This document shows positions 1-64,000 of a stretch of 64,000 bases of DNA, in pieces. The notes below the pieces were generated by a model, which saw nothing but the letters and a program-made list of their open reading frames with translations, was not told the origin of the DNA and did not search any database. Source of the stretch: Escherichia phage HY126. The stretch lies in sequence record PP658200.1. The stretch is one strand, 5' to 3'. The position numbers and the translations under genes were made by a program. The stretch's first letter is position 1, and the number at the start of each line of letters is the position of its first letter.

Positions 1-9
1 AAGTCCATA

Positions 10-474
10 TTATTCACCGAGATAAAAACTAGCAGGTTCAGAGAATGTTTCTAGCGCTACACCTTTTGTCTTAAAAAATTTCCAAATAGCTCGTTGCAAA
101 TGGGTTAAATCTGCTAATGATGTAATAAAGTATTTTTTGGCAAAATACTTATGGTCTCGCTTTTCGAACAAGTCTAAACGCTTTTCAGGATTCACATAAA
201 CGGCATTTTCCGTAGATTCATAACCTAAGTCCTTTATGCCTTCTTCAAGACTAAACGGAGAATTTTTAGAACGAGTAATAGCTCCAACTCGCTCTACACG
301 AATTTTGTAACCTTTAGGAATCTGCAATTTACAGAATTCTTCTACGATATATTGCGGATTATTTAGACTTTTGTTAATGAGAATAGCTATTTCTAGTGGA
401 GTCTTATCTTCTACTGGTATATGTTTAAACGATTTGGCTTCAAGCAAATACATTTTAAATAACATAGCATCCAT
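10..474 (-). CDS. hypothetical protein (154 aa)
   Basis: Complete minus-strand ORF; ATG at 472-474 preceded by GAGGAAATTATA Shine-Dalgarno; start overlaps stop of upstream micro-ORF (TAATG). No motif recognised. Confidence 0.6.
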   Translation of the reverse strand: MDAMLFKMYLLEAKSFKHIPVEDKTPLEIAILINKSLNNPQYIVEEFCKLQIPKGYKIRVERVGAITRSKNSPFSLEEGIKDLGYESTENAVYVNPEKRLDLFEKRDHKYFAKKYFITSLADLTHLQRAIWKFFKTKGVALETFSEPASFYLGE

Positions 475-653
475 TATAATTTCCTCGATGGTTCACCCAT
501 ATAAAGTTTTACGATACGTTCGCCTTCATCTTCGACGAGCTTCTCTTCGTGTTTCTGGAATTCTTTAGCCATATTCTCTTCAAGAACATCCAACCAATCT
601 TCTGGTTCGACTCCATCATTCCAGCTTTTAAACCATTTTACTATTTTGTTCAT
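474..653 (-). CDS. small hypothetical protein (59 aa, below ORF-track cutoff)
   Basis: Translated by eye (MNKIVKWFKSWNDGVEPEDW...); ATGA overlap with upstream stop and TAATG overlap with downstream start indicate translational coupling. Confidence 0.35.
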   Translation of the reverse strand: MNKIVKWFKSWNDGVEPEDWLDVLEENMAKEFQKHEEKLVEDEGERIVKLYMGEPSRKL

Positions 654-898
654 TCACAGCTCCCTGAGCTTGAACCACAATCAGAATAACTTGACCCAGA
701 ATCACCAGGCCAAGACGATACGTATGAATGATTATAATCGGAAGAGCTTGAAGCATTAACCTGTTTTGTTTTTGGACGAACAACTTCTTCCATCATTCCG
801 TCGCCGATATATTCCCAACTTTTTTCGTGTGTATCAGGAATAGGCATCATACCTTCGCCTGGTTTAACAGCAAACAACTTCTTCAGTATCGTAAGCAT
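650..898 (-). CDS. hypothetical protein with Ser-rich C-terminus
   Basis: Minus ORF; chosen ATG (896-898) has GAGGAA SD; track ORF extends to 973 so start is uncertain; low-complexity SSSSDY...SGSSYSDCGSSSGSCE tail. Confidence 0.45.
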   Translation of the reverse strand: MLTILKKLFAVKPGEGMMPIPDTHEKSWEYIGDGMMEEVVRPKTKQVNASSSSDYNHSYVSSWPGDSGSSYSDCGSSSGSCE

Positions 899-1091
899 TA
901 ATTGTTCCTCGAACAAAACGAACACCGCCGTCATCCCAGCGGATTTCGGCATTAAATTTGACGTCTTCACCATCCATCATGAATGAGTGTACGACTACAT
1001 CATCATAATATCCAAGGCCGTATTTCAACGAAACTTCTTGAGCAATTAAAGCACCTAATGTGTTATTAGGTTTAATCCAACGATTTAACAT
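864..1091 (-). CDS. hypothetical protein (75 aa)
   Basis: Internal ATG with strong SD AAGAGGAGAACAAT; the longer track start at 1160 lacks an SD and would overlap the soc terminator. Confidence 0.5.
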   Translation of the reverse strand: MLNRWIKPNNTLGALIAQEVSLKYGLGYYDDVVVHSFMMDGEDVKFNAEIRWDDGGVRFVRGTINAYDTEEVVCC

Positions 1092-1119
1092 ATTGTTCTC
1101 CTCTTGAGTAAGTAAGAAT

Positions 1120-1151
1120 ATCTTAACACAGTTTTTAGTGGATGTAAACCG
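1120..1151 (-). promoter_or_regulatory. T4-early-like promoter (GTTTAC -35, A/T-rich -10)
   Basis: Minus-strand GTTTAC (revcomp gtaaac at 1145-1150), about 17 nt spacer, TAAGAT-like -10; sits between soc terminator and next gene. Confidence 0.4.
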
Positions 1152-1156
1152 TAGAA

Positions 1157-1185
1157 ACAAAAAAAAGGAATCCCGAAGGATTCCT
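1157..1185 (-). terminator. intrinsic terminator downstream of soc
   Basis: Minus-strand hairpin GGAATCC-UUCG-GGAUUCC (8-bp stem incl. flanking A-U) followed by U8 tract; 10 nt after soc stop. Confidence 0.7.
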
Positions 1186-1193
1186 TAAATTAT

Positions 1194-1430
1194 TTAACCG
1201 CTTACTGGTGTAGGGGTAAACATTGCAGCGTTCTTAGTTTTCCAATCAGCTGCATCAGAAACTACAGTAGAATATGCTGCCTTTTCTGATGGAAAGATTT
1301 GGTAATGAGAATCCGCAATTCGATGTTCGTTTGAATAAATCTCAAACGGTACAGAAACTTCCATACCTTTAACTTCTTTGCCTTCACCAGCCGGACGTGT
1401 AAAGGTTTTAATATTAACGTAACCACCCAT
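1194..1430 (-). CDS. soc: small outer capsid protein Soc
   Basis: 78 aa; GYVNIKTF...HYQ.FPSEKAAYSTV matches T4 Soc as I recall it; late promoter TATAAATA and AAAGGAG SD upstream. Confidence 0.85.
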   Translation of the reverse strand: MGGYVNIKTFTRPAGEGKEVKGMEVSVPFEIYSNEHRIADSHYQIFPSEKAAYSTVVSDAADWKTKNAAMFTPTPVSG

Positions 1431-1462
1431 AATTAACTCCTTTGTTGTTTAATTACAGGTGT

Positions 1463-1470
1463 ATTTATAA
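1463..1470 (-). promoter_or_regulatory. T4 late promoter TATAAATA (soc)
   Basis: Exact TATAAATA on minus strand (plus-strand tatttata) about 30 nt upstream of soc ATG. Confidence 0.7.
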
Positions 1471-1475
1471 CTTAA

Positions 1476-1997
1476 TCAGTAACCATTATCCTGGCGTTCA
1501 AAGTTGTGTTGGTTTTTCAAGTAGTAAAGTTTAAAGATTTCTTCAGCAGAAAGACCCAGACCTTGGAACATGTTCAGAACGAAGTGCAGAATATCAATCA
1601 TCTCAAATTTAATTTCAAGCTGGTCTTCAGGAGACAGTTCATCGATACGACGATTACGATATTCAGCATGTTGTGCTTTCCACGGCTTCCATACACTGCT
1701 GGCGGCTTTTTCACCATTGCTCATACCACCAAGTGAAGTCAGCAGTTCACGGAATTCATCATCAATATAATCTTTCTGATTACGCAGCCAATCAACAACG
1801 TCGCCTGCAGTGGCCAATTCATCAGGATGTTTGTTATGTTCAGGCTTGTCATTTGCCAAACGAACCTGTAAAGATTTCTGCATATCAAGCATTACCTGAA
1901 GTGGGTCTTTATCTTCGTGAATCAGAGCATTAAAATAAGCTTCTTCTGCTTTATCAACACCAGAAATAAGTTGTGAACATTCGTTAAAGTGTGCCAT
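1476..1997 (-). CDS. 56: dCTPase/dUTPase gp56 (dCTP pyrophosphatase, MazG-like)
   Basis: Strong similarity to T4 gp56 as recalled (MAHFNEC...DPLQVMLDMQ...FRELLTSLG...EDQLEIKFE..DI.HFVLNMF); start refined to MAHFNEC with AAAGGA SD. Confidence 0.85.
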   Translation of the reverse strand: MAHFNECSQLISGVDKAEEAYFNALIHEDKDPLQVMLDMQKSLQVRLANDKPEHNKHPDELATAGDVVDWLRNQKDYIDDEFRELLTSLGGMSNGEKAASSVWKPWKAQHAEYRNRRIDELSPEDQLEIKFEMIDILHFVLNMFQGLGLSAEEIFKLYYLKNQHNFERQDNGY

Positions 1998-2085
1998 TAT
2001 TTTTCCTTTCAATTCAGTATAAGAGAGTTAATTCTAACATTAATTTTATAAAGCGTAATAAATAATAGGTAACTAAGGAGATATT

Positions 2086-2283
2086 ATGTTTAAACTTCCA
2101 TCGTTAATCAATGCTATTAAAGGCAATAAAAAGAAAACTGCTATCGCCGCAATAGTTGTAGGTGGCATTATTTCATGGAACTTCGGTATCGCACCATTGT
2201 TAGTTGCCCATGGTGTTATGGTTCCTTCTGTTCCATTGGATACTGTAGTTGATTTGGCCTTTGCTATTATAGGGCTTGTTTAA
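2086..2283 (+). CDS. small predicted membrane protein (65 aa), plus strand
   Basis: Only convincing plus-strand ORF: strong SD AAGGAG 7 nt before ATG, two hydrophobic segments; lies in divergent gap between 56 and 61 (the position I recall dam occupying in T4); AATAAATA late-promoter-like box upstream. Confidence 0.4.
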   Translation: MFKLPSLINAIKGNKKKTAIAAIVVGGIISWNFGIAPLLVAHGVMVPSVPLDTVVDLAFAIIGLV

Positions 2284-3302
2284 ATCTTCGAATAACGAGA
2301 TAATCTCATTTTAGCATGCAACCCACTTGAAATATTCTGTTTCATATATTCTAAAATTTCTTGTGGTGTTGCATTTTCTTTCATTACCATATCATTCACA
2401 TCCTTTGATCTCCATGGAGCTCGATCCCAGAACATGACACGTTCGCCTGCATCAACTAATCGCTTCATGCGAGCTATAGTATCTGGATGCCTAGGTTCAT
2501 TATCCATTACCCATACCCGACGTTCTTTAAATGGTACCACATCTAAATCTATTGAGCCGCCTGTAATAGCGATTGCATTGGGTATGAATAAACTATCAAT
2601 AGGGCCTTCCATTACCCAGACGTCTCCTTCCTTAACACGTTCAACACCATAAATTTTTGTTGCAGACTCAAACGCTTTAATAGTGATATATTTCTGAGGA
2701 GCATCTTTACGAAGTGCACGTCCTTGGAATGACTCGGCCTTCCCGTCTTTATTAAAAATAGGAATCACTAAACGCGGTTCAGGAATCTCTTTCTTATATG
2801 TGCCGGGTTGAATCTTGTTGACCAATTTAGGCCATTCTAATGTGAACCATAATCTGTTCCATGATTCTTTAGGAATGCATCGAGACTTAACATATTTCAC
2901 AATAGGATGCTCTTCAGGCAGCTTGTCCAGACGAGAACAAGACGGCAAAGAATTTATAGTCTTTTTCTCCGGTTCTGGTTTATGTTCAGGAACCTTTTCA
3001 ATCTTTGGTTCCATTCTAGCTTTTTCTTTACGAACTTCCATTAGATATTCGCGATAAAGCTCTTCATCATACTCCTTTAAGTATCCGGAAATTGTATTGT
3101 GGTATTGACAGTTATAGCAATGTACATTACCAGGAGTACCGCCATAATACCAACCGCGAGCTTTCATTGCATCTGTCTGAGAGTCGCCACAAACTGGACA
3201 TCGAAATGTTAATTTAAATGTGCTTGAATTATTGATTTGTCTAAAACGAGGTAGGTGAGAAAACGCACGATAAGCAAATTCATTATCTATCCATTCAGCC
3301 AT
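2280..3302 (-). CDS. 61: DNA primase gp61
   Basis: 340 aa; zinc ribbon CPVCGD...CYNC and Toprim region closely match T4 gp61 as recalled. Confidence 0.95.
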   Translation of the reverse strand: MAEWIDNEFAYRAFSHLPRFRQINNSSTFKLTFRCPVCGDSQTDAMKARGWYYGGTPGNVHCYNCQYHNTISGYLKEYDEELYREYLMEVRKEKARMEPKIEKVPEHKPEPEKKTINSLPSCSRLDKLPEEHPIVKYVKSRCIPKESWNRLWFTLEWPKLVNKIQPGTYKKEIPEPRLVIPIFNKDGKAESFQGRALRKDAPQKYITIKAFESATKIYGVERVKEGDVWVMEGPIDSLFIPNAIAITGGSIDLDVVPFKERRVWVMDNEPRHPDTIARMKRLVDAGERVMFWDRAPWRSKDVNDMVMKENATPQEILEYMKQNISSGLHAKMRLSRYSKI

Positions 3303-3341
3303 AGTATTCTCCAGAGGCCTTAAATTAATAAGGCCATCTTA

Positions 3342-3809
3342 TCACAACTTATTAATATTTACTTTAATTCGCTTTCTTTTCTTGGAAGGAATTTGTTCGG
3401 GACCTTTATTTACGACTGCACCTGTAGTAGTTCCTGATGCAATAGCTTGAGGACTGCCACCTGAATCACCAGCAACCATATCCTCAAATAAAGGGAGTTC
3501 TTTAAATATTTCTTTCTGCTGTTCTTCGGTAATGTTATAGCGTGAAGCTACAGCACTCCAAGCAGACATCATTGAGGCCATTCCATTAAGACCTGGAACA
3601 GTGCTCATCATTCGCTTCATTGAACGAACTGAAGCATGAAAAGGTGTATAAGCCGCTTTCTCTTCGGGAGTAGAAGGACGTTTAAGAACACTTCCACGTT
3701 CATCGATGATTTTGGCTTCGTATGCTTTCCATTCGGTAAAAGGTTTTTGCATTAGTCGAATAAACTTATATGCGTAAACAGAATCTATTGCAGTGTTAAT
3801 AATACCCAT
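3342..3809 (-). CDS. hypothetical protein (T4 61.1 region)
   Basis: Minus ORF; start refined to MGIINTAID with AGGAGG SD; C-terminal basic KKRKRIK tail. Confidence 0.55.
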   Translation of the reverse strand: MGIINTAIDSVYAYKFIRLMQKPFTEWKAYEAKIIDERGSVLKRPSTPEEKAAYTPFHASVRSMKRMMSTVPGLNGMASMMSAWSAVASRYNITEEQQKEIFKELPLFEDMVAGDSGGSPQAIASGTTTGAVVNKGPEQIPSKKRKRIKVNINKL

Positions 3810-3828
3810 AGGTACCTCCTGAGTATAT

Positions 3829-4026
3829 TTAATCAATTACAAAGATTGCTTTGTCACCATTTATATCCGTGACTTCATATGTAGTGCCTTCATACTGTGG
3901 AATATTCCAAATTACACCATCATTAGCTTTTACGCTAATATGGCATTGGTGTTTTGAAACAACTTCGTAATCTTCAAAACTTGTAAAAACACTAATTTTA
4001 GAACCAGTGCAAATTGCAGTAGTCAT
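3829..4026 (-). CDS. hypothetical protein (65 aa)
   Basis: Minus ORF tiling between neighbours; no motif recognised. Confidence 0.5.
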   Translation of the reverse strand: MTTAICTGSKISVFTSFEDYEVVSKHQCHISVKANDGVIWNIPQYEGTTYEVTDINGDKAIFVID

Positions 4027-4027
4027 T

Positions 4028-4687
4028 TTAACCTCGATTCATAAATGCATTAAATATTTGGTCATCAACAGAAATTTCTAATTCAGCTTCAATTGTTTCA
4101 GCCTTTTCTTCAGGTGGTAATTCGTATCCACACACTACAATTTTTTCATCGATATCAAAATATACAGAAGCAATATGATTAATGTTATTTTCAGTTAAGT
4201 CTAAATCAACATCAACATCTTTTTGACCTACACTTAAAGGATAACTAATACGGGTTATTTTATTATCTTTAACAAAGAGTCCACCGACATACTCTGTACT
4301 ACGTTTGAAGTTTACACGTTTCCGAAATGAAAGATATGATGCATCTTTACCGTGAGCTCGGCTCATAGGACATAATGAATAGCTAGAATAAGAGATGTCA
4401 AATCCTACACCTTCAATATGAGCCAACGCGTCGTGATTAAACCAATTATAATCATATGCCAAATCCATTATATTGTAATATGTGAAAGGCACCGGATTAA
4501 CATCATACGTTGTACCTTTAAAATCTGCCCAGGCAACGATTTCGTTATCTTTAACAATTACAAAAATTACACCAATATGGTATCCGTTATTATTTTCATT
4601 CGGCGTTATATTATAACATTGTGCATTAGGAAATTTACCATATTTAAATGGCGCATTTTTGTGCATATAATAAATCATATTATTCAC
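4028..4687 (-). CDS. hypothetical protein (219 aa)
   Basis: Minus ORF, overlaps sp stop by a few nt (coupled); no motif recognised. Confidence 0.6.
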   Translation of the reverse strand: MNNMIYYMHKNAPFKYGKFPNAQCYNITPNENNNGYHIGVIFVIVKDNEIVAWADFKGTTYDVNPVPFTYYNIMDLAYDYNWFNHDALAHIEGVGFDISYSSYSLCPMSRAHGKDASYLSFRKRVNFKRSTEYVGGLFVKDNKITRISYPLSVGQKDVDVDLDLTENNINHIASVYFDIDEKIVVCGYELPPEEKAETIEAELEISVDDQIFNAFMNRG

Positions 4688-4973
4688 CTGTGATTTCGGT
4701 TACGATATCTTTGTTATCGAAATTAGGGTCACAATACAAAACATAATTGTACTGCATGATACCGCCAGACTTAAGTTGTTCAACAACTTTATTAACCATA
4801 TTAGGACGGTCTCGTTTAGTGATGTTCATGATATCAGAGAAGATTTGTTGTTCAACATCTTCTTGATTTGCAGTCATTGACCACTCGCAGAGGTCTTTAT
4901 CATAACCTGCCGTAACTGGAGCTGGTGCACATGATACTGCGAGTAAGATTGCTGCCAATGATAACTTTTTCAT
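4680..4973 (-). CDS. sp: spackle periplasmic protein (superinfection exclusion / lysozyme inhibitor)
   Basis: 97 aa with signal peptide; GYDKDLCEWSMTA...KSGG.MQYNYVLYCD matches T4 Sp as recalled. Confidence 0.85.
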   Translation of the reverse strand: MKKLSLAAILLAVSCAPAPVTAGYDKDLCEWSMTANQEDVEQQIFSDIMNITKRDRPNMVNKVVEQLKSGGIMQYNYVLYCDPNFDNKDIVTEITGE

Positions 4974-5002
4974 TTTAACTCCTTAGTTGATTTGATAGGA
5001 CT

Positions 5003-5032
5003 ACTATACTATAGTCCATCTATAATGTAAAC
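5003..5032 (-). promoter_or_regulatory. T4-early-like promoter upstream of sp
   Basis: Minus strand GTTTAC - 18 nt - TATAGT; spacer region carries the recurrent GATAGGACTA palindromic element. Confidence 0.5.
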
Positions 5033-5036
5033 AAGT

Positions 5037-5285
5037 TTATTCTTTTTCGCGAATAATAATTACTTGTTGAGGCTGCTGGGCAGATTTCTTTTCGGCAACG
5101 ATAGACCAAATTAAAGTTCCAATCCAACCAATCATCGTCCAGTTAAAAAGTAAAGATACAAAGAAGATTGCTGTTGTGCTTTTTGTGCCACGAATAAGTG
5201 CGATTACCCAAGGCAACATGTAAATGATGATTGAACCAATACCTGCGATTAAAACCGCTACTGAACTAGCTACGAATAATTCCAT
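5037..5285 (-). CDS. small inner-membrane protein (2 TM), possibly Imm-like
   Basis: 82 aa, two hydrophobic helices (…IRGTKSTTAIFFVSLLFNWTMIGWIGTLIW…); neighbour of sp; Imm-like assignment is only a guess. Confidence 0.6.
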   Translation of the reverse strand: MELFVASSVAVLIAGIGSIIIYMLPWVIALIRGTKSTTAIFFVSLLFNWTMIGWIGTLIWSIVAEKKSAQQPQQVIIIREKE

Positions 5286-5346
5286 GTTAATTTCCTCTTG
5301 ATTTGTTATGTTTATAATATCTTATTTTAACTTTGGTGTAAACCAA

Positions 5347-5715
5347 TTAGTTAAATTTGTTTAAACGTTCAATACACTGGACGTAGTTATTCGCGATTTG
5401 TTTCTGGGTAGGCTCATTACCAGTTGTTTCAACATAGCGAATGAATGCGATTTCAGTAGCCTGTAGACAATGTTCTTTAACGCGTTGTTCTTTTGACAAT
5501 GCTACAGTATCAGAGTCACGATAACGTTGAGCATGGGCATCAGCTTGAATCATTCGATTACCTACAGTAACCGGGTCTTCCACTTCAACTTTAGGTTGTT
5601 CATACTGTTTAACATTCGGATTGTAAATCAGTTGGCCGACGTTATTAGGAATAAAGCCATGGGCACCACATCCTGTTAATCCAAATACCATTGCTAAAGC
5701 GATTAATTTTTTCAT
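5347..5715 (-). CDS. predicted lipoprotein (122 aa)
   Basis: Signal peptide with lipobox LTGC (MKKLIALAMVFGLTGC). Confidence 0.7.
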   Translation of the reverse strand: MKKLIALAMVFGLTGCGAHGFIPNNVGQLIYNPNVKQYEQPKVEVEDPVTVGNRMIQADAHAQRYRDSDTVALSKEQRVKEHCLQATEIAFIRYVETTGNEPTQKQIANNYVQCIERLNKFN

Positions 5716-5743
5716 TTCAATTTCCTCTGTAGTTGATAGAAAG

Positions 5744-5773
5744 ATAGTAACACAGTATGTGGTGCTTGTAAAC
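5744..5773 (-). promoter_or_regulatory. T4-early-like promoter upstream of lipoprotein gene
   Basis: Minus strand GTTTAC - 17 nt - TACTAT-like -10; SD AGGAAATTGAA follows. Confidence 0.45.
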
Positions 5774-5775
5774 AG

Positions 5776-5988
5776 CTATTTTAAACTTTTGCGAAATTTG
5801 CGTTTTTCTTGACGAATCTGTCGTTTAGTCGGACGTACAGCAAATTTAACGAAGTCCACTTTGCCGTGTGGAAACTTTTCAGATGCTTCACAGTCCATCA
5901 TTAGTTCCCATCCTTCCAGAATAAGAGCTTTCCATTGTGTAGTTGATGCAAATTCGTATGTTGATGGTTTAAACACAGTTGAATACAT
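5776..5988 (-). CDS. small basic protein, VRPTKRQ-motif family (paralog c)
   Basis: Start refined to MYSTVF (GAGGAT SD); C-terminus FAVRPTKRQIRQEKRKFRK shared with two ORFs near 33790-34564. Confidence 0.5.
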   Translation of the reverse strand: MYSTVFKPSTYEFASTTQWKALILEGWELMMDCEASEKFPHGKVDFVKFAVRPTKRQIRQEKRKFRKSLK

Positions 5989-5989
5989 A

Positions 5990-6181
5990 TTATCCTCTGA
6001 AATCAGCTTCAAAAACTTTCTCGTCATTAACAAATGCTTTAACTAATGCTTTGTTCACTTCAGCAAGTTGTACCGCAACCCACTCGATTTCTTCACGGTC
6101 ACCTGATAACATGATATCTTTAGTGAACGTATTATCATTTTTAAACCAGCCAATAAAAGTAACTTTAGTTAATTTGCTCAT
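5990..6181 (-). CDS. hypothetical protein (about 63 aa)
   Basis: Start refined to MSKLTKV, ATGA-coupled to upstream gene; dmd-like position but not verified. Confidence 0.45.
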   Translation of the reverse strand: MSKLTKVTFIGWFKNDNTFTKDIMLSGDREEIEWVAVQLAEVNKALVKAFVNDEKVFEADFRG

Positions 6182-6495
6182 ATTTCCTCGCAAAATGCCC
6201 ATTCAGCGTGATAAACTGTAGCACCTTTAGTATTATTCATTTGAACTACGTCTACCGGAGAAATTACTCGATAGAGGCGTGGTTCACCTCCATAAGAGCG
6301 TGCAGCTCGTCCTGCATAAATCTTTGCTAAACCGATATCTTCAGTAAAGAATACACGATCCAAGTTTTTCTTACGTCCAGTTTCAGACAGAACTCCTGTT
6401 TCCTCAGGAGGACAAAGCATGTTTTCGATGTTAGCTGAACTACTTGAACCGTGATAAAAAATCTTAAATTCTGCTTTACAATCGATGGTTTTCAT
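6178..6495 (-). CDS. hypothetical protein (105 aa)
   Basis: Minus ORF with GGAGAA SD and own promoter; no reliable motif. Confidence 0.55.
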   Translation of the reverse strand: MKTIDCKAEFKIFYHGSSSSANIENMLCPPEETGVLSETGRKKNLDRVFFTEDIGLAKIYAGRAARSYGGEPRLYRVISPVDVVQMNNTKGATVYHAEWAFCEEI

Positions 6496-6499
6496 TTTG

Positions 6500-6550
6500 T
6501 TCTCCAGTAGTTGATAGGTCTATAATAACACAACTACTGGAGAAGTAAAC
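6500..6550 (-). promoter_or_regulatory. early promoter embedded in 14-bp inverted repeat that pairs with the SD
   Basis: Minus strand GTTTAC-TTCTCCAGTAGTTG-...TATTAT...-CAACTACTGGAGAA-CAAAATG; halves at 6500-6513 and 6531-6544 are perfect complements; downstream half contains the SD. Confidence 0.55.
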
Positions 6551-6925
6551 TTAAAAACGTAATTTAGATACATCTGCGTTGATTTCGGTTTGGTTTGCGT
6601 CGTATGCAATTAAACGAACCGCTTTAGATGGGTCATTCAATGCATAGAAATGATGAAACATTGCTCGAACGATATCACCATTTACGAGTTCTACCTGGAT
6701 AGGAGAACCTTTTTCAAGTTGGAAATGTTCATAAGCTTTGATGGTTCGCAGATAATCAAGTTTTTGATTTCCGGCTCCAACAATTTGTACGATACGTTTG
6801 CCTGTGTTTTCCATACGAGATACAATAGTTTTAGGAGCAAGAATAACGTAGGTTGCCAGCGGAGAAACTACTTCAACAGTTGTGTTTTCGGTGATTGCAG
6901 TAAAAATTGCTTGAGACATATTCAT
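6551..6925 (-). CDS. hypothetical protein (124 aa)
   Basis: Minus ORF with AAGAGGAAAA SD; no motif recognised. Confidence 0.6.
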   Translation of the reverse strand: MNMSQAIFTAITENTTVEVVSPLATYVILAPKTIVSRMENTGKRIVQIVGAGNQKLDYLRTIKAYEHFQLEKGSPIQVELVNGDIVRAMFHHFYALNDPSKAVRLIAYDANQTEINADVSKLRF

Positions 6926-6991
6926 AATGTTTTCCTCTTGGTTTGTGTAAGTACATCATATCATGCCTAGAGGAAGATGTAAACCCCGAAA

Positions 6992-7016
6992 GGAGACCGA
7001 AGTCTCCTTTTTATTA
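6992..7016 (+). terminator. plus-strand intrinsic terminator
   Basis: AGGAGAC-CGAA-GTCTCCT hairpin followed by TTTTATT on the plus strand; no U-tract on minus strand. Confidence 0.5.
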
Positions 7017-8456
7017 AAATTTTAACTCATTGGCTAAGCTATCTAGGTCAGCACGTGTTGCTTTGGCTTTACCTACGCGTTCCGTACGATTCACCTCTGC
7101 CTGACGCATCTGAGCACCTGCATTTTCATTTACTGTGTTAGATGTGTTCATGCCTTCTTGCTCAATCTCAATCCATTTCTGGTTGCCTTTACGTACACCC
7201 ATCAGGAATTTATTCCACTTATTCTTATCGCCGTATCGTGATTTGATTTGTTTGATAAGTTGTTGTTCAGCTTGTGCAAGTTCTTCGGTTTCAATTACAG
7301 CCAACATGAAATCTGCCGTTGCTGGTAAACCTGCTGATTCTGCGATATCACTCATGTTCATGTCTGAAGCATCCCATGCTGCACGTCCTACTTGAGCTGC
7401 AGTCCATAGAACTGTTTCAGATTCTACTGCTAATGCACGAAGTTCTTCTGCGATAGCTTTAACTAATGTGTAACTATTTTCAGTGTAAACTCTGATACGA
7501 CAAGACCCACAAATACCTAAGTAATCAACCATGATTACAGATGGCACAAAGTTCTTCTTAAGTTTTAACTCATTAAGCAATGCACGAAATGTATTAGCAT
7601 TAGCTCCACCAGTAGGATACTGCTTAACTACTAAACGTCCTAATGTGGATTTTGAACGCCATTTTTCCATCTTGGCTTTATATTCAGCATAAGATACGTT
7701 ACCATCATCGATATCGTCGAGCGATACGTCAAGCATGTTTGCATCTATACGCTTAGCACAAACTTCTTCAGCCATTTCCATAGAAATATAAAGAACATTA
7801 TGACCTGTTTGAAGATAATCTGCAGCAAGTGAACAAAGGCCTAAAGATTTACCAACGTTAACACCAGCCATTAAAACGTTTAGTGTACCTGTTTCAGCAC
7901 CACCTTTAGTGATTTTATTCAAAATGTTTAATTTGAACGGGACCTTACGTGCTTTGTTCAGATAAGAAAGCCAGCGTGCTTCATAGTCTTCCATCCAGTC
8001 ATGCCCAACATAACTATCAAACGAAATTGAAAGTGCTTGACGCATAATATCAGGAATAGCTCCTACGTCAGGCATTTTCTTGTTACGTTGTTCTGGAGGT
8101 AGTTCAGCATTAGACTGAATCTCAATGATTTTGGATGTAGCGTTATACATCGCTTTTTGCTGGACATATTTCTCAGTTTCTTTAACCAACCATTCATGGT
8201 CTTCAGGAGTATCAGCCAATTTTTCAATTAGATCTGAAGTTCCTTTATATTCGGCTTCAGTTAAAGAACTGTTATCTAAAGCCACCTTTAATGCATTGAT
8301 AGATGGCATTGCATTATATTCGTTAACGTGGCTCTTTATAATTTTAAAGACGTTTTTTGCCGGTCCACGCTCAAAATACTCAGAATCCATATAAGGCCAG
8401 ACCTTAGAAAAATAAGCCTGGTCATATACGAGATGAGACAAAATAATTTCTACCAC
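7014..8456 (-). CDS. 41: DNA primase-helicase gp41 (DnaB-like)
   Basis: 480 aa; near-identical to T4 gp41 as recalled (MVEIILSHL..., Walker A GVNVGKS, C-terminal ANELKF); start may be GTG. Confidence 0.95.
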   Translation of the reverse strand: MVEIILSHLVYDQAYFSKVWPYMDSEYFERGPAKNVFKIIKSHVNEYNAMPSINALKVALDNSSLTEAEYKGTSDLIEKLADTPEDHEWLVKETEKYVQQKAMYNATSKIIEIQSNAELPPEQRNKKMPDVGAIPDIMRQALSISFDSYVGHDWMEDYEARWLSYLNKARKVPFKLNILNKITKGGAETGTLNVLMAGVNVGKSLGLCSLAADYLQTGHNVLYISMEMAEEVCAKRIDANMLDVSLDDIDDGNVSYAEYKAKMEKWRSKSTLGRLVVKQYPTGGANANTFRALLNELKLKKNFVPSVIMVDYLGICGSCRIRVYTENSYTLVKAIAEELRALAVESETVLWTAAQVGRAAWDASDMNMSDIAESAGLPATADFMLAVIETEELAQAEQQLIKQIKSRYGDKNKWNKFLMGVRKGNQKWIEIEQEGMNTSNTVNENAGAQMRQAEVNRTERVGKAKATRADLDSLANELKF

Positions 8457-8465
8457 GATAACTCC

Positions 8466-8807
8466 TTAAAAGAATTTAAATTTTTTCTTGGTCCGTTCAT
8501 TAAAAGCTTGTTGTACTTGCATTGTAACACATTTTTCAACATGTGGCGCAAGTTCTGCTTTTCTGTCCTGGTCAAGAACTGCAAAGTCCATTACGATTTT
8601 ACCATCAACCCAGTCTAGTTTTGTAATATAGACTATATGATGGGAACCGTCTTCAAGTGTAATCAGAATCTCTTGAATGACATTTTCCATTGCTGAACGG
8701 ACAATTTTAAGAGATTCATTAAACACTCGTTCTTTGCGAATGTCCTCCCCTTCCAAAGAAGGGGATTCATCAACGATTTCTAGATTTAAATCATCGAGAT
8801 TATTCAT
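8466..8807 (-). CDS. 40: gp40-like head vertex assembly chaperone
   Basis: Position between uvsX and 41 as in T4; ATG at 8805-8807 with GGAAGA SD (track start 8828 is a TTG). Confidence 0.6.
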   Translation of the reverse strand: MNNLDDLNLEIVDESPSLEGEDIRKERVFNESLKIVRSAMENVIQEILITLEDGSHHIVYITKLDWVDGKIVMDFAVLDQDRKAELAPHVEKCVTMQVQQAFNERTKKKFKFF

Positions 8808-9972
8808 CGAAATCTTCCATTTCGTCAAGGTCGTTTTCTATATCTGCTGCAGACGGAGCATCAGAAGTTTTAACCGGAACTTTAGTTGTTGCTTTGCAAT
8901 TAATAAGGTCGTTAACAGCGTCATCAACTTCTTTAATAGAAGAGATAGCACCTAGTTTATATTTAGTTTCAATTGCATCTCGGAAAGGTTTGTGTTTAAA
9001 CAACGGTCCCCAGAATTCTACACAATCAGTAGCTTTAGCACGCCATGATTTTTCTTCACGAATCATTTCGCCTGTTTCTTCGTCAAGGAATTCTCGAGCA
9101 TACCACCCGGCTTTAGGCTTAACTACAAAACCGATTTCAGTTGCCATTTCTAACAAGCCACTGAATGGGTCAATACCGCCATCAAAATTAACCGTGATCG
9201 GGAAAGTAGATTTCTCTTTAACTGTACGAGATTTTTCTGCTTTCAACGTGAAGTCATAACCGGTCAATTCTGTACCTTCTTTAACCTGACGTTTAGAGAT
9301 AAAAAATACCGTGTTGGCAGAATAAAGAATACCTGTACCACCGCCCATAATCTCTTTAGGATATAGTCCGCCGATTTCCATTGCTGTATGGTTAATTGCA
9401 ACACACGGAATATCTTTAATAGTCAGATACGGGGTCACAATACGGAAAAGAGATTTAAGTGCCTTAGCACGAGACATATCACCTACGACTTTCTCGTTCA
9501 ACGCATCTTCGGTTTCTTTCTTAGATGCAGTATTACCGATTGAATCGATAAAGATAATAACTTTATCACCGCGTTCAATCGCGTCAAGCTGATTAGTCAT
9601 ATCAACTTTAAGTTGTTCGACAGATTGAATCGGAGTATGAACTACACGGTCTAAATCAACACCCATTGAACGAAAATAAGATTCTGAAGCACCAAATTCT
9701 GAATCATAGAACAAACAAATTGCATCTTTATATTTCTTCATATATGCTGCAACCATGGTCAGTCCAAACAACGTTTTAAAGTGTTTAGAAGGAGCAGCAA
9801 AAATAGTTAAGCCTGATTGCAACCCAGCATTCAGTGCACCACCTAATGCAATATTCAACATCGGAATACGAGTAGGGACTTCATCGCGATTATTAAACAA
9901 CTTAGACTTAGTCAAGTCTGCAGTCATTTTAGAAGTAGAAGCTTTAATCAGACGAGATTTTAAATCAGACAT
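8800..9972 (-). CDS. uvsX: recombinase UvsX (RecA-like)
   Basis: 390 aa; RecA-fold motifs and overall match to T4 UvsX as recalled. Confidence 0.95.
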   Translation of the reverse strand: MSDLKSRLIKASTSKMTADLTKSKLFNNRDEVPTRIPMLNIALGGALNAGLQSGLTIFAAPSKHFKTLFGLTMVAAYMKKYKDAICLFYDSEFGASESYFRSMGVDLDRVVHTPIQSVEQLKVDMTNQLDAIERGDKVIIFIDSIGNTASKKETEDALNEKVVGDMSRAKALKSLFRIVTPYLTIKDIPCVAINHTAMEIGGLYPKEIMGGGTGILYSANTVFFISKRQVKEGTELTGYDFTLKAEKSRTVKEKSTFPITVNFDGGIDPFSGLLEMATEIGFVVKPKAGWYAREFLDEETGEMIREEKSWRAKATDCVEFWGPLFKHKPFRDAIETKYKLGAISSIKEVDDAVNDLINCKATTKVPVKTSDAPSAADIENDLDEMEDFDE

Positions 9973-10071
9973 TGTATTTTTCCATAGGCATCATTATATT
10001 TTACTCATGTTTAAAAGATAAGACGATTATATACTAAGGGTTATACAGCATTTAAAACTTTAAACAGGCTC

Positions 10072-10620
10072 TTAACGAGCCCATTTGATAATTTCTGTAA
10101 TCAAATTATTACGTTCGCTTGCATTAAATCCTATAACTTTGTTAGCACCATCATGATTAAGTAATTGATACGTTTGGATTTCGTTATGAATTGCAAACTC
10201 TTCAAAATATGAAATGACTGTATTAAAACCGAACGAAGACAAAGTAATAAGGTCGTCTTCAAAACTTTCAGTCATTTCGTTACGTGTTAAAATAATTGTG
10301 AACACATCATGGTTTTGGCAAAGACGAACATAATCCTGTTCATAAACGTCAAGAACCGAGTCCGCATCTTGTCGAATACGTCCATAAACCCAGTTACTAA
10401 TATATCCACGGTCTAACAGATAAATCTTAGTAGGGTCTAAATAATTCAACATCGTTTCGAAACAGCCAACTTCATTTCGAGACTTAACATCGAAACGTCC
10501 ATCAACTGTTCGTTTAGGGAAATCAATCTTTACATATCTTTCACTAATTTCCATTATGTCATTAATGAAAGTTGTTTTACCAGCATTATCCGGGCCATCT
10601 ACTAAAATAATTTTAGCCAT
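10072..10620 (-). CDS. P-loop nucleoside/nucleotide kinase-like protein
   Basis: 182 aa; Walker A VDGPDNAGKTT and LLDRGYISNWVYG (DRxY lid-like) suggest dNK/dTMP-kinase fold; not present at this position in T4. Confidence 0.7.
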   Translation of the reverse strand: MAKIILVDGPDNAGKTTFINDIMEISERYVKIDFPKRTVDGRFDVKSRNEVGCFETMLNYLDPTKIYLLDRGYISNWVYGRIRQDADSVLDVYEQDYVRLCQNHDVFTIILTRNEMTESFEDDLITLSSFGFNTVISYFEEFAIHNEIQTYQLLNHDGANKVIGFNASERNNLITEIIKWAR

Positions 10621-10621
10621 T

Positions 10622-11521
10622 TTATTCCTCGATTACGACATCTTCATATTTAGGTATATTATACGGCGAAGAAATTAAAGCATTAAAGTAGATGAACTCG
10701 CCAAGACCTGGATGGAATACTTCTTCAGGATTTTCGAAATATTGAATCTTCGGACGTCCTTTAAGAATTTGATAGTACTCAGTTTTAGTTGGTTTAAAAA
10801 TTCGAATCAACGCTTCTTCAGGATACTTATTTCTGTCGAAGCTATTATTTGGATCGGTTATATAAAGCGGTTGGCCTAATTGAATTGCACATTCAACCAC
10901 TTGTTCAAAACGATAGCACGGGTCACTAATTCGAAATGGATGAAAAATACCATCTAGATGAATAGGAGCCAAATCACCTACAAGACGCTGCATGATGGAA
11001 GGACGTATAACTTTCTGCGTTACGATAATCTTATTACCATCTGCACCTGCGTTAACCAGCACTTCTTTTTGACGTTCATTCAACACAGTAGTTTGAAGTG
11101 AACGATTAACCGACAACATATCAGTTTTTAAGAATTCGTCAATATAAAAACGTGGTTTATTAGGGTCTGCAGTGATATTGAAATTGAATTCCACATCAAA
11201 AGTGCCGGCATATCCGGTGATATCTGTGATTAGAAAATCACAATCATAATAAGCAATTAATGAATCAACCACAAATTCATTTTCAGACCAGAAATATTTA
11301 CGAGTGTTATACGCGTTATCTTTATACCATAATGGAACAAACTTAAATTCTGGAAAAAGACGTTCGCATTCTTTAATATCAGATGCATTACGTGGATATG
11401 TAATCACATCACCCGGATTAGCACGGTGCAAATGAAGTTGGAAGTTGCCATCCTTAAGGATAGCATACTGTCCAGTTTCATAAGACCGCATACTCAAGAT
11501 AGGTACGCGGAAAATAGCCAT
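10622..11521 (-). CDS. hypothetical protein in the beta-glucosyltransferase syntenic position
   Basis: 299 aa between uvsX and 42, where T4 carries beta-gt; no resemblance to T4 beta-gt noticed; ATGA-coupled to gene 42. Confidence 0.65.
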   Translation of the reverse strand: MAIFRVPILSMRSYETGQYAILKDGNFQLHLHRANPGDVITYPRNASDIKECERLFPEFKFVPLWYKDNAYNTRKYFWSENEFVVDSLIAYYDCDFLITDITGYAGTFDVEFNFNITADPNKPRFYIDEFLKTDMLSVNRSLQTTVLNERQKEVLVNAGADGNKIIVTQKVIRPSIMQRLVGDLAPIHLDGIFHPFRISDPCYRFEQVVECAIQLGQPLYITDPNNSFDRNKYPEEALIRIFKPTKTEYYQILKGRPKIQYFENPEEVFHPGLGEFIYFNALISSPYNIPKYEDVVIEE

Positions 11522-12237
11522 TAGTCAAGGAATCCTTTAACATAATCAAAATCACGTTCAAACACATGGGCACTTACCATGGTATGAGTATAATCACCAA
11601 CTTCTACACCACATTCGTTAGCGATATAATGAAGTAATTTTCCTTGGAGATAAAAATCCAACTGCATAACAACAGCACAGTTCTGAGAACGCATATGACA
11701 GTGGGTATAAAGCTTACCATCACGAATATAATAAGTCACTGAGTCAGTACATGGATATTCAAGCGTTTCGTCTGAATCAAGCAAAGCCTGATCGGAACTT
11801 TCTAGAATTTGGAACACAACTCTTCGGGAGTTAGGCTTCTCTTTAAGTTCTTTTAGAAGAGCTGGTAATTGGGCCGCAATGCGAGGACCATAGAAAGTGT
11901 TGAAGTTTGCAGGCAAAGCGTCTGATTTAGGTTTAGAAATAAATTTAGCGACGTTAGGATATGCCTTAAATGCTTCTTTTGCATCAGTACCACCAGAAAT
12001 CATAAATTTCCAGAAATCTTCAGCATATTCATAAGAGATGCGATTAATACGTGGGTCGGTCATTTTGAATGATGAAGGGGTATCAACAACTACTGTCATA
12101 GACCCAATTTCATTACAACGTCCAATACGAGAATCAGTAACGAACTGTGGATTTTCTAAAATTTCACGATTGACAGCTTTAAATGCGGATTGAAAATCTG
12201 CGGCTTTAATATATTTCATTGTGTTATGTTTTCCCAT
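11521..12237 (-). CDS. 42: dCMP hydroxymethylase gp42 (thymidylate-synthase fold)
   Basis: 238 aa; TS-family core (…RRVVFQIL…PCTDSVTYYIRDGKL…MRSQN…QLDFY…); synteny with T4 gene 42. Confidence 0.85.
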   Translation of the reverse strand: MGKHNTMKYIKAADFQSAFKAVNREILENPQFVTDSRIGRCNEIGSMTVVVDTPSSFKMTDPRINRISYEYAEDFWKFMISGGTDAKEAFKAYPNVAKFISKPKSDALPANFNTFYGPRIAAQLPALLKELKEKPNSRRVVFQILESSDQALLDSDETLEYPCTDSVTYYIRDGKLYTHCHMRSQNCAVVMQLDFYLQGKLLHYIANECGVEVGDYTHTMVSAHVFERDFDYVKGFLD

Positions 12238-12255
12238 GTTTACCTCAATACAGTT

Positions 12256-12281
12256 ATTATATACTCAATTCATAAAGCTTA
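12256..12281 (-). promoter_or_regulatory. possible middle-type promoter for gene 42
   Basis: Minus strand TAAGCTTTA (MotA-box-like, one mismatch) - 11 nt - TATAAT; SD GAGGT follows. Confidence 0.35.
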
Positions 12282-12420
12282 TTTGAATTTCTTAGCGATG
12301 TTGATATAACGTAAAGCTTCAGCATCGATACTTCCAAGAACACTATGAAGAAATGCATCAGCATAGTATTCTAGTTGAACAGGTTTCTTTAATCACTTTA
12401 AGCCGCTTTGGTTTCAAACA

Positions 12421-12439
12421 GGCCCATAAGGGCCTTTTT
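12421..12439 (+). terminator. plus-strand intrinsic terminator in the 42 / U32 intergenic gap
   Basis: GGCCC-AUAA-GGGCC hairpin followed by U5 on plus strand; on minus strand the A-run precedes the hairpin. Confidence 0.5.
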
Positions 12440-12516
12440 AAGAATTTGTTCGTTGCTGTTAATTTTCATAGTCAAAATCTCTTCATTAAGTTGGTGGTTA
12501 AAAGTTTTTCTAGAAA

Positions 12517-13677
12517 TCATTCTGGGTACCTCAAAGCGTCGTCAGAGTTAGTTATATCAATAATAGATATAGAGTTTTCTGATAACCCATTTTTAGATAA
12601 TTGACGTTTATAATATCTTTCACAATATGTACACGTCGTCCCACAGATTTCATTAGCACAATCGAAATCTGGATGTCTGAACCACCTTTTTTCTAAAAAG
12701 CCATCTAACAAAGAGGTTTCAATATTTACCGTATGTGAAAACTCGGTCTCATTTTCAAGAGTGAAAATGGTCTCTAAAGGCTTCCACAATTCCAACAAAT
12801 TACCTTCAAATTTTTCGGAAGCATAAGCTTCAAGAACTTTCAAAATGTAGTCTGTGCTACCTGTACGTCCTGAAACTTTGAATTGAGTGATACCAATATC
12901 ATTATAAAGTTTCAAATCTTGAGGACGAACAAAACGAGTTCTCAACCAGTTAAATGGATCTGTATCACGAGCTTTAATGCAGTGTTGCATTGGATATCCA
13001 TTTAAGGATTTAGCATCATCAGCGGTAACATCAGTACTATGGAAAATATAGCAAGAGTCACGATAGCTACAATGTGTTGTATACCCTTTACCAGCATTAG
13101 AACAGAACTCATTTACAAGAACTTCAAATATTATATTGTTCTTATTGCAAAACTCTGCTGCACGCTTCAGGAAAGAAACCGAACGGTTCTTATGAATTCC
13201 ACAGCAGACCTTTTTGATATTATACTGGTCATGCAAGTATTTGATTTGAGTTACAGCATCGACATGTAGAATTGTTGAAACTTCAATCTCAATGTCTTTA
13301 TTGACTTCACGAACAATTTCCATAACAACAGGGTTAGCGATAGTAATACGCCATACGCCTATTGACCAAAGATACTGAACATAATCCTGAATAGCTTTCT
13401 TCTTCCACTCAACTAGTTCTCTTTTTGAACCAGGATTTATCGTGTTGAGTGTATAGTTAAAGCAAATACCTAATTCGTTACAACGTTTAACGTAATCTTC
13501 TAACATCTTTTTGTCAACGTCAGGAAGCCTAAAATCAGGTCTGGCTGCTACAAAAGCCATTTCTCTTGTAGAGCCGTATACTTCATTTATCAAGCTATTA
13601 GGATAAGTTTTATTGAGCTCTACGATTTTATCAAGAAGAGCTAAATCAAAATTCGTTCCGATTTTAAAAGTATTCAT
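12517..13677 (-). CDS. peptidase-U32-family-like protein (TIM-barrel, Cys-rich; possible Fe-S enzyme)
   Basis: 386 aa; N-terminal …EVYGSTREMAFVAAR… and …EVLVNEFCSNAG…C… resemble U32 signature regions; many C-terminal Cys; assignment from motif memory only. Confidence 0.65.
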   Translation of the reverse strand: MNTFKIGTNFDLALLDKIVELNKTYPNSLINEVYGSTREMAFVAARPDFRLPDVDKKMLEDYVKRCNELGICFNYTLNTINPGSKRELVEWKKKAIQDYVQYLWSIGVWRITIANPVVMEIVREVNKDIEIEVSTILHVDAVTQIKYLHDQYNIKKVCCGIHKNRSVSFLKRAAEFCNKNNIIFEVLVNEFCSNAGKGYTTHCSYRDSCYIFHSTDVTADDAKSLNGYPMQHCIKARDTDPFNWLRTRFVRPQDLKLYNDIGITQFKVSGRTGSTDYILKVLEAYASEKFEGNLLELWKPLETIFTLENETEFSHTVNIETSLLDGFLEKRWFRHPDFDCANEICGTTCTYCERYYKRQLSKNGLSENSISIIDITNSDDALRYPE

Positions 13678-13731
13678 TTTTACATCTCGCGTTAATTGAT
13701 GCGATGGTTTTTGCAGGTCTTACTTAAATTA

Positions 13732-14133
13732 TTATAGATTCGGTTTATATGATTTAAATGTTTCGAATTCGCCTTTATTCATAAGAGCTTTGAATTCGTC
13801 AGGACGCATAGCTTTGTCGTCGATAATCCAATCATATACTGGTTTATGTGTTAGCAAATTATGGTACTTCAAGCCAATGTTTGCCAAGTTCTGAATCAGA
13901 CTTGGGAGAATGTCAATTGCTATACGACCAGGACCTACTGACTTCATACCGCGAGCAGTGTAAAGCGTTATTGTATGCCCTGCATCATACAGGGCATTAA
14001 TGGCAGACACCATTTCGACGTCTGGTTTGAAGTTCACGTAATCACGATTGTTATTCCACTCGGTTATACAATCATCGACATCAAAACAAAGATTAAGCAT
14101 GTTTTCTACACGGTGCATTAGATTCGTTCCCAT
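13732..14133 (-). CDS. HAD-superfamily phosphatase (minimal, capless)
   Basis: 133 aa; motif I FDVDDCIT, conserved T (TLYTARG), K, and motif IV IIDDKA. Confidence 0.65.
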   Translation of the reverse strand: MGTNLMHRVENMLNLCFDVDDCITEWNNNRDYVNFKPDVEMVSAINALYDAGHTITLYTARGMKSVGPGRIAIDILPSLIQNLANIGLKYHNLLTHKPVYDWIIDDKAMRPDEFKALMNKGEFETFKSYKPNL

Positions 14134-15806
14134 TGATGAGTGATATCGCCACCGATTGGACGATAGGAAACACCAGTTTCTTTATCAGTTAGTACCCATT
14201 TACCAGGATTTTTTGTAATCAGAGTAGCCGTTACAGGTTCTGCTACGTCATAACTAATAGAGCCGTCCTGAAGTACACGGCCCATGTTACGTAATTGCTT
14301 AGTCAGAAGTTCCATACCTTTATAATATGCGGCTACCGCTTTAAGTGGATTATTCTTGAAATAACCACCTAATGCAATCCAGATAATTGCCACTGCCAAA
14401 TGATGATACTCGTTAAACGAACTCATCTTTCCATATTTGTAAACTAATGGATTGATGTTAATAGACACATTACAAGTTGTTTCATCAATAGTAAACTGTC
14501 CCCAAGTCGGATTAGCGTTGAATTCATCATAACCTGAAACAGCGTAAAGCACTTTAGCTTCATCATACAATTTTGGCCCATAAATCTTGGTTTCACCAAA
14601 ATATCCACGAGGGTCGATAAACTTGACTTCACAATTATCAGTAATCATAGTATTACTGAAGTTCGGGTCGCCATGAATAACAGAGTACTGTCCCTGAGAA
14701 CGGTTATGATAACGAATAAGGTGTTCTAAAGCTTGTTTCAACATTGGCTTCAGACGCCCAATCTTAGTGTAGTTCACATGTGTTATTTTACCAAATGAAT
14801 CAATCAATGGTTGAATACTTTCACAACGATCAATAACTTTAGTATAGAATTCTTTAGTGAAATCACGACGAACAGTTTCAGGACTTACAAAATAAGTGTC
14901 TGTGCTGAATTTCAGTGCATCTAAAATTGCATCAACAATTTGTGGACGAGCAAGACTTGATTTGGATTTAATATATTCAAATGCTGGCTTACCTTTAATA
15001 CGTTCCATAATAAAGTGGCCGCCAGGATGATAACTTACAATCCGTGGAACTGAATCTGATTTAACTTTCTTATACCAATTGACTTCATCTTTTTGAAGTG
15101 CAACGCCCTGTTCTGTTAAAGCAATCTTTGTTACCGTTTCTTCGCCAATTTCAACTGCATTAAAACTACGATTAAGTTCACGAACTTCATGAGCTTTTTC
15201 AAGTTTAGGCATATCACCAAGGTCGATGATATTCATAAGCTCTGATTTATTGAATGCGCTGCCGTAAAGGAATTCTACGAAATCACGTCCTTTGCAGTAT
15301 TCATGAATTTCCTCATCAGTAGAACCCATATAGAATTCCCAGTCTTTGAACTGATAAATTCCTACAACATTACCACCTGTTGAACCTACATTAGTGATAT
15401 TTTCACCGTCGAAATTATATCGACATTCGTCACCCTTAACATAGATTGCGTTAACATTCCAAGACCACGAACCAAAATCAGGAATAATATCACACCAGTT
15501 AACAATTACATTATGGCCGTCTAAATCTTTGTGCAATTTAGCAAGAGCATAAGCAGAACCATACGCTTCATCAACTGTACGAATAGTCACATTGAACCCT
15601 TCTTGCTCACAATAAGCTCGAACAGTTTCAGCAAATTTTGAATGAACTACTACAATAATTTCATCTGCGCCAAGGTCAGAATAAATTGTATACAAATTGC
15701 TCAGAATAGTGTCTTGTTTATAGTTAACAAGCACCTTAGGAATATGATGCGTTATTGGATACAAACGAGTTGCCAGTCCAGCACCAAGAATAACAGCTTT
15801 TTTCAT
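14118..15806 (-). CDS. bifunctional sugar-1-phosphate nucleotidyltransferase / APH-like sugar kinase
   Basis: 562 aa; N-terminus ILGAGLATRLYPIT..PKVLV (NDP-sugar pyrophosphorylase signature); C-terminus HGDPNFSN…FIDPRG (aminoglycoside/choline-kinase-like catalytic loop). Confidence 0.75.
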   Translation of the reverse strand: MKKAVILGAGLATRLYPITHHIPKVLVNYKQDTILSNLYTIYSDLGADEIIVVVHSKFAETVRAYCEQEGFNVTIRTVDEAYGSAYALAKLHKDLDGHNVIVNWCDIIPDFGSWSWNVNAIYVKGDECRYNFDGENITNVGSTGGNVVGIYQFKDWEFYMGSTDEEIHEYCKGRDFVEFLYGSAFNKSELMNIIDLGDMPKLEKAHEVRELNRSFNAVEIGEETVTKIALTEQGVALQKDEVNWYKKVKSDSVPRIVSYHPGGHFIMERIKGKPAFEYIKSKSSLARPQIVDAILDALKFSTDTYFVSPETVRRDFTKEFYTKVIDRCESIQPLIDSFGKITHVNYTKIGRLKPMLKQALEHLIRYHNRSQGQYSVIHGDPNFSNTMITDNCEVKFIDPRGYFGETKIYGPKLYDEAKVLYAVSGYDEFNANPTWGQFTIDETTCNVSININPLVYKYGKMSSFNEYHHLAVAIIWIALGGYFKNNPLKAVAAYYKGMELLTKQLRNMGRVLQDGSISYDVAEPVTATLITKNPGKWVLTDKETGVSYRPIGGDITHQWERI

Positions 15807-15847
15807 GTTGTGGTCCTCATTGGTAAGTAGGAGTATTGTACACTATT

Positions 15848-15991
15848 CTAGTTAAAGCATTCATACTTTGCTTGTAGTCCAATCATAATCCATCCGATTA
15901 TAAGAGTCGGAATCATTACTGGAGCCGTTAAGCTCCAGTAGATAGTCATGACAAGCATCAATAGTAAAAGTCCTATTGTTATTGCTTTCAT
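15848..15991 (-). CDS. small hydrophobic membrane protein (47 aa, below track cutoff)
   Basis: Translated by eye (MKAITIGLLLLMLVMTIYWSLTAPVMIPTLIIGWIMIGLQAKYECFN); ATGA overlap with stop of SIS isomerase gene. Confidence 0.35.
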   Translation of the reverse strand: MKAITIGLLLLMLVMTIYWSLTAPVMIPTLIIGWIMIGLQAKYECFN

Positions 15992-16623
15992 TGTTCGCCT
16001 CGTAACATGGCACCTAGTGCACCGCCAGGGTGGAACTTAAGGAAGTCATTAGAGGTAAATCCACGTTCAGACGAAAGGTTGATAGCAAACGTATCGATAA
16101 GCGCTAACAACAATGTAGTGGACATAGTCGGAGCCAGAGAATTCTCATCAACCTCTACTGCGATGCCTGTACAGAACGTATAATCAAAAAGAGCTTCGTA
16201 TTCTTGTGGAATGTCCGGGTTACAATGCAACAGAATCTGTTTGACGTTCGGACGAATCATTTTAAGATGCTTAGCCACGCCTATCATTTCTTCAGTTTTA
16301 CCAGAACGACTAATATGAATCAACACATCATTAGGCGCAATGAATCCTGCATCACCGTGAGAATAATGCCCAGTGTTCAAGTACATACTCGGGATACCGA
16401 GTGAAGCAAATGTCTCAGAAGCTTTAGTTGCAATATTAGCATTCTTACCAACACCTGTAATAATTACTCGGCTTTCATAATTACTAAGTCCTGGGCGTCG
16501 AAGAGTTTCTAGAATAGCATTATAACGAGCAGGGTTTTGACTAATTACTTTGGCCATAGCGGCCAAAGAAGAAGCTTGTTTTATGATTGCGTCAATAGCG
16601 ATAGTAATAGGAGTAGTTTTCAT
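15988..16623 (-). CDS. SIS-domain sugar-phosphate isomerase, KdsD/GutQ-like (arabinose-5-phosphate isomerase)
   Basis: 211 aa; GVGKNANIATKASETFASLGIPS, ISRSGKTEE, LAPTMSTT and FHPGGALG match the SIS domain of A5P isomerases; no CBS domains. Confidence 0.8.
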   Translation of the reverse strand: MKTTPITIAIDAIIKQASSLAAMAKVISQNPARYNAILETLRRPGLSNYESRVIITGVGKNANIATKASETFASLGIPSMYLNTGHYSHGDAGFIAPNDVLIHISRSGKTEEMIGVAKHLKMIRPNVKQILLHCNPDIPQEYEALFDYTFCTGIAVEVDENSLAPTMSTTLLLALIDTFAINLSSERGFTSNDFLKFHPGGALGAMLRGEQ

Positions 16624-16663
16624 ATTTCTCTCATTTAATTAGTTTACCGTCCATGACATTATA

Positions 16664-19375
16664 TCAAAAATCGAACATATCGAACAGAGATGCTTTCTTC
16701 TCATAATCGAGTTTCGCTGCTGATGTGAATCCTTCAAGTGGTTTAATAAATGTCTTCTCAAGGAGAACAGTGTAGTCCATCCAGTGAAGTACATCGTCTT
16801 TAATTAAATCTGTGATTTCAGTACCAGAAGGCCATGCGATACATTTATCACCGAATGGGTTTCCTTCACGTAAAGGCAGAACATATACTTTTTCACCTTC
16901 TACAACTTGCGGTGCATCGATATTACCTTTGATAGCACGGTTATACGTCAGAATTCCACGAATATGGAACGGGCATTTGGGACCAGGGAATCCACCTACA
17001 TCATATTTAGCAATGTTATTCGCAGAAGATACCGACGCGATGCTAATATAATTCAATTGACGGAATTCTTTTTCAAACTCTTTAAAATATTCTTGTAATG
17101 ATTCTTCACCTTCTTGAAGCATACGACGAATACATTCTTTAAGAGCTTTCTGTACTGCTTTAGGAGTCGAAGATTTCTGAGTCTCTAGACCCATGATTTT
17201 GAGTTTAGGCTCAGCGTAACGAGTACCTTCCATATCCCACACGTTTAATGCATAACGTTTCTTACCAGTCCAGAATCCACCAATACCTTTAGAACCGAGT
17301 GGAGGCCCAGCGATAGCTTCTCGGTCCATGAACATTAAGTGTTGTTTATTGTTCATGTATTCACACATTTCACGGAAACCTCTATCAATAGCTGGTTCCA
17401 TACGTTCACGTGCAAACTTATCTAAGAAGTCTACCCAATGGTTGGTATCACGGAATTTAGATTCACCAACCTTATCGATAATTTTATCAGCAGATACGTA
17501 AATAGAGTCTGTATCACCATAAAGAACGAAAGCTTCACCTTCTGTACCACAAACTTCATTCAGATATTCATTAACTTTACGTTCAATCCACTGTAAAGCC
17601 ATTTGCCCGAATGTTGTGATTGCAGTAGCATTACGCAAATCATAATAACGGAACCAAACGTTGCCAAGTGCACCATAAAGCGAGTTGATGAGCAATTTAC
17701 GGTTAATTTGGGCAGTCATACCTGCAACTTCAGTACGTTGAGCTCTAAACAACATTTCATTAAGAGATTTAGCAGACAACTTTTTAATCTTTTCTTTAAT
17801 CTCATCGCTGAAGTCGAAACGATAATCAACATCTAATGGTTCGTCAACAGAAAGATTAGGATTATGCAATGCCTCTTTAATTATTTCACCATTACGTTGA
17901 GCTGCAAGCATGTAACCTTTATGTTCTTTACGTTGATTAAAGACCTTAGTGATTTCAGTTGGAACTACACCATCACGGTCTTTATAATACATCATGCCGT
18001 TAGGAGAACAACTGTACACATCAGAAGGACGTTCAGCAACAGCGTTAATATAATCATGCAATGGAGCTACTTTAAACGTTCCTGCTATTGTTTCTGGGCT
18101 AATATTCACTTGGCGAATAATACTTGGATACAGAGATGTGAGGTCGAAGCTCATCACATATTTGTATCGATTTGGAATAGGTTCCTTAACAAAAGCACCA
18201 GGATAAGGTTGAACCGGATGAGAACGACCTTGTGGAATCACCTTGTTCTGCTCTTTAAGGCTATTAAAAATAATAGCATCCCATGTTTTAATTGGGCTAA
18301 ACACGGATTGAATCTGTATCTTAGCATAATAACCCATGTCCAAACTCAAGTTGATGAACTGACGCTTAGCATCAATTTGCAATACACGATACACGTCGAT
18401 AATGTTATAAGAAATATATCGTTGGTGATTGCTTTCACGAAGCTTAGAAATAGGGCCGTCATATTTCAGTTTACCAACGTTCAATTCAAATTCTGAAATG
18501 TAATCCAGAGAATACGACGGTTGATTGGTAAAAGAGAATTTTTTGTAAAGGTCAATGTAATCAAGAACAGAGATACCGAACAGTGTAATGATTTCACGAG
18601 AACCATACATGTTTTCGATAACTTTAACACGAGTTTTACGATGTGGTGATAAACGTTTCGCAGTAGATTCGCCAAAAATATTCTTGATTCGGTTATACAC
18701 ATATGGAATATCAAATGACTCAACGTTCCATCCAGTCAAAATGACAGGAGTTTTCTGTTGCCAGAAGTTGAGATATTCCATCAACAATTCTTTTTCGTTA
18801 TCGAACGGCATATAAATGATTTTATCGATAATTTCGGATGGAACTTCATCACCACCTTGTTCTTGAAGCTTAGCTGCAATTTCGATAGACCATTCTTCCA
18901 CATTACCATATGGAGAATTCAATAGATCAAATACGTAGAACCTGTCGTCAATTGAGTCATAATGAGTGATAGCATCAATAGGATGTTTTGCTTGTGACGG
19001 CTCAGGGAACCCATCCGGAGATGTTACTTCGATGTCGAAGTTAGCCACACGAATTTTTGTATGGTCGTATTTGATTTCATAGTTATAAGTGTCAGACAAA
19101 TACGCCAATTTGAAATCGTCCATGCCAAGTGCTTCAAGTCCGATATCTTCCATGCGTTTAATCCATTGTGAGGCATCACGCATATTAGCGAACAACTTAC
19201 GAGTACACGGCTTACCGTAGATATCGAAATATTTCGTAGCCTGACTTTCCGGACAATGAGCAAACAGTGATGGTTTATATTCTACTTCACGAGTACGTTC
19301 ACGGCCGTTAGAATCGATGTAACGTTCAAAAATTGAATCACCAATCTGTTCAACCGTTAAGTAAAATTCTTTCAT
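16664..19375 (-). CDS. 43: DNA polymerase gp43 (family B)
   Basis: 903 aa; sequence recognised as RB69-type gp43 (MKEFYLTVEQIGDSIFERYIDSNGRERTREVEYKPSLFAHCPESQ…; exo motifs, YGDTDS). Confidence 0.97.
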   Translation of the reverse strand: MKEFYLTVEQIGDSIFERYIDSNGRERTREVEYKPSLFAHCPESQATKYFDIYGKPCTRKLFANMRDASQWIKRMEDIGLEALGMDDFKLAYLSDTYNYEIKYDHTKIRVANFDIEVTSPDGFPEPSQAKHPIDAITHYDSIDDRFYVFDLLNSPYGNVEEWSIEIAAKLQEQGGDEVPSEIIDKIIYMPFDNEKELLMEYLNFWQQKTPVILTGWNVESFDIPYVYNRIKNIFGESTAKRLSPHRKTRVKVIENMYGSREIITLFGISVLDYIDLYKKFSFTNQPSYSLDYISEFELNVGKLKYDGPISKLRESNHQRYISYNIIDVYRVLQIDAKRQFINLSLDMGYYAKIQIQSVFSPIKTWDAIIFNSLKEQNKVIPQGRSHPVQPYPGAFVKEPIPNRYKYVMSFDLTSLYPSIIRQVNISPETIAGTFKVAPLHDYINAVAERPSDVYSCSPNGMMYYKDRDGVVPTEITKVFNQRKEHKGYMLAAQRNGEIIKEALHNPNLSVDEPLDVDYRFDFSDEIKEKIKKLSAKSLNEMLFRAQRTEVAGMTAQINRKLLINSLYGALGNVWFRYYDLRNATAITTFGQMALQWIERKVNEYLNEVCGTEGEAFVLYGDTDSIYVSADKIIDKVGESKFRDTNHWVDFLDKFARERMEPAIDRGFREMCEYMNNKQHLMFMDREAIAGPPLGSKGIGGFWTGKKRYALNVWDMEGTRYAEPKLKIMGLETQKSSTPKAVQKALKECIRRMLQEGEESLQEYFKEFEKEFRQLNYISIASVSSANNIAKYDVGGFPGPKCPFHIRGILTYNRAIKGNIDAPQVVEGEKVYVLPLREGNPFGDKCIAWPSGTEITDLIKDDVLHWMDYTVLLEKTFIKPLEGFTSAAKLDYEKKASLFDMFDF

Positions 19376-19379
19376 TTAA

Positions 19380-19403
19380 TTTCCTTTAGACGAGTTATTG
19401 TCT
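19380..19403 (-). promoter_or_regulatory. gp43 translational operator (hairpin + SD)
   Basis: 5' UTR hairpin AGAC-AAUAACUC-GUCU (8-nt loop) immediately upstream of SD AAGGAAA; T4-family gp43 is a known translational autorepressor binding such a hairpin. Confidence 0.55.
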
Positions 19404-19430
19404 TTTGTTTGTTGATGAACTTATTATACT

Positions 19431-19450
19431 CCAAATGGGACCGAAGTCCC
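19431..19450 (-). promoter_or_regulatory. UUCG-tetraloop hairpin between regA and 43
   Basis: Minus strand AAUGGGAC-UUCG-GUCCCAUU immediately after regA stop, followed by GGAGTATAAT (-10-like); no U-tract. Confidence 0.5.
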
Positions 19451-19456
19451 ATTGCT

Positions 19457-19825
19457 TTAATTACCAATTGTATATTTTGCTTTCAAAGTCCAGTCATCTT
19501 TCTGTTTAAAAGAGATAACACGGAAGTTATTAGTCAGGCCAAACAGATCTTCACGAGCAGAGTCTTCAATAACAATCAATCCCCATTCTTCAAGCAACTG
19601 AGCAATCGAATCACGTCGCTGATAGTCTTCACCGTCAATATCAACCTGACGTCCGTCCATACGCAACATTTCTTTAAAGTGGACGATATAGTATTTACCT
19701 TGCTTTTGGAGGATATGACAAGACTGGTAAAGGACTTTATCCTTGTTATTAGCGATGCCCATACGGGTCAAAGTCTCTTTGACTTTCAGAAAATCTTCAG
19801 GGTTCTTCAATTTAATTTCAATCAT
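19457..19825 (-). CDS. regA: translational repressor RegA
   Basis: Strong match to T4 RegA as recalled (…PEDFLKVKETLTRMGIANNKDKVLYQSCHILQK…TNNFRVISFKQK…); start refined to MIEIK. Confidence 0.9.
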   Translation of the reverse strand: MIEIKLKNPEDFLKVKETLTRMGIANNKDKVLYQSCHILQKQGKYYIVHFKEMLRMDGRQVDIDGEDYQRRDSIAQLLEEWGLIVIEDSAREDLFGLTNNFRVISFKQKDDWTLKAKYTIGN

Positions 19826-19827
19826 TT

Positions 19828-20391
19828 TTACCATTCCAATGCTAATTTTTTAAATTGTTTTTGTTCTTTCACATTTTTTGTAACTTCTTTGAGAAACTCA
19901 TCAGTGACCATGGCCTTCAGTTCTTTAAGGACTATTGGCAACTTGTTATTTTTTTCAAGGAGCCGCTTATACTCAGTAGCATCATTCATGTTGATTGTGT
20001 AATGTTTCATCAACAGTTTGATAACTAGTAACTCTGAAGTGTCTTCGACTAGTTTAGCCCATTTAGAGAATCGACGACCACGCGGAATTGCCGCCATCAT
20101 ATAGTTGAAGTGCGCTTCATCACTTAATTCAGAACCGACTAAGTTCATCATGTAAACAGCTGGCATACATTCTGGGAACTGGGATAATGAGTTCTCAACC
20201 ATAAATTTTGAGTAGTCAACCTGAGCAATTGACATAGATTTCTTTTCATTAATAGCATTAATGATTTTAAAGAATTCATTCTCAGGTTTTTCTTTAAACA
20301 TATCAGCACATTTTTGAATCGCATCAGCGTCATTAGACTTCCATGCAATTTGGTGCTCGTTAAGCTGGACGTCATCATCGAATAAGTTCAT
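19828..20391 (-). CDS. 62: clamp-loader subunit gp62
   Basis: 187 aa; synteny (regA-62-44-45) and size as in T4. Confidence 0.9.
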
Positions 20392-20392
20392 A

Positions 20393-21355
20393 TTATTTCC
20401 AAGTCAGTTCGCAGGTCAGTTGAAGAAGCATATACATAACATGTAATTCAATATTACTTGCTAATCCATGAAACTTATTATTTTCGCCTGCAATTTCGTA
20501 AAGCGAAATAATACTTTTACCAGGTGCAACTTGGTCATAACATTCTGAAACTAATTTATCGATGAACCATGAATAATCTGCAGCATATTTTGGAGCTAAT
20601 GCACGAAGTTGTTTGATATCTTTGTTCTTCATTGCTTCGATAACATCAGAGACTGTGCCACGGTCATTAGTTACGATAGACAGAATACCTGCGTCAAGAA
20701 CACCTTTAGACGAGTACTGGTCTAATTGGCCAATTGTACGACGAAAGTCTGGGAAGTTCTTTTTAACCAGAGCTGCAACAACTTTCATATCAGCGATTTC
20801 GATATTTTCGTTCTTACAGATTTCAACCATACGATGAATCATTTTCTTCATCATCGAGATTTTATCTTCTTCAGTCGGACGACCGAATTCGATAACTCGA
20901 CAACGGCTACGTAATGGTTCAATAATTCCATCAATATTGTTAGCAGTGATAATAATAGAGCAGTTACTAGAGAATTCTTCCATAAACGTACGAAGGTGAC
21001 GTTGTGATTCGGCGAGGCCACTACGGTCAAATTCATCAATAACAATAACTTTAGGCTTGCCTTCCATTGAGACTGAACGAGCGAATGCAGTTAACGGACC
21101 ACGCACAAAATCAATCTTACAATCAGAACCGTTGACGAACATCATTTCGGCATTGATATCATTACATAATGCTTTTGCTACGGTTGTTTTACCTGTACCA
21201 GGAGAAGGAGAGTGCAAAATAATATGAGGAAGTTTTCCTTTAGATACTAAAGACTTGAATGTTTCATGGTCATACGCAGGCAGAATACATTCGTCAATGG
21301 AAGAAGGACGATATTTCTGTTCTAGAATGTGTTCTTTGGAATTGATAGTAATCAT
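20393..21355 (-). CDS. 44: clamp-loader ATPase gp44 (RFC-like AAA+)
   Basis: 320 aa; Walker [11 protein letters not shown], Walker [12 protein letters not shown]-like motif. Confidence 0.95.
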
Positions 21356-21381
21356 GTAATTTTCCTCATTATCATTAAACT

Positions 21382-21397
21382 GGAGGATTTCTCCTCC
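21382..21397 (-). promoter_or_regulatory. intercistronic hairpin between genes 45 and 44
   Basis: GGAGGA-GAAA-UCCUCC (GNRA loop) on minus strand about 25 nt upstream of gene 44 SD; no U-tract. Confidence 0.4.
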
Positions 21398-21430
21398 ATA
21401 ATCGTACTACATTAAACGTAAAGCTTTGAC

Positions 21431-22117
21431 TTAGAAGTCGTGAGTAGAATCGGCTTCCATTGCAATAACATAACTTACTTGAGAGCTTTCAAACTTGGCT
21501 GCAACTTTATCACCAGCTCCCCACAACATTACTTTATAGTTACCCGGCTGGATTTTCATATTAGCCATATTGATTACGAAGTTAAAGTTGTTAGAACCAT
21601 CGTAATCGGTAAGAGTCAAAGAATACTTAGGACGAGTCAAGCCAGAATCTTCAACTTTATTATAGCCGTTGATAACAATTTTACCATCTTTATTTGTAAT
21701 AGCAATTGTATCAATCTGAAGACCACGTGAAACTCGAAGCAATTGTTGAAGGTCTTCAGCTTTAATTTCAGTAATCACAGAAGCCACTGGGAATTGAATT
21801 GGCTTATTAGGAAAAACAATGGTGCTCTTGTCAGCGGCAGGCCAATAAACCGTGGAACGTGTATCTGCAATTTTAATATTGCCATCGGTGTGCATCGAAA
21901 TTTCAGCATCATCAGACACTAGACTCAAAATGCTTAAGAAGCTATTCAAATCATAAAGTGCTACGTCAAAATCAATTTCATCAGAGATATTTGCTTCCGC
22001 ATAAGTGGTGCCATTAACTGCACGAGTCATAATAAATTTACCTTGACTCAGCAGAATGCCGGAGTTAATAGAGGCAAAGTTTTTCAGAATAGCGATAGTA
22101 TCTTTAGACAGTTTCAT
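21431..22117 (-). CDS. 45: sliding clamp gp45
   Basis: Near-identical to T4 gp45 as recalled (MKLSKDTIAILKNFASINSGI…); start refined to MKLSKDT. Confidence 0.95.
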   Translation of the reverse strand: MKLSKDTIAILKNFASINSGILLSQGKFIMTRAVNGTTYAEANISDEIDFDVALYDLNSFLSILSLVSDDAEISMHTDGNIKIADTRSTVYWPAADKSTIVFPNKPIQFPVASVITEIKAEDLQQLLRVSRGLQIDTIAITNKDGKIVINGYNKVEDSGLTRPKYSLTLTDYDGSNNFNFVINMANMKIQPGNYKVMLWGAGDKVAAKFESSQVSYVIAMEADSTHDF

Positions 22118-22157
22118 TTTATTTCCTTTCAAGACAATTCAAAGTTTAACAAATTTA

Positions 22158-22574
22158 TTATGCAGCAACCATCTGCTTTTTAATAGCTTCAGGCAGTGAT
22201 TCAATATATTCTGGAATTTTAGAAGCAACAATTTCACCAGCTGCAATTAGTTGTTCGTCGGCATCAACACAGTAGAGATCTTCCAGACGCTCAGAACCAT
22301 CTTTATCAAGAACGATTTTTCCGCCGGCTTCAATAGAATCTTTATAGTGCTTACGCATCAGATGAATCCACATATCAGATACATCGTTATCAATAAAACC
22401 ATAAATCATAAAACGAGTTTCTTGTGGCAAAGATTGGAGTTTTTTAGCACTTACGTCATCACAATGCAGGACCCATGCTTTACGAACACGATTATGGTTA
22501 TGTGGGTTAGCGTCAGTACGGATAGAAGTAACTTTCAGATCAGCAGCAGTGAAACCTTTAGCAGTAGTAAACAT
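22158..22574 (-). CDS. rpbA: RNA-polymerase-binding protein RpbA-like
   Basis: 138 aa in rpbA position between 46 and 45; assignment by synteny and size. Confidence 0.65.
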   Translation of the reverse strand: MFTTAKGFTAADLKVTSIRTDANPHNHNRVRKAWVLHCDDVSAKKLQSLPQETRFMIYGFIDNDVSDMWIHLMRKHYKDSIEAGGKIVLDKDGSERLEDLYCVDADEQLIAAGEIVASKIPEYIESLPEAIKKQMVAA

Positions 22575-22586
22575 ATTATTTCTCTC

Positions 22587-22787
22587 TTATTCGTAGAAGT
22601 CGGTAACTGTCCATGCGGAATTGCGATTAGACATTATTTTATTATACTCATCTTTAAAAGCAGATTTGAGCATTTGTTCAGTAACAATATGTTCTTCACC
22701 TGAAAACGTATTGGTCAAAACATATTTTTTAATTTCAGGGACAACGAGAAGATGTTGCCCGGTTGAATACTCCATGTTGTTCTCCAT
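22587..22787 (-). CDS. hypothetical protein (T4 45.2 position)
   Basis: 66-aa minus ORF tiling between 46 and rpbA. Confidence 0.5.
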   Translation of the reverse strand: MENNMEYSTGQHLLVVPEIKKYVLTNTFSGEEHIVTEQMLKSAFKDEYNKIMSNRNSAWTVTDFYE

Positions 22788-22829
22788 TTAATTTGATGTG
22801 GTCATTATAACCACATCATGTTAAAGCGT

Positions 22830-24518
22830 TTATGAAACAGTCATTACCGTAAATCGTCCAACTTTGCTCATCTGAAGATGTTGTCCATAAGCTTGTGGGT
22901 CATGGTCTCTATGACTAATTATAAACACGTTTGCATCGGTTAGAGAGTTAAGAATTGTTGAAATAGCTTTAATACCTTCAGAATCAGTAGCGGAATCCAT
23001 GACTTCGTCCATAATTAATGTATTGATTCTAACACCAGAGACCTTTTCAGCAATATCTCGCCATGTAAACAACAATGCGATATCGATACGTGCCTTTTCA
23101 CCTTGACTAAATGAAGCATAACTAAAATCTTCACGACCACGTGATTTTATAGATTCATTGAATTCTTCGTCAATAGAAAATACGTAATCAGCTTCCATGA
23201 TTTTAAGATAATGGTTAATCTGCTTGTTGAACAGAGGCACATATTTTTTAATGATAGCACCTTTAATACCAGAATCTTTTAACATATCTGTGATAATACC
23301 ACGATGGTATTTTTCAAGAACGATATCAGATTTTGTTTTAATGATTTTATCAAGTTCTTTTTGAAGCAAAGCTATCTCATCAGCATGGTCGATAAATTCC
23401 GCCGAGGCTTGTTCTATTGCAGCTTTAACTTTCTTAGCTTTATCAATAGTGGCAATCATTGCTTGTTTCTTGGTACGAATATCAGATGCAAGGTCCTGTT
23501 TAGTCTTAACATTAGCTCTATATTCGTCCACTAGGACACTCAGATTATCTCTGTGACATGTAAGTTGCTCGAATGAGTGATTACATTCATGAAGCTTATT
23601 GGTAATCTTAGAGACAATAGGATCACCCTGGTGCAACTGTGATGCACAAGTAGGACATGTACCACCATCATGATACATCTTAATAACTTTGTTATACGAG
23701 TCAATTTTAGATTTAATCAAGAATGCTTCTTGTCCTATCTTGTTGAATGCCTCAGTAGGGTCTTCATCAAGAACGATATTAAGTAGTCGCTCATTAGCTT
23801 CTTCGATTTCTGCTTTTAATGAACGAGCTTCTTTGGCTAGGTCGTCATACATATTCTGTAGACGCGCTACATTATCACCAGATAATTTCTTTTGACGTTC
23901 GATATTCTCGTTATAAATCTTAATTTGTTGGATAACACCATCTTTCTTGGCATCGAGAACTTGTCCCTGGGAATTAAGTTCTCGAACTTGAGACTTATTG
24001 ATTTTATCCATTTCAGCGAGTGTGCCGACTTCTAAAAGGTCTTCGACAAGTTTTCTGCGAGCAGGGGTGCTAAGAGCCATGAAAGGGGTATACCCTGCCG
24101 TCCCAAGCACAACGATTTGTTTAAAAGACGCGTATGACATTCCGATGCTGCGTTCAAATTCTTCTTGGAAGTCACGACTGCTGGCAGATTCATCAAGACG
24201 AACACCGTCAACGGAGATTTCGAAAATATTGGGCTTTTGGCCACGTTTAATGAAGTATTTTTTACCATCGAATTCCATCCAAAGCTCAACTAAGAGCTCT
24301 TTCTTGTTCGTGCTATTAATGATTTGCCCTTTCTTAACATCACGAAATGGTTTACCGAAAAGTCCGAAAGTAATGGCTTCTAACATCGTAGATTTACCAC
24401 CACCATTTTTACCAGTGATTAATGTCTTTTGGACTTTATCTAATTGGATGTCAATAGGATTCCCACCTACCGACATGATGTTTTGATAACGAACACGATT
24501 TAATTTAAATGATTTCAT
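22830..24518 (-). CDS. 46: recombination endonuclease subunit gp46 (SbcC/Rad50-like)
   Basis: 562 aa; Walker A GKNGGGKST, central coiled coil with CPTC zinc hook, C-terminal signature/D-loop region. Confidence 0.95.
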   Translation of the reverse strand: MKSFKLNRVRYQNIMSVGGNPIDIQLDKVQKTLITGKNGGGKSTMLEAITFGLFGKPFRDVKKGQIINSTNKKELLVELWMEFDGKKYFIKRGQKPNIFEISVDGVRLDESASSRDFQEEFERSIGMSYASFKQIVVLGTAGYTPFMALSTPARRKLVEDLLEVGTLAEMDKINKSQVRELNSQGQVLDAKKDGVIQQIKIYNENIERQKKLSGDNVARLQNMYDDLAKEARSLKAEIEEANERLLNIVLDEDPTEAFNKIGQEAFLIKSKIDSYNKVIKMYHDGGTCPTCASQLHQGDPIVSKITNKLHECNHSFEQLTCHRDNLSVLVDEYRANVKTKQDLASDIRTKKQAMIATIDKAKKVKAAIEQASAEFIDHADEIALLQKELDKIIKTKSDIVLEKYHRGIITDMLKDSGIKGAIIKKYVPLFNKQINHYLKIMEADYVFSIDEEFNESIKSRGREDFSYASFSQGEKARIDIALLFTWRDIAEKVSGVRINTLIMDEVMDSATDSEGIKAISTILNSLTDANVFIISHRDHDPQAYGQHLQMSKVGRFTVMTVS

Positions 24519-24769
24519 ATGTATTCTCTTCGAATGAAGTCCTCTACATATTTTAACATGTCATCTCTATCAGCAAAATATTCATCTAGTTCTGCATACA
24601 TAACAACACCTGGTGCGTACTCACAGGTAACATACATTGTTCCAAAGAAACGAGGAGTTGATTCCTCGTAATTCTCAGTCCATTCAACGATACCAATATA
24701 ACCGTCACCAATACTAAATTCGTGACGATGGATTTCATAGTCAGTCTTCGTCATTATACGCATCCTCAA
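24515..24769 (-). CDS. hypothetical protein (84 aa)
   Basis: Minus ORF, ATGA-coupled to gene 46. Confidence 0.5.
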   Translation of the reverse strand: MRMRIMTKTDYEIHRHEFSIGDGYIGIVEWTENYEESTPRFFGTMYVTCEYAPGVVMYAELDEYFADRDDMLKYVEDFIRREYI

Positions 24770-24998
24770 TACACGCTTCAGCCATTTTAAGAATAGAGCC
24801 AGGAGTATCGTTGTCCATTATATTAAAGCTAAATTCAATAGCCCAGTCGGTGCAGACATGAACTGCTTTAACTTCATTACCTTCAACGCGTAATGGCTCA
24901 ATCCAATACTTGATAGTGTTCTCGAATCCATCACCATCTTTAACGTCTATTTCAGCTTCAAGCCCGAGCCCAGCATTGTTAAATTCATCTAAAGTCAT
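24741..24998 (-). CDS. hypothetical acidic protein (85 aa)
   Basis: Minus ORF, coupled to gene 47 stop. Confidence 0.5.
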   Translation of the reverse strand: MTLDEFNNAGLGLEAEIDVKDGDGFENTIKYWIEPLRVEGNEVKAVHVCTDWAIEFSFNIMDNDTPGSILKMAEACIEDAYNDED

Positions 24999-26014
24999 TG
25001 TGTTGCCTCAATATAAAGTTCGTTAGAATATTTGACCAGCGCTTCTCTGTCTTCGTCTGAGATATCTGGAATCGCGTCAATATATTCTTTAATGATATCT
25101 TGAAGTGATTTAATCTCGATTTCCTGGTCGTCATCAGATTCAACACTGTTATCAACTTTAGAAACCATACGAAGAGAGTGTACTACTTTTTCAAGTTCAG
25201 ATTCAAACTTAGTCAACTCTGAATCAATTTCTGATACTATAACACGTAAGGCTAGATTAGTATAATCAGAATAATTGATTTTGCCTTTAAATGGATAAGT
25301 GATTCGTCGATGCCATGTTGTTTCATTAGGAATAAATTCCATACGTTCAACATCAGTGTCAAATACCCAGAATCCGCGCGGGTCGTTCTCATCGCCTGCA
25401 GTAAGTGTCCATGGTGTCCCAATATATTTGACGTTAGCAGCTTCAGAGATTGTGTGGAAGTGGCCGGACCAGACTTGTTTATAGGTCTTTAAGAAATCAG
25501 GTTCAAGCCCATGAGACTTCATTCCTTTATAGAAATAAAAGCCGTTCAGTTCCCAGTGCCCAACACAATACGCTGCGGAAGAAGTCTTGATGTGCTCTAA
25601 GATTTCACCTGTATTTTCTTCACACATCCATGGAACGATATCAATCAGACATCCGTCAAAATCTACAGTAGTTGGATGCTCGTAAATAGTAAAGTTTTCA
25701 AATTGAGTTAACAATTCAGAAACAGTGTTAGGTGTTATTGTATTCTTAAACGCCATGTCATGGTTTCCTATCGTGACATGAACGTGAATGCCTGCTTTAG
25801 AAATCATATCAACAATTTCACGATTGAATTCCATTGTACGATGTGTTATTGCTTTACGGACGTCAAACCAATCACCGTACTGAATCCAAGTTTTAATCCC
25901 GTGTTTCTTAGAGTATTCAATTGCTTGACGAATACCATCACGTTGAATATCTTGAACCCATGGGTCGTCTTGTTTGACTCCGATATGGAAGTCGCCTAAG
26001 TGCAAAATTTTCAT
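24995..26014 (-). CDS. 47: recombination nuclease subunit gp47 (SbcD/Mre11-like)
   Basis: 339 aa; calcineurin-like phosphoesterase motifs (LHLGDFH, GNHD, GHWE, GHFH). Confidence 0.95.
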   Translation of the reverse strand: MKILHLGDFHIGVKQDDPWVQDIQRDGIRQAIEYSKKHGIKTWIQYGDWFDVRKAITHRTMEFNREIVDMISKAGIHVHVTIGNHDMAFKNTITPNTVSELLTQFENFTIYEHPTTVDFDGCLIDIVPWMCEENTGEILEHIKTSSAAYCVGHWELNGFYFYKGMKSHGLEPDFLKTYKQVWSGHFHTISEAANVKYIGTPWTLTAGDENDPRGFWVFDTDVERMEFIPNETTWHRRITYPFKGKINYSDYTNLALRVIVSEIDSELTKFESELEKVVHSLRMVSKVDNSVESDDDQEIEIKSLQDIIKEYIDAIPDISDEDREALVKYSNELYIEATQ

Positions 26015-26037
26015 ATTATTTCCTCATTAGTTAATTC

Positions 26038-26063
26038 ATTCTATCATCCGTTTATAAAGCAAA
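26038..26063 (-). promoter_or_regulatory. T4 middle-type promoter (MotA box) for gene 47
   Basis: Minus strand TTTGCTTTA (MotA box) - 11 nt - TAGAAT, placed right after a terminator and before the SD GAGGAAATAAT. Confidence 0.5.
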
Positions 26064-26085
26064 AAAAGGAACTCCGAAGAGTTCC
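26061..26085 (-). terminator. intrinsic terminator
   Basis: Minus strand GGAACUC-UUCG-GAGUUCC hairpin followed by U7; overlaps stop of the small upstream ORF. Confidence 0.7.
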
Positions 26086-26258
26086 TATCCACATAGTACA
26101 CCGTACAGAGGCTCATTTGAACTTTTAAATCGAATGGGCTTGTATGTAATAGTTCCTTCGGCTTTAGCTTTATCATAAGACTCTTTAAAACGTCTCATTC
26201 TTTCTGCTTTGCCTTTACGGATTTTATCGAAATTTTCAGAGGTCAGGTCGTTCGTCAT
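26085..26258 (-). CDS. small basic protein (57 aa, below track cutoff)
   Basis: Translated by eye (MTNDLTSENFDKIRKGKAERMRRFKESYDKAKAEG…); GAGGTG SD; ends at terminator. Confidence 0.35.
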   Translation of the reverse strand: MTNDLTSENFDKIRKGKAERMRRFKESYDKAKAEGTITYKPIRFKSSNEPLYGVLCG

Positions 26259-26297
26259 GCATAATCACCTCTCAGAAAATACCTAAATCGATTTCTC

Positions 26298-26519
26298 TCA
26301 TCGTTTCCACCATTTCTTAACTTGAAATGAATCAACCCACACGAGTTGTTTTGGGTCTGCCTTTACAATAGGCGGACAAATTTCTGTAATAGAACCGTCG
26401 TGATATTCCTTTTCGGAAATTTTAACACAAAGAGGACCTCCCAATTTAAGGGTGAACCCTGCGTTCAGCTTCAGACGTTTAAACTTTGTTTGAACTAGCG
26501 CCATTAATGATGTCCTCAA
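26298..26519 (-). CDS. hypothetical protein (73 aa)
   Basis: Minus ORF in region where T4 carries alpha-gt; no GT-size ORF present. Confidence 0.45.
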   Translation of the reverse strand: MRTSLMALVQTKFKRLKLNAGFTLKLGGPLCVKISEKEYHDGSITEICPPIVKADPKQLVWVDSFQVKKWWKR

Positions 26520-26802
26520 TAGCCTGACGAGTAGTAACCCACTGGATTTTAATTAACTTGTCATTATATGGTTGTCGTAGAATATCCCGAGATTTCTTAA
26601 TAGCATATTCGTAAGCTTCGAAGTTGTTTTGAATTGCTGCTTCTTGAGCATGAGCATAAAGACGGTTTAGCTCAAAACGATTCTTTTTAAGAATCTTTTC
26701 GGATTTTTTACGTGCTTCAGCTTCATTTTTCTTTTGGATTTCTTGTAGCATTTTAGCTACTGCATCTTCTGCTTCTTTATTTTCAATAATCTCGGTAGTC
26801 AT
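26479..26802 (-). CDS. hypothetical protein (107 aa)
   Basis: Minus ORF; overlaps neighbour by about 40 nt so start or stop context uncertain. Confidence 0.5.
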   Translation of the reverse strand: MTTEIIENKEAEDAVAKMLQEIQKKNEAEARKKSEKILKKNRFELNRLYAHAQEAAIQNNFEAYEYAIKKSRDILRQPYNDKLIKIQWVTTRQAIEDIINGASSNKV

Positions 26803-26803
26803 A

Positions 26804-27006
26804 TTATCTCATTAAATTAAAATAAAAACGTCCATCCTCTTCAATACAGAACTCATACTCAACCGGAGTCCCATTTATCGAAAATGACACGTCATGTGGG
26901 TTCAAAGGGTCGATGTCAAAATTAATTTTAAATTCACGACCCAACAGTTTTACCAAATAAGGGATTGCTTCGTCAAAAGGTTCTTCTAAGTAGTTAGAGA
27001 TGTCAA
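26804..27006 (-). CDS. hypothetical protein (about 67 aa)
   Basis: Start refined to ATG that overlaps gene 55 stop (ATGA). Confidence 0.45.
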
Positions 27007-27560
27007 TTGTCATCCTCATATAAAAAATCCAAACTAGGCGAATCGCTAACAACTTCCTTCTTTTCAGCCCCAGGAGCTTTATAAGCGGATTCTTCATAAT
27101 GCGTCATTTTATCGTAGATGTCTTGAATAAACGTTTCATCTACCAACGCTACCATATCATCGTCATGACTGTCGTAGACGTTATGAACGAAGTAACTATA
27201 TTTCTTTGCAACTTCCTTACGCTCTTTTTTGATACGTTGGACAAAAGCATTAAAACAAGCTCGAGTTATGTATGCATGTGGGTTATTGTACTTAGTTTCG
27301 TCGAAATTATGAAGTCCCTTAATAGAGGCTTCAATCCCATCTGCAATCATCTCCTGCTTCCAAGACTGGGTATATCCTGAAAAGTTGAAACGTTTGGACA
27401 GGCCTTCGGCGATAAGCATAATTGCTAAACCGATGGTATCATTCTGACGAATAATTTTGTTTGGGTCTTTATTATTTAAGAGCTCCTTTTTCCACTCGAT
27501 TATAGCGGCGAGAAGCTCTTTATTATTCACATAGTTATTTTTAGGTTTTTGTTCAGTCAT
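27003..27560 (-). CDS. 55: late sigma factor gp55
   Basis: 185 aa; matches T4 gp55 as recalled (…[14 protein letters not shown]…[16 protein letters not shown]…). Confidence 0.9.
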
Positions 27561-27632
27561 AAGTACCTCTTAGCTCAATTCATAGGTCTATTATATCATA
27601 ATATTTAGAGACCTATCTTAAAGCACGAGATA

Positions 27633-27902
27633 CTATCGGAGCAAACAATAAGCCTGAAACACTTTTTCCATTAAACGTTTGAACTCATGGATATCGATAT
27701 AAAGCTCAGTAAGACCGGCATTATAAAGAAAATCTAAAAAGTTCTCATGTGTTTCGTTATAGTCGCCTTCGTTTAATTGAGACACATGAGTTTCCCAAAA
27801 ACCAACACCTTTAACGAATGGAAAATACGTGACTTTCATGTATTCGTCAACATAAAATTCGCCCAGCTTTTCTTCAGTTATACTGATTCGAGTTAATTTC
27901 AT
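27633..27902 (-). CDS. hypothetical protein (89 aa)
   Basis: Minus ORF in tiling; no motif. Confidence 0.5.
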   Translation of the reverse strand: MKLTRISITEEKLGEFYVDEYMKVTYFPFVKGVGFWETHVSQLNEGDYNETHENFLDFLYNAGLTELYIDIHEFKRLMEKVFQAYCLLR

Positions 27903-28126
27903 TCTAGTTCCTTTGCTGCTTCAAGAGCAGCATCTAACGAATCAAATTGGTCAACGAAATCGATATTCAACGCATCGTCAGCCGTAGCATATAGCCACCA
28001 TTGTTTGAATTCATATTCTAGGATAAATCCAAGCCCTTCAATCTGAGAAAGACCTAGACTATTTGTACCAACTTCGTAACCGGCTAGACGCAGGTCATTA
28101 ATCAAAGTTTCTGTTAATACGCTCAT
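27899..28126 (-). CDS. hypothetical acidic protein (75 aa)
   Basis: Minus ORF, ATGA-coupled. Confidence 0.5.
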   Translation of the reverse strand: MSVLTETLINDLRLAGYEVGTNSLGLSQIEGLGFILEYEFKQWWLYATADDALNIDFVDQFDSLDAALEAAKELE

Positions 28127-28455
28127 TTTACCGCCTTAACAATTTTCAGGTCAACGAATTTTTTCTTACGTTGATTTTTCATACGACGGATAGTCTTTTC
28201 AGAGATTTCATGTTTCTGATAAGCTTTAGATTCAACACCAAATGCAGCAACGTCAAATTCAGAAAGAATATATTGTACTAGAATTTCACGAATAGAATTA
28301 CGTCCAATTTTCTGGTCGTGTTTTTGCATGATTTCATAAAGACGGAATTCCCATGCGTCAAGAACTTGAGGAGTAACAATATTGCCGGATTCCAGAAGAG
28401 CAACAACTTTATCGAAAGCGAAAGAATTAACTACGTTTTTGATTTTAGTAGACAT
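28123..28455 (-). CDS. hypothetical protein (about 110 aa)
   Basis: Start refined to MSTKIK with GAGGAAAATAAT SD; basic C-terminus. Confidence 0.5.
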   Translation of the reverse strand: MSTKIKNVVNSFAFDKVVALLESGNIVTPQVLDAWEFRLYEIMQKHDQKIGRNSIREILVQYILSEFDVAAFGVESKAYQKHEISEKTIRRMKNQRKKKFVDLKIVKAVK

Positions 28456-28492
28456 ATTATTTTCCTCGGTTATTTTATTATCCAATGATAGA

Positions 28493-28521
28493 ATTATACT
28501 CTGCTCTCAAGAGTTTATATA
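28493..28521 (-). promoter_or_regulatory. T4-early-like promoter; member of a 45-bp repeat pair
   Basis: TATAAT -10 with A/T-rich -35 region; about 45 bp nearly identical to the promoter at 58914-58942. Confidence 0.4.
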
Positions 28522-28761
28522 CTATTTTTTAAGCATGAAAAGTAAGTAATTTGTATCACGTGGAGTAATATCAACACCCATATCAAAGATGCCTTTATAG
28601 ATTGGGTATTTGTTTTCGGTTGTATCGAAGCTGAAACTATTTCCATCACAACTAACAGTAATAGCATCTGTTAAAATGTCATACTCAATCCTAACAATTG
28701 AATCCCCAATTTTAACGTCGAGGTGTTTTTTGAATTTGATAAAATCTAATTCTTGGGCCAT
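28522..28761 (-). CDS. hypothetical protein (79 aa)
   Basis: Minus ORF; no motif. Confidence 0.5.
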   Translation of the reverse strand: MAQELDFIKFKKHLDVKIGDSIVRIEYDILTDAITVSCDGNSFSFDTTENKYPIYKGIFDMGVDITPRDTNYLLFMLKK

Positions 28762-28824
28762 GATATTTTCCTCATTTTAAGACGATAGGAAGATAATAAC
28801 ATGTCTTCCTATCGTTGTACATTA

Positions 28825-29025
28825 TTAACCGAACTTTTTAGCGCCTTTCCAGCCTTCATACATAGCTGCGCAAGTCAATAGCACAGCGTGTTGGCATTCT
28901 TTGTATTTGTAAATCCAGAACCAACGTAAAAAGTCTTCGTCCTCAACACCGTTGAGTTTCATATTGGCAAAGAATTCGGCACGTTCTTCACGAAGTTGCC
29001 ATGACACAATATTTTCAGGATTCAT
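28825..29025 (-). CDS. hypothetical protein
   Basis: Minus ORF; start refined to MNPENIVSW (ATGA-coupled). Confidence 0.45.
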   Translation of the reverse strand: MNPENIVSWQLREERAEFFANMKLNGVEDEDFLRWFWIYKYKECQHAVLLTCAAMYEGWKGAKKFG

Positions 29026-29156
29026 TTTGTGTTCCACGCCCCATTTTCATCGATGAACTTAATCCAGTCATTTACGGACCATTTAGTTGTATCACCCTTT
29101 GGATTAACATTTAAAGTATATAATCCCTGCTTAAAAAGCATTCGTTTGATATTCAT
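29022..29156 (-). CDS. small hypothetical protein (about 44 aa)
   Basis: Start refined to MNIKRM with GAGGAAAT SD; the longer track ORF overlaps the upstream gene. Confidence 0.35.
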   Translation of the reverse strand: MNIKRMLFKQGLYTLNVNPKGDTTKWSVNDWIKFIDENGAWNTK

Positions 29157-29163
29157 AATTTCC

Positions 29164-29457
29164 TCAACTGTAACGATAACATTCATTAGCTTTACGTTTG
29201 GCTTCAGTATGAGAAGTATTATAATCATAATCTTCTTTACTGTAAACATCTTTTTTCAACTTACGAACTTCTTTGCGGAGTTGTCGATTCATTTCGTTCT
29301 TGACTTCAGAATCAACGCCTTTCATACGTTTCCATTTATCTGAGCGGAATATGTTTTCAACCATGTCTTTGTGGCTAACACCGTCAGGAGCTTTACGTTT
29401 ACCAAAATAGTCATAATCACGAACTTTCAAATCTTTACGACGATACGTTTTACCCAT
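29164..29457 (-). CDS. hypothetical basic protein
   Basis: Start refined to MGKTYRRKD with GAGGTA SD; Lys/Arg-rich. Confidence 0.5.
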   Translation of the reverse strand: MGKTYRRKDLKVRDYDYFGKRKAPDGVSHKDMVENIFRSDKWKRMKGVDSEVKNEMNRQLRKEVRKLKKDVYSKEDYDYNTSHTEAKRKANECYRYS

Positions 29458-29464
29458 AAGTACC

Positions 29465-29713
29465 TCAGAGGTTGATTGATACAATACGTTTGATAAAATT
29501 CACTTCACTTACTGAAAGGTCTTTAAGACCGATTGATTCTAAACGCTGAGTAAGAGTCAACATTGGGATATAGTCCCATTGTGTTTTAGACGTTTGATAA
29601 GTACGGACGCCATTAGCAATTTCAACATGCAAATCGGAAATGGTAACGAATACTGGACGTTCGTTGTTTACATTAAGAGTTAGAACAACTTTCTTTGAAT
29701 CTAAACTAATCAT
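29465..29713 (-). CDS. hypothetical protein (82 aa)
   Basis: Minus ORF in tiling. Confidence 0.5.
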   Translation of the reverse strand: MISLDSKKVVLTLNVNNERPVFVTISDLHVEIANGVRTYQTSKTQWDYIPMLTLTQRLESIGLKDLSVSEVNFIKRIVSINL

Positions 29714-30012
29714 GGCTTAATTTCCTTCGCAATTGAACAGAAGATACCACGGTCACAAAGCATTTCACCAATTTCTGGATATTTGATTGAACGGTACCAA
29801 ACATCCAGGCTTGAAACTCTGGTTATCTGTATTGCATTACCATTGACAGAATAGTACTGGTCGACCTTAATTTCTTTATCTTCAATTGTCATTTTATTTT
29901 CCTCTATAGTAGATGGTTTAATCTTAACACATCTATTGAGGATGTAAACTGTTTTATGAAAATATTTTCGATTTGAGAGGGGCACAAGGAGATAGTGAAG
30001 TGAAGATTCCAA
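29710..30012 (-). CDS. hypothetical protein (100 aa)
   Basis: Minus ORF, ATGA-coupled. Confidence 0.5.
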   Translation of the reverse strand: MESSLHYLLVPLSNRKYFHKTVYILNRCVKIKPSTIEENKMTIEDKEIKVDQYYSVNGNAIQITRVSSLDVWYRSIKYPEIGEMLCDRGIFCSIAKEIKP

Positions 30013-30057
30013 TGGATTATATTAGAAATGAGATAAAGAAGACCAGGCGGCACCTGG

Positions 30058-30393
30058 TCAATCTTCTATGATATCAGAGTCGTATCCTAATGAAATCAAG
30101 GACTTTTTAAACTCTGCAATATTCTTTTGTTTCTTATCATTTAAAAATATGACAGGATAACGAATATTAAGTGAAGTGAATCCTGCACGTTTAGCAAGAG
30201 ATACGATTAAAGGACGGTCATATTCAATCTTACCATTATTAGTGAGGACTTTATAAAATGTATAAGGAGCATTGAGCTCCTTTAAAAGTTTTGTAACAGT
30301 ATAACATCCCGGACAACGTCCTACTTCTTCAGGGATGCCATAAATTTCAATCTTGTTCTTTAAGTTCGAGTTTTGTTCCACGAGAAATAATTC
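30058..30393 (-). CDS. nrdH: NrdH-like glutaredoxin
   Basis: Redox motif CPGCY in a glutaredoxin-size core; adjacent to nrdG/nrdD; true start probably a GTG near 30390 (the long N-terminal extension in the track ORF is not credible). Confidence 0.6.
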   Translation of the reverse strand, partial: ELFLVEQNSNLKNKIEIYGIPEEVGRCPGCYTVTKLLKELNAPYTFYKVLTNNGKIEYDRPLIVSLAKRAGFTSLNIRYPVIFLNDKKQKNIAEFKKSLISLGYDSDIIED

Positions 30394-30664
30394 CTTGGTA
30401 AGCCCAATAAGGAGGATTAACAGAATCCTCGCCAGAGTTTTCTTCAGGAAAATAAACCTGGATAACAAATCCAGATGCATCAAAGGTAAAATAAACCGTA
30501 GGCAGTTCACCTAACAATTCGGCGCGAGCATTAATTTCTTCGAGATCTCGTTCACGTCCAGCCCAAAAACTAGGATTTAGACTACATTCATAGAAATAAT
30601 AGTCATTACCGAACATATCAAAACCTTTCCAATTCTCTACCACATACCGCTCAAAACTAATCAT
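30347..30664 (-). CDS. hypothetical protein (105 aa)
   Basis: Minus ORF; overlaps nrdH-like start region in another frame. Confidence 0.5.
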   Translation of the reverse strand: MISFERYVVENWKGFDMFGNDYYFYECSLNPSFWAGRERDLEEINARAELLGELPTVYFTFDASGFVIQVYFPEENSGEDSVNPPYWAYQGIISRGTKLELKEQD

Positions 30665-30666
30665 AA

Positions 30667-30906
30667 TTAAGCCTTTTTATCAAGAACAGAATTCAGTTTA
30701 TTAGTAATTTTGTCCAAACGTTCATTGAATTCGCTGGAGGATAAACCCTTTTCCGGAGAAATTAAACTAATCACGAAAAATACACCAGTAAAAGGAATAA
30801 GAAAAATAGCTCCAACTGCCATAAACAAAAAGAACGTTACAGTTGTAAGAAAATCAGCTAAACCTTTACGAAATTTATACATATTTACCCTTAATTGATT
30901 AACCAA
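30667..30906 (-). CDS. small membrane protein (79 aa)
   Basis: Hydrophobic core (…FFLFMAVGAIFLIPFTGVFFVISLI…). Confidence 0.5.
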   Translation of the reverse strand: MVNQLRVNMYKFRKGLADFLTTVTFFLFMAVGAIFLIPFTGVFFVISLISPEKGLSSSEFNERLDKITNKLNSVLDKKA

Positions 30907-30996
30907 ACATTGATAAACACTAAACTATATTGCGAATAAAATTCTGGACCAAAACGAAAAATCATATCATTTATAGTATCCATAGTGTAATTCAAT

Positions 30997-31467
30997 TTAA
31001 TCATGTTTCCACACCCCATCGGTATTTGACCAAAGTCGCTGATTATCTGATCCTCGCCACAGTTTTTTGGTCGGAAGATTTTTCTCATACTTCCCATCAA
31101 TAATAACATCAACATATTTAAGCATTTCTAGTTGTTTAATATCTTCAAACTTGTACCCTGTCCACAACCAAATGCTTTTATTGGGATAAAGATTTTTTAC
31201 TGTTTGAGCAATGCAATGAACAACATCTCTGTTATCAGGATAAAGAGGGTCTCCTCCAGTTATAGTTAATCCTTCTATATAATCATTATTCAAACATTCA
31301 ATTAATTGCTCTAGTGTTTCACCAGTGAATGGAACGCCATTTCTAGCATTCCACGTTGATTTATTATAACACCCTTCGCATTTATGCAAACAACCTGTAA
31401 CGAAAAGAACGACCCTGCATCCAGGGCCATTCACAAAATCACAGGGATAAAATCTATCATAATTCAT
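30997..31467 (-). CDS. nrdG: anaerobic ribonucleotide reductase activating protein NrdG (radical SAM)
   Basis: 156 aa; radical-SAM-like cysteine cluster (…GCLHKCEGCYN…) and ATGA-coupling to nrdD. Confidence 0.9.
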   Translation of the reverse strand: MNYDRFYPCDFVNGPGCRVVLFVTGCLHKCEGCYNKSTWNARNGVPFTGETLEQLIECLNNDYIEGLTITGGDPLYPDNRDVVHCIAQTVKNLYPNKSIWLWTGYKFEDIKQLEMLKYVDVIIDGKYEKNLPTKKLWRGSDNQRLWSNTDGVWKHD

Positions 31468-33281
31468 TGGTGTTTAACCCTATGCATGATTTCTTTATTT
31501 TTGCCGAGATTAAATCCGCGTTCGTTAGGATTTCCCAAATAACCACAAGTTCTTCTTATTGTGTTCATCTTTTTAGGGTCAGTTTCTCCACAAATAGAAC
31601 AAACAAATCCGTTTTCAGTAGGAGTCATTTCATGGGTACTTCCACATGTAAAACATTTATCTACTGGCATATTAACACCAAAATAATCTAAATGTTGTGC
31701 AGCATAATCCCACACGGCCTCAAGACCTTTTAGGTTATTTTTCATATCAGGAAGTTCAACATAAGAAATGTGACCGCCTGTCGCAATGAAATGATATGGG
31801 GCTTCGCGAGAAATCTTTTCAAACGGAGTAATATTTTCTTCTACTGAAACATGGAAACTATTAGTGTACCAGCCTTTATCAGTAACATCTTTTACACTTC
31901 CATATTTTTCGGTATCAAGTTTACAGAAGCGATAACAAAGGTTTTCAGCAGGAGTAGAATACAAACTAAAAGCAAAACCAGTTCTTTCAGTCCACTGCTT
32001 AAGACGAGCATTCATTTTAGTCAAAATTTCTTGCCCAATATCACGACCGACAAGAATATTCAATTCGTGAATACCAATGTATCCTAAGGACACTGAACTT
32101 CTGCCGTTTTTAAATAACTCAATTATATCGTCATCAGGTTTAAGACGAACCCCGAATGCACCTTCTTGGTAAAGAATAGGAGCAACAGTAGCTTTAACTC
32201 CTTTTAAGGAACTAATTCTACACATCAATGCTTCAAAACATAAATCCATTCGCTCATTGAATAATTCAGTAAATTTCTGTTCATTGAACTGTGTTCCAAT
32301 ATAAGAATCTAGCGCAATACGAGGAAGATTCAGTGTTACAACACCAAGATTATTACGTCCATCAAGAATTTCATTACCAGTCGAATCTTTCCATACGCTC
32401 AAGAAACTACGGCAGCCCATTGGAGAAACTGGAACTGAAGAACCGGTGATAGCTTTATTATTCTTAACTGAAATAATATCAGGATACATTCTTTTGCTTG
32501 CACATTCTAAAGCAAGCTGCTTAATATCATAATTCGGATCGTCTTTATAAAGATTAACACCTTCTTCAACGAACATAACAAGTTTAGGGAAAATAGGAGT
32601 TATCCCATCACGACCGAGACCTTTAATACGTTTTTTCAGAATTGCTTTCTGAATCATTCGTTCAGTCCAGTCAGTTCCCGTGCCAAATGTAATTGTTACA
32701 AAAGGCGTTTGCCCGTTTGAACTAAAGAGAGTATTTACTTCATACTCATAAGCTTGGAATGCATCGTATACGTCTTTTTCTGTTTTAGATTGAGCATAAT
32801 TCGGTGCATCGGTGATTTGCCATTTTTCTGCATCCTCGATATGTTTTGCATAGGTGCGTTTAACATAAGGAGAAAGTACTTTATCTACATTCGCAAAAGT
32901 CGTTCCACCATATTGATGAGAAGCAACTTGTGCAGTAATTTGCGCCATAATTGCAGTAGCAACACCAATTGATTTAGGTGTTTCGATCTGCGCATTACCA
33001 AGCTTAAACCCGTTCTCAAGCATTCCTTTTAAATCTACTAAACAGCAATTAGTAAATGGAAGAGCAGGGGAATAATCAATATCATGAAAATGGATAATTC
33101 CACTTTCATGCGCTTTCATAATAAAAGACGGGACCATATTTTTGGCAATGTGCTTAGACACAATACCAGCCATAAGGTCCCGTTGAGTTGGAAAAACACG
33201 AGAATCTTTATTAGCATTCTCGTTCAAAAGATCTTTATTAGTTTTACGAATTAATCCTTCAATTTCTTTTTCAATTTTCAT
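31464..33281 (-). CDS. nrdD: anaerobic ribonucleoside-triphosphate reductase NrdD
   Basis: 605 aa; C-terminal zinc ribbon CFTCG…CSICG and glycyl-radical motif RTCGYLG. Confidence 0.95.
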   Translation of the reverse strand: MKIEKEIEGLIRKTNKDLLNENANKDSRVFPTQRDLMAGIVSKHIAKNMVPSFIMKAHESGIIHFHDIDYSPALPFTNCCLVDLKGMLENGFKLGNAQIETPKSIGVATAIMAQITAQVASHQYGGTTFANVDKVLSPYVKRTYAKHIEDAEKWQITDAPNYAQSKTEKDVYDAFQAYEYEVNTLFSSNGQTPFVTITFGTGTDWTERMIQKAILKKRIKGLGRDGITPIFPKLVMFVEEGVNLYKDDPNYDIKQLALECASKRMYPDIISVKNNKAITGSSVPVSPMGCRSFLSVWKDSTGNEILDGRNNLGVVTLNLPRIALDSYIGTQFNEQKFTELFNERMDLCFEALMCRISSLKGVKATVAPILYQEGAFGVRLKPDDDIIELFKNGRSSVSLGYIGIHELNILVGRDIGQEILTKMNARLKQWTERTGFAFSLYSTPAENLCYRFCKLDTEKYGSVKDVTDKGWYTNSFHVSVEENITPFEKISREAPYHFIATGGHISYVELPDMKNNLKGLEAVWDYAAQHLDYFGVNMPVDKCFTCGSTHEMTPTENGFVCSICGETDPKKMNTIRRTCGYLGNPNERGFNLGKNKEIMHRVKHQ

Positions 33282-33751
33282 TTTAAACTCTTTCTAAGCT
33301 GCTTTTTGAATGAAGCTATTAATTGTGTTTTAGTATCAGATTCATTATATTCAAATCCTCTTTGAAGCATCTCGGCCATCATTTCCTCTTTACCTAGTCT
33401 TGAGAACTCTTTAGTTTTGTCTGGAACAAAATTAGGATGGATATTATTATCAGAATAATCTTGTTTCAAATAAGCAAGAAGAGCTTCAAGCCATTCGAGG
33501 TAGTTGACATCACGGCCTTTAAGACCGGAACGGTTGAACTTATGCTTCATTTGACCTTCTGCTGCGTTGCACAGATTACAGAGTAACCCACGAACTCTAC
33601 CTGCTTTTGGCCCGTTTAATTCGTGGTCGTGGTCAAGATGGTTACCTTGAACATCAGGGTCTAATTCACGGTGGCAAATAGGACACTTACCATTCTGTGC
33701 ATCATAAAATTTTTGTTTTTCTTCTTTGTATAATTTGCCAGATAATAACAT
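33278..33751 (-). CDS. 49: endonuclease VII gp49 (Holliday junction resolvase)
   Basis: 157 aa; near-identical to T4 gp49 as recalled (MLLSGKLYKEEKQKFYDAQNGKCPIC…HLDHDHELNGPKAGRVRGLLCNLCN…). Confidence 0.9.
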   Translation of the reverse strand: MLLSGKLYKEEKQKFYDAQNGKCPICHRELDPDVQGNHLDHDHELNGPKAGRVRGLLCNLCNAAEGQMKHKFNRSGLKGRDVNYLEWLEALLAYLKQDYSDNNIHPNFVPDKTKEFSRLGKEEMMAEMLQRGFEYNESDTKTQLIASFKKQLRKSLK

Positions 33752-33779
33752 AATAAACCCTTACCATATTAGATAAGGG

Positions 33780-33787
33780 TATTTATA
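33780..33787 (-). promoter_or_regulatory. T4 late promoter TATAAATA (gene 49)
   Basis: Exact TATAAATA on minus strand about 30 nt upstream of gene 49 ATG. Confidence 0.6.
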
Positions 33788-33789
33788 AT

Positions 33790-33969
33790 TTAATAAATGT
33801 TATAAAAGTCACGATGGAAACGTTTGTATTGGCGAATCATTCTTTTAGTAGGACGTGTTACCGAAATGATTGAAGTCCTCATGTTCGGATTGTTTGGAGC
33901 ACCAATTATAACAAATTTCCAAGATTTTTGACCGTTTGTTCTTTCGCCAAAAAATAATGCAGTTTTCAT
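33790..33969 (-). CDS. small basic protein, VRPTKR-motif family (paralog a; 59 aa)
   Basis: Translated by eye: …SWKFVIIGAPNNPNMRTSIISVTRPTKRMIRQYKRFHRDFYNIY; shares the C-terminal motif with ORFs at 34394-34564 and 5776-5988. Confidence 0.4.
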   Translation of the reverse strand: MKTALFFGERTNGQKSWKFVIIGAPNNPNMRTSIISVTRPTKRMIRQYKRFHRDFYNIY

Positions 33970-33978
33970 AATAAGCCC

Positions 33979-34392
33979 TTAACTTAAACGTCTTTCTAAA
34001 TATTCAATGTATTCCGCTGCGGCTTGCATCAGATTACCTTCATAACCGTCATTATTTTCTTGGGCGGCTAATTTAGCTAAAGCATAAGAAATACGTTCAC
34101 CTTCGAATTCGCCAAGTTCACCATCACAAACTACTTGGTCAATTTCTTCGAGTTCATCTATTGAATGGGATTCCCAGAAGCACCAAAGAGAAGTATCACG
34201 GTCATAGATGCAAAGTTTCTCACCTGTGTTCAACATCACTTCGATAATGCCATGGTCGCCATAACCATCTTCGGTAGTAGTACCAATTACCTTGATGATC
34301 GTATCTTTCTTTAATTCAGGAAACTTATCTTGGAGTTCTTCGTCTTCTTTAACAATCTTGAACCATTTACCGCGAGTTTCAGAAATATTCAT
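33979..34392 (-). CDS. hypothetical acidic protein (pin region)
   Basis: Start refined to MNISETRGKW; lies where T4 carries pin but identity not verified. Confidence 0.5.
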   Translation of the reverse strand: MNISETRGKWFKIVKEDEELQDKFPELKKDTIIKVIGTTTEDGYGDHGIIEVMLNTGEKLCIYDRDTSLWCFWESHSIDELEEIDQVVCDGELGEFEGERISYALAKLAAQENNDGYEGNLMQAAAEYIEYLERRLS

Positions 34393-34393
34393 A

Positions 34394-34564
34394 TCAATAT
34401 TCTCTATAAAAGTTACGATGGGAACGTTTAGCTTTGCGAAGCTGACGTTTAGTAGGACGAACTGTAAATGGTTGTCCAGAGAAAAAATTCGGATCGGTTT
34501 TAATAAGCAAATACCAATCATGCTTGCCATTTTTTAATAAACGGTACAATAATTTAACTTGCAT
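34394..34564 (-). CDS. small basic protein, VRPTKRQ-motif family (paralog b)
   Basis: Start refined to MQVKLLYRL; C-terminus FTVRPTKRQLRKAKRSHRNFYREY. Confidence 0.45.
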   Translation of the reverse strand: MQVKLLYRLLKNGKHDWYLLIKTDPNFFSGQPFTVRPTKRQLRKAKRSHRNFYREY

Positions 34565-34692
34565 AATAATCTCTTCCCATTTCCATATCAATTAATTCAT
34601 TTATTGAAGGTTCATCATAACACGTTTCTTCGTCATTGTAAACTGTTTCGACGTCTGGCTCGACTGTCTCCCATCGAGCCGAATACCACGGT

Positions 34693-35049
34693 TTAACCCC
34701 GGAGTTTATTGAGCTCTTCATAATCAATCCAGGATTCTAGTCCGGATGGCAGGTCACATTCAATGTTCCACAGAAGCTCTTCAATGGCTTGCAGGCGATT
34801 ATATTCTTCAACGGTAATGGTAACCATTGGTGCAACCGGTTCTGCCTTTTTAACCATCATATCGTTCATCAGGACGTAAAGGTCATCACGAACGACAGTG
34901 TCGTTCCAACCCCATGATTTGGCTTCGTAAGCTAATGATGAAGGGAGCACATTTAAAACTTCAATAATAGTTGGAGCATCAGGACCAAGTTCATTGGCAC
35001 AAACTTCGTATACATCTTGGAAATCTTTAAGATTTAATGAATATGTCAT
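34693..35049 (-). CDS. hypothetical acidic protein (118 aa)
   Basis: Minus ORF, ATGA-coupled to nrdC. Confidence 0.55.
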   Translation of the reverse strand: MTYSLNLKDFQDVYEVCANELGPDAPTIIEVLNVLPSSLAYEAKSWGWNDTVVRDDLYVLMNDMMVKKAEPVAPMVTITVEEYNRLQAIEELLWNIECDLPSGLESWIDYEELNKLRG

Positions 35050-35309
35050 TTAAAATATTCTCGTAGTTGGTCAAAGCCACCGATCGAAGTTCCATCAGGA
35101 GCAAACACTTGAGGCATAGTCAATCCAACTTGTGATTCACGACCAAGCTTAACCAGAAGCTCAGCAATTTTCTCATCATCGAACACACCTTTTTCTGGCA
35201 TAACATTAATGAATTCGAATGGTTGTTTCTTAACAGTCAGCAATCGTTTCGCATTATCGCAATAAATGCATTTATGAATAGTAGAGTCATACCCGTACAC
35301 TTTAAACAT
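35046..35309 (-). CDS. nrdC: thioredoxin/glutaredoxin NrdC
   Basis: Near-identical to T4 NrdC as recalled (MFKVYGYDS.IHKC.YCDNAKRLL…); start refined to MFKVYGYD. Confidence 0.9.
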   Translation of the reverse strand: MFKVYGYDSTIHKCIYCDNAKRLLTVKKQPFEFINVMPEKGVFDDEKIAELLVKLGRESQVGLTMPQVFAPDGTSIGGFDQLREYFK

Positions 35310-35715
35310 TATTTTTCCTTTCATCGATTAAATATGCAATGCCAAATACAATACATGTAATAAAACCTGTGATACAGATAGAAACCAACAACACTGTACC
35401 AAAGAACCAAATCAAGTTATCTTTAGTAGTTTGTTTGATATCCATCTCACGAATTTCTATAGCTATCGTATCACCTTTATTCAGAAGCGTATAAAACGAT
35501 GGCGATACACGCCTGTCAAAAACTCGTCCTTGCTCATCTTTATAGACTGCAATAAATTCTAATTTAGAATATTTTCCTGTAGATTGGCCTGAGATTAATT
35601 CCACTACCTCCACAGGAATTACTTTAGTTTCCATGTAAGTATTCTGGCTGTTCCAAATGAATGGAATAATAGCAAAAACTAAAGCTGCGATAAAACAACG
35701 AAGGCTATATCTCAT
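35302..35715 (-). CDS. membrane protein (137 aa)
   Basis: N- and C-terminal hydrophobic helices. Confidence 0.55.
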   Translation of the reverse strand: MRYSLRCFIAALVFAIIPFIWNSQNTYMETKVIPVEVVELISGQSTGKYSKLEFIAVYKDEQGRVFDRRVSPSFYTLLNKGDTIAIEIREMDIKQTTKDNLIWFFGTVLLVSICITGFITCIVFGIAYLIDERKNNV

Positions 35716-36020
35716 TATAATGTTCTCTCAAATTTGTGGAAGCATTTACGGCATTTCAATTTCAAGTTATCAGTGGTCCAGTTAACCAGTTGGACTTGGA
35801 TAGTTCCACATTCCGGGCACGGATGTTTTGCTGCCGATTTGGCAGCATTTTCACGTCGTTCAACCATTTTCATTATTTCGTTCCATGCCGGAGGAACGAA
35901 CTCTTCTTCACCGTGGATTTTATCTCGCTGAACAAATTCAATCTTTGAACTATCGTCAATAAACTTAACCAAGCCGTGATTAGTGCTCATATCAATATCC
36001 TCTAAAAGACGTAGTTTCAT
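35715..36020 (-). CDS. zinc-ribbon protein (101 aa)
   Basis: CPECG…CRKC four-Cys motif. Confidence 0.55.
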   Translation of the reverse strand: MKLRLLEDIDMSTNHGLVKFIDDSSKIEFVQRDKIHGEEEFVPPAWNEIMKMVERRENAAKSAAKHPCPECGTIQVQLVNWTTDNLKLKCRKCFHKFERTL

Positions 36021-36694
36021 TATAAAACCTCAATGGCATTTCGTAAACCATCAGCTTTTGCATTCAGAGCTTTTAATGATTTAGTTTGTTCTGCAATCTG
36101 GGCTTCGACTTCTTTCAGGCGAGATTTGAGATATTCGCGTTCTTCTCTTAAGTTATCAACTTTTTCTGCTTTAGGCTCTTTAATAGGCTTATACTCGTTA
36201 GGGTTCTTCAACTTAATTTGAATGCGAGAACTGTATAACATTGAACCATTATCTTCGGTTTCATCATACATTTCTACCACGTCCATGATTCTTAACATCA
36301 TGCGAAGTTTATAAGACAGCGAACGAATGGTTTTGTTGTGCTTATTAATTTCTTCGGCTTTCATGGTACCGAGATTACGTGAGTAGTAATAAGGAACCTG
36401 GATATCAATTGATAATGATGCGGTACCATTACCTGTTGGTTTGAACACTGCAGTAACCCAATCTTTAGCATGAACTGTATTTGTACGATCATCGCCACCT
36501 GTGAATAATTTACGTGAATGTTTAAAAAGCATATTCACTTGGTTATTGAATTCACAAGCAAATTTATCAGCAAATTTAGTTTCAGGAATGGTAGATAACC
36601 AATCAGCCAAATGAGTCTTTTTAACATCATTAACAATAGTGAATTCAACCAAATCAGTTTTAGATGTCACAGATTTAATAAAGCTCGGCTTCAT
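36020..36694 (-). CDS. coiled-coil protein, first of three tandem paralogs (possibly N-terminally longer)
   Basis: Track ORF from first ATG; reading frame stays open upstream to about 36966 where SD GAGGAAAATATT is followed by ACG rather than ATG; C-terminal coiled coil. Confidence 0.55.
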   Translation of the reverse strand: MKPSFIKSVTSKTDLVEFTIVNDVKKTHLADWLSTIPETKFADKFACEFNNQVNMLFKHSRKLFTGGDDRTNTVHAKDWVTAVFKPTGNGTASLSIDIQVPYYYSRNLGTMKAEEINKHNKTIRSLSYKLRMMLRIMDVVEMYDETEDNGSMLYSSRIQIKLKNPNEYKPIKEPKAEKVDNLREEREYLKSRLKEVEAQIAEQTKSLKALNAKADGLRNAIEVL

Positions 36695-36992
36695 AAAGTT
36701 TTTAATGTTATCGCGAGCTACAGTAGAAGATAATAAACGAGAACGTTTGAACCAATGAAGCAGTGTCCCTAATGAATGAGAATACGCATTCTGAGTATCT
36801 TTACAGATATGATTTTCTTGGCCTGTGTATGTACCAAAATCGCGAAGAATACCACTTACTACAACTCGGTGTGGAACATCAAATCCTAATGAACCAGAAG
36901 CACGTTGGGCATGAACGTTAGCGATAAGACCTGCAAAATAATCAATGTAATGTGAACGTGTCGTAATATTTTCCTCTCGTTAAGATAGAAAG

Positions 36993-37022
36993 ATTATACT
37001 CCAACCATCCTTGGTTGTAAAC
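36993..37022 (-). promoter_or_regulatory. conserved hairpin-promoter element (copy 1)
   Basis: Minus strand GTTTAC-AACCA-AGGA-TGGTT-GGAG-TATAAT; 27-bp identical to the copy at 37989. Confidence 0.5.
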
Positions 37023-37026
37023 TGAT

Positions 37027-37962
37027 TTATGATTTTAATGCATTCATTGCGTTAAAAAGTTTAGAGTACTGCAACTGGAGCTTGGTAACTACTTGTTGAG
37101 CATCACGAAGCTTAGCTTGTGCTTTGTCAAGTTCAACAGACAGTTGGTCCACAGTGGCTTTGATTTGATTATAATAGTAATCTTCGGCAGGAAGAAGACC
37201 GTTAGAGATTTCCAGTTTAGTCGACGGTGAAGTGTATATAGATGGAGCAGTAAAATATGCACCTTGAACTTCAGCATTGCCAATTGGGGTTGTAGTAATT
37301 GACGCTTCGAACGTTGCATTTTCCTTTTTAAGATTTTGATAGTATTCAGAGTCTTTGTGCCACCATGGCGCAGGAACCTTTTTACCAATAGATACACGAG
37401 CCTGGATAGCGATATGGCCCTTATTCTTGATAGGGTTGATAATATTAAGCTCACGAGAATAAATTGCTTTAATCTGGTGGATATTATCACCTAAAACTTC
37501 CAACGCTTGATGGAATACACGAGCAACGTTATCATTCTTAGGTTTATACGTAAGAGTGAACTCGTTCTCACTGATAACCATGATTTCTAACTTATCGTAA
37601 GTATATTTCAAATGTTTCATGTTAATTGCTTGAGGACGAATACGAGAAGCAATGGCCATCAGATTGTTAAGGTTATTCCTGAACTGCTTAGCGAAATATT
37701 GCCCTTCACCGCCAATACAAAAATTACGAAGTTTCTGTTTGGCTAATAAACGGCTGAACTCACCATTTTTAATGAACTCTTTAACGGGTGTGTTAGTAAC
37801 GCATTCAAATTGAGTAAACTTACGAGAATTAATCCCATAATATGAACAGATTTCCTCAATCTCTTCAGGAGTCTTTACAGGCATACGGATAGGATTAGGT
37901 CCTGGGGTATATGCGTTCGAGGTAAATTCTTTGATAAGTTCTCTACGTGTAATAGAAGCCAT
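37027..37962 (-). CDS. coiled-coil protein, second tandem paralog (311 aa)
   Basis: Minus ORF starting MASITRR with GAGGAA SD; C-terminal coiled coil; same upstream element as its neighbours. Confidence 0.6.
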   Translation of the reverse strand: MASITRRELIKEFTSNAYTPGPNPIRMPVKTPEEIEEICSYYGINSRKFTQFECVTNTPVKEFIKNGEFSRLLAKQKLRNFCIGGEGQYFAKQFRNNLNNLMAIASRIRPQAINMKHLKYTYDKLEIMVISENEFTLTYKPKNDNVARVFHQALEVLGDNIHQIKAIYSRELNIINPIKNKGHIAIQARVSIGKKVPAPWWHKDSEYYQNLKKENATFEASITTTPIGNAEVQGAYFTAPSIYTSPSTKLEISNGLLPAEDYYYNQIKATVDQLSVELDKAQAKLRDAQQVVTKLQLQYSKLFNAMNALKS

Positions 37963-37988
37963 TTTATATTCCTCATGTTGAAAAATTT

Positions 37989-38018
37989 ATTATACTCCAA
38001 CCATCCTTGGTTGTACAT
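37989..38018 (-). promoter_or_regulatory. conserved hairpin-promoter element (copy 2)
   Basis: Identical 27-mer (…ACAACCAAGGATGGTTGGAGTATAAT) upstream of 37027-37962. Confidence 0.5.
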
Positions 38019-39013
38019 CATTCCTTAAGAAGTTTTACTACCTGAATAAGATTAGCTCGTTCTGTTTTATTTTTACTGTTTAAGCCTGCTAATCGTGAGA
38101 TTTCATCGTCAGTCTGTTGAATAGTTACATTAAGTTCGTTAATCAAAGCTTCAAAGTATTTGATTTGCTCAGCATGTTTTGATTCGAATTTCTGAACCGG
38201 AATAACGTCTTGGTTTAGTTCATCAATAAGGTCTTTAAGAGCATCTTCTTGGTTGATATCATATTCAACTTCTTTTATTTCTTCAACGAGCTCGTCTTTA
38301 TATCTAACGTCTTTTAGTCCTGGTGCTGGTCCTGAAATCTCTTCTTTAAGAGTACAAACATATCCAATACGGTATCCAATGCTGTCTCGCTTGATATCAA
38401 CTTCGTCAATAAATCCACAATGTTTAAGACCAGAGCCGATTAGGTCAAAATATCCTTGACGTCGTCCTTCAAACGTTACACGAACTACTAAGACAGTTTT
38501 ACCTGCGACCTTTTGAAGCTCACATTTATAAAAGTCTGTTGAACCTGAATAACGTGGATGAGTTTTAAAGTTCATCTGACGATCTAGGCCCATTTGTAAG
38601 CGTGCTGATACGGCCATAAAACGTGTTTGGTTCTCGTTAAGATGTGCAACAATCCATTTCAAAGGCATTTTACACTGTTCACGGCCGAACAAATCAGTAC
38701 GTCCTAGATTACGCAGGATGTTGTTAGAGTTAATCATCGACAGAACGTTAAGTTTATTCAGCGCGCTGAAGATTCCATCAGCCATTGATTTTCCGTAACC
38801 TTTACACGCTTTAATAAGCGCTCGCGGTAGATTAGTATAGATTTCAGATGGCATATGAAAATCAAATTTACTAGTCAGTAATTGATGAACTTGGATAGCA
38901 ATTTGCTCATAATTAAGTGCTCTGCGATCATTATGGTCTTTAAACCACACTTTAATCTGTGAAGCACATAAACCGTTAATTTCATGTTTTACCGCATCAG
39001 ATGTAATGCTCAT
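38018..39013 (-). CDS. coiled-coil protein, third tandem paralog (331 aa)
   Basis: Minus ORF starting MSITSD; C-terminal coiled coil; upstream variant element ACCCA-AGGA-TGGGT with compensatory base changes. Confidence 0.6.
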   Translation of the reverse strand: MSITSDAVKHEINGLCASQIKVWFKDHNDRRALNYEQIAIQVHQLLTSKFDFHMPSEIYTNLPRALIKACKGYGKSMADGIFSALNKLNVLSMINSNNILRNLGRTDLFGREQCKMPLKWIVAHLNENQTRFMAVSARLQMGLDRQMNFKTHPRYSGSTDFYKCELQKVAGKTVLVVRVTFEGRRQGYFDLIGSGLKHCGFIDEVDIKRDSIGYRIGYVCTLKEEISGPAPGLKDVRYKDELVEEIKEVEYDINQEDALKDLIDELNQDVIPVQKFESKHAEQIKYFEALINELNVTIQQTDDEISRLAGLNSKNKTERANLIQVVKLLKE

Positions 39014-39075
39014 AACTATTTCCTCAGATTGAATTGGAACTCAAAACCATTATAACCCATCCTTGGGTAAAGCGT

Positions 39076-39603
39076 TTATGCGTGAACCGTCTTTAAACGT
39101 TCTTCAAATTTCCGAAGAGTACTAATACGTTCTGATTTCTGTTTTGTATAGTTTGCAATACGTTCTGAAGTGAGAGCGTATCGTTCATTTACTGTTTCTT
39201 TCATGAAGTCAGGGATTTCACGAGAAGCTTTAATTTCATCAAACTTATCGAGTACTGCCTGGTCTTCAGCGATTAAATTTTCGTACATCTCGATATCTTT
39301 CTTGATAAACTCGATATCTTCCTGGGTTACTTTGGATAAACGAGATGCTTTATCCTTTTTGTACTGCTCGTTAGTTTCACGAGACCAGAATAATGTACGT
39401 TTTTTGTTAGTGTTTTTATAGACTTCCACAATTCCAACTGAATCGATGATAGCAATCCAATTCCAGCGAGATTTGAAAATCTGACCTCCGTCCACGGTAA
39501 TCTCGTTACCATAAGCAACGTCATTAAAGAACTTGCTTTGTGCTTCAGATTTAAATTTACCGTCGTTATAATTTACCAGGTTGAAAATATCTTTAGCGTT
39601 CAT
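39076..39603 (-). CDS. hypothetical protein (175 aa)
   Basis: Minus ORF with GGAGGTAAAAC SD and upstream early promoter. Confidence 0.55.
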   Translation of the reverse strand: MNAKDIFNLVNYNDGKFKSEAQSKFFNDVAYGNEITVDGGQIFKSRWNWIAIIDSVGIVEVYKNTNKKRTLFWSRETNEQYKKDKASRLSKVTQEDIEFIKKDIEMYENLIAEDQAVLDKFDEIKASREIPDFMKETVNERYALTSERIANYTKQKSERISTLRKFEERLKTVHA

Positions 39604-39629
39604 GTTTTACCTCCAGTAGTTGATAGGTC

Positions 39630-39659
39630 TATAATATCATAACCATAGACCTTGTAAAC
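39630..39659 (-). promoter_or_regulatory. T4-early-like promoter
   Basis: Minus strand GTTTAC - 17 nt - TATTAT; -10 flanked by inverted repeat AGGTCTAT / ATAGACCT. Confidence 0.5.
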
Positions 39660-39661
39660 AA

Positions 39662-39949
39662 CTAAAAGAAACTTTTTTCGGTATTTTTTCCACTGAACCA
39701 AACAGACTTCGGGATTTTTTGTAATTTTTCAGATTTAAGTTTCTCTTCCTGTTCTTTCTTATATACAGCCTTGTCGTACTGGAGCATCTCTATGGCATTC
39801 TTTTGTAGACGGTCTAAGGTAATTAAGGCTTTAGTTTTTCCTTTCAAGGAAGAGTCCTGGCGAACCTCCTCGCTATATTGCATTGTAGAACTAACCATAC
39901 GATGAGCATAGAGTTCTACTGCGGCTTTAATTTTTTGCATAAAATCCAT
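39662..39949 (-). CDS. hypothetical basic coiled-coil protein (95 aa)
   Basis: Minus ORF; no motif. Confidence 0.5.
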   Translation of the reverse strand: MDFMQKIKAAVELYAHRMVSSTMQYSEEVRQDSSLKGKTKALITLDRLQKNAIEMLQYDKAVYKKEQEEKLKSEKLQKIPKSVWFSGKNTEKSFF

Positions 39950-40087
39950 AACATATCCTCTTTGATTTGTACATCATTATTTTTAAATATTTCTATGCCC
40001 TCAGTAGGTTCCTGGTGTCCTTCTTTGAGGTAAGCCATATGATTATTCATCTTTATGGCTTTTGTTACCTCAGAACTTCCTATAAGC

Positions 40088-41089
40088 TTATTTCAGTAAA
40101 GTTACTTCGGAGATTTCTTCCCAACCATCTTTATCAGTTGAAATAAAATCTGCTACATAAAGAGCCGTACGTAACGATACATTGCGAAGACGAGATACGT
40201 TAGCCTTCATCCAGGACAATGCTTTATACGTTTCTGCATCCGTCAGACCACGTTTCTGCATCATGTCAGTAGATAATATTACATCTTCAACTCGAACCAT
40301 AATCTCTTCATTAGAGTGTACTCCAAGGTCGAGATACACTGAACGAGATACTAAAGCTTGAAGGTGTGGGGCAAGTTTCGAACCGCGTTCTAACTCTTTA
40401 TCGATATCAACGTTTGTAATGAAAACGATAGTACCTTCAAACTCAAATTCTTTATCAATACCCTTATCATCGAGATAAGATGACGCAGTGCTCCAGCAAA
40501 CTTTGCGTTTATCTCCAGTATCTAATGCTGCTTTAAGAAGGTTCAAGATGTCCATATCCGAGAATACGTCAACGTCGTCGATTAAGAGAACGCTGTCTGC
40601 ATCACGGTTGAGCCAAAGTTGTTCGTAAAGGCCAATACCGGAGATTTTACCATTAATGCTTTTGTATTTGATGAAACCGTTATCATTAGCATTATTAAGT
40701 GCTTTATCCAGAGAATACGTCTTACCAATACCAGCTGCACCTGAAATAATGAGTGAACGAATTTTGCCATCGATAATGCCATTCGTCATCATGTTCATTA
40801 CTTTAAAGCGTTTGTTGATACGAGTTTTCATATCTTCAGTGCTTTCAACAACTGCAACTGGTGACGTCTCAACTCCTTCCATTACGATGTCTGATTTGAA
40901 GACCCATACTCCACGTTCAGAACCATCAATCATAACGAAAATTTTACCATCACCTAAGTGGGAACATTCAGGATTAAGCTTTGCCGGGAACCAGGTCTTT
41001 GTGGCAACATAAGAACCAGAGATTTCGTTATTACGATAGATACCTTTTTTGATTTGAACGTTGAACATTTTATTCTCCAATTTACTCAT
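40088..41089 (-). CDS. P-loop ATPase (333 aa)
   Basis: Walker A SGAAGIGKT and Walker B-like LLIDDVD. Confidence 0.65.
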   Translation of the reverse strand: MSKLENKMFNVQIKKGIYRNNEISGSYVATKTWFPAKLNPECSHLGDGKIFVMIDGSERGVWVFKSDIVMEGVETSPVAVVESTEDMKTRINKRFKVMNMMTNGIIDGKIRSLIISGAAGIGKTYSLDKALNNANDNGFIKYKSINGKISGIGLYEQLWLNRDADSVLLIDDVDVFSDMDILNLLKAALDTGDKRKVCWSTASSYLDDKGIDKEFEFEGTIVFITNVDIDKELERGSKLAPHLQALVSRSVYLDLGVHSNEEIMVRVEDVILSTDMMQKRGLTDAETYKALSWMKANVSRLRNVSLRTALYVADFISTDKDGWEEISEVTLLK

Positions 41090-41185
41090 TTCGTTTCGAT
41101 AGGTCTATAATAACATATCCTAAAAGCATGTACACCACTTTTTTAAATATTTTAACCCCCTAAAGGGACCCGAAGGTCCCCACAT

Positions 41186-41467
41186 TTACTTATCGCACTT
41201 AGCAACATAATTAGGCATATCACAGAATACGGAGCGAGTAACTACTCGGCCCTTTGACCATGCTTCAGTTGCTTGTCCGGCGGTGCTATTAATATAGCTT
41301 GATCTAATGTTCTCAATACCCTGAGAATGTGATGCATTTACCGAACCATTAGAAGGCCCAGAAGACTGGTTACCACCAGCTCCTGCACTACCGCCAGCAG
41401 CACCCGTGGTAGCACCAACAGAGAACGCCATCATTACTGCGAATAAACCAATTACTAATTTTTTCAT
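41186..41467 (-). CDS. secreted Gly/Ser-rich protein (93 aa)
   Basis: Signal peptide, low-complexity Gly/Ser region, two C-terminal Cys; TATAAATA late promoter upstream. Confidence 0.55.
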   Translation of the reverse strand: MKKLVIGLFAVMMAFSVGATTGAAGGSAGAGGNQSSGPSNGSVNASHSQGIENIRSSYINSTAGQATEAWSKGRVVTRSVFCDMPNYVAKCDK

Positions 41468-41498
41468 ATTTACCTCAAGTTAATGGTTATTTATCTAC

Positions 41499-42488
41499 TT
41501 ATTTATAGTAAGAATTATGATTTTCGAGATAGACTTGTTCAAGGAAGTCATCCCAGAAACTCATATCTACTTTTTGTTGCATACCGTTCTTGGCAGCTTG
41601 TTCTGACGCATGTTCAACTTGGTCAACGATATCTTCTAGGAATTCTTGTACAGTTTTAAACGTATGTTTACCAAGCTTAACATCGAGAATAAATGGAGCA
41701 TCCTGAAGTGGGTAAACCAGGTCGCCGGTTTTGTAAATTTCCAATAATTGAAGTCCACCACGACATGCATGACTCAATGCTTTCCAGTCAATACCTTCGT
41801 TAGCTTCTGCCTTACGAGCACGTTCGCCATAGTTCTCTTCCAGTTTAACCAGGATGGCATTGAACTCTTTATTGGTTAACGTATCTTGGAATTTACGGTC
41901 TAACAGATTATAGAATGTTTGCTTACCTGTTTTCTCGTTTTCGGTTTCAACCCATGAAGCAAATTCACCTACAGGCAGAACATTCTTCATATGTGATAAA
42001 CGAATTACTGCACCGTTATCAAAGTATTGTCCCCATTCATTAGAACGTTTAAGGGCTTGACGAAGAACAGCCAGTCGAGAACCCTTGACACCATATTTAG
42101 AAGCTTGCTTACGGACATACCCTAAATAAGATTTCATGTTAGTAGTATAGAAACGAGACCTGTTATCTTGAATATACTTCCATACATCAGGCAAATCAGA
42201 TTTAACTACTAGACTTTGTGGAGTGTGAAGCATATCTAATGCGACGGTTTCACCGTCTGCAGCTAGTTTAAAGAAATATTTGAGACTATACAACTCATGG
42301 TCCACGTCGTCTTTTGTGTTCTTAGAAGCAGTGTTGTTAGTGTTCTTGCTCATGTGTTCTTTAACGTTACCGGTCAAGATATCACGAGCATGAGGGACAT
42401 AAATTTCTTTAAAATCGACGTCAGATTCAGGAGTAGACGTTCCATAAAGGTGGCTACCAAAGTAAGCCTTAACAATCGTTTTCATCAT
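41499..42488 (-). CDS. polymerase-beta-superfamily nucleotidyltransferase-fold protein
   Basis: N-terminal GSHLYGTSTPESDVDF resembles the GS…DxD minimal nucleotidyltransferase motif; substrate unknown. Confidence 0.65.
   Translation of the reverse strand: MMKTIVKAYFGSHLYGTSTPESDVDFKEIYVPHARDILTGNVKEHMSKNTNNTASKNTKDDVDHELYSLKYFFKLAADGETVALDMLHTPQSLVVKSDLPDVWKYIQDNRSRFYTTNMKSYLGYVRKQASKYGVKGSRLAVLRQALKRSNEWGQYFDNGAVIRLSHMKNVLPVGEFASWVETENEKTGKQTFYNLLDRKFQDTLTNKEFNAILVKLEENYGERARKAEANEGIDWKALSHACRGGLQLLEIYKTGDLVYPLQDAPFILDVKLGKHTFKTVQEFLEDIVDQVEHASEQAAKNGMQQKVDMSFWDDFLEQVYLENHNSYYK
41500..41507 (-). promoter_or_regulatory. T4 late promoter TATAAATA
   Basis: Exact TATAAATA on minus strand about 33 nt upstream of ATG at 41467, inside the 3' end of the preceding gene. 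Confidence 0.5.
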
Positions 42489-42958
42489 TTAGCCTTATAT
42501 TCAAGAGTAGGACAGACTTTTTCTTTACGAGCTTTAAGGTATTCACCTATTAATGATTTCTTACGTTCAATAGGCTCAAGTCCATTTTTAATTCGTTCTT
42601 GGTTTTGCGCAATGAGCTCAATTTCTTTATAATATTTTCTGTCGTTATATTTGTCTAACAACCAAGACGGACCAATTACCGCCCCGACAGCAATAAGAAC
42701 CATTACTGATATTGTTAAAATGCCTATACCAATTGAAGCAGGAACTAATGTCCATAAACTACTAAAGACAAAGAATTTAGTTAAAATTTCTTGGCCAATG
42801 ATTGCGGCACCTGCTAAAGTTGCAAATCCAACAATTGAAACAGCTAATACCGGAATAAACGTTTTCCAAAAATAAGCACATAGCGTTTTTGGACGATTCC
42901 ACGTACTATTGAACGCGGCATAAATTTTAAAGTGCCAAGAGTTTTCATTGATAATCAT
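42485..42958 (-). CDS. membrane protein (157 aa)
   Basis: Multiple hydrophobic helices; ATGA-coupled to downstream gene. Confidence 0.55.
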   Translation of the reverse strand: MIINENSWHFKIYAAFNSTWNRPKTLCAYFWKTFIPVLAVSIVGFATLAGAAIIGQEILTKFFVFSSLWTLVPASIGIGILTISVMVLIAVGAVIGPSWLLDKYNDRKYYKEIELIAQNQERIKNGLEPIERKKSLIGEYLKARKEKVCPTLEYKAK

Positions 42959-42967
42959 AATAATTCC

Positions 42968-43498
42968 TTATTTCAAAGTCGGGATAATAGAATCAAGATA
43001 AGCTTTAAGAGCAACTGCTTCATCTTTGTCTAATGTAATGATATGTTGACGAAGGTCATCAATTTGACGAATAACTACGACATCACCATCTTCATAAGAA
43101 GGATTAACGCTCAGGACTGTTGTATAGTCAGGGCGGTCCTGATTTGTAATAAAAGCATTACGACATTTAGCCCATTGAAGTTTGGCCTTTTTGACTGTTT
43201 CAGATTCCATGAATTCTTTCACTTTAGTGACGAATGTTTTCCAATTATTAATAGAAAAACATTCGTCTTCAGTTTCGATATTAACCCCACTATAAAGTCC
43301 GTGATAAAAACGAACTTGAAGGTCTTCATCAATGTTAATTACAGATGCATGGCCTGGCGGATTGAGTTTCAAAATCTTGTCTAGTTCCATAGGAAGAATA
43401 GTAACAGCATCATCTTCTTGCGTCAGAACGTAAGCATAACCGCGTTTTTCAATACATAAATCACCGAACAACTCTGTTGTTTCAATTACAGTTTTCAT
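42968..43498 (-). CDS. hypothetical protein (about 176 aa)
   Basis: Start refined to MKTVIETTEL (track start is a TTG). Confidence 0.55.
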   Translation of the reverse strand: MKTVIETTELFGDLCIEKRGYAYVLTQEDDAVTILPMELDKILKLNPPGHASVINIDEDLQVRFYHGLYSGVNIETEDECFSINNWKTFVTKVKEFMESETVKKAKLQWAKCRNAFITNQDRPDYTTVLSVNPSYEDGDVVVIRQIDDLRQHIITLDKDEAVALKAYLDSIIPTLK

Positions 43499-43499
43499 A

Positions 43500-43679
43500 T
43501 TATTCACCAATTAAAGTTTCAACAAAATTCACCAAAGCATTCTGGCAAGCGTCAACCTGATTTTCATAAAAGTCTTCGTTATCATTTACCGCATGATAAG
43601 CGACATCATTCAAATCTGAATCGGCTTCACGTAAGTCACGGATAAGGTCCATCAATTTATTAGCTTGTTCACGTGTCAT
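43500..43679 (-). CDS. small acidic protein (59 aa, below track cutoff)
   Basis: Translated by eye (MTREQANKLMDLIRDLREADSDLNDVAYHAVNDNEDFYEN…); preceded by a 36-aa ORF with GGAGAA SD and AATGA coupling. Confidence 0.35.
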   Translation of the reverse strand: MTREQANKLMDLIRDLREADSDLNDVAYHAVNDNEDFYENQVDACQNALVNFVETLIGE

Positions 43680-43813
43680 TTTACCATACTCGTTTCAATA
43701 AGATTCACTATGCCGTTTACCATGTTATAAGTAAACATCGGATAATTGTATTGTACTACAACATAAGCGATAAGCAAAAGTTTCATTTTGTTCTCCGTTT
43801 GTTTTGATAGGAC

Positions 43814-43844
43814 TACTATAACATAGTCCTACCAAGATGTAAAC
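43814..43844 (-). promoter_or_regulatory. T4-early-like promoter with palindromic GATAGGACTA element
   Basis: Minus strand GTTTAC - 18 nt - TATAGT; -10 flanked by TAGGACTA / TAGTCCTA. Confidence 0.5.
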
Positions 43845-44080
43845 TACCGATTGTGTTTTAAATGTTGATAAAGTTCTTCAACTTGTTTAGGGTCCAAAAC
43901 AATTAAGTCATTTTCTTGACGAAGATAAATCCATCCCTTATCCCCAGGGCCATTTTTACAAAACATCACCGTCGTCATATCGTCATCTTCAGCGCTTTCA
44001 GGTAAAAGTTCAAGTACACCGTCTTCAGATTTTCCAGTATAATCGTAAAGCATAATATCCTCACATAATCTCGTTAACAT
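43844..44080 (-). CDS. hypothetical protein (78 aa)
   Basis: Minus ORF; no motif. Confidence 0.5.
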   Translation of the reverse strand: MLTRLCEDIMLYDYTGKSEDGVLELLPESAEDDDMTTVMFCKNGPGDKGWIYLRQENDLIVLDPKQVEELYQHLKHNR

Positions 44081-44240
44081 ACATTTGCAATTCGGTGTGG
44101 GCTTCAGCCATCTTTTTCATAGCTCTGTTAATGTCGATGTCTCTATCTTCGCAACCATGAGCATTTTCCCAATCAGATACCGCATTAGCGTACTCTTCAA
44201 TCAAAAACATTAACTTAGAAATTTTTTCTTTACGTGTCAT
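44061..44240 (-). CDS. hypothetical protein (about 59 aa)
   Basis: Start refined to MTRKEKISKL with GAGGAGAA SD. Confidence 0.45.
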   Translation of the reverse strand: MTRKEKISKLMFLIEEYANAVSDWENAHGCEDRDIDINRAMKKMAEAHTELQMYVNEIM

Positions 44241-44267
44241 AACGTTCTCCTCTAGTAAGTAAGGACT

Positions 44268-44296
44268 ACTATAACACAACCTGAGGAGAAGTAAAC
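44268..44296 (-). promoter_or_regulatory. early promoter with SD-complementary -35-proximal box
   Basis: GTTTAC-TTCTCCTC-…TATAGT…-GAGGAGAA-CGTTATG; the 8-nt box after -35 is the exact complement of the SD. Confidence 0.55.
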
Positions 44297-44309
44297 TGCT
44301 AAATGCCAA

Positions 44310-44336
44310 AAAGCCCCAACCATAAGGAAGGGGCTA
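44310..44336 (-). terminator. intrinsic terminator downstream of rI
   Basis: Minus strand GCCCC…GGGGC hairpin followed by U5; near-duplicate of the terminator at 60725-60752. Confidence 0.65.
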
Positions 44337-44341
44337 GTAAA

Positions 44342-44644
44342 TTAGATAGATGTAGGCTCTAATTTTATTTTCATGAACTCGGCAAATTGTCTGGCGGTTT
44401 TTATGCCTTGTTCATGACATTCAAATGCATCATCACAGGGGCTATTTTTGTAATGCTTTGCCATATACTTATAGAATTTTTCAGAATTCTCGACATTTTG
44501 AATTTCAAACAAAGTATATACGTTTTTAATCCCTGATTCCATAAAGTTATCAAAATATGGGTCGATATGTGCAGTACCAACGATAGGAGTTGTTGCTGCA
44601 AAAAACCCCAGCATCGCTATGACAGCTATCGCTCTTAAGGCCAT
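44342..44644 (-). CDS. rI: lysis-inhibition regulator RI (antiholin)
   Basis: 100 aa; signal-anchor plus …D.FMESGI..VY.LFE…S.FEC… matches T4 RI as recalled. Confidence 0.85.
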   Translation of the reverse strand: MALRAIAVIAMLGFFAATTPIVGTAHIDPYFDNFMESGIKNVYTLFEIQNVENSEKFYKYMAKHYKNSPCDDAFECHEQGIKTARQFAEFMKIKLEPTSI

Positions 44645-44656
44645 ATAGGCCTCCTG

Positions 44657-44869
44657 TTAATTTTGGCCAGTATTTATTTTTCGCCTTTGGACGGCCTTAA
44701 CATCTGTGAGGTATTTTTCCAGCTTGCGCTTGCGTGTATAATCAGCTTTAGAACCAGTTTGACGGATATCCTCGTTTAAATGAGAAATAGAATGTCCTAA
44801 TTCTCTTCGGATTTCATCCAATTGGGTTACAGTAAGATTACGAAGTTGTCTTTCGTTTAATTGCTGCAT
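44657..44869 (-). CDS. hypothetical protein (70 aa, rI.1 position)
   Basis: Minus ORF between tk and rI. Confidence 0.5.
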
Positions 44870-44896
44870 ATATACCTCTTGGTTAGATATTAGTAT

Positions 44897-45478
44897 TTAT
44901 AACAACCCTGTCAAATCATTCCAATGCTTCCGGCATAATGACACATATCTATCAGTATCACCAATTTCAATTTGACTGCCATCTGTAATTGGAAGTCCGT
45001 CTTCCGTGACTCTAGCTACCATTGTGGCCTTTTTACCACAATGACAGACACCTTTAAGTTCAACAAGCTTATCGGCAATAGCCATTAATGCTTGAGAACC
45101 TTCAAATAGATTACCTTTAAAATCTGTTCGTAGTCCATATGCCATTACCGGCACATTGTATACGTCAACAATACGACTAAGTTGATACACCTTTTCAGTA
45201 GTTAAGAATTGAGCTTCGTCAACAAATACACAATGAATATCCTTTTGTGCTGCAGCCCATTTATAGAATTCAAAGATATCCATGTCTTTTGTAATTATAT
45301 TGGCGTCCTGACGAATACCAATACGAGAGACTATTTCACCTTTTGAATCGCGAGTATCAATAGCAGGTTTAAGAACTAATACACCCATTCCGCGTTCTTT
45401 ATAATTATGCGCAGCAGTCAAAAGAGAAGCAGATTTTCCAGCATTCATTGCTGCATAAGTAAAAATTAAACTCGCCAT
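44897..45478 (-). CDS. tk: thymidine kinase
   Basis: 193 aa; Walker A AMNAGKS, VDEAQF, C-terminal zinc motif CHCG…CRKH. Confidence 0.95.
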   Translation of the reverse strand: MASLIFTYAAMNAGKSASLLTAAHNYKERGMGVLVLKPAIDTRDSKGEIVSRIGIRQDANIITKDMDIFEFYKWAAAQKDIHCVFVDEAQFLTTEKVYQLSRIVDVYNVPVMAYGLRTDFKGNLFEGSQALMAIADKLVELKGVCHCGKKATMVARVTEDGLPITDGSQIEIGDTDRYVSLCRKHWNDLTGLL

Positions 45479-45479
45479 C

Positions 45480-45668
45480 TTAGTCCTTAGTTAAATTTTC
45501 TAAATATGTTTCTAAATCATTTTCAGCTTTATCGATAGATTTTACTAATTCGTAGTATGTTTCAGCATCTCCATAATCCGAAGCCAATTCAAAAGATAAA
45601 TCTCGTTCTAAACTAATAATTTCGCTGATTAAAAATCGTATTTCATTCTTTTGTTCGCGAGTAATCAT
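45480..45668 (-). CDS. hypothetical acidic protein (62 aa)
   Basis: Minus ORF. Confidence 0.45.
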   Translation of the reverse strand: MITREQKNEIRFLISEIISLERDLSFELASDYGDAETYYELVKSIDKAENDLETYLENLTKD

Positions 45669-45871
45669 AAGGAATTTATATAATCAATAAGTTCTTGTTC
45701 TTTATCGTCGAAATCTTTACACAGTTCTTCGTATTCGTCGGTATTAAAAGGACCGCATTCATCGCAAACTTTTTCCAATTCACTATTTTTATCCATAACT
45801 TCGTGAATAAGAGAAAACAGTCTGTCTTTTTGTTCTTTACTTAAACTCATAACCATGTAACCTTTAAGCAA
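45665..45871 (-). CDS. hypothetical acidic protein (68 aa)
   Basis: Minus ORF, ATGA-coupled. Confidence 0.45.
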   Translation of the reverse strand: MLKGYMVMSLSKEQKDRLFSLIHEVMDKNSELEKVCDECGPFNTDEYEELCKDFDDKEQELIDYINSL

Positions 45872-46074
45872 TATTCTTCTACATGTTGTTTACGACCTTT
45901 CTTATCAATAAAGGTATATTCAACGAATGTTCCAATATAGTCTTTATCTACATCATGTGGACTATTAATTGGGCATTTAGTACGGCAAATGCGTTCCCAT
46001 TGACGAATAATTACTGCCTTATTCTTTGGGTCATACGGATGTGGATAATGTATATTCATAATAATGGTTCCCAA
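45847..46074 (-). CDS. hypothetical protein (75 aa)
   Basis: Minus ORF; start context uncertain (overlap). Confidence 0.45.
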   Translation of the reverse strand: MGTIIMNIHYPHPYDPKNKAVIIRQWERICRTKCPINSPHDVDKDYIGTFVEYTFIDKKGRKQHVEEYCLKVTWL

Positions 46075-46553
46075 TCAACAATCACAATTTCTAGTTTAGT
46101 GGAATACGTATCTAAAATCTCTTCAATGACATCCCAGTTTCCACCACCGATACCTGCACCAATTCTTGGCATATAAATTACAGGCTTTGTTATCTTATTC
46201 TTTCCGAATTCATTTAATTCTATTATACAATTCATTAAAGCAGAGTACTCAAAATTAGGTCCCGGCTCAAACTGTGTATAAAGATTAAAGCAATAAGCTT
46301 TATGGGTCTTAAAATATTTTTCATAAACCGAATAAGTCCCGAGTTTAGACTCGTCTCCGAATTCGGTTTGAAGTTTATCGGCTTCCAGAATTTTTGGATA
46401 AGCCTTTGCTAATTGTCCTGCTACACCGGCGCCCATTGTATGAAAACAATTACACCCATGAGCAATATTATTACCTTTAGAAAACAGGGCGACAATATCG
46501 CCCTTGATATAGTTTTTAATCACTTGCTGCAAGTCCTCTAGTATAAGAGTCAA
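46056..46553 (-). CDS. macro-domain protein (ADP-ribose binding / hydrolase)
   Basis: 165 aa; …IAHGCNCFHTMGAGVAGQLAK… and …IGAGIGGG… resemble macro-domain signatures. Confidence 0.7.
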   Translation of the reverse strand: MTLILEDLQQVIKNYIKGDIVALFSKGNNIAHGCNCFHTMGAGVAGQLAKAYPKILEADKLQTEFGDESKLGTYSVYEKYFKTHKAYCFNLYTQFEPGPNFEYSALMNCIIELNEFGKNKITKPVIYMPRIGAGIGGGNWDVIEEILDTYSTKLEIVIVDWEPLL

Positions 46554-46863
46554 CTAGACGGTCCACCATAGAATTGCATGCTGCCTTATCTTTAGGTTCC
46601 GCCACCGAGCATTCTAATATTTGCCATTTTTTATAGTATCTTTTAATTAAGGTAGACGCCTTGAACCTACTAGACGCCCCATCTTTTTCTCCGTCTTTAT
46701 ACGCATATAACAATTTTTGTGAAAAATCTACTTTACACTCTTGACTTTTACCACAATAATCAGACGCCGTTCTGTTTGTATACTCCGTTACATCAGTATA
46801 TGTAGTATTAGCAAGAGCGCTAAATGAAACCAAGCCAACTATTAAAGCCAACATTTTGGTCAT
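46516..46863 (-). CDS. periplasmic protein with signal peptide (115 aa)
   Basis: Signal peptide MTKMLALIVGLVSFSALA, four Cys; T4 vs position but identity unverified. Confidence 0.55.
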   Translation of the reverse strand: MTKMLALIVGLVSFSALANTTYTDVTEYTNRTASDYCGKSQECKVDFSQKLLYAYKDGEKDGASSRFKASTLIKRYYKKWQILECSVAEPKDKAACNSMVDRLVDSYTRGLAASD

Positions 46864-47402
46864 TCTTTTATTTCCAGTAGTTTATTTGATTTAAGGTAAT
46901 TAGCCTTTTCTAGGACTTCAGAAGCATATTTACTTCCAGCACTTGTCTTCCATCCCGCGTTATATGAGGATATAGCTTTTCTTATATCCCCGTTATGTAT
47001 ATTTAACCAATAAGAAAATTCGATATAAGCCCATCTGGCTGAATTAGACCGCTTAGATAGCATTTTCTTAATTTGGGCATCAGTCATATTATAACCAAGC
47101 TGGTTAATTCTTGCCCTCATTGTTGGTAGATAATTTTGGAACATTCCATACGCATGGTGACCTTTCTTATCTTTAAGATTAATACCGGCAGATGATTCCT
47201 GCCATAGTATTGCGGCCATTATGTATCCAAGTCCTTTCTTATGCATATTTTCATGCGTTTTAAATTTTCCATCCTTAGAAAACTGTTCCCCAAACTGATA
47301 AGCATAATTCAAGTTATCGAGTTGGACATTACTAAAAGTATGCTCGGAGCTATGTGCTGATAATGAAAGAGCAAATAGACCAGCGAGTAGTGCTTTTCTC
47401 AT
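46860..47402 (-). CDS. soluble lytic transglycosylase-like protein (periplasmic)
   Basis: Signal peptide plus SLT motifs: LWQESSAG (catalytic E-S), YGMFQ, SSYNAGW. Confidence 0.7.
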   Translation of the reverse strand: MRKALLAGLFALSLSAHSSEHTFSNVQLDNLNYAYQFGEQFSKDGKFKTHENMHKKGLGYIMAAILWQESSAGINLKDKKGHHAYGMFQNYLPTMRARINQLGYNMTDAQIKKMLSKRSNSARWAYIEFSYWLNIHNGDIRKAISSYNAGWKTSAGSKYASEVLEKANYLKSNKLLEIKE

Positions 47403-47410
47403 GTTTACCT

Positions 47411-47869
47411 CTAGATTTTAATCACTGCTTTAGAAGCTTTTCCTGGTAGTCGTTTACTGTTAATAATAGCCATTCTGCATTGAAGAGTCTTCATTTTGAA
47501 TGCTGGATTTTCGCGACAAACTGTAAGTCCTAACCAAAGATTTCCATCAGTTATTTCTAAACGGCCTGGGCGATATTCGACACCTTCGACAAAATCTTCA
47601 TCAACATCTGGACGTGCTGGCATTGATAAAAATTCTGCAACTTCTTTAACATGATTTTTTACTTTACGAAATAATTCAAAAACGTAATTCTCATCTATTT
47701 CTCTCTGGATGGCACGATCTAAGAGATGTTGAGAATACTTGATATGAAAGCCTGGTAGTCCAAGAGACTTTGCAGCATCTTTTATACTGGCATTTATTTT
47801 GCGGAACTCCGTTTCAAAGATTCGACGGAGTTTATTACGGCGGATAAAAACGTCTGAATTGATAGTCAT
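47411..47869 (-). CDS. regB: endoribonuclease RegB
   Basis: 152 aa; good match to T4 RegB as recalled (MTIN…FIRRNKLRR…KYSQHLLDRAIQREID…RLPGKASKAVIK). Confidence 0.8.
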   Translation of the reverse strand: MTINSDVFIRRNKLRRIFETEFRKINASIKDAAKSLGLPGFHIKYSQHLLDRAIQREIDENYVFELFRKVKNHVKEVAEFLSMPARPDVDEDFVEGVEYRPGRLEITDGNLWLGLTVCRENPAFKMKTLQCRMAIINSKRLPGKASKAVIKI

Positions 47870-47896
47870 TTTGATTTCTCCTCTAGTTGACAGGTC

Positions 47897-47926
47897 TATA
47901 GTAACACAACTAGAGGAGAAGTAAAC
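47897..47926 (-). promoter_or_regulatory. early promoter with SD-sequestering inverted repeat (regB)
   Basis: GTTTAC-TTCTCCTCTAGTTG-…TACTAT…-CAACTAGAGGAGAA-ATCAAAATG; 14-nt halves are perfect complements. Confidence 0.55.
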
Positions 47927-48224
47927 TACTCTTTGAAAGGAATTAACTTTTTAACTGCTTTAGATACTTCGTCACGAACCTGGTGGAAGTTCTTGAGCTG
48001 TTCAAGGCGTTGTTCGTAATACGCAATCTCATCTTCTTCAAGACAATCGTCAGCGTCTTCTTTCAGATATGCCTTGTACTCATTAAAGAGGGCCCATAGG
48101 CGATTCTCAAAGTCATCAAGGCTTTGAATTTTCTTGTGCTTCGGAACAAGGCCAAAAGGATTGCTTTCAGTTATGCGTCGAGATGCTTCATAATGAGTTC
48201 CAAAGCCTGATAGGATTTGAGCCA
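47926..48224 (-). CDS. hypothetical protein (about 99 aa)
   Basis: Start refined to MAQILSGFG with GAGGAAAAA SD. Confidence 0.5.
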
Positions 48225-48480
48225 TTAGTATTTTTCCTCTGGTTGAAATACCGCACGACAAGCCCACATACTAGCTTCCTTTAGGCGTTCTTTAGCACAG
48301 TTCAATTGGGACAAAGCCGTCAGAGCTTCAGGAGTATTTGCTGATAATGCTTCTTCTGCCAGGGCGTCTAGAATAAGTCCTAAACGAACTTCGGCATCTT
48401 TAATAGCGTTCACTTTACCGATTTTATCATCGGTATGCGGCTTGTAGCCTTTGATGTCTTCAATCGACATAAGGAATTTC
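48225..48480 (-). CDS. hypothetical protein (about 85 aa)
   Basis: Start refined to [10 protein letters not shown] with GAGGAAA SD; overlaps upstream ORF by about 20 nt. Confidence 0.4.
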
Positions 48481-48684
48481 CTCATCTGTGGCAAGGTCAT
48501 ATTCGACCAATTGGATAGGCTCATTAATACCATATCCACGTACAGTGATATCAGTTGCCGGATAGTTTCCAGTAATATCACCCGTTCTAAATGCTTCAAT
48601 GAATGATTGCTCGCCTGAGCAACTAAACCAGGCGGCAAAACATTTTAAAACATCTTCAGACCCTTCTATAATCAATTTAGCCAT
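48460..48684 (-). CDS. hypothetical acidic protein (74 aa)
   Basis: Minus ORF starting at the stop of the GrcA-like gene. Confidence 0.4.
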   Translation of the reverse strand: MAKLIIEGSEDVLKCFAAWFSCSGEQSFIEAFRTGDITGNYPATDITVRGYGINEPIQLVEYDLATDEEIPYVD

Positions 48685-49046
48685 TATAGACTCTCAGTAA
48701 AGGTACGAGCGATAACGTCACGCTGCTGTTCCGGAGTCAGAGAGTTAAAGCGAACTGCATAACCGGATACACGGATGGTCAACTGCGGATATTTTTCTGG
48801 ATGCTTAACTGCATCTTCCAGAGTTTCACGACGCAGAACATTAACGTTCAGGTGTTGACCACCTTCAATTTTAACTTTAGGTTGATGTTCAATTTCAATT
48901 TCACGGGCATTCAAACCGTAGAAAATTTCCGGGTCTACAATAGCGTCTTCTTTAAAAGTCTTAGAGACAATAATCCGGGCTTGAGTACCGTCTTCAAAAT
49001 AAATAGTGCCTTTGTGTGTGCCTTCAAGAATTTGATATGCTTTCAT
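48684..49046 (-). CDS. autonomous glycyl-radical cofactor GrcA/YfiD-like protein
   Basis: 120 aa; C-terminal about 60 aa (…[60 protein letters not shown]) appears identical to E. coli GrcA as I recall it, including glycyl-radical motif RVSGY; N-terminus differs. Confidence 0.85.
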
Positions 49047-49052
49047 ATAACC

Positions 49053-49361
49053 TCAATTAGAAAATAAATTTATCCAAGTTTTTTCTTTAATCAAAAATGG
49101 GACGGAATTAAACGCCATTAAACTTTGAGTGATTAATCCCTTAAATGGCCCATCAATAAATTCCATTTTGAAATGTGGAATACTAGTCATCAGTCGTGCA
49201 TTAGGAGCAGTACAAAGAACCTGCTGCCCTGCGAACGGACCTTTAGTTAAACGATATCGTTTAGGTTTAAAATGGTAAATCTCGTAATTTTCTACAAGCG
49301 CCCTTTTATTGCATACTGGACTGTTATAACAATATTCAAAAACTTCAATAGTGGTCATCAT
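49053..49361 (-). CDS. hypothetical protein (102 aa)
   Basis: Minus ORF. Confidence 0.5.
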   Translation of the reverse strand: MMTTIEVFEYCYNSPVCNKRALVENYEIYHFKPKRYRLTKGPFAGQQVLCTAPNARLMTSIPHFKMEFIDGPFKGLITQSLMAFNSVPFLIKEKTWINLFSN

Positions 49362-49897
49362 TGCATTCCAATCACAAAAAATTGAGGACGAGCATTACCG
49401 CCGATGCAATATTTGCTTTTACAGCAGTACTGTACTGTTTTAATATGGACATTGTAAATCTTATCCATATCAGGAGCTTTAATAGGCTCGTCAATTATAT
49501 ACAGAATACGAGAAAGCGTTAATCCACGGAATTTAGAACCTTCATTGCCAATAAAACTACGAACAGAATCAGTAAATAAACGGAATCGAATATCGTCGCT
49601 AGAATAACGAGAAAATTCTTTTTCAATGTTGCCAGCAGAAATTTTAGCATAAGCTGAAGTATTAGAAAGAACAATAACCGTTCCACCATCATACAGCCAA
49701 TTAGCAGCAAAGTTAGTCACAGCAATTGATTTACCTGATTGTCGGCCGCCGTCTAAACGAAGTGTACAGTACTGCTTGAGTACGTCTTCAAATGGTGGGA
49801 CATATCCGTTCTTACAAATTTCTTCTACTCTAGCATCAGAATGGTGTGTAAAAGCATTCATCAGGGATAGATAAGGTCCAGTTAAAAATGTTCTCAT
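49358..49897 (-). CDS. hypothetical protein (about 179 aa)
   Basis: Start refined to MRTFLTG with AAGAGAAATAAT SD. Confidence 0.55.
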   Translation of the reverse strand: MRTFLTGPYLSLMNAFTHHSDARVEEICKNGYVPPFEDVLKQYCTLRLDGGRQSGKSIAVTNFAANWLYDGGTVIVLSNTSAYAKISAGNIEKEFSRYSSDDIRFRLFTDSVRSFIGNEGSKFRGLTLSRILYIIDEPIKAPDMDKIYNVHIKTVQYCCKSKYCIGGNARPQFFVIGMQ

Positions 49898-50069
49898 ATT
49901 ATTTCTCTTAAGGTTTGGGCCATTCCGTGGCACATGTTAGGTCCTTCGACTCGCTATGTAAACCCATTACCGCATTGCGCTCGACCTTATTACAGGTTGG
50001 AAAAGGTACATCACTCAGAGGACTCGACGTTCATGAGGAGAGGTTGCGTTTCCCTTTATTAGGCAAGAA

Positions 50070-50399
50070 TTATACTCTAGGCTTTTGAGCTTGTTTGGTA
50101 TTGGATTCCCATGCAGCTTTGGTAATTTTGTTAGCGGCATAACCAAAGGCATTAGATAGAACACCTTTAGAGTTGAATACATCCAATCCAATAAGTACAC
50201 CGGCTGCGTTAAATTTAGGAGCAAAGTATGCATTAGTTTTAGAAAGAGCTTTTTTCAATTCAGGGTCTTGAACCAAACCATCAAAAACGCCTTTACTATT
50301 TACTTTATATGTTACTTTGGGATTTTTACCTTCTTCGATAGCAGCTTTCTGTTCCGCAGATAATGTAACTTCAGTGATAAACTCTTGATACGTTTTCAT
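50070..50399 (-). CDS. internal head protein (IPII/IPIII-like)
   Basis: N-terminal capsid-targeting-sequence-like MKTYQEFITE as in T4 internal proteins. Confidence 0.7.
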   Translation of the reverse strand: MKTYQEFITEVTLSAEQKAAIEEGKNPKVTYKVNSKGVFDGLVQDPELKKALSKTNAYFAPKFNAAGVLIGLDVFNSKGVLSNAFGYAANKITKAAWESNTKQAQKPRV

Positions 50400-50424
50400 T
50401 TTGTTCCTATTGTTTTAATTTATG

Positions 50425-50739
50425 TTATTCTTTAGGGAAGTTTTTAGAGTATGCATCATAAAGTTTATTACCGATGCGACGGAAGACTTTAGCTGCAAAA
50501 CGGTTTTCAGGGTTTTTAATCATGATTTGCATCATGTAAGTTCCTGCATCCGAAAGAGCTTCTTCATAGTACCCATTAATTTCTTTAAGAGTCCTACGTT
50601 TACCACCAGGACCATCAACAGTAATTTTCCATTTACCTGTAGAAGTGCGGCTAGGTGGCTCAACTTGTTCAATCCAAATATAACCACCTTCAACGCGTTG
50701 GTTGGCGGATTCTGCAATAAATTCTTTATACGTTTTCAT
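50425..50739 (-). CDS. internal head protein (IP-like)
   Basis: N-terminal MKTYKEFIAE capsid targeting sequence. Confidence 0.7.
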   Translation of the reverse strand: MKTYKEFIAESANQRVEGGYIWIEQVEPPSRTSTGKWKITVDGPGGKRRTLKEINGYYEEALSDAGTYMMQIMIKNPENRFAAKVFRRIGNKLYDAYSKNFPKE

Positions 50740-50802
50740 TTTTGTTTCCTTGGTTGTTTTGATAGAGTAATTATACCATATTAATACTTAAGCGTAAACA
50801 AT

Positions 50803-51063
50803 TTAAGCTTTACCGCCAGAAATAATTCCGAAGTTGTTAAAATCGTATCCAATATCGTCAACATCTACTTTAGGGCTTGCTACAACATAAGCAATTTCAC
50901 TACGTTTTGCATAGGTGTTGATTTCTTTACCATCGCCACCTAAGAAAAAATACCCATTACGTTTTAATGAGCCAAAGTCTTCCGCATCACCAATGAAAGC
51001 TTTAACTTTAAATTTAGGACCTTTGGCATCTGCTTCAGCGATAAATTCTTGATACATTTTCAT
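50803..51063 (-). CDS. internal head protein (IP-like)
   Basis: N-terminal MKMYQEFIAE capsid targeting sequence. Confidence 0.7.
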   Translation of the reverse strand: MKMYQEFIAEADAKGPKFKVKAFIGDAEDFGSLKRNGYFFLGGDGKEINTYAKRSEIAYVVASPKVDVDDIGYDFNNFGIISGGKA

Positions 51064-51069
51064 TTTTCC

Positions 51070-51483
51070 TTAGTAAATTGATTTACCATAGTATTTGTAC
51101 CAAGTAGGGCGTTGAGCAATTTTTTCATCTAAGCGAGCTTGACTTATCGCAATGGACGCTTCGGACGGGACATAATTATTACGAAATTCGGCAGGGATGT
51201 CGGAAATATCCTGGACAGTCGTGTCCTTGATTTTGAAACCACGTTTCAAGCATTCGGCGATTAGCTCGATTTGACGTAAACGTAAAAATTCGAGTTTGTC
51301 GTAAAAGAATGTTACGTGACCTGTGCCTAAGATAAATGTTGGAGAGATTTTAAAATCCTTTACACGTTTACCGTTTTGAACATGTTTACGGACTGCACCA
51401 AATACGCGTGGTAATTCACGATACTCAGCCATAAGATGTTGGTCAGTCAGTTCAGAAACAAGTGTTAAATTGATACGAGTCAT
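51070..51483 (-). CDS. denV: endonuclease V (pyrimidine-dimer DNA glycosylase) DenV
   Basis: Near-identical to T4 DenV as recalled ([34 protein letters not shown]…); start refined to MTRINL. Confidence 0.95.
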
Positions 51484-51510
51484 AATTTCCTCCAAGTAGT
51501 TGATGAATGT

Positions 51511-51540
51511 ATAGTATCAAAACCCTTGGAGGAAGTAAAC
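51511..51540 (-). promoter_or_regulatory. early promoter with SD-sequestering inverted repeat (denV)
   Basis: GTTTAC-TTCCTCCAAG-…TACTAT…-CTTGGAGGAA-ATTATG; 10-nt halves complementary, downstream half contains SD GGAGGAA. Confidence 0.55.
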
Positions 51541-51541
51541 A

Positions 51542-51823
51542 CTATTTTTCTGAAGCGCCTGAAATATATTTTTCAAGACGTTGTTTCATCAGCGAGCCGT
51601 TCTTAGCGATTTCTTCCGGTTTATCGCACATACGTAACAAGGCTTCAAGCTTAGCGATATCGCTGGTACGTTCAAATTTGCGAGTATCTATCTTACTAGC
51701 AAGTTCAGAAATACGTGCTAGTAGACTTTCGGCTTCAACCAAAGCTGCACCTAGCTTAGTTGCAAATGTGTCAGTAGCTTCGTTAAGAATAGATTCTGAT
51801 AAAAATTCACTATAGGTTTTCAT
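51542..51823 (-). CDS. internal head protein (IP-like)
   Basis: Start refined to [10 protein letters not shown] (CTS-like); ATGA-coupled to lysozyme gene. Confidence 0.6.
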
Positions 51824-52308
51824 ATATACGCTTTCCAAGTTCCTGTTTTAAATGTTGAGATTACACGTTTCGCGCGATTAGGTGTCTGACGATACCATTT
51901 AGATTGGGCTAGATTTACTGCCGCTTCATCCCAACGTTTCTGTTGAAGCATACGAAGAGAATTAGTAAAACCAGCGACGCCTGCTACACCCATTTGGAAG
52001 ACCATATTGACCAATGCACAACGACGAACCGCATCTAAAGAATCATATACAGGTTTAAGTTTAGCATTACCTAAGATTCCGCGAACGGCTTTATCAACGT
52101 CTTCATTAAATAGCTTTTCAGCCTCATCAAGGGTAATTGTACCGTTGCATTTACGACCGATCATTCTGTCAAGTTCAGCTTTAGCTACGGCTAAAGACGG
52201 GTTCTTTGTTACTAAATGGCCTATGCCAATCGTCCAAAAGCCTTCAGTGTCTTTGTATAAAGTCAGTCTAAGACCTTCGTCATTACGAAGCATTTCAAAT
52301 ATATTCAT
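51820..52308 (-). CDS. e: lysozyme (endolysin) e
   Basis: Near-identical to T4 lysozyme as recalled ([27 protein letters not shown]…); start refined to MNIFEML. Confidence 0.95.
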
Positions 52309-52310
52309 AA

Positions 52311-52334
52311 TACCTCCCACGTTTATAGGAGGTA
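52311..52334 (-). promoter_or_regulatory. RBS-sequestering hairpin of gene e
   Basis: Minus strand UACCUCC-(10 nt loop UAUAAACGUG)-GGAGGUA; 3' half is the e SD; loop has late-promoter-like TATAAAC. Confidence 0.5.
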
Positions 52335-52342
52335 TTTATTAC

Positions 52343-52801
52343 TTATAGGAGTGTAGTGAGCACCTTATATAATGATTTGCCCATTACATATTCCCATTGA
52401 GAAGGTTTAATTAAAGCGAATGCATCAAATTCAGGAATCTGTCGTCCGTCTGGGAATGTATGATATGAATTACAAACACTGTTTCTGAATTGCTCGTGCT
52501 CTACAGGGATGGTATATAGGAACAGATGAATATTCTTATTGTCTGAGTAATGATGTTCGCCTAGGTCTTTCAGGAAGGCAGGGTCATATTGTGTAAACCC
52601 AGTTTCTTCTTCGCATTCACGAATAGCGGCTTCAATAGGAGATTCACCAGGCTCGACACGTCCTTTAGGAATATCCCAGCGATGAGCTAATGCACCTTTA
52701 GGACGAGAACCAGTTACACGCCCCATGAATAATTCTTTATCTTCGGTAAGGAAAATAATACCAGCTGATAATTCTTTCACTTTATTTTTCTTACTCATCA
52801 T
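52343..52801 (-). CDS. nudE: Nudix hydrolase NudE
   Basis: Nudix box …GRVEPGESPIEAAIRECEEETG…; position next to e as T4 e.1. Confidence 0.8.
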   Translation of the reverse strand: MMSKKNKVKELSAGIIFLTEDKELFMGRVTGSRPKGALAHRWDIPKGRVEPGESPIEAAIRECEEETGFTQYDPAFLKDLGEHHYSDNKNIHLFLYTIPVEHEQFRNSVCNSYHTFPDGRQIPEFDAFALIKPSQWEYVMGKSLYKVLTTLL

Positions 52802-53042
52802 CTCGGTCCCATGATTTGGCCATTAATTCGGACATAAATTCTTCAATGCGCGTTTCTTTAGATGGACTTTCACTATTAGAGACCGCAAGTTTGTAATCTG
52901 CAATAGGACAGAACATATCAAGGTCCATATTAAGGTCGTCTTTGATTTTTTCTTCTGACACATCTTTATCGTATGTGTACAGATAACTATCACATGATTC
53001 TGATTTAATGTAAATTGCTATACTCATCTCAAATTCCTGCAT
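52791..53042 (-). CDS. hypothetical acidic protein (83 aa)
   Basis: Minus ORF. Confidence 0.5.
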   Translation of the reverse strand: MQEFEMSIAIYIKSESCDSYLYTYDKDVSEEKIKDDLNMDLDMFCPIADYKLAVSNSESPSKETRIEEFMSELMAKSWDRDDE

Positions 53043-53515
53043 TCGGTAATAAAACGTTCAACTTCATTATTCTTGGCTTTTATCTTGTCTTTATGTTCTT
53101 GTAAACTACTTTTAATAAGATTAATAATGATGCCTACAGTACCTCCACCAATTATACCGCCAATTATACTTACGATAGTAGATGCTAATAAGATAGCAAT
53201 AATATCAACAAAACCGAAAGAACTCACCTTAGTACTAAAAAACCACACTGATGGTACAAATATAATCCATCCTGTTATCCATTGACACTTATTGAAAAAC
53301 TTTTCAAGCTCAGCTTGAGTTGTTCGTATTACTTCATCGATAGGTTGATAACCATTAATATGTCTGTTCACGATAATACCTGCTGGCTGGTCGATTTTAA
53401 ATTCTTGGCAAATACGTTTCACTAAGTAGGATGGACATCCTGTCCAATCCACTGAATAGTACGAAATACCTTCATTGCCGTCGTCAATATTAGACCAATA
53501 TGTTTTGTTAATCAT
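53024..53515 (-). CDS. membrane protein with Gly-zipper segment (163 aa)
   Basis: Hydrophobic/Gly-rich helix (…IVSIIGGIIGGGTVGIIINLI…). Confidence 0.5.
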   Translation of the reverse strand: MINKTYWSNIDDGNEGISYYSVDWTGCPSYLVKRICQEFKIDQPAGIIVNRHINGYQPIDEVIRTTQAELEKFFNKCQWITGWIIFVPSVWFFSTKVSSFGFVDIIAILLASTIVSIIGGIIGGGTVGIIINLIKSSLQEHKDKIKAKNNEVERFITECRNLR

Positions 53516-54201
53516 TACCAGCCTTCCATAGGGAATTCCAGATAAACTTGAGCGTTGACACGAATTTCGTTGGTAATCTTTTTAACTCGGTCTGTATTAC
53601 GAGATACACGTCCGAACCAACGCCATCCATTACTAATTGCACGAGAACCAGTGTGCCATGTTTGCCAATCAAACTGAAGAAGAGTACGGTCTGGAGCTTC
53701 CCATTTCTCTAGTTCGCCTTTTTCGATTTTTTCGAGGACTTCTTTGTGCCACTGGCGATAGATAAGTTCGCCATCAGGAATCTGACTGAACTCTGCAGTT
53801 CCTGTTGCAAAATGAGTAGGACACACATCAGCGTTAACAAGACCAAGAATATGTTCAGAATGGTAACGAGGGTTGTCATAATCAGGTTGTCCTGCAGTAA
53901 TAAAGTGTTGACCAACCGGAATATCCGGGCGTGGTACATCATCATGGTGATAACCTGGGATAGCAGGGTACCAACCAGGCATCAGCATGTGGACTCGTGA
54001 ATCAAATACAACCTGGTCGGTGTTCCAATCATCAGGCAAGTTCATGATGAAGCTGCGAGTAATAGGACCACCGTTATTATAAGCAAATTCTAAACTACAG
54101 TTGAAGAACATAGGCTCGTTTTTAATCTGGTCATTTTTAATCGCATGAGCAAAACCACCTACTGCACGAGCTTGACTATTAAACACTTTAGAACTATTCA
54201 T
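53515..54201 (-). CDS. hypothetical protein (about 228 aa)
   Basis: Start refined to MNSSKVF with GAGGAAAATAAT SD. Confidence 0.55.
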   Translation of the reverse strand: MNSSKVFNSQARAVGGFAHAIKNDQIKNEPMFFNCSLEFAYNNGGPITRSFIMNLPDDWNTDQVVFDSRVHMLMPGWYPAIPGYHHDDVPRPDIPVGQHFITAGQPDYDNPRYHSEHILGLVNADVCPTHFATGTAEFSQIPDGELIYRQWHKEVLEKIEKGELEKWEAPDRTLLQFDWQTWHTGSRAISNGWRWFGRVSRNTDRVKKITNEIRVNAQVYLEFPMEGW

Positions 54202-54202
54202 A

Positions 54203-54508
54203 TTATTTTCCTCGACATTCTTTAACAAAATTTTCTAAATCTGTTGATTCAATAGCTTTTTTACGAGCTTCAGCGTGTTCTTCTTCAGTTAATCTACGTT
54301 TAAACTTGACCCAAACATTATGGTCGAAACCTGTTGTCGCGTATAATAACAGAGCACCAACGAATAACAAAAACGGTGATAAAAATACACAACCAGGAAC
54401 ACCGTCCATGCCATAGGCCTTTTGTAATACTGCAACAGAAAGCACAGCATAAAAAGGTGATGTAAGTATCGTTAAAAGGCCAATTCGGTTGGTTTCGGAT
54501 AATTTCAT
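54203..54508 (-). CDS. membrane protein (about 101 aa)
   Basis: Start refined to MKLSETNRIG with GAGGAGAA SD; hydrophobic helices. Confidence 0.5.
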   Translation of the reverse strand: MKLSETNRIGLLTILTSPFYAVLSVAVLQKAYGMDGVPGCVFLSPFLLFVGALLLYATTGFDHNVWVKFKRRLTEEEHAEARKKAIESTDLENFVKECRGK

Positions 54509-54565
54509 AATATTCTCCTCATGTTTAATAGGACTACTATAACATAGTCCTATCAGTTTGTACAC

Positions 54566-54784
54566 TTATTTTGACATTTCTTCGATGTCACGACGATACC
54601 CATCACGAACTTCACGAAGAGCTTCAAGGCCACACATAGGCTCGATACCAGTAATGTGAACTTGATTAATCTGATACTCTACATCTTCTAACTGAGCGAA
54701 AACATAACGACGTTCTGCTGCACAACCAGGTTTAGCTTTACCGAAACGTTTATTCAAAGTAGTCATTTTTATATCTCCATTCAC
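54566..54784 (-). CDS. hypothetical protein (72 aa)
   Basis: Minus ORF with own promoter. Confidence 0.5.
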   Translation of the reverse strand: MNGDIKMTTLNKRFGKAKPGCAAERRYVFAQLEDVEYQINQVHITGIEPMCGLEALREVRDGYRRDIEEMSK

Positions 54785-54803
54785 TCATTTGTTTTGATAG
54801 GTC

Positions 54804-54833
54804 TATAGTATCAACAACTACAGACCTTGTAAA
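54804..54833 (-). promoter_or_regulatory. T4-early-like promoter
   Basis: GTTTAC - 18 nt - TACTAT; -10 flanked by AGGTCTGTAG / CTATAGACCT. Confidence 0.5.
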
Positions 54834-54846
54834 CAGTTTTGCGAAA

Positions 54847-55803
54847 TTATTTGAAAGGTTTTACCATATGGAAATTTTGTTTGAAACGTTTGACGTAATC
54901 GTCATGTCCTAAGCTTTGGTACATACTTACTACTTTGCTGTAGTTTTCCCAGGCATACTCACGGAACCAACCAGAGGTGATGCTTGTACAGACTTTTTCC
55001 AATGCCATCATGAAACTGACTTCAGGATTAATTTTAAAGTCATTAGGAATTTGAGAACGTTCTAATGCTAGTACACATGATTCTTCGTATACACCGGCCA
55101 ATTTGACCATTTCTGGTAATGATTCAAACTTCTCGCGTGAGGTCATGACTTCAGAACCATCTTTCATATAAAATGTATACGCTGGACGGTCTGTTAGTGC
55201 AATGGCTTCATGAATAGTATCATGGTCATACGTATAGATGTCATCTTTAAAGAACGCACTTTTAGAAGTGTCAAGAACTGGGTGAGCATAGTTCAAGGTT
55301 TCTTTCTGGCGTTTCAGCATAATTTCAGTAAGTTCATCGTTCAGTGTAACACCTTTACCACGAAGATACTGAATATGGTTCATAGTCTTTAAAAAGAATG
55401 GATTATTTTTCTTGAAACGATGAGACATCTTAATTGCAAGACATAACTCAGGAGTTGCCCAATAAAACCCGTTCAAACGGTCTTTAGACAAATTTTTCTT
55501 GGCGTATTTTAAAAGGTCATAAGAAGACGTGAAATCTTCAGGAGTGAGTTCACCGACTAATTCACGGACATTAGTGATTGCCGGAACAATATATGCTTCA
55601 AAATGAGTTTCGCGTCCATTATGGAAGCATTTGAAAACTTGGACATCAGGGTTATCTTGTTGAACATATACACCCATCATTTGATTTTTGAATGCATTCC
55701 AAGAACCTTGGTCTGCAATAAAGTCCCAGTCACTATTTTTGATAGCGTTAGAATCAATAAGACCATGATAGTGAAGTGCACGAGAACCAATAACTAACAT
55801 CAT
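54847..55803 (-). CDS. hypothetical protein (318 aa)
   Basis: Minus ORF; no motif. Confidence 0.6.
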   Translation of the reverse strand: MMLVIGSRALHYHGLIDSNAIKNSDWDFIADQGSWNAFKNQMMGVYVQQDNPDVQVFKCFHNGRETHFEAYIVPAITNVRELVGELTPEDFTSSYDLLKYAKKNLSKDRLNGFYWATPELCLAIKMSHRFKKNNPFFLKTMNHIQYLRGKGVTLNDELTEIMLKRQKETLNYAHPVLDTSKSAFFKDDIYTYDHDTIHEAIALTDRPAYTFYMKDGSEVMTSREKFESLPEMVKLAGVYEESCVLALERSQIPNDFKINPEVSFMMALEKVCTSITSGWFREYAWENYSKVVSMYQSLGHDDYVKRFKQNFHMVKPFK

Positions 55804-55831
55804 AATATTTTCCTCGGATTAATTCATTAAC

Positions 55832-56083
55832 TTAAATTTCACGACATGCGATATCATATTCATCCCAGAGGTCATCGTGTGAAGCCTCTACCAATGGAAC
55901 GATTGTACCATTTATGTCTTCATTATAAGGGCAAATTGTACAGTGTGCGTCTTCGAATCGGATACCTTTGTGTTCAGATTTTTTATAACGCATATCGAAT
56001 ATCTTTGCAAATTTTTCACGAGTAATGGTTTTACCAACCACTTTGGTTCCGATACTTTCGTAATAAATCATTGTGGACTCCAT
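55832..56083 (-). CDS. hypothetical protein (83 aa)
   Basis: Minus ORF; HCTICPY cysteine pair. Confidence 0.5.
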   Translation of the reverse strand: MESTMIYYESIGTKVVGKTITREKFAKIFDMRYKKSEHKGIRFEDAHCTICPYNEDINGTIVPLVEASHDDLWDEYDIACREI

Positions 56084-56099
56084 TTAATTTGATAGGACT

Positions 56100-56129
56100 A
56101 CTATAACATAGCCCTATCTTGTTGTAAAC
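56100..56129 (-). promoter_or_regulatory. T4-early-like promoter with palindromic GATAGGACTA element
   Basis: GTTTAC - 18 nt - TATAGT; palindrome gataggactactataacatagccctatc. Confidence 0.5.
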
Positions 56130-56133
56130 TGTT

Positions 56134-56331
56134 TTAGCAAGAATAACTAGACGATACCCAGCCTTGAACAGTGATACTATTGTGGGATAATGAGATCGCG
56201 TCCTGGAGATTCAGACCTGCGTTATCTTCAATCCATAACGTAACTTCTTCGCGTTCTTCTGTTGCAATTTGGAACAGGTTTTCCAGAGCAGCTACTGCCG
56301 TACGTACAGCACAATCTAATTCACGAGACAT
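56134..56331 (-). CDS. small protein, C-terminal W-x-SS-x-x-C family (paralog 1)
   Basis: 65 aa ending QGWVSSSYSC; two similar ORFs follow in tandem. Confidence 0.45.
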   Translation of the reverse strand: MSRELDCAVRTAVAALENLFQIATEEREEVTLWIEDNAGLNLQDAISLSHNSITVQGWVSSSYSC

Positions 56332-56340
56332 ATGGTTTCC

Positions 56341-56613
56341 TTAGCAAGTGTGAGAAGATGCGATCCAACCACCAGTTTCGAGGCTTAGGTTGTAGTCGTA
56401 TTGGTAAACGTCGGCCCATTCAGCATAGCCGTTTTTTGTACAACGTTCAAGGTCGGCTTTAAGCTGTCCGGGTGAATGATATGTTCCACCCATACCATAA
56501 GCTGGATACAAGTCGAATGTTGTGTTTTGTTTATCAGCAATTTCTTTGGCAGCCTCAATAGCTGCATAGATTTTTGCTACAGCTTCAGCCAGTTCGGTTT
56601 GTTCTTTAGACAT
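56341..56613 (-). CDS. small protein, C-terminal W-x-SS-x-x-C family (paralog 2)
   Basis: 90 aa ending GGWIASSHTC. Confidence 0.5.
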   Translation of the reverse strand: MSKEQTELAEAVAKIYAAIEAAKEIADKQNTTFDLYPAYGMGGTYHSPGQLKADLERCTKNGYAEWADVYQYDYNLSLETGGWIASSHTC

Positions 56614-56622
56614 AGTGATTCC

Positions 56623-56928
56623 TTAGCACAACGCAGAAGACGAAACCCAAGCACCTTCAGTAATAACGTAACCATTACCTTCACGCTTAACATCGCCACC
56701 ATTATTTTCAATTTCATTTTTCATCCACTGGGATACGATTTCACCCTTAGGATAATAAGTACGACCGCTACCATAATCACCTACAGAAAATGATACGGCA
56801 TATTGGTCTGCGATCTTTGTTGCTTCTTCTTCGATACGTTCAGCTTGATTCAGAAGTTTATAAATTGCATCTGAAGCGGATTTGGCATCATTAAACTCTG
56901 GTACTTTAATTTCAATAATCTTACTCAT
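56623..56928 (-). CDS. small protein, C-terminal W-x-SS-x-x-C family (paralog 3)
   Basis: 101 aa ending GAWVSSSALC. Confidence 0.5.
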   Translation of the reverse strand: MSKIIEIKVPEFNDAKSASDAIYKLLNQAERIEEEATKIADQYAVSFSVGDYGSGRTYYPKGEIVSQWMKNEIENNGGDVKREGNGYVITEGAWVSSSALC

Positions 56929-57284
56929 TTTCTACATTCCTTAATAAAGTTTTCGATTGTTTCATTTTCACGTCTAGCTAGGAGTTCATTATAACTAATC
57001 ATTTGAGAAGCGTAAACCTTTTTATTTTTCTTGTTGTGGTTTATAAAATCGTAGTAAAAATAGACTACAGTACAAAATGATGCGATGGATGCAAAGGCTT
57101 GGGTATACCGTAAGTCCTGCCATTGGTCTGTGAATCCACCAGTGTTCCCTATAAATCCTAACACAACGCCGTCAATAAGAAATCCAACTAATCCAAAGGC
57201 AAATCCCATGCCAATACTCATAATAAAAATTAGAATGTTCTCACCAAGAGAAGGCCATACGGTTAAGAGTTGAGGCTTTTGCAT
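56925..57284 (-). CDS. membrane protein (119 aa)
   Basis: Hydrophobic helices; ATGA-coupled. Confidence 0.5.
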   Translation of the reverse strand: MQKPQLLTVWPSLGENILIFIMSIGMGFAFGLVGFLIDGVVLGFIGNTGGFTDQWQDLRYTQAFASIASFCTVVYFYYDFINHNKKNKKVYASQMISYNELLARRENETIENFIKECRK

Positions 57285-57658
57285 CTTATTTCCTTAACGA
57301 ATTCCATAGCTTCTTCATATTCATACTTTTTAACAGCTTCATCATACTGAGCTTGGGCTTTTGCGCACTGAACTTTCCATTCTCTTAATCGGGCTCTGTG
57401 ATGACGGCCTTGGTGCCAATATCCTACCCAATTAATAGGCATTAATAAAAACGGTACAATAAGTGGTGCGACGAACATTAATGAAAATGCTGCATCAGAC
57501 GATATAACTTCACTAGAATCTAAAACAGCTCCTATAATCATAAAGATTAAAAATGCTAAAGCCAAAATAGGGCCAAATAGTACTTCGTTTGGGATTAATT
57601 TACGTTTGTATTCGTATGCCCAGGGCTTAATTGGCATGTACAGGGTTGGCTTTGACAT
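57263..57658 (-). CDS. membrane protein
   Basis: Hydrophobic helices; start uncertain (track ORF to 57688 overlaps upstream gene by 60 nt). Confidence 0.45.
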   Translation of the reverse strand: MSKPTLYMPIKPWAYEYKRKLIPNEVLFGPILALAFLIFMIIGAVLDSSEVISSDAAFSLMFVAPLIVPFLLMPINWVGYWHQGRHHRARLREWKVQCAKAQAQYDEAVKKYEYEEAMEFVKEIRCKSLNS

Positions 57659-58239
57659 ATTCTCTACATTCCATAATAAATTGCTCAAGGATTAAATTGT
57701 TAGTGAAATTAGGACTAACAACCATAGTTTCATAAAGCGCATCAATAGCACTTAAAGCATCAACTCTTTTAAGCAAAAGCTTGCCTTCATACATAGTTTC
57801 AGAATCGACGATTAACGTAAAGTAATATTTTTTATTATCGACTAGAACTTCTGTATCGATATAAAACATATTAGACCTCAGAAGCTTATCTCTAAAACCA
57901 TAATAATCTTCTGAATGTTCACTGATATATTCCCATTCAGTGTTTAAACAACAAACAGACCACGTAGGAGCGACGAAATCAGTGAATCTAATATCATGGT
58001 CTGCAACTAGTTTAGCAATAGCTCCGATATCATGAATCATAATACCTGGGGCTAATAAAGATTTTCTGCTATGGCTAGCCGTTTTCTCGGTGGTCTCATA
58101 AGAAGCTGACCAGTACCATTTACGTCCGGTTGCAACATATCGTAATGAATCAACTAAAGACGTAGGTGGATTTACCTTATCTCGGAACTCTTCGAACATT
58201 GAGTCAATATCATTATTTTGGTTTCGCATGTTAACTCCT
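57627..58239 (-). CDS. hypothetical protein
   Basis: Start refined to MRNQNNDID with AAAGGAG SD. Confidence 0.55.
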
Positions 58240-58248
58240 TTATTATCC

Positions 58249-58270
58249 AAAAGGAGGACCGGAGTCCTCC
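58249..58270 (-). terminator. possible intrinsic terminator
   Basis: Minus strand GGAGGAC-UCCG-GUCCUCC hairpin followed by UUUUGG; short U-tract. Confidence 0.4.
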
Positions 58271-58278
58271 GTATTATT

Positions 58279-58872
58279 TTATTTCAAAGAGTTAATATAT
58301 TCTTGTACATCAGCAGAAGTGGTTTCGACACCGGCTGGAGTACCATTGAACGTTTCAACACGAGTCAGAGTGTCTTCGATATCAACCTTAGTCAGCGCAG
58401 CGATTTCAATTACATCATCGGCCGTAGAGATACCAAGGGCATTGGCTGCTCGAGTTTCACGAATGTATTCGAGTTTGATTGCCAGATTCTGACGAGCATC
58501 ATCAAGTTCAACCACCTTACGAGCAATTTCAATTCGCATAGCGGCATACCCGTCAGCTTTTGTATTAAGTTGTTCGGCAGTTCGACGATACAGAAGACCA
58601 AGCTTAGCATGCATGGTAACATCTTGTCCTTCAGCCAGGAGCTTACGAATTTCACGTTCCTTAGAAGCGGCTTGCTTATTCTTTTCAATAACAAGTTCGC
58701 GAATACGTTTTTCTTCATTAATAGATTTAACAGAAGCCGTTTTTAGTTCTTTGATTTGGGTAATCAACTTATCTGCAGCTGCGTTATACTGTTCTTCGAC
58801 AGTCAGATTTTTAGCCATAGCAGTACCCAGTTTAGTGCGGATGAATTCAACAAGTTTCTTCAGTGTGTTCAT
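58279..58872 (-). CDS. coiled-coil protein, possibly PspA/IM30-like
   Basis: About 200 aa all-helical heptad-rich sequence; loose resemblance to PspA from memory only; start refined to MNTLKK. Confidence 0.55.
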
Positions 58873-58913
58873 ATTATTACCTTTCAATTGGTGGTTTATT
58901 ATCCAATGAGAGC

Positions 58914-58942
58914 ATTATACTCTGCTCTCAAGAGTTTGTAAA
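58914..58942 (-). promoter_or_regulatory. T4-early-like promoter; member of a 45-bp repeat pair
   Basis: TTTACA - 17 nt - TATAAT with -10 flanked by GAGAGCA / TGCTCTC; about 45 bp nearly identical to 28493-28521 region. Confidence 0.5.
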
Positions 58943-59170
58943 TTATTTTTTAATCAAATTGACATAAAACTTGGCGTCTTCGGGGTGCATGCCTTCACAG
59001 TATTCTTCAACCATGAACTTCTTAACAGCTTCATAAGGACCGCTCAGATTAAGCTCAGTTGTCCAGAACTTGGAATCTTGGACTGAATCGATACGAACTT
59101 CAGGGTGTCGGTTGCGAATAACTTCTTCGGTGTATTCATAATCAACGACATCAATACTAACTTTAGCCAT
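58943..59170 (-). CDS. hypothetical protein (75 aa)
   Basis: Minus ORF. Confidence 0.5.
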   Translation of the reverse strand: MAKVSIDVVDYEYTEEVIRNRHPEVRIDSVQDSKFWTTELNLSGPYEAVKKFMVEEYCEGMHPEDAKFYVNLIKK

Positions 59171-59216
59171 TTTGTTTTCCTCTTGATTTGATAGGACTAC
59201 TATAACATAAACTTAC

Positions 59217-59381
59217 TTAGATGTAAATTATTTCAACGTCACCTTTAGCTGCTTTATAACCTTCAGCCCAAGATACAACAGAGTTTTTATCTGAGGATTC
59301 AAATTCAGGCATTGGGCTTTCGCCAATGTTCACACAGTATGTTTCTTCATTTTCGTCAAACCAAATAATTAAAGTAGTCAT
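59217..59381 (-). CDS. hypothetical protein (about 54 aa)
   Basis: Start refined to MTTLIIWFDE with GGAGTAAACAAA SD. Confidence 0.45.
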   Translation of the reverse strand: MTTLIIWFDENEETYCVNIGESPMPEFESSDKNSVVSWAEGYKAAKGDVEIIYI

Positions 59382-59440
59382 TTTGTTTACTCCTCTGTAG
59401 TTGATAAGTCTATAGTAACACCGTCCTTGGCGTTTGTACA

Positions 59441-59944
59441 TCATTTATTTTTAATTTTGCAAATTTTTTCTGCTTCAGCAATTGCAGCGTCAATGATGCT
59501 TTGTGCAATTTTATTACTAGTTGACCTGGCAATCACACTAAGAACAATTTCTTTTTCTTCACCACCCCAACCCCAAGTCCTTTGTTCGTGGGTACCTTTA
59601 ACTACAGCTGAAACTTCAACAGAACGTCCACCATCAGAAGTTTTAACATCTACAACCCAATCACCATCTTTCTCTTCTACCCTTGATTTATCCCAAGAAA
59701 TACTAATATATGATTCGCTGTCAATAGAAGTCGCCGGGTTTTTCTCTACCGTAAGACCTTCACTTTCCAGCCATTCAATAGTATTTGCGCATAAATCAGA
59801 AGAACACCTCATCGGAAACCTGCAAGATTTTTCACCTTTAGCTGCAGTGTTATACATCTTTTCTAAAATACGCTTTTGCACGTTTTTAAAAATAGTTTCA
59901 GCAGATTCTTCAGATTTTTTATTCAGTTCGGTATAAAGACTCAT
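59441..59944 (-). CDS. hypothetical protein (167 aa)
   Basis: Minus ORF with own promoter. Confidence 0.55.
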   Translation of the reverse strand: MSLYTELNKKSEESAETIFKNVQKRILEKMYNTAAKGEKSCRFPMRCSSDLCANTIEWLESEGLTVEKNPATSIDSESYISISWDKSRVEEKDGDWVVDVKTSDGGRSVEVSAVVKGTHEQRTWGWGGEEKEIVLSVIARSTSNKIAQSIIDAAIAEAEKICKIKNK

Positions 59945-59972
59945 AACATTTTCCTCATGTTTTTATAGGTCT

Positions 59973-60001
59973 ATAGTAACACATCTAGGGAAGAAGTAAA
60001 C
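59973..60001 (-). promoter_or_regulatory. T4-early-like promoter
   Basis: GTTTAC - 17 nt - TACTAT; SD GAGGAAAA follows. Confidence 0.5.
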
Positions 60002-60032
60002 AACTTTTTCAGTAAGTTATAGACCCCCTAAT

Positions 60033-60052
60033 GGGGACCGAAGTCCCCATTC
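60033..60052 (-). promoter_or_regulatory. UUCG-tetraloop hairpin after gene end
   Basis: Minus strand AAUGGGGAC-UUCG-GUCCCCAUU directly after the stop of the upstream gene; no U-tract; near-copy of the hairpin at 19431. Confidence 0.45.
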
Positions 60053-60053
60053 T

Positions 60054-60680
60054 TTACTTACGAGTTTTTGCATACTGAGCAGCGTCAGCAGCCAAACGAC
60101 CTGCCTGACGAAGTTTTTCTTTAATCGCATCGTGAAGTGGTTGAGTATACTTCAAACCTTCGATAGTCAAATAAAGACGATAAAGGTCTGGGGTATCAAG
60201 GTTGTTGATATGTTGGCCATTACGAAGACTGTTGAATTCACGAACGAGTGAAGATGTATCGGATTCAATATCACGAACAAGCGAAGATAGTTGTTTATAT
60301 TTTTTTTCCAGGCTAGAAGTATCAAACTTAAGAGCAGGAGCTTTAGGAGTTGCTTTTACTTCCGGCTTAGGCTCAGGTTTTGCTATTGCTTTAGGGGTCG
60401 CAGGTTTAGGAACGGTAGGAGCAGGTTTTACTTTAGGCGAACCCGATTTAGCAGAAACACCGCCACTAACAATATCTTTGAATGCTTTAGAAGCTCTGTA
60501 ATATTCTTTTTGGCTGGAAGTGTCGATACCATACATGGCTTGAACGTTTTTGAAAAACTCTGTACTAGTTTTTGTACCAGAAATAGCATCGTAAGCAGCT
60601 TGCCATTTCTCTTTTGTCATACGTACACCGGCTTCGGTGATTACTTCCGTTTCGGCTAAAAATTCATTAAAAGTATACAT
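60054..60680 (-). CDS. internal-protein-like protein with Pro/Lys-rich linker
   Basis: 208 aa; N-terminus MYTFNEFLAE resembles IP capsid targeting sequences; central PKVKPAPTVPKPATPKAIAKPEPKPEVKATPKAP repeat. Confidence 0.55.
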   Translation of the reverse strand: MYTFNEFLAETEVITEAGVRMTKEKWQAAYDAISGTKTSTEFFKNVQAMYGIDTSSQKEYYRASKAFKDIVSGGVSAKSGSPKVKPAPTVPKPATPKAIAKPEPKPEVKATPKAPALKFDTSSLEKKYKQLSSLVRDIESDTSSLVREFNSLRNGQHINNLDTPDLYRLYLTIEGLKYTQPLHDAIKEKLRQAGRLAADAAQYAKTRK

Positions 60681-60724
60681 TGATGGTCCTTAGAAAGTAG
60701 GTTTATTGTTTACTATATTTATAC

Positions 60725-60752
60725 AAAAAAGCCCCAACCTTTCGGAAGGGGC
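60725..60752 (-). terminator. intrinsic terminator (downstream of tRNA/small-RNA region)
   Basis: Minus strand GCCCC-UU-CC-GAAA-GG-UU-GGGGC hairpin followed by U6. Confidence 0.7.
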
Positions 60753-60780
60753 TATATACCTTGTCGGGGTTTCCACCTAC

Positions 60781-61056
60781 TAAGGCAAGTGTTTGTACGA
60801 AACGCCGGGATTCGAACCCGGTTATTAAGCAGTTGACGCTACTCAATATTTTTAAAAGGCCATATCTCGACCATATCCGAACGTTCCGTCAAAAACGCTA
60901 CTCGGCTTACGGCAAAGATATTTCCTCGAATCGATAATTCTTTGCGCCGTTTCTGCTGTGATGTAAGGGGATATTAACAAATCATAAAGATTTATTAAGA
61001 CCAGTCCTTACTCAGGGAACATCAGTCCGACGACTTGCCGGTAGCGACCCGGCTTC
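60781..61056 (-). ncRNA. candidate structured stable RNA / degenerate tRNA region
   Basis: No credible ORF; canonical T-arm CCGGG-TTCGAAT-CCCGG (about 60814-60830) with partial acceptor pairing but no clean anticodon arm; separate 11-bp stem hairpin at about 60921-60962. Confidence 0.3.
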
Positions 61057-61401
61057 TTATTTTGACATATCATCAATTTGTTCTCTACGTCTACGCCATA
61101 GATTAATTACTTCATCAACACATTCAGCATTTGGTATATGACGACAATAGTATAGTGATTCGCGTTTCTGGAACCGATGTTGTAATGGAATTTCGTTTAA
61201 AAGGTCTTTACGGTCAAAGTATTCAAAACTAGTTAACCCGGAACGGTTTTTAAGAAACTTCCAATGTCCGAATTCATTTTGAAAATAGACATAATCAGCA
61301 TGCTGATACAGCGAATTAATTAACCTATCGGAAATAACTGTTTCACGTTCGTTAAAATAAAACGTTAAGTCATGAACTACCAGATAAATATTGCCTTTCA
61401 T
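61057..61401 (-). CDS. hypothetical protein (about 114 aa)
   Basis: Start refined to MKGNIYLVV with GAGGAAAAT SD. Confidence 0.5.
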   Translation of the reverse strand: MKGNIYLVVHDLTFYFNERETVISDRLINSLYQHADYVYFQNEFGHWKFLKNRSGLTSFEYFDRKDLLNEIPLQHRFQKRESLYYCRHIPNAECVDEVINLWRRRREQIDDMSK

Positions 61402-61480
61402 ATTTTCCTCACTTAAAGTTGGTGCCTCTAGAAAGATTTGAACTCTCACCATTAACCTTAGAACGATTATATGCTATCCA

Positions 61481-62146
61481 TTACACTATAGAGGCAATTA
61501 AATTATTTACAATATCTTCTTTATAAACTTCAGCATAATGAAGTTCATATATTTCCCATCCTAATGATTTTATAATATCATGGCGTTCTTTATAATAAGG
61601 GGCCAAAATCTTTTTCTTAGGATTGGAGTAATGTTGGTTTCCATTAACTTCAATAATAATCTTTTTATCTATTAAAGCAATATCCGTGCAATACGCTCGG
61701 TTTTTAACCGGTTGGTATTCTTCAATAAATGAAATTCCGTTTTCTATTAATTTAGATTTCAAAAATTCACAAGGCACAGATTTAAATTTTGTATTTTTCT
61801 TCCAAGGATGTTTATCAGGGTTTTCATTCAACCATTTTTTCCGAGCATTAGATATTTTTATTCTAGATTCCTCAGAGTGTTCTCTACCTAATGAAGCGGC
61901 TGACAATTTTTGTCTAGTCTCTTCCGAAATTACTACAGGGACACCAGTCTTTTTAGATACAACATACTGGTTTAAATTACCTGAAGCTATACGTGCTTTA
62001 TTCATTGCTGCAATGGCTGATTTAGAACTTTCTTTATACAATTCCAATTTAGGGTTGGATTTACACCATCTAGTGTGGTTAGCCATCCATCCTTTAGGTT
62101 TATTAGAAATATCAAATTCCATATTACAATGTTTACAAATGCTCAT
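61481..62146 (-). CDS. homing-endonuclease-like protein (NUMOD3 motifs + Vsr/DUF559-like nuclease domain)
   Basis: Two NUMOD3-like repeats (SEETRQKLSAA, SEESRIKISNA), N-terminal Cys/His cluster, C-terminal …IIIEVNGNQH…KERHDIIKSLGWEIYEL… like DUF559/Vsr endonucleases; start refined to MSICKH. Confidence 0.65.
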   Translation of the reverse strand: MSICKHCNMEFDISNKPKGWMANHTRWCKSNPKLELYKESSKSAIAAMNKARIASGNLNQYVVSKKTGVPVVISEETRQKLSAASLGREHSEESRIKISNARKKWLNENPDKHPWKKNTKFKSVPCEFLKSKLIENGISFIEEYQPVKNRAYCTDIALIDKKIIIEVNGNQHYSNPKKKILAPYYKERHDIIKSLGWEIYELHYAEVYKEDIVNNLIASIV

Positions 62147-62220
62147 TACCAATTATCTCCTATAAAATATAGGAGTATTTATTATTTGGATAGAGCACTT
62201 AATTTACTTCGTTTAAATTA

Positions 62221-62292
62221 CTGGCGCACTTGGACTCGAACCAAGATAAAGGAGTTAACAGCTCCCCGTAATAACCTTTATACGATGCACCA
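62221..62292 (-). tRNA. tRNA, anticodon GUU (Asn); CCA not encoded
   Basis: Folded by eye: 7-bp acceptor (one G-U), U8, A14, GG in D-loop, anticodon loop CUGUUAA, T-arm CUUGG-UUCGAGU-CCAAG. Confidence 0.55.
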
Positions 62293-62298
62293 TTTGTT

Positions 62299-62373
62299 TG
62301 GTGACCCTGGCTGGTTTCGATCCAGCTACCTATCAGTTATGAGCTGACAGCTCTCCCATTGAGCTACAGGGCC
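62299..62373 (-). tRNA. tRNA, anticodon CAU (Met or Ile2), encoded CCA
   Basis: Folded by eye: GGCCCUG acceptor, D-arm GCUC/GAGC, anticodon loop CUCAUAA, T-arm GCUGG…CCAGC, 3' ACCA. Confidence 0.75.
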
Positions 62374-62452
62374 TAAATAACTTTCTATTATGAAAGGCAC
62401 TTTAGAGCACCTTTGGTAATAGAGGGTATGAATTAATAATAACACATAATTC

Positions 62453-62968
62453 TTAAAGCAAATCAATCATTTTAACAGTCGGCAAAACAATTTCTTCTTC
62501 AATATAAGCGAATTCAACACGTTCAACTACACGCAAGAAATCATAGTCGTAGTATTCAGAAGCATAGCCAAGAATATCAATAAGGCCTTGGGATATCTCA
62601 TCGCCTTTCACAAAGAACAGGTCGAATACACGCGATTCGTCTTCTTCAGATTTATTACCAAGGTCGACTTCAATATCAAAGACCTTTTTAATGAATTCTG
62701 GATAAAGCTGGTCTGAGAACAGTCCTTCAACCAAGTATTCATAGATTAAAAGCGAGCAATCACTGAATGGTGTATTACCACAGTAACGTTCAGCTTTAGT
62801 GCTAGAATGACGACTCTTAAATTTCTTCAAGAGATATTTAAACTGTTGGAGCTCATGCTCTTCTACACCAAATAATGTTTTGGTTTTATAGTTGTCGCCG
62901 TCATTTTCCCAAGTAGTGACATCAATTACGTAACCTTTAGGAATTGTACTGCCTAAACAAATATTCAT
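62453..62968 (-). CDS. hypothetical protein (171 aa)
   Basis: Minus ORF; acidic. Confidence 0.55.
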   Translation of the reverse strand: MNICLGSTIPKGYVIDVTTWENDGDNYKTKTLFGVEEHELQQFKYLLKKFKSRHSSTKAERYCGNTPFSDCSLLIYEYLVEGLFSDQLYPEFIKKVFDIEVDLGNKSEEDESRVFDLFFVKGDEISQGLIDILGYASEYYDYDFLRVVERVEFAYIEEEIVLPTVKMIDLL

Positions 62969-62972
62969 TTAC

Positions 62973-63263
62973 TCACCGTACCATATTAATGTAATTATAT
63001 TCAATGCAACATAATTTCAAAGGATTCTTGAAAATATCATATTCAAGAGGACCTTTTTCTGTTTCAATAAAGAAATCAAAGTTCACACTATTAAATTTGC
63101 GGTCTTCCCAAAGTAATTTAACCTGTGAAGATGAACGGTCGACGTAAACCTTTTCAACTTCAAAGTGGGTCAAAATACCATAGTAATCGACTAGTGCTTT
63201 AGCTGCAGCTCGGTCGCTTTCATATCCATTCTCAACGGATTTTACCTTAGCATAAAGAATCAT
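62973..63263 (-). CDS. hypothetical protein (96 aa)
   Basis: Minus ORF. Confidence 0.5.
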   Translation of the reverse strand: MILYAKVKSVENGYESDRAAAKALVDYYGILTHFEVEKVYVDRSSSQVKLLWEDRKFNSVNFDFFIETEKGPLEYDIFKNPLKLCCIEYNYINMVR

Positions 63264-63622
63264 GAATGTTCCACCATTTCAAAGGTATGAGCATCAACAA
63301 TATGATACCAGTCAAAATTTTCTTCTGCGTTTTTACAAATTTCGCGAAGAGCCTCAACAGTTTTTCCTGTAGCAACAAGGTCGTCAATACCGCCAAGAGG
63401 ATAACAGTCGTAACCGGCAAACAGAAGGAAATTAATAGTTTCTGTAGGGGCCGGATGCAGTGTACCATTGTCATCGACTACTTCAAAGAACATATAACCA
63501 GGCGATTTAGATTTAATCCAAGCCCATGCTTGAGCTGCTGAATCAAATGGTCTGCGTATCAAACGACAATCAGGGTCTTTAGAAGGATTTGCTTCAAAAT
63601 CCGCATATACGTGATATTTCAT
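63260..63622 (-). CDS. hypothetical protein (about 120 aa)
   Basis: Start refined to MKYHVYADFE. Confidence 0.55.
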   Translation of the reverse strand: MKYHVYADFEANPSKDPDCRLIRRPFDSAAQAWAWIKSKSPGYMFFEVVDDNGTLHPAPTETINFLLFAGYDCYPLGGIDDLVATGKTVEALREICKNAEENFDWYHIVDAHTFEMVEHS

Positions 63623-63623
63623 T

Positions 63624-63830
63624 TTACTCACCTTTTGCAATTTTATCCATAACGATAGCGATTAAGCCGATTAGAAATGCTACTACCAATGAGATAGAAT
63701 TTTCTGTTGTTGTCAGTAGTCCACAAATGAATCCTACAAACATCGAAAAACTAAAAGCCATTGAAGCAATTACTACAGCAACATTACGAATCAGTTCAGC
63801 GCGTTTCATTTTATTTCTCCATTTACTCAT
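63624..63830 (-). CDS. small membrane protein (68 aa)
   Basis: Two hydrophobic helices; GGAGAAATAAA SD. Confidence 0.5.
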   Translation of the reverse strand: MSKWRNKMKRAELIRNVAVVIASMAFSFSMFVGFICGLLTTTENSISLVVAFLIGLIAIVMDKIAKGE

Positions 63831-63847
63831 TTTGTTTTGATAGGACT

Positions 63848-63877
63848 ACTATAACATAGTCCTATCAGCGTGTAAAC
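63848..63877 (-). promoter_or_regulatory. T4-early-like promoter with palindromic GATAGGACTA element
   Basis: GTTTAC - 18 nt - TATAGT; palindrome gataggactactataacatagtcctatc. Confidence 0.5.
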
Positions 63878-63880
63878 TAC

Positions 63881-64000
63881 TTACAGAAGAGTTTTTGCAA
63901 TAATTTTAAGCTGAGCTACAGAAATGTGCTTAGCTTTAAACAGTGCAGTCTCTTCAGCCGGAGAGATAACAATAGTAGCGCCATCTTTCTTAGCGGACCA
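63881..64000 (-). CDS. 3' end of a gene truncated by the window edge
   Basis: Open minus-strand frame running off the window end (…AKKDGATIVISPAEETALFKAKHISVAQLKIIAKTLL*), stop at 63881-63883. Confidence 0.5.
   Translation of the reverse strand, partial: WSAKKDGATIVISPAEETALFKAKHISVAQLKIIAKTLL

Follow-up and report, generated by a model that had tools for sequence, protein, structure and literature searches.

Several described systems pair a nucleotidyltransferase with a small partner protein. In MntA-HepT, a type VII toxin-antitoxin system, and in GlnD-PII, the nucleotidyltransferase O-nucleotidylylates its small partner on a hydroxyl side chain. The enzymes ANT(2'') and LnuA (160-180 aa) act on small-molecule antibiotics and have no dedicated protein partner. 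The AbiE/MenAT systems, found in bacterial chromosomes, plasmids and prophages, have as their toxin a DUF1814 protein with four signature motifs; it inhibits growth, adds nucleotides to the 3' ends of tRNA and is neutralised by the product of the upstream gene. MenT1, the toxin of MenAT1 (MenA1-MenT1), is inhibited by the 68-aa helical product of an upstream gene (PMC10435456).

We analysed a locus of Escherichia phage HY126 that resembles in kind the pairings of MenAT1, MntA-HepT and GlnD-PII, yet belongs to none of them at the sequence level. The window, i.e. the whole stretch of DNA analysed (64,000 nucleotides, sequence record PP658200.1), comes from an RB69-like (Mosigvirus) T4-type phage, with 98-99% identity to Mosigvirus genomes over the region. 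It carries three genes for small proteins and, close by, a gene for a 318-aa enzyme. This enzyme is like MenT1 and the wider AbiE/MenAT group in fold only: no sequence match to DUF1814, AbiEi, COG5340 or MenA1 was found, and Pfam gives only an N-terminal DUF7277 domain and a DUF7275 domain, the latter forming a C-terminal domain that is far larger and highly conserved. The module also differs from MenAT in having several small paralogs per enzyme and in being found only in phages, mostly virulent ones, and MenA1 has neither the invariant W-x-S-S-S-x-x-C-COOH tail nor the Y-G-M-G-G-T-Y-Y-P loop of the small proteins described here. The proposed logic would be the same as in MntA-HepT and GlnD-PII, with a Pol-beta-fold enzyme modifying a small protein encoded beside it, but the partner in MNT-HEPN systems is a HEPN protein, and no HEPN match was obtained for the small proteins by profile scan or model comparison. 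ANT(2'') and LnuA differ from the enzyme in size, substrate and lack of a partner, and share no sequence similarity with it.

Three small paralogs with a common C-terminal ending

The ORF list for 54.5-58.5 kb of the window places three consecutive genes on the minus strand, exactly where the earlier note had described them. Paralog 1 (56623..56928, 101 aa) is equivalent to RB69ORF139c/138c; it is intact here, whereas in the RB69 reference its counterpart is split into these two ORFs by a frameshift. Paralog 2 (56341..56613, 90 aa) corresponds to RB69ORF137c, annotated in a relative, and paralog 3 (56134..56331, 65 aa) to RB69ORF136c. The three genes are separated by 9-nt spacers, and each has an ATG start preceded by an AGGAA-type ribosome-binding site. 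An 83-aa ORF (55832..56083, minus strand, phrog_3723) lies between them and the enzyme gene (54847..55803, minus strand, equivalent to RB69ORF134c), which starts 330 bp downstream of paralog 3. In annotated relatives, the paralog block sits between the membrane-protein gene e.3 and RB69ORF134c/e.2. In T4, e.2 abuts e.3 and the whole block is absent from this junction.

A promoter-like site (TTTACG-17-TATAAT, 56988..57016, minus strand), recognised by consensus match only, lies within e.3, the gene upstream of the block, some 60 nt ahead of paralog 1. Directly 3' of paralog 3, a 10-bp hairpin with one G-U pair (GATAGGGCTA / TAGTCCTATC, 56091..56118, minus strand) was read from the sequence. The site in e.3, of sigma-70 or middle type, and the hairpin are consistent with early or middle expression of the genes. 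Annotations exist near both elements in other records: phage SA35RD has an annotated T4 middle promoter within e.3, roughly at the place of the promoter-like site, and the hairpin, which has no T run, is an annotated terminator in one related record.

The proteins end in ...EGAWVSSSALC (paralog 1), ...TGGWIASSHTC (paralog 2) and ...VQGWVSSSYSC (paralog 3), and their tails W-V-S-S-S-A-L-C, W-I-A-S-S-H-T-C and W-V-S-S-S-Y-S-C are encoded by the codons at 56649-56626, 56367-56344 and 56160-56137, respectively. The Cys had been described as standing two residues from the end; it is in fact the very last residue in all three proteins, two residues after the Ser run. A regular-expression search of all 950 stop-to-stop ORFs in the window with a length of 30 aa or more found the W-x-[SA]-S-S-x-x-C ending in these three only, so that it is not a chance feature of composition. 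The codons of the Ser run differ from copy to copy (TCG TCT TCT, GCA TCT TCT and TCG TCT AGT) and pairwise identity among the paralogs is only 25-32%, which indicates that the ending is kept at the protein level and does not reflect a recent DNA repeat.

Upstream of the tail, paralog 1 has a long N-terminal helix followed by a DYGSGRTYYP loop, and paralog 2 carries the loop AYGMGGTYH. Paralog 3 is a minimal form consisting of helix and tail; since it is devoid of the Y-G-x-G loop, this loop is typical of the family and not obligatory. Paralogs 1 and 2 match phrog_899 (E 1.8e-22 and 1.9e-18) and paralog 3 matches phrog_4882 (E 7.7e-37), both PHROGs groups being listed as of unknown function. 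In a near-identical locus, all three copies match the family HMM, the 65-aa copy at 7.3e-6. The AlphaFold2 model of paralog 1 (pLDDT 91) consists of a helix and a small sheet, in which the Trp and the Ser run lie in a beta-strand and short helix of the folded domain and do not form a floppy tail; confidence is low at the last residue only. Scans of the three paralogs against Pfam, NCBIfam and PADLOC gave nothing significant, and structure comparison found no fold match between the paralog model and MenA1, AbiEi, COG5340 or the four-helix HEPN. XkdF and gp32 were rejected as relatives, their weak matches being under the cut-offs.

Sequence comparisons indicate that the three genes are ancient paralogs in a phage-restricted family of small acidic proteins. 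A tBLASTn search with the 101-aa copy retrieved relatives in 483 GenBank phage records, comprising Straboviridae of Escherichia, Klebsiella, Enterobacter, Aeromonas and others, Otagovirus phages of Pseudomonas and Phapecoctavirus phages of E. coli. The three paralog types recur, in unchanged order, in Dhakavirus, Krischvirus and Karamvirus; their occurrence in several T4-like genera shows that the triplication is old. A HMMER search over 1.84 billion cluster representatives yielded at least 150 family clusters at 50% identity, with matches that were nearly all 67-143 aa long and aligned through their last residue. A second search with the family profile gave 226 clusters at 90% identity, all of them small, "hypothetical" and without a Pfam domain. 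The family has no Pfam model and no PDB relative. In the literature searched with RB69 ORF names and PHROG identifiers, no paper on it was found, which is not proof that none exists. When one genome per species was searched by pattern across 185,579 bacterial and archaeal species, a single match appeared, on a 167-kb phage-sized contig of a metagenome bin; the module thus appears to be essentially phage-only, the scan patterns being narrow enough to miss distant bacterial relatives.

Members begin with an N-terminal helix, in most cases followed by a Y-G-M/S-G-G-T-Y-Y-P loop, and continue through a variable acidic linker to the tail W-x-[S/A/P]-S-S-x-x-C-COOH. The earlier note had staked its idea of paralogs with a common C-terminal motif on homologs keeping that motif, and they do: 136 of 152 representatives of the 50% identity clusters end exactly in Cys, and these have W at -8 (135/136), S at -5 (135/136), S at -4 (133/136) and Ser, Ala or Pro at -6. 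Of the 16 others, only eight are devoid of the motif, several of them visibly truncated or frameshifted, and the rest have one residue after the Cys. The internal pattern noticed in the two longer ORFs (IAD and Y-x-x-G-x-Y) likewise proved to be family-wide: in 71 diverse members, the A-D closing the N-terminal helix and the Y-G-M/S-G-G/R-T-Y-Y-P segment are at least 90% conserved, including A40, Y52, G53, G55 and Y58. One or two extra internal W-x-S-S-(G/S)-C copies are present in the linker of 11 of the 136 members, and some members terminate in the short form W-x-S-S-x-C; the motif therefore acts as a repeatable short linear motif.

Three roles had been suggested for the terminal Cys, namely a disulfide-stabilised fold, anchoring and modification. 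Half of the members (77/152, the 101-aa copy included) have a single Cys, so an intramolecular disulfide cannot be the conserved feature of the family. With a median pI of 4.5 and a net charge of -8 the proteins are acidic, and reading the sequences revealed no hydrophobic N-terminal leader or lipobox, giving no support to anchoring. A modification site is the role that we also favour: it is plausible, a candidate enzyme for it can now be named, and the near-obligate association with an enzyme of nucleotidyltransferase fold, described below, supports it indirectly. The gene of this enzyme, on which the earlier note had not remarked, tells more than any other part of the locus.

Linkage to a DUF7277-DUF7275 enzyme

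Pseudomonas phage PN09 and E. coli phage phiWec188 carry a single family member followed by a gene for a product of about 315 aa, which is 44-45% identical to the 318-aa enzyme of the window. The linkage was evaluated in both directions. Among 80 IMG/VR viral loci retrieved via conserved enzyme peptides, the HMM detected a family member in 69, always on the same strand and no more than about 3.3 kb upstream, and relaxed searching added divergent members in five more loci (74/80). After dereplication at 60% identity, 28 of 29 enzyme clusters had an upstream partner, and at 70% 38 of 40 did. Conversely, the peptide YGMGGTY retrieved 42 loci, 40 of which have the enzyme gene at most 1.6 kb downstream on the same strand; in the remaining two, the contig ends right behind the small genes, so that all 40 informative loci are linked.

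Clustering of all ORFs from the 80 loci showed that the small family is the only neighbour common to all lineages: the pair is kept across Straboviridae, Otagovirus and Phapecoctavirus, with every other neighbouring gene differing. The same clustering ruled out the 83-aa ORF (phrog_3723) as a third component, as it is confined to T4-like phages. Many loci carry two to six paralogs per single enzyme gene, and in a six-copy locus one copy lies downstream of the enzyme gene, the only exception in gene order among the loci examined. In informative loci the small proteins were never seen without the enzyme, whereas the enzyme does occur without them in actinophages, some Vibrio phages and a few other lineages. 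Taken together, these sequence data point to a two-part phage system made up of the small family and the enzyme.

The enzyme has 2212 homologs in a large protein collection and is found in 735 phage records; a few homologs are annotated as "putative nucleotidyltransferase". Residues G6, S7, D25, D27 and E69 are invariant in 34 diverse homologs and correspond to the hG[GS]...DxD...acid signature of Pol-beta nucleotidyltransferases; G6, S7, D25 and D27 are retained in distant homologs too. In the enzyme model (pLDDT 91), the N-terminal part has the Pol-beta nucleotidyltransferase fold of MenT/AbiEii/ANT type. Its closest structural relatives are the MenT toxins, with MenT1 as the best match. A comparison with PDB sequences gave no match even at E 10, and in line with this absence of sequence similarity to solved structures the enzyme falls outside DUF1814, the likeness being limited to the fold. 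In GlnD-type bifunctional enzymes, an HD phosphohydrolase domain comes after the nucleotidyltransferase domain; an HD domain for DUF7275 was unsupported by Pfam scan and fold comparison. The RlaP of a jumbo-phage review is a different, RNA-ligase-associated nucleotidyltransferase, Pfam giving only the two DUFs here. No paper on DUF7275 or DUF7277 was found in the literature searched, which again does not prove that none exists.

The C-terminal helical domain contains a second set of residues invariant in the 34 homologs: K125, H128, H174, H194, D195, H198, D215, E240 and E241, as well as C243, E248, R249, C272 and the S277-G-W-F-R-E run of a CTSITSGWFRE motif. The His, Asp and Glu residues of this set could form a second metal-dependent active site with another chemistry. 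Distant homologs from actinophages and a Vibrio phage have neither residues 45-100 nor CTSITSGWFRE, and have no recognisable partner; among closer homologs, two partner-less lineages have W279 replaced by Arg. The loss of W279 or of the whole SGWFRE run in partner-less lineages gives a weak hint, from few events, of covariation with the small proteins. In Brevibacillus phage Sundance, an ORF just upstream of the enzyme homolog ends in two Y-S-S-S-Y-Y repeats and has no Cys. This ORF hints that an aromatic residue plus a Ser run may be the older core of the tail.

Possible roles of the tail and its enzyme

With the family, its motif statistics, the gene linkage, the predicted enzyme fold and the intact catalytic motifs established here, we propose, tentatively and at somewhat less than an even chance, that the small acidic proteins are substrates of the DUF7277-DUF7275 enzyme, which would nucleotidylylate their C-terminal tail. 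The exposed tail would dock in the active site of the enzyme via the Trp and the free C-terminal Cys, and an NMP would be moved onto a Ser hydroxyl of the Ser-Ser pair or onto the Cys thiol. The resulting protein-nucleotide conjugates would act on host targets early in infection, each paralog offering the same tail on a different body. In this proposal the physical interaction and its direction (substrate or inhibitor) are inferred, as are the nucleotide, the residue that accepts it and the biological target.

Several observations argue for nucleotidylylation of the tail. Its invariant positions are nucleophiles (Ser, Ser, Cys) and one aromatic anchor, as is expected of an enzyme recognition and acceptor site, and the motif can be repeated inside the protein (11/136). 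The presence of several paralogs per enzyme is the pattern of several substrates for one maturase, not that of a 1:1 toxin-antitoxin pair, and the small proteins are never found alone while the enzyme can be. The linkage holds in both directions (74/80 loci; 40/40 informative loci; 28/29 clusters at 60% identity) and across phage groups differing in all other neighbours, the partner-less lineages add the weak covariation with W279 or SGWFRE, and the structural relatives of the enzyme all transfer an NMP to a hydroxyl group. Against this, AlphaFold2 puts the Trp and the Ser run within a folded domain, Ser nucleotidylylation alone leaves the strictly terminal Cys unaccounted for, and the His/Asp/Glu set of the enzyme could be a second active site with different chemistry. 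In addition, the MenT toxins act on tRNA rather than on proteins. The terminal Cys is the most puzzling feature of the family, poorly explained by any reading considered here.

The control of MenT1 by a small helical protein encoded upstream (PMC10435456) suits an inhibitor equally well, and MenT1 is the best structural match of the enzyme. The main rival is that the small proteins are dedicated, antitoxin-like inhibitors or regulators, comparable to MenA1, of a MenT-like tRNA or RNA nucleotidyltransferase; we regard this as a serious possibility, though an unlikely one. Such an enzyme would be aimed at host translation or at host defence RNAs, and its activity would be limited or timed by the small proteins, whose long helix would bind the electropositive substrate cleft while the C-terminal Cys plugs either the active site or the metal site. 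Being acidic, the family members would also make suitable mimics of an RNA substrate. However, several paralogs per enzyme and internal repeats of the tail are unusual for antitoxins, which usually diverge fast, whereas this tail is invariant across enzymes that are only about 40% identical. No likeness in sequence or fold to MenA1, AbiEi or COG5340 was found, the module is nearly absent from bacteria (the single match among 185,579 species genomes lying on a phage-sized contig), and it is carried by virulent phages, in which addiction makes little sense. The occurrence of the enzyme without small proteins in actinophages, some Vibrio phages and a few other lineages would also fit a tail that functions independently of the enzyme, the linkage being co-inheritance of an accessory block. 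The tail could then serve in metal binding, for which the extra Cys-containing repeats of the acidic linkers would be suited, in linking the protein to a host protein by an intermolecular disulfide or a thiol adduct, or as a tag recognised by a host protease or PDZ domain, motifs required at a free carboxylate being typical of PDZ or protease recognition. We consider this improbable: linkage in 40 of 40 informative loci, among phage groups that share no other neighbour, is hard to explain without selection for co-function, and gene order and strand are fixed with one order exception seen.

A more elaborate chemistry would be a RiPP-like maturation, in which O-nucleotidylylation of a Ser is followed by beta-elimination to dehydroalanine and addition of the terminal Cys, closing a ring at S-x-x-C-COOH. 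The product, a lanthionine or aminovinyl-cysteine-like ring, would be a cross-linked C-terminal cap. In epidermin, the pair Ser19...Cys22 forms the AviCys ring, and its spacing is that of S(-4)-x-x-C(-1)-COOH. Precursors of the epidermin type, which have S/T-x-x-C ends, resemble the family in the Ser placed three positions ahead of the final Cys and in being encoded several to a cluster; more than one precursor for each enzyme gene, together with repetition of S-S-x-C units, is what RiPP clusters typically show. These clusters, however, encode a LanD/HFCD decarboxylase or a dehydratase, and ORF clustering of the 80 loci revealed no recurrent dehydratase, lyase, cyclase or HFCD decarboxylase near the module. 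AviCys RiPPs are leader-core peptides, whereas the family consists of domains of 65-140 aa predicted to be folded, with the motif inside the fold, and lanthionine formation involving a Pol-beta nucleotidyltransferase is, to our knowledge, without precedent. This route is accordingly given very little weight. Least probable of all, with practically no chance of being right, is that the shared ending is a by-product at the DNA level (a TGC-TAA-GGA stop combined with the next ribosome-binding site) or the trace of a recent tandem duplication. Paralogs 1 and 2 do end in TGCTAAGGAA, which doubles as the Shine-Dalgarno of the next paralog, but paralog 3 ends in TGCTAAAACAG with no gene start downstream. 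This explanation is refuted by the differing motif codons, by the low identity of the copies and by the conservation of the tail in unrelated phages, across more than 130 clusters at 50% identity.

Significance for phage biology

The small family is unnamed and has neither a Pfam model nor a solved structure, and its enzyme is known to Pfam only as two DUFs, although hundreds of sequenced phages carry them (483 GenBank records for one paralog, 735 for the enzyme). The carriers include T4-like phages of therapeutic type infecting E. coli, Klebsiella, Enterobacter and Acinetobacter, and also jumbo phages. If the small proteins are substrates, a new protein modification would be added to phage biology. 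Going further, and on doubtful ground, we can imagine that in virulent phages of many groups the MenT-fold enzyme adds nucleotides, or starts a short chain, on the Ser/Cys tails, and that the conjugates serve as decoys for, or inhibitors of, the host machinery that senses RNA or nucleotides; were this true, they would represent a new class of post-translational modification for host takeover or counter-defence. If the small proteins are inhibitors, the module would be the first MenT-like enzyme-regulator pair of virulent phages, with tRNA or RNA tailing as a phage weapon. Under either reading, four "hypothetical" genes of the RB69 group would obtain a working hypothesis.

Accessory block between e.2 and e.3

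In T4, there is a 4-nt overlap between e.2 and e.3 (7653-8320 of the T4 locus, L133). In the window, these two genes are separated by about 3 kb, which hold the three paralogs with the C-terminal Cys tail, an 83-aa ORF, the gene of the nucleotidyltransferase-fold enzyme and more small ORFs. Because the T4 genes overlap at that very junction, the ~3-kb block is an accessory insertion relative to T4, located at the e.2/e.3 site.

The window carries the 101-aa paralog (56623-56928, minus strand) uninterrupted, as do most Mosigvirus genomes. RB69 (reference AY303349, 69737-70040) has it divided into ORF139c and ORF138c, and tBLASTn matched it there as two pieces. The deposited RB69 protein comprises 71 aa and ends in ...SQWYEK. 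The split is due to a frameshift or, alternatively, to a sequencing error in AY303349.

A second C-terminal motif was common to five neighbouring minus-strand window ORFs of the e.2-e.5 type (53024-53581, 54203-54565, 56925-57284, 57263-57688 and 57627-58250). This motif, ...(N/R)F(I/V)xECR(K/G/N)..., lies at or near the C-terminus, its versions being FITECRNLR, FVKECRGK, FIKECRK, FVKEIRCK and FIMECREY. Related records list membrane proteins as the products of several of these genes. In most of the five ORFs, the next gene starts within the motif or directly after it. The motif may matter at the protein level, or it may be a signal for translational coupling.

Variant tails and partner-less enzymes

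In Brevibacillus phage Sundance, the ORF (L129, 3175-3456) located directly upstream of a distant, 28%-identical enzyme homolog ends in ...EEEEYSSSYYEEEEYSSSYYEED. Its linker is acidic, and it carries an aromatic-Ser-Ser-Ser repeat twice, without Trp or Cys. The ORF possibly represents a Gram-positive-phage counterpart of the Cys-family tail. At two loci, ORFs of 172-173 aa, as counted from the first start codon, lie immediately upstream of the enzyme gene (L054, 5467-5985; L074, 5407-5928). They combine an additional N-terminal region of ~100 aa with the short C-terminal tail ...N-S-(N/G)-W-D-S-S-(T/S)-C.

In enzyme lineages lacking a recognisable small partner (L045, 6004-6930; L072, 5788-6714; L128, L130 and L132), the conserved S-G-W-F-R-E motif is changed to S-G-R-F-R-(T/E), or both the motif and C272 are lost. 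Residues 45-100, including E69, are missing from the actinophage and Vibrio homologs.

Genes near the enzyme

In 16 of the 80 loci, a gene for a Ser/Thr-phosphatase-type metallophosphoesterase lies near that of the enzyme; L042 (7198-7977), on a 355-kb contig, is one of them. Not all lineages share this association. A metallophosphoesterase of the same type is annotated close to the enzyme gene in phage phiWec188 (L004, 1112-1849).

In Gordonia phage Norvs (L128), the enzyme homolog (3309-4100) lies ~1.2 kb upstream of a tRNA gene cluster (5350-7495), and in T4-like phages (the window and L001) the module is a few kb away from the phage tRNA cluster. This proximity is possibly coincidental, but given the MenT-like fold of the enzyme, a connection between the module and tRNA is conceivable.

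Follow-up and report, generated by a model that had tools for sequence, protein, structure and literature searches.

In the 64,000-nt stretch of Escherichia phage HY126 DNA analyzed here (the window), the interval without credible ORFs at positions 60781-61056 is occupied by two adjacent minus-strand genes for stable non-coding RNAs, which we identify with high confidence as orthologs of rnaD and rnaC of phage T4, with a predicted tRNA-like maturation. This confidence covers the identity, the gene structure and the tRNA-like maturation, and does not extend to function. The T4 RNAs have been known since the 1970s and are made from the tRNA operon; the genes described here are the phage copies of these already known RNAs. 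The features of the locus are the following.

60725-60752, minus strand: intrinsic terminator of the tRNA operon, based on its fold and homologous to the hairpin after T4 rnaC
60758-60795, minus strand: conserved 3′ trailer, CAAACACUUGCCUUAGUAGGUGGAAACCCCGACAAGGU, 92% identical to T4
60796-60934, minus strand: rnaC homolog (T4 species 1 RNA), 139 nt, based on alignment to T4 and a covariance model
60805-60821, minus strand: rnaC T-arm, CCGGG-UUCGAAU-CCCGG, unique in the window
60823-60848, minus strand: rnaC P3, 10-bp hairpin with loop L2, CGUCAA (60838-60833), based on covariation
60857-60926, minus strand: rnaC P2, long bulged arm with base AGG/CCU, based on covariation within sequence types
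60927-60933, minus strand: rnaC P1 5′ strand, CGAUUCG, pairing with 60804-60798 (CGUUUCG)
60935-60940, minus strand: rnaD/rnaC spacer, GAAUUA, based on alignment (AAAUUA in T4)
60941-61060, minus strand: rnaD homolog (T4 species 2 RNA), about 120 nt, based on alignment to the T4 annotation
61057-61401, minus strand: 114-aa ORF (phrog_3355) between tRNA-Arg and rnaD, from the ORF list
61420-61495, minus strand: tRNA-Arg(UCU), from ARAGORN and the Rfam tRNA model (56.3 bits), upstream member of the rnaD/rnaC transcription unit

Gene order and operon context

A sequence-only reading of this DNA had treated the interval as a single region and had raised the possibility of a homolog of the stable RNAs of the T4 tRNA cluster, to be checked by alignment. 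The alignment bears out the homology and resolves the region into two RNA genes and a conserved trailer. T4 is annotated in the order tRNA-Arg, rnaD and rnaC, with which the window aligns base for base; rnaC is identical to T4 rnaC (NC_000866 70908-71046) at 137 of 139 nt over its full length and without gaps (98.6%), rnaD to T4 rnaD (NC_000866 71053-71171) at 102 of 120 nt (85%), and the trailer reaches 92%, compared with 70% for the neighboring tRNA-Arg. Gene conversion via the homing endonucleases of the tRNA region, and not purifying selection alone, could account for part of this high identity (PMC2330249).

Along the minus strand, the order is tRNA-Met, tRNA-Asn, an ORF, tRNA-Arg, a second ORF, rnaD, rnaC, trailer and terminator. 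As in T4, rnaC lies in the tRNA cluster, on the strand of the tRNA genes, 3′ of tRNA-Arg and rnaD and 5′ of the operon terminator, and is the last gene before the trailer. This order and the homology to T4 place rnaD and rnaC in one transcription unit with the upstream tRNA-Met, tRNA-Asn, tRNA-Arg and the two ORFs. In T4, the tRNA cluster yields one transcript of ~1.75 kb that ends after the species I gene (PMC2330249), and RNAC is visible by Northern blot (PMC9697503). A homolog of the 114-aa ORF is annotated in phage 55, and neither Pfam nor PHROGs pointed to an RNA partner when searched with the flanking ORFs.

The trailer directly follows rnaD in Dhakavirus VR5 and in phage CUA3, both of which are devoid of rnaC, and may help in forming the 3′ end of the operon transcript. 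Downstream of it, the terminator is the hairpin GCCCCUUCC-GAAA-GGUUGGGGC, which runs into U6. In this phage the stem contains two U.U mismatches, and owing to its interruption a simple terminator scan leaves it unflagged.

Structure of rnaC and rnaD

As the sequence-only reading had stated, the region is highly structured: the 341-nt minus-strand RNA folds with z = -5.32 relative to shuffled sequences, the rnaC part alone with z = -4.55 and the rnaD part with z = -3.03. A covariance model built from 20 rnaC homologs matched positions 60793-60934 with 161 bits (E = 9e-34), its sole other match in the window being tRNA-Asn. For the comparative structure we used 29 distinct rnaC homologs, drawn from nine or more phage genera, in which 93.2% of the cells are paired, compared with 35-44% in slid controls, and 17 pairs are changed on both sides; as the homologs are phylogenetically related, shuffle controls overstate the significance. 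From this comparison we infer that rnaC adopts a cloverleaf topology with a kissing-loop pair and without an anticodon arm, and the minimum free energy fold of the window copy has the same four-arm topology.

The acceptor-like stem, P1, has seven positions: C-G, G-C, A-U, U.U, U.U, C-G and G-C. Only a partially pairing acceptor stem had been proposed from the sequence; an acceptor-like stem is indeed present, and the better version pairs 60933-60927 with 60804-60798 through five Watson-Crick pairs and a tandem U.U, the latter kept in all 29 homologs. At the third pair, 10 of the distinct homologs have A-U and 19 have G-C. The adjoining T-arm (60821-60805), correctly recognized from the letters as perfect, is the only match in the window even when two mismatches are allowed, with 0 expected from 100 shuffles; its middle stem pair is G-C in 12, U-A in 16 and U-G in one of the homologs. 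The anticodon arm, whose clean form had been found wanting, is absent from the comparative structure of all 29 homologs.

P2 ends in a hairpin that pairs 60898-60893 with 60886-60881 around loop L1, UUGACG (60892-60887), and four of the five pairs of the L1 stem are changed on both sides. Across homologs the arm occurs as two unrelated sequence types of equal length (64-66 nt), each of which covaries internally. In P3, 9 of 10 pairs are changed on both sides. L1 and L2 (CGUCAA) are perfectly complementary, and the six L1-L2 pairs are 100% paired in the 29 sequences. In the four Marfavirus-type sequences the loops read UUGGCG/CGCCAA, which replaces one A-U pair with G-C; the covariation of the kissing loops is thus that of one pair in one lineage, the remaining five pairs being invariant. 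According to this model, P2, as a 65-nt bulged arm, and the 10-bp P3 hairpin would be locked together by the 6-bp pairing of UUGACG with CGUCAA. The GG at 60861-60860 is a candidate D-loop analog, and a GG/T-loop elbow is possible in the model; the support for this contact comes from four sequences, perhaps of one lineage, in which loss of the contact is equally possible. The two substitutions that separate rnaC of this phage from that of T4 are both compatible with the structure, one falling at a mismatch position of P2 and the other changing a U-A pair of P3 to U-G, and the T-arm, the kissing loops and the acceptor-like stem are identical in the two phages.

Other pairings were considered and rejected. 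The alternative acceptor helix between rnaC positions 46-53 and 131-138 is perfect in T4 and in the window, but lacks covariation and is worse than shuffled columns. A helix joining the 5′ strand of rnaC to the T-loop (GAUUCGA/UCGAAUC) arises from the self-complementary UUCGAA and is absent in VR25 and in Winklervirus-type sequences. An independent 11-bp stem-loop had been placed at about 60921-60962; this location was mistaken, as the only perfect inverted repeat nearby has 7 bp (GCAAAGA/TCTTTGC, 60912-60918 with 60939-60945), and the corresponding hairpin, which straddles the rnaD/rnaC boundary, is no more stable than shuffled sequence (z = -0.5) and has no counterpart in T4. What does occur is an 11-nt inverted repeat, matching at 9 of 11 positions, between 60857-60867 and 60916-60926, where it forms the base of the long arm of rnaC.

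As in T4, rnaD lies directly 5′ of rnaC behind a 6-nt spacer and shares with its T4 counterpart the 5′ hairpin, the long-range helix and the internal-loop sequences; its 5′ and 3′ thirds are near-identical to T4, whereas the tip sequence of the long hairpin differs. The predicted parts are the 5′ hairpin GCCGG-GUCGCUA-CCGGC (61053-61037), a long-range helix in which GUCGUCG pairs with CGGCG(C)A, and a long hairpin that carries bulges and varies at its tip. In this model rnaD is rod-like. In the consensus fold of 11 homologs, 93% of the cells are paired, compared with 34-48% in slid controls, and eight pairs are changed on both sides; the long-range helix is invariant and consequently draws no support from covariation. 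At the 3′ end, this phage has GCGCAAAG and T4 has GCGCACCA, so CCA is not encoded. The 5′ end was set by alignment to the T4 annotation and overlaps the TAA stop of the upstream ORF (61059-61057). In T4, this end abuts the 3′ end of tRNA-Arg; here, the 114-aa ORF (61401-61057) intervenes, so the 5′ end of rnaD must form differently. When a T4-like phage was evolved on a semi-permissive host, only one mutation was common to every line, and it was a SNP in the rnaD homolog (PMC12685909).

Distribution and tRNA-like maturation

The region matches 801 phage records of T-even type, some of which annotate rnaC and rnaD. Differences among homologs include 1-nt indels and compensatory stem changes. 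The two genes are neighbors in the E. coli-type T-even genera Tequatrovirus, Mosigvirus, Gaprivervirus and Dhakavirus, and among the phages compared rnaD was not found outside these four genera and CUA3. In Karamvirus, Gelderlandvirus, Winklervirus and Erwinia phage COW86c, rnaC sits flush between tRNA-Trp and tRNA-Gly or between tRNA-Phe and tRNA-Trp, with spacers of ~3 to 9 nt. The tail reads U-CCA in Marfavirus where T4 has U-ACA, the final CA being invariant, and the T-loop consensus is absent from Winklervirus-type sequences. A loose pattern applied to IMG/VR (AGCGTCAAC...GGTTCRANTCC) returned mostly unrelated tRNA-like sites and a handful of rnaC genes, while a P1-strand pattern combined with the covariance model as a filter yielded nine further rnaC homologs and no new lineage. 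A stricter pattern found 12 loci in metagenomes, all of which belonged to lineages already covered. When applied to bacterial and archaeal genomes, the P1-strand pattern gave at least 120 matches, and the other rnaC motifs occurred in none among the matches listed.

RNase P and the 3′-trimming enzymes recognize their substrates by the upper half of a tRNA. In rnaC, the acceptor-like stem would stack on the canonical T-arm to form such an upper half, and the U-ACA after the stem takes the position of N73-CCA in a tRNA. With its seven-position stem and the directly adjoining 5-bp T-stem, rnaC has the 12-bp geometry of an RNase P substrate, as judged from structure, flanked by the leader GAAUUA(U) and the tail U-ACA. 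Since the paired ends and the T-arm of rnaC resemble the upper half of a tRNA, the RNA would be excised and stabilized as tRNAs are, and since rnaC lies flush between tRNA genes in other genera, it is very probably matured like a tRNA. In this phage, we infer both the transcript ends of rnaC and its cleavage by RNase P: the predicted cut at the 5′ end would fall in or adjoining the GAAUUA spacer, and rnaD would be freed as the structured piece between tRNA-Arg, or here the inserted ORF, and rnaC. The maturation of T4 species 1 RNA is said in old reports to depend on RNase P. The suggestion that the region is a processing substrate is compatible with these features, as the T4 RNAs are cut from the tRNA-operon transcript (PMC2330249) and rnaC adjoins tRNA genes elsewhere.

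The likeness of rnaC to tRNA (RF00005) comprises the T-arm, the seven-position acceptor stem, the tail of a discriminator plus xCA and the location in a tRNA array with tRNA-like spacers. In contrast to tRNA, it has neither an anticodon arm nor a D-stem, is 139 nt long and carries a tandem U.U in the acceptor stem; lacking an anticodon, it is unable to decode. The tRNA and Rfam scan proposed for the region retrieved no tRNA with ARAGORN and no Rfam family at the gathering score, the only match being tRNA-Sec at 16.6 bits against a threshold of 47, and permissive Rfam thresholds likewise gave no meaningful family. For rnaC in particular, RF00005 gave no match even at E up to 10.

tmRNA (SsrA) is processed by tRNA enzymes, as rnaC would be. 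Both form an acceptor stem (P1 in rnaC) from the two RNA ends next to a canonical T-arm, have a D-loop analog (a candidate one in rnaC) without a D-stem and replace the anticodon arm with a large insert held by tertiary loop pairing. They differ in that rnaC has no G3.U70, its third pair being A-U or G-C, and ends in ACA instead of CCA in most lineages; ARAGORN found no tag reading frame, and no Rfam tmRNA match was obtained. The bacterial Y-RNA-like RNA YrlA, like other tRNA-mimicking ncRNAs a modular non-coding RNA with one module mimicking the acceptor/T-arm half of tRNA, is likewise similar to rnaC, whereas its ends form the Ro-binding stem and not an acceptor stem. Neither an Rfam match to YrlA or Y RNA nor a Ro/Rsr gene annotated beside the locus in the records of phage 55 and T4 was found.

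Possible functions and alternative explanations

Reviews and recent papers call the function of rnaC and rnaD unknown (PMC12685909, PMC9697503, Uzan and Miller), and our literature search on phage tRNA mimics, species 1 RNA and its RNase P processing, and tRNA-like RNAs of Tevenvirinae retrieved no functional study. Among possible functions we favor, though only tentatively, a role of rnaC as a stable mimic of the tRNA top half that binds and either titrates or scaffolds a host or phage protein that recognizes tRNA. That rnaD might be a rod-like protein-binding RNA affecting fitness on particular hosts is a guess.

The possibility that rnaC is a degenerate tRNA or tRNA pseudogene, with the T-arm and acceptor-like stem as relics of a decaying, functionless gene, had been considered in the sequence-only reading, and we regard it as extremely unlikely. 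The canonical T-arm and the weak tRNA-Sec match (E = 2.9) would suit it, as would the CUUUUAA motif, which resembles a tRNA-Lys anticodon loop, and a GenBank record that labels the 3′ two-thirds of a homolog as a 94-nt 'tRNA-Lys'. Nevertheless, ARAGORN reports no tRNA and every tRNA model stays under its threshold; the tRNA-Sec acceptor pairing is the rejected helix of positions 46-53 with 131-138, which does not covary, fares worse than shuffles and is mismatched at one pair in 17 of 29 homologs, and on which the 'tRNA-Lys' call presumably rests as well. The CUUUUAA motif is not kept, reading CUUAUCUAA in Karamvirus and CUUUGAA in Gelderlandvirus, the arms without tRNA likeness covary and keep their length, and rnaC is 98.6% identical to T4 where the adjoining real tRNA-Arg is 70% identical. 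Just as hard to credit is the view, implicit in many GenBank records, that the region consists of small protein-coding genes: several records place one to four hypothetical proteins under the match, and TTG-started ORFs of 42 to 58 aa occur on both strands. The sequence-only reading had seen no credible ORF, and rightly so, as the only overlapping frames are TTG-started ORFs of 42, 47 and 58 aa, there are no ATG starts, 1-nt indels fall within these ORFs among close relatives and the changes are compensatory in RNA stems; moreover, the T4 annotation has RNA genes at this place, and RNAC is seen on a Northern blot (PMC9697503).

Among explanations that accept stable RNAs, a purely cis-acting role, in which the segments direct processing of the tRNA precursor and protection of its 3′ end and persist as by-products with no role in trans, is unlikely in our judgment, if less so than the other alternatives weighed here. 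It accords with the position of the RNAs in T4-type phages, where they are the 3′-terminal elements of the operon ahead of the terminator, with the persistence of the trailer where rnaC is lost, with the dispensability of each RNA in some lineages (rnaC in Dhakavirus VR5 and CUA3, rnaD outside the five groups named above) and with the lack of any reported trans function in papers on the T4-type RNAs (PMC12685909, PMC9697503, Uzan and Miller). However, in Karamvirus, Gelderlandvirus and Winklervirus rnaC is placed amid the tRNA array, as any tRNA gene would be, instead of closing the operon; the invariant loops, constant arm length, invariant tandem U.U and xCA tail exceed what a processing spacer needs; and the adaptive SNP that arose convergently in rnaD on one host suggests that the RNA acts in trans or in a host-specific way (PMC12685909). 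We consider it less probable still, and quite unlikely, that rnaC, rnaD or both are trans-acting sRNAs or sponges that pair with host or phage RNAs. A precedent exists in the 3′ETS-leuZ spacer RNA of E. coli, an sRNA sponge from a tRNA operon, and both RNAs have conserved single-stranded stretches (GGACUGA and AGAAA in rnaD, the A-rich linker ending in AAAAU in rnaC); additionally, in the clade with both RNAs, GAAACG of rnaD is complementary to the rnaC 3′ strand CGUUUC. Against this, our analysis yielded no target, most invariant nucleotides are tied up in intramolecular structure, no Rfam sRNA match rises above noise and, according to Uzan and Miller, a trans-acting regulatory RNA of T4 has never been characterized. 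It is very improbable that rnaC is a tRNA-like RNA that can be aminoacylated and, like tmRNA, enters the ribosome or binds EF-Tu. The topology of the tmRNA domain, with an acceptor stem formed by the ends, a T-arm and the GG as a possible D-loop analog, and the U-ACA or, in Marfavirus, U-CCA tail with its invariant CA speak for this reading, but the identity pair G3.U70 is replaced by A-U or G-C, ARAGORN detects neither tmRNA nor a tag reading frame, most lineages end in ACA instead of CCA, the mature 3′ end of the T4 RNA is annotated one nucleotide after the discriminator, and Winklervirus-type sequences are missing the T-loop consensus. A tRNA-Lys decoy, an idea derived from CUUUUAA in the rnaC linker, was also rejected, as the motif is not conserved outside T4-type phages.

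Returning to rnaC as a mimic of the tRNA top half, a broader version joins the two RNAs. The mimic, made of the acceptor stem, T-arm and elbow, with the lower half forming a ring of fixed size locked by the kissing loops, would titrate or redirect a host tRNA factor, such as a tRNA-directed defense nuclease or sensor or a processing or repair enzyme, while rnaD would act as a host-range determinant, the pair constituting an RNA module for counter-defense or host takeover. We hold this combined proposal to be rather doubtful; if true, such a module would have gone unrecognized for about 50 years.

As a scan result the locus is ordinary, since the T4 versions of rnaC and rnaD have been in the literature for decades and appear in the annotation of the T4 reference genome. 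In most GenBank records of related phages, however, the two genes are unannotated, lie under spurious 'hypothetical protein' ORFs or, in one record, are partly called as tRNA-Lys, and rnaC is left without annotation in the GenBank entries for the phages nearest to this one. Because neither RNA has an Rfam family, annotation pipelines miss both. The comparative model presented here provides concrete mutants and pull-down baits with which to test the long-debated function of rnaC and rnaD, and could seed Rfam families.

The rnaD-rnaC locus

In the T4 reference annotation, tRNA-Arg is followed immediately, in the same orientation, by two misc_RNA genes, rnaD ('species 2 RNA', T4 71171-71053) and rnaC ('species 1 RNA', T4 71046-70908). 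The window aligns base for base with both, and, judged by sequence, the finding is an already known RNA gene pair. Every gene around it is carried on the minus strand, in the following order:

62373-62299, minus strand: tRNA-Met (ARAGORN and Rfam)
62292-62221, minus strand: tRNA-Asn (ARAGORN and Rfam)
62152-61481, minus strand: 223-aa ORF
61495-61420, minus strand: tRNA-Arg(UCU) (ARAGORN and Rfam), for comparison 70% identical to T4
61401-61057, minus strand: 114-aa ORF, next after tRNA-Arg
About 330 nt, minus strand: no credible ORF, between the 114-aa ORF and the terminator hairpin
61060-60941, minus strand: rnaD, 102/120 (85%) identical to T4
60940-60935, minus strand: rnaD/rnaC spacer
60934-60796, minus strand: rnaC, 137/139 (98.6%) identical to T4
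60795-60758, minus strand: conserved trailer, 92% identical to T4
60752-60725, minus strand: terminator, a hairpin followed by a U-run
60680-60054, minus strand: 208-aa ORF, last in this order

The terminator hairpin 3′ of the trailer is homologous to that of T4. Mapped through the alignment, the interval 60781-61056 marked by the sequence-only reading comprises the two RNA genes and 15 nt at the 5′ end of the trailer, and its guess of a T4 stable-RNA homolog proved correct. The lack of a credible ORF also held, and the strong structure was borne out by the fold of the minus-strand RNA of 60720-61060 (-120.6 kcal/mol versus -90.1 +/- 5.7 for shuffles; z = -5.3). The T-arm it described, CCGGG-UUCGAAU-CCCGG, is the 3′ part of rnaC (60821-60805, minus strand) and is unique in the window at up to two mismatches, with 0 occurrences expected by chance. 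The 11-bp stem-loop placed at about 60921-60962 was not found; nearest to it are two other inverted repeats. One, a perfect 7-bp repeat (60912-60918/60939-60945), spans the rnaD/rnaC boundary, is no more stable than shuffled sequence (z = -0.5) and is absent in T4, where the sequence is GCACCAA. The other, an 11-nt repeat with 9/11 matches (60857-60867/60916-60926), closes the long arm of rnaC at its base.

The region agreed with T4 rnaC and rnaD in all membership tests runnable here, except that an ORF inserted at the 5′ end of rnaD alters the local arrangement. Matches to the region occur in about 800 phage records; Escherichia phage vB_EcoM_JS09 is 100% identical to the window in this region, and phage 55, a close relative, is placed in Mosigvirus. 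ARAGORN called no tRNAs in the window beyond tRNA-Met, tRNA-Asn and tRNA-Arg, and the Rfam scan suggested as a check returned just these three at gathering score and no other family; at E values up to 10, the best extra match was tRNA-Sec, with 16.6 bits against a threshold of 47.

The 223-aa ORF between tRNA-Asn and tRNA-Arg has weak matches to NUMOD3, DUF559/Vsr-like, RAP and a PHROG homing-endonuclease family, and at its 3′ end it runs into tRNA-Arg, covering the initial 15 nt of that gene (61481-61495). It is probably a homing endonuclease of a different family at the position of T4 segB. The inserted 114-aa ORF that separates rnaD from tRNA-Arg belongs to phrog_3355 and matches DUF2654 weakly. 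Its TAA stop (61059-61057) overlaps the position of the rnaD 5′ end in T4; three loci from T-even-type phages (L008, L014 and L059) carry another ORF at this spot.

Comparative structure of rnaC

Homologs of rnaC were gathered with BLAST searches of annotated phages and with a covariance model, and IMG/VR and metagenomes were scanned for sequence patterns. The set holds 35 copies (29 distinct), all 137-141 nt long, from Tequatrovirus, Mosigvirus, Gaprivervirus, Karamvirus, Winklervirus, Gelderlandvirus, Kanagawavirus, Moonvirus, Marfavirus and unclassified relatives. A pattern scan of bacterial and archaeal genomes gave nothing rnaC-like among the matches listed (at least 120). The helices are located in the window as follows:

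60933-60927 with 60804-60798, minus strand: P1, CGAUUCG with CGUUUCG
60926-60857, minus strand: P2, a long bulged arm ending in a covarying hairpin with terminal loop L1 (UUGACG, 60892-60887)
60848-60823, minus strand: P3, a 10-bp hairpin with terminal loop L2 (CGUCAA, 60838-60833)
60821-60805, minus strand: P4, the T-arm

Over the 29 sequences, 93.2% of the cells of this model are paired versus 35-44% with partners slid by 1 to 3 columns, and 17 pairs have changed on both sides, including 9/10 in P3 and 4/5 in the L1 stem; the homologs are mutually related, so the shuffle controls are generous. Folded by itself, the window copy also has the four-arm topology in its MFE structure (z = -4.55), and the covariance model scores 161 bits on the window. 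The third pair of P1 is A-U in 10 and G-C in 19 of the distinct sequences, while its tandem U.U is invariant; 3′ of P1, a U is followed by ACA (CCA in Marfavirus), in which CA never varies. Two sequence types of P2 exist that are unrelated and equally long (64-66 nt), with covariation inside each type.

L1 and L2 are perfectly complementary, and their kissing helix is paired in 100% of the 29 sequences, with a double compensatory change to UUGGCG/CGCCAA in the four Marfavirus-type sequences. An internal loop close to the junction contains a GG (60861-60860) that changes together with the T-loop: four sequences with CG have UGCAUNC in place of UUCGAAU, by which G.U becomes C-G at the equivalent of tRNA G18-Psi55. 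This co-variation fits a tRNA-like elbow and could equally reflect a contact lost in that lineage; the kissing loop and the elbow each draw on one or two lineages. Winklervirus-type copies (loci L132 1126-1268, L139 326-468, L158, L208 and L222) have CG at the junction and the T-loops UGCAUCC, UGCAUUC or UGCAUGC; thus, the UUCGAAU consensus is dispensable for the role of rnaC in these phages.

rnaD, the trailer and the distribution of the two genes

The rnaD consensus fold, built from 11 homologs, contains a 5′ hairpin (RCCGG-GUCGCUA-CCGGY, with covarying R and Y), an invariant long-range helix (GUCGUCG/CGGCG(C)AC) and a long bulged hairpin whose tip has been swapped for unrelated sequences with pairing retained; 93% of its cells are paired and 8 pairs have changed on both sides. 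rnaD is not tRNA-like. Its 3′ end is ...CACCA in T4, ...CAAAG in the window and CAG, CCG or CCU in other phages; an encoded CCA is therefore no general trait of the family.

The GAAACG of rnaD (60946-60951, minus strand) is perfectly complementary to CGUUUC in the 3′ strand of rnaC P1 (60799-60804, minus strand), and the two are paired in the MFE fold of the whole region. The covarying P1 position is U in the rnaD-bearing clade, which keeps the complementarity, and C in clades without rnaD. This pattern may stem from folding of the precursor or from contact between rnaD and rnaC, and it could be mere shared ancestry.

The trailer (ACACUUGCCU..AGGUGGAACCCCGACAAGGU; 60758-60795, minus strand) is as conserved as the RNA genes, and it directly follows rnaD where rnaC is lost (loci L005 and L006, about 1630-1670). 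Part of the T4 trailer, CCCCGACAAGGUU, resembles the terminator 5′ strand, CCCCGACCGAAAGGUU, which makes an alternative trailer/terminator pairing conceivable. Here a tandem U.U mismatch interrupts the terminator stem (GCCCCUUCC/GGUUGGGGC), which is fully paired in T4 (GCCCCGACC/GGUUGGGGC); the interruption caused the terminator to be missed by a simple scan.

In Karamvirus, Gelderlandvirus, Winklervirus and Erwinia phage COW86c, rnaC is placed like a tRNA gene inside the tRNA array, between tRNA-Trp and tRNA-Gly or tRNA-Phe and tRNA-Trp with a gap of about 3 to 9 nt to either neighbour, and rnaD is absent at these loci. Dhakavirus VR5 and phage CUA3 have rnaD, the trailer and the terminator, with rnaC precisely missing. 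rnaD was found in Tequatrovirus, Mosigvirus, Gaprivervirus, Dhakavirus and the unclassified phage CUA3 only. This separate occurrence indicates that rnaC and rnaD are independent modules.

PV648359 and related 'LF82' phage records match a 481-nt query in two places, which points to an additional, incomplete copy of some of the region at another site in these genomes. In Klebsiella phage F48 (Marfavirus; locus L131, about 1125-1195), a tRNA and rnaC are separated by a GC-rich hairpin, GGGGUGG...CCCACCCC, about 70 nt long; this hairpin has no obvious sequence similarity to rnaD and may be another small structured RNA in the place of T4 rnaD.

Maturation and possible roles

In T4, the tRNAs and both stable RNAs derive from a precursor transcript of about 1.75 kb that spans the whole tRNA cluster and stops past the species I gene (PMC2330249). 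RNAC has been seen by Northern blot, and RNAC and RNAD were classed as late-accumulating (PMC9697503). Given the T4-like gene order and terminator in the window, co-transcription of rnaD and rnaC with the operon is taken as established by homology. The upper half of rnaC would combine a P1/P4 stack and a possible elbow with a single-stranded leader and an xCA tail, the form that RNase P and 3′-trimming enzymes recognise, which would lead to tRNA-like excision and stabilisation; rnaD would be the structured remainder between the upstream element and rnaC.

We tentatively consider rnaC a stable mimic of the top half of a tRNA that may bind a tRNA-recognising protein. That the pair is merely operon furniture acting in cis seems unlikely, and a base-pairing sRNA or sponge improbable. 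A chargeable tmRNA-like RNA is very hard to uphold: rnaC shares the topology of the tRNA-like domain of tmRNA, and the region nonetheless failed the tmRNA tests, as it did the tRNA tests. The degenerate tRNA also raised by the sequence-only reading is scarcely credible. An alternative acceptor pairing between rnaC positions 46-53 and 131-138 is perfect in T4 and the window, and the weak tRNA-Sec match rests on it, yet this pairing lacks covariation and performs worse than shuffled columns. rnaC has no anticodon arm and is therefore neither a decoder nor a decayed tRNA. In phage 55 (locus L002, 3232-3325), the 3′ two-thirds of rnaC is misannotated as a 94-nt 'tRNA-Lys', which presumably rests on the same alternative pairing; a Lys-like CUUUUAA motif in rnaC is not conserved. 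We give practically no credence to small ORFs; in many T-even-type records, the two RNA genes are overlaid by 1 to 4 'hypothetical protein' CDSs, and few records name the RNAs.

The function of these RNAs was called unknown by Uzan and Miller (2010), by Wolfram-Schauerte et al. (2022) and in a 2025 evolution study (PMC12685909). In the latter, a T4-like phage was evolved on semi-permissive E. coli, and the sole mutation common to all lines lay in the rnaD homolog, which is the only functional hint. The discovery value of the present finding is low and its added value modest: the structure model makes a 50-year-old question of function easier to test.

Follow-up and report, generated by a model that had tools for sequence, protein, structure and literature searches.

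In phage T4 the gene segB is inserted between tRNA-Arg and tRNA-Ile, as reviewed by Edgell (PMC2988022), and codes for a GIY-YIG endonuclease, SegB, that cuts tRNA genes (PMC2330249). SegB recognizes a generic T-psi-C motif with no isotype preference, is associated with tRNA genes family-wide, and according to a recent report has an adaptive role, in that it amplifies tRNA and anti-defense loci (PMC13096335). A common scheme of expression applies in T4 to I-TevI, I-TevII, I-TevIII, segB and mobE, whereby read-through RNA is untranslatable and late transcripts begin within a hairpin (PMC2988022). A different architecture is represented by I-Bth0305I, a phage-borne enzyme encoded in an intron of recA, with a Vsr-like PD-(D/E)xK nuclease domain and an active site formed by D196, N208, H213 and D222; the EDxHD family also includes free-standing members, for example Hef of phage U5 (PMC3239194). 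Of the Vsr (1vsr/1cw0) and DUF559 (3hrl) proteins, Vsr works on its own as a repair nickase, with a zinc site and Trp residues that intercalate; it has no NUMOD or zinc-finger targeting modules, is not mobile, and shows no link to tRNA genes.

We have studied a window of 64,000 nucleotides from Escherichia phage HY126 (PP658200.1), an RB69-like (Mosigvirus) phage, in which an ORF together with its own tRNA-Arg(UCU) and a tRNA-Asn very probably constitutes the 874-bp cassette of an active or recently active Vsr-like homing endonuclease; this assessment is based on sequence comparison and structural modeling. The element is of a known kind, the free-standing Vsr-like homing endonuclease, with some additional traits: a fused and putatively resistant tRNA-Arg, a further tRNA carried along as cargo, and a preference for tRNA-Arg(UCU) that holds across the family. 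Hef of phage U5 can be likened to it by description only. Functionally, the system closest to the HY126 cassette is T4 SegB. Both genes are free-standing and occupy the slot between tRNA-Ile/Met(CAT) and tRNA-Arg; the initial annotation had placed T4 segB in this region, and the published tRNA-Arg/tRNA-Ile insertion site (PMC2988022) is indeed the same slot. Both are preceded by a late promoter and an RBS-sequestering hairpin (read from the sequence in the case of HY126), both alter which tRNA genes the recipient carries, and both belong to families that are associated with tRNA genes throughout. The two systems differ in fold, Vsr-like versus GIY-YIG, which are unrelated; in specificity, as SegB is isotype-blind whereas the HY126 family is enriched beside tRNA-Arg(UCU); and in the physical overlap of the HY126 gene with a tRNA gene.

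Organization of the endonuclease locus

The endonuclease ORF (221 aa) is on the minus strand at 61481-62146, with an ATG at 62146 and the stop codon at 61481-61483. A TTG at 62152 is an alternative start; the ATG is favored because the homologues in other phages begin with the same MSICKHC and have an SD 6-7 nt 5' of their start. Along the transcript the order according to ARAGORN is tRNA-Met, tRNA-Asn, ORF, tRNA-Arg, all on the minus strand: tRNA-Met(CAT) at 62299-62373 is the conserved right-hand homology arm; tRNA-Asn(GUU) at 62221-62292 is carried as cargo by the cassette and is missing from the empty allele of phages JS09 and HX01; the cassette-type tRNA-Arg(UCU) at 61420-61495 differs in sequence from the native tRNA-Arg of JS09. 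Rfam confirms the three tRNAs at 53.6-59.4 bits (56.3 bits for tRNA-Arg), and detects nothing besides them at the locus.

This arrangement departs from that of the initial annotation, in which the gene was beside, and directly upstream of, two tRNA genes. With the gene on the minus strand, tRNA-Asn and tRNA-Met are upstream of it, and the gene lies within the array, its 3' end overlapping by 15 nt a third tRNA gene, tRNA-Arg(UCU), that had not been seen before. The first 15 nt of this tRNA are the last four codons and the stop codon of the ORF (GCC TCT ATA GTG TAA, ..A-S-I-V-TAA). A cut by RNase P at the 5' end of tRNA-Arg would remove the stop codon, and therefore maturation of the tRNA and translation of the endonuclease are possibly mutually exclusive in any one transcript; if this is true, the overlap would amount to a built-in throttle on expression of the endonuclease.

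Replacement cassette and empty sites

Exact comparison with JS09 and HX01, both of which are without the cassette and 100% identical to the HY126 flanks, delimits a replacement cassette of 874 bp at 61424-62297 (minus strand), consisting of tRNA-Arg', the ORF, its leader, tRNA-Asn, and a spacer. With exact breakpoints, these 874 bp stand in place of 75 bp in JS09/HX01, which are a native tRNA-Arg(TCT) of quite different sequence. When 50,697 phage records were searched by megablast with the region 60900-62600, 762 records gave a match and the whole query was covered in 10; with a 701-bp JS09 probe at a coverage of at least 80%, the empty allele was recognized in 118 records, versus approximately 10 that bear the cassette. 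The check on presence or absence of the gene that accompanied the initial annotation comes out as predicted with these counts.

The cassette is 99.2-100% identical (0-6 mismatches over 874 bp) in seven other E. coli phage genomes (Mizar, ZQ3, WFL6982, F2, AV111, PTE-Eco05 and ELT1; eight records), while their flanks are 76-96% identical to those of HY126. The high-identity tract common to the other backbones extends from ~61394 to 62374; one of its ends is inside or at tRNA-Met (5' end), and the other lies past the 3' end of tRNA-Arg by a few tens of bases. JS09-type flanks and the cassette occur together in no other record of the phage collection searched, and therefore the HY126 locus looks like a recent acquisition; as judged from these alignments, it appears to be the product of a very recent event that joined a JS09/HX01 backbone with a cassette identical to that of ZQ3 and F2.

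Three features of the homing-gene class can be recognized in these data: presence/absence polymorphism with precise boundaries, an element more conserved than its flanks, and copies that are degenerate or deleted as in a life cycle (PTE-Eco05, G2285 and DCP548). The proposal of a mobile cassette, already made in the initial annotation, agrees well with a near-identical element spread over diverged backbones.

Relics, chimeras and other insertions

A frameshift interrupts the endonuclease ORF of PTE-Eco05 (L070:2082-2767), for which the CDS annotated is 2082-2567 and tblastn gives two pieces (99.6%); this is either a pseudogene or a sequencing error. In Escherichia phage G2285 (L074 ~1436-1506) the equivalent of 61084-62149 is deleted: tRNA-Asn and the endonuclease leader, with the promoter box and the 5' half of the hairpin, are retained, while the deletion has removed the ORF and tRNA-Arg together with the greater part of the RB69ORF150c homologue, and therefore there is no tRNA-Arg at this locus. 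The DCP548 homologue codes for a protein 79% identical to the HY126 endonuclease, and the tRNA 3' of it (L009 ~1003-1080) is chimeric, with a cassette-type 5' half and a native-type 3' half that meet at the boundary between variable loop and T-stem; ARAGORN makes no call here, and the acceptor stem does not pair. The cassette allele of tRNA-Asn also exists without the endonuclease, both in the relic of G2285 and in Salmonella phage SEA1 (L075 1419-1573), in which 6 nt separate a cassette-identical tRNA-Asn from the native-type tRNA-Arg(UCU) behind it, the endonuclease gene being absent; plausibly, the SEA1 arrangement is the empty site for the Asn-gene-Arg order.

Some additional variation was noticed around the same site. 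In Escherichia phage AV115, tRNA-Asn (L076 1488-1559) equals the cassette allele up to GGTTCGA in the T-arm and is divergent thereafter, which suggests a further recombination junction at the T-loop, the motif reportedly cut by SegB. Escherichia phage AV116 has in the tRNA-Met/tRNA-Arg slot, adjoining a native-type tRNA-Arg, a gene for a GIY-YIG (SegB/SegE-like) endonuclease (L071:882-1547); this protein also has 221 residues, and we considered whether it might be a diverged copy of the HY126 endonuclease, but it is GIY-YIG and unrelated (E = 2.7). With a GIY-YIG gene there as well, endonucleases of different classes share the slot, which is therefore a hot spot for them. A third type of insert, a 177-aa T5orf172/MUG113 ORF, is present at the locus 3' of the tRNA genes in AV110 (L007:1010-1543) and ESh27 (L072:811-1344).

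At the other border of the cassette, the RB69ORF150c homologue (61057-61452, minus strand) begins 11-30 nt 3' of the CCA end of tRNA-Arg; its longest call (ATG at 61452) would overlap the tRNA, and the JS09 annotation is shorter (345 nt). A G+C-rich terminator-like hairpin at 61037-61053 (plus strand) is located just below the 3' end of this homologue (61057), near one end of the G2285 deletion.

Distribution and selection

The initial annotation had entertained the idea that the gene may be specific to this lineage. According to the annotation of the records, the gene instead occurs in E. coli phages of three different genera (Mosigvirus, Tequatrovirus and Gaprivervirus), and it has relatives at 28-64% identity in Klebsiella, Enterobacter, Providencia, Acinetobacter and Rhizobium phages, a more distant one (27%) in Citrobacter phage CkP1, and others in hundreds of metagenomic clusters. 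A search of 5.8 billion proteins yielded 131 relatives; when 1.84 billion cluster representatives were searched exhaustively, 209 relatives were obtained at E ≤ 1e-30, and 1,421 when the limit was E ≤ 1e-3. Most of the records examined label the gene "hypothetical protein"; two distant homologues are labeled "HNH endonuclease", which does not match the fold. In the open-access literature, to which our survey was confined, we found nothing describing this endonuclease family or its link to tRNA-Arg.

Between lineages of the endonuclease dN/dS is 0.06-0.2, and therefore the protein is under purifying selection. Selection of this strength is what speaks for a nuclease that is kept for competition among phages or for defense (superinfection exclusion, degradation of host DNA), with gene conversion not being the main selective force; the role of SegB in amplifying tRNA and anti-defense loci (PMC13096335), and the advantage that the extra tRNA-Asn of the cassette may bring to the phage, point in the same direction. 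We consider this explanation unlikely, because occupancy is low (~8% of the Mosigvirus-type loci and ~3% of the Klebsiella group), pseudogenized and deleted copies exist, and the PADLOC defense-system models give a single weak and irrelevant match to the endonuclease; moreover, the observed pattern of allele replacement is the one predicted by homing, with which the explanation overlaps rather than being exclusive of it.

Domain structure and putative active site of the endonuclease

The protein carries at its N-terminus a C2HC zinc finger (C4, C7, H24, C28; modeled at pLDDT ~95), which a helical linker separates from two NUMOD3-like helices (residues ~72-103); these are followed by a conserved NPDKHPWK..KFKSVPCE segment (residues 108-127) and by the Vsr-like nuclease domain (residues ~124-221). 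The four peptides singled out in the initial annotation (SEETRQKLSAA, SEESRIKISNA, IIIEVNGNQH and GWEIYEL) are all present in the translation. Among the Pfam families DUF559 passes its cutoff (21.4 versus 20.6 bits), whereas NUMOD3 is narrowly under it (18.9 versus 20.4 bits) with the second repeat alone being scored. RAP, which belongs to the PD-(D/E)xK clan like DUF559, reaches 23.9 bits versus a cutoff of 24.2; GIY-YIG is not matched in Pfam, and no family is matched in NCBIfam. In PHROGs the protein matches two families whose function is not known, and more weakly some families that bear the annotation of a homing or HNH endonuclease. Across 52 members of the family, RAP is matched in 43 (at E ≤ 0.01), DUF559 in 24, MTES_1575 in 23 and NUMOD3 in 10; their N-terminal regions differ, with C2HC zinc fingers as in HY126 or, in paralogues, HTH domains.

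An AlphaFold2 model built on the 52-sequence alignment has a mean pLDDT of 89.8, and the first-ranking structure in a Foldseek comparison of this model with the PDB is 3r3p, the catalytic domain of I-Bth0305I (E = 7e-4); this result and the DUF559 match both sustain the C-terminal Vsr/DUF559 nuclease that had been proposed. A profile of the nuclease domain alone also has 3r3p as its best match among PDB sequences, at a marginal E-value (0.037), while searches of the same sequences with the whole endonuclease and with the full-length profile retrieved nothing relevant. The resemblance to I-Bth0305I, by structure as well as by profile, thus concerns a C-terminal Vsr-type PD-(D/E)xK domain that is about 20-24% identical in the two proteins (as compared via the 3r3p catalytic domain), and it extends to a modular, NUMOD-type N-terminal DNA-binding region in a phage-borne protein. 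In HY126 this region includes the C2HC zinc finger, the NUMOD3-like helices (just under the Pfam cutoff) and the NPDKHPWK..KFKSVPCE segment, in I-Bth0305I NUMOD2/HTH repeats. The HY126 gene is free-standing, unlike the intron-encoded I-Bth0305I, and the niche of its family is the tRNA cluster, while that of the I-Bth0305I type is in genes of DNA metabolism.

Seven residues of the nuclease domain (E143, D155, E166, N168, G169, H172 and Y173) are invariant in the 52-sequence alignment, as are K112, W115, K120, S123, P125, C126 and K130 just N-terminal of it. The strand motif IEVNG is identical in the endonuclease and in I-Bth0305I when the nuclease-domain profile is aligned to 3r3p, with Asn in the position of Vsr His64. 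In the HMMER alignment D155 corresponds to D196, E166-V-N168 to E206-V-N208, and H172, with an offset of one residue, to H213. The counterpart of E143 in I-Bth0305I is ambiguous, and D222 of I-Bth0305I has no clear counterpart in HY126, as HMMER places it near Y184/Y185; D190 is kept in 33 of the 52 homologues. The EDxHD motif is therefore mapped in part, with its final Asp unmatched. Judged by the fold and by most of the motif, the closest family is the EDxHD class, to which the protein probably belongs, with a putative cleavage activity.

Two other interpretations of the protein have to be weighed against these data. The Asn that replaces the canonical Lys/Asp of the (D/E)xK motif in EVNG, the imperfect late-promoter box of the HY126 lineage, and the frameshift in one copy could be taken to indicate that the protein is a relic without catalytic activity, or a regulator that binds DNA, and that the cassette moves solely through ordinary homologous recombination between tRNA genes. 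We reject the idea of an enzyme inactivated by the Asn, since N168 does not vary among the 52 homologues and the IEVNG motif is shared with I-Bth0305I, an active enzyme in which N208 forms part of the active site (PMC3239194). All other putative catalytic residues are likewise invariant, dN/dS is far under 1, and a cassette with 0-0.7% divergence inside flanks with 4-24% divergence requires active drive or a very recent transfer, all of which renders this interpretation most improbable. In the other interpretation, the protein would be a RAP-like RNA-directed nuclease or RNA-binding protein that acts on its own tRNA precursor in tRNA processing or turnover; RNA-binding RAP domains have the same fold, and score as well as DUF559. 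The RAP match does not discriminate, because its fold is common to Vsr and DUF559, and the N-terminal modules are of a DNA-binding type (zinc finger and NUMOD3, HTH in paralogues); the setting of the gene, moreover, is one of DNA mobility among phages. A role in tRNA processing also fits poorly with a gene that is polymorphic in its presence, missing from most phages with tRNA arrays, near-identical as part of a cassette on diverged backbones, found in frameshifted and deleted forms, and replaced in the same slot by unrelated GIY-YIG endonucleases; we regard it as very unlikely.

Leader and control of expression

The 5' leader of 74 nt (62147-62220, minus strand) contains at 62186-62193 (minus strand) a late-promoter-like box, AATAAATA, which has one mismatch to the T4 late consensus TATAAATA; the consensus itself is found in DCP548, in PSD2001, and in the Klebsiella, Providencia and Acinetobacter relatives. 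Directly after the box comes an inner hairpin, CUCCUAUA-UUU-UAUAGGAG, with the SD inside it, and an outer stem, AAGUGCUC/GAGCAUUU, encloses the AUG, its 3' arm being in the first codons of the ORF (~62138-62146). The RNA fold of the leader has a ΔG of −20 kcal/mol and a z-score of −3.26. The same layout of box and SD/AUG hairpin, with different stem sequences, recurs in the homologues of DCP548, PSD2001, and the Klebsiella, Providencia and Acinetobacter phages; the spacer between SD and ATG is 3 nt longer in the HY126 lineage than in those relatives, and expression in this lineage may be weaker. From the arrangement of these elements, and by analogy with T4, we infer that the HY126 leader matches the control scheme of the T4 homing endonucleases. 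A scan for sigma-70 promoters returned fewer sites than in shuffled sequence, and was uninformative; a terminator-like match on the plus strand at 62157-62175 is simply the leader hairpin read on the opposite strand.

Native tRNA-Arg(UCU) as the putative homing site

The native tRNA-Arg is the element that is lost every time. The cassette-type allele of tRNA-Arg is accompanied by the endonuclease gene in 11 of the 11 records that carry it, and is never found without the gene. The Klebsiella Jiaodavirus phages, in which a homologue (64% identical) is present in 5 of 186 matching records, show replacement of the native tRNA-Arg independently: between flanks that are 99.3-99.4% identical, 269 bp starting with a native-type tRNA-Arg(TCT) are exchanged for 873 bp. 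The new segment carries a tRNA-Leu and the gene together with a cassette-type tRNA-Arg, and the ORF and this tRNA-Arg again overlap by 15 nt.

A relationship with this tRNA can also be recognized in metagenomes. Relatives were located in 55 IMG/VR loci, reduced to 46 by de-duplication. In 43 of these 46 there are tRNAs within 3 kb of the gene, the nearest at a median distance of 42 nt, and in 20 of the 46 a tRNA-Arg(tct) directly adjoins the gene; since the 46 loci contain 22 tRNA-Arg(tct) genes in total, 20/22 are adjacent to it (Fisher odds ratio 40, p = 2e-11). In most metagenomic loci tRNA-Arg is upstream of the gene, while in HY126 it is downstream. The GenBank homologues in Providencia, Rhizobium, Acinetobacter and Citrobacter phages are likewise within tRNA arrays. 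Because of the linkage with tRNA-Arg, the chimeric tRNA-Arg of DCP548, the replacement in Klebsiella phages, and the adjacency in IMG/VR, we consider it rather likely that the homing site is the native-type tRNA-Arg(UCU) gene, and we infer that the cassette allele would be its immune version. Alternatively, the gene could adjoin tRNA-Arg because it hitch-hikes with a tRNA that is useful, and not because this tRNA is its chosen target.

If the cassette is a homing endonuclease element, the following sequence of events can be envisaged. In read-through transcripts of the tRNA cluster the hairpin would hide both SD and AUG, whereas the late promoter just 5' of the hairpin would give rise to a shorter RNA, translatable late in infection; this part of the scheme derives from the leader sequence and the T4 precedent. 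The zinc finger and the NUMOD3 modules would bind a long DNA site, and the Vsr-like domain, probably dimeric like I-Bth0305I, would cut by means of D155, E166/N168, H172 and E143. As the comparative data suggest, a co-infecting phage without the cassette would be cut within its tRNA-Arg(UCU) gene of native type, and repair would copy the cassette from the donor, with one crossover in tRNA-Met and the other within, or at, the 3' part of tRNA-Arg. In the end the native tRNA-Arg would be swapped for the resistant cassette allele; products of such events are directly observed.

A more general proposal can be put forward only tentatively, namely that we are dealing with an isotype-specific family of tRNA-gene homing elements, with the native-type tRNA-Arg(UCU) as the site and a fused resistant allele, which might drive the replacement of tRNAs, their gain (tRNA-Asn) and their destruction (DCP548, G2285) across unrelated phage families. 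Apart from this proposal, the family is probably a second endonuclease family of phage tRNA clusters after the GIY-YIG SegB, structurally unrelated to it and with a clear preference for the tRNA-Arg(UCU) isotype. Elements of this kind remodel the tRNA repertoires of phages, as seen where one tRNA-Arg allele has taken the place of another, where tRNA-Asn has been gained, and where tRNA-Arg has been lost or has become chimeric, and this bears on codon adaptation and on the escape from host defenses that target tRNAs. To our knowledge, very few Vsr-like homing enzymes have been characterized so far; targeting by a zinc finger and NUMOD3 would broaden the set of natural long-site nucleases, and the recent acquisition on a JS09/HX01 backbone offers a ready pair of donor and recipient.

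As a minor observation on the metagenomic tRNA arrays, ARAGORN calls a tmRNA inside the array of one locus (L016 2509-2839), and suppressor-type tRNAs with CTA/TCA anticodons in three others (L046 3232-3307, L059 1563-1638 and L050 3741-3825); in those phages these calls may be a sign of stop-codon recoding.
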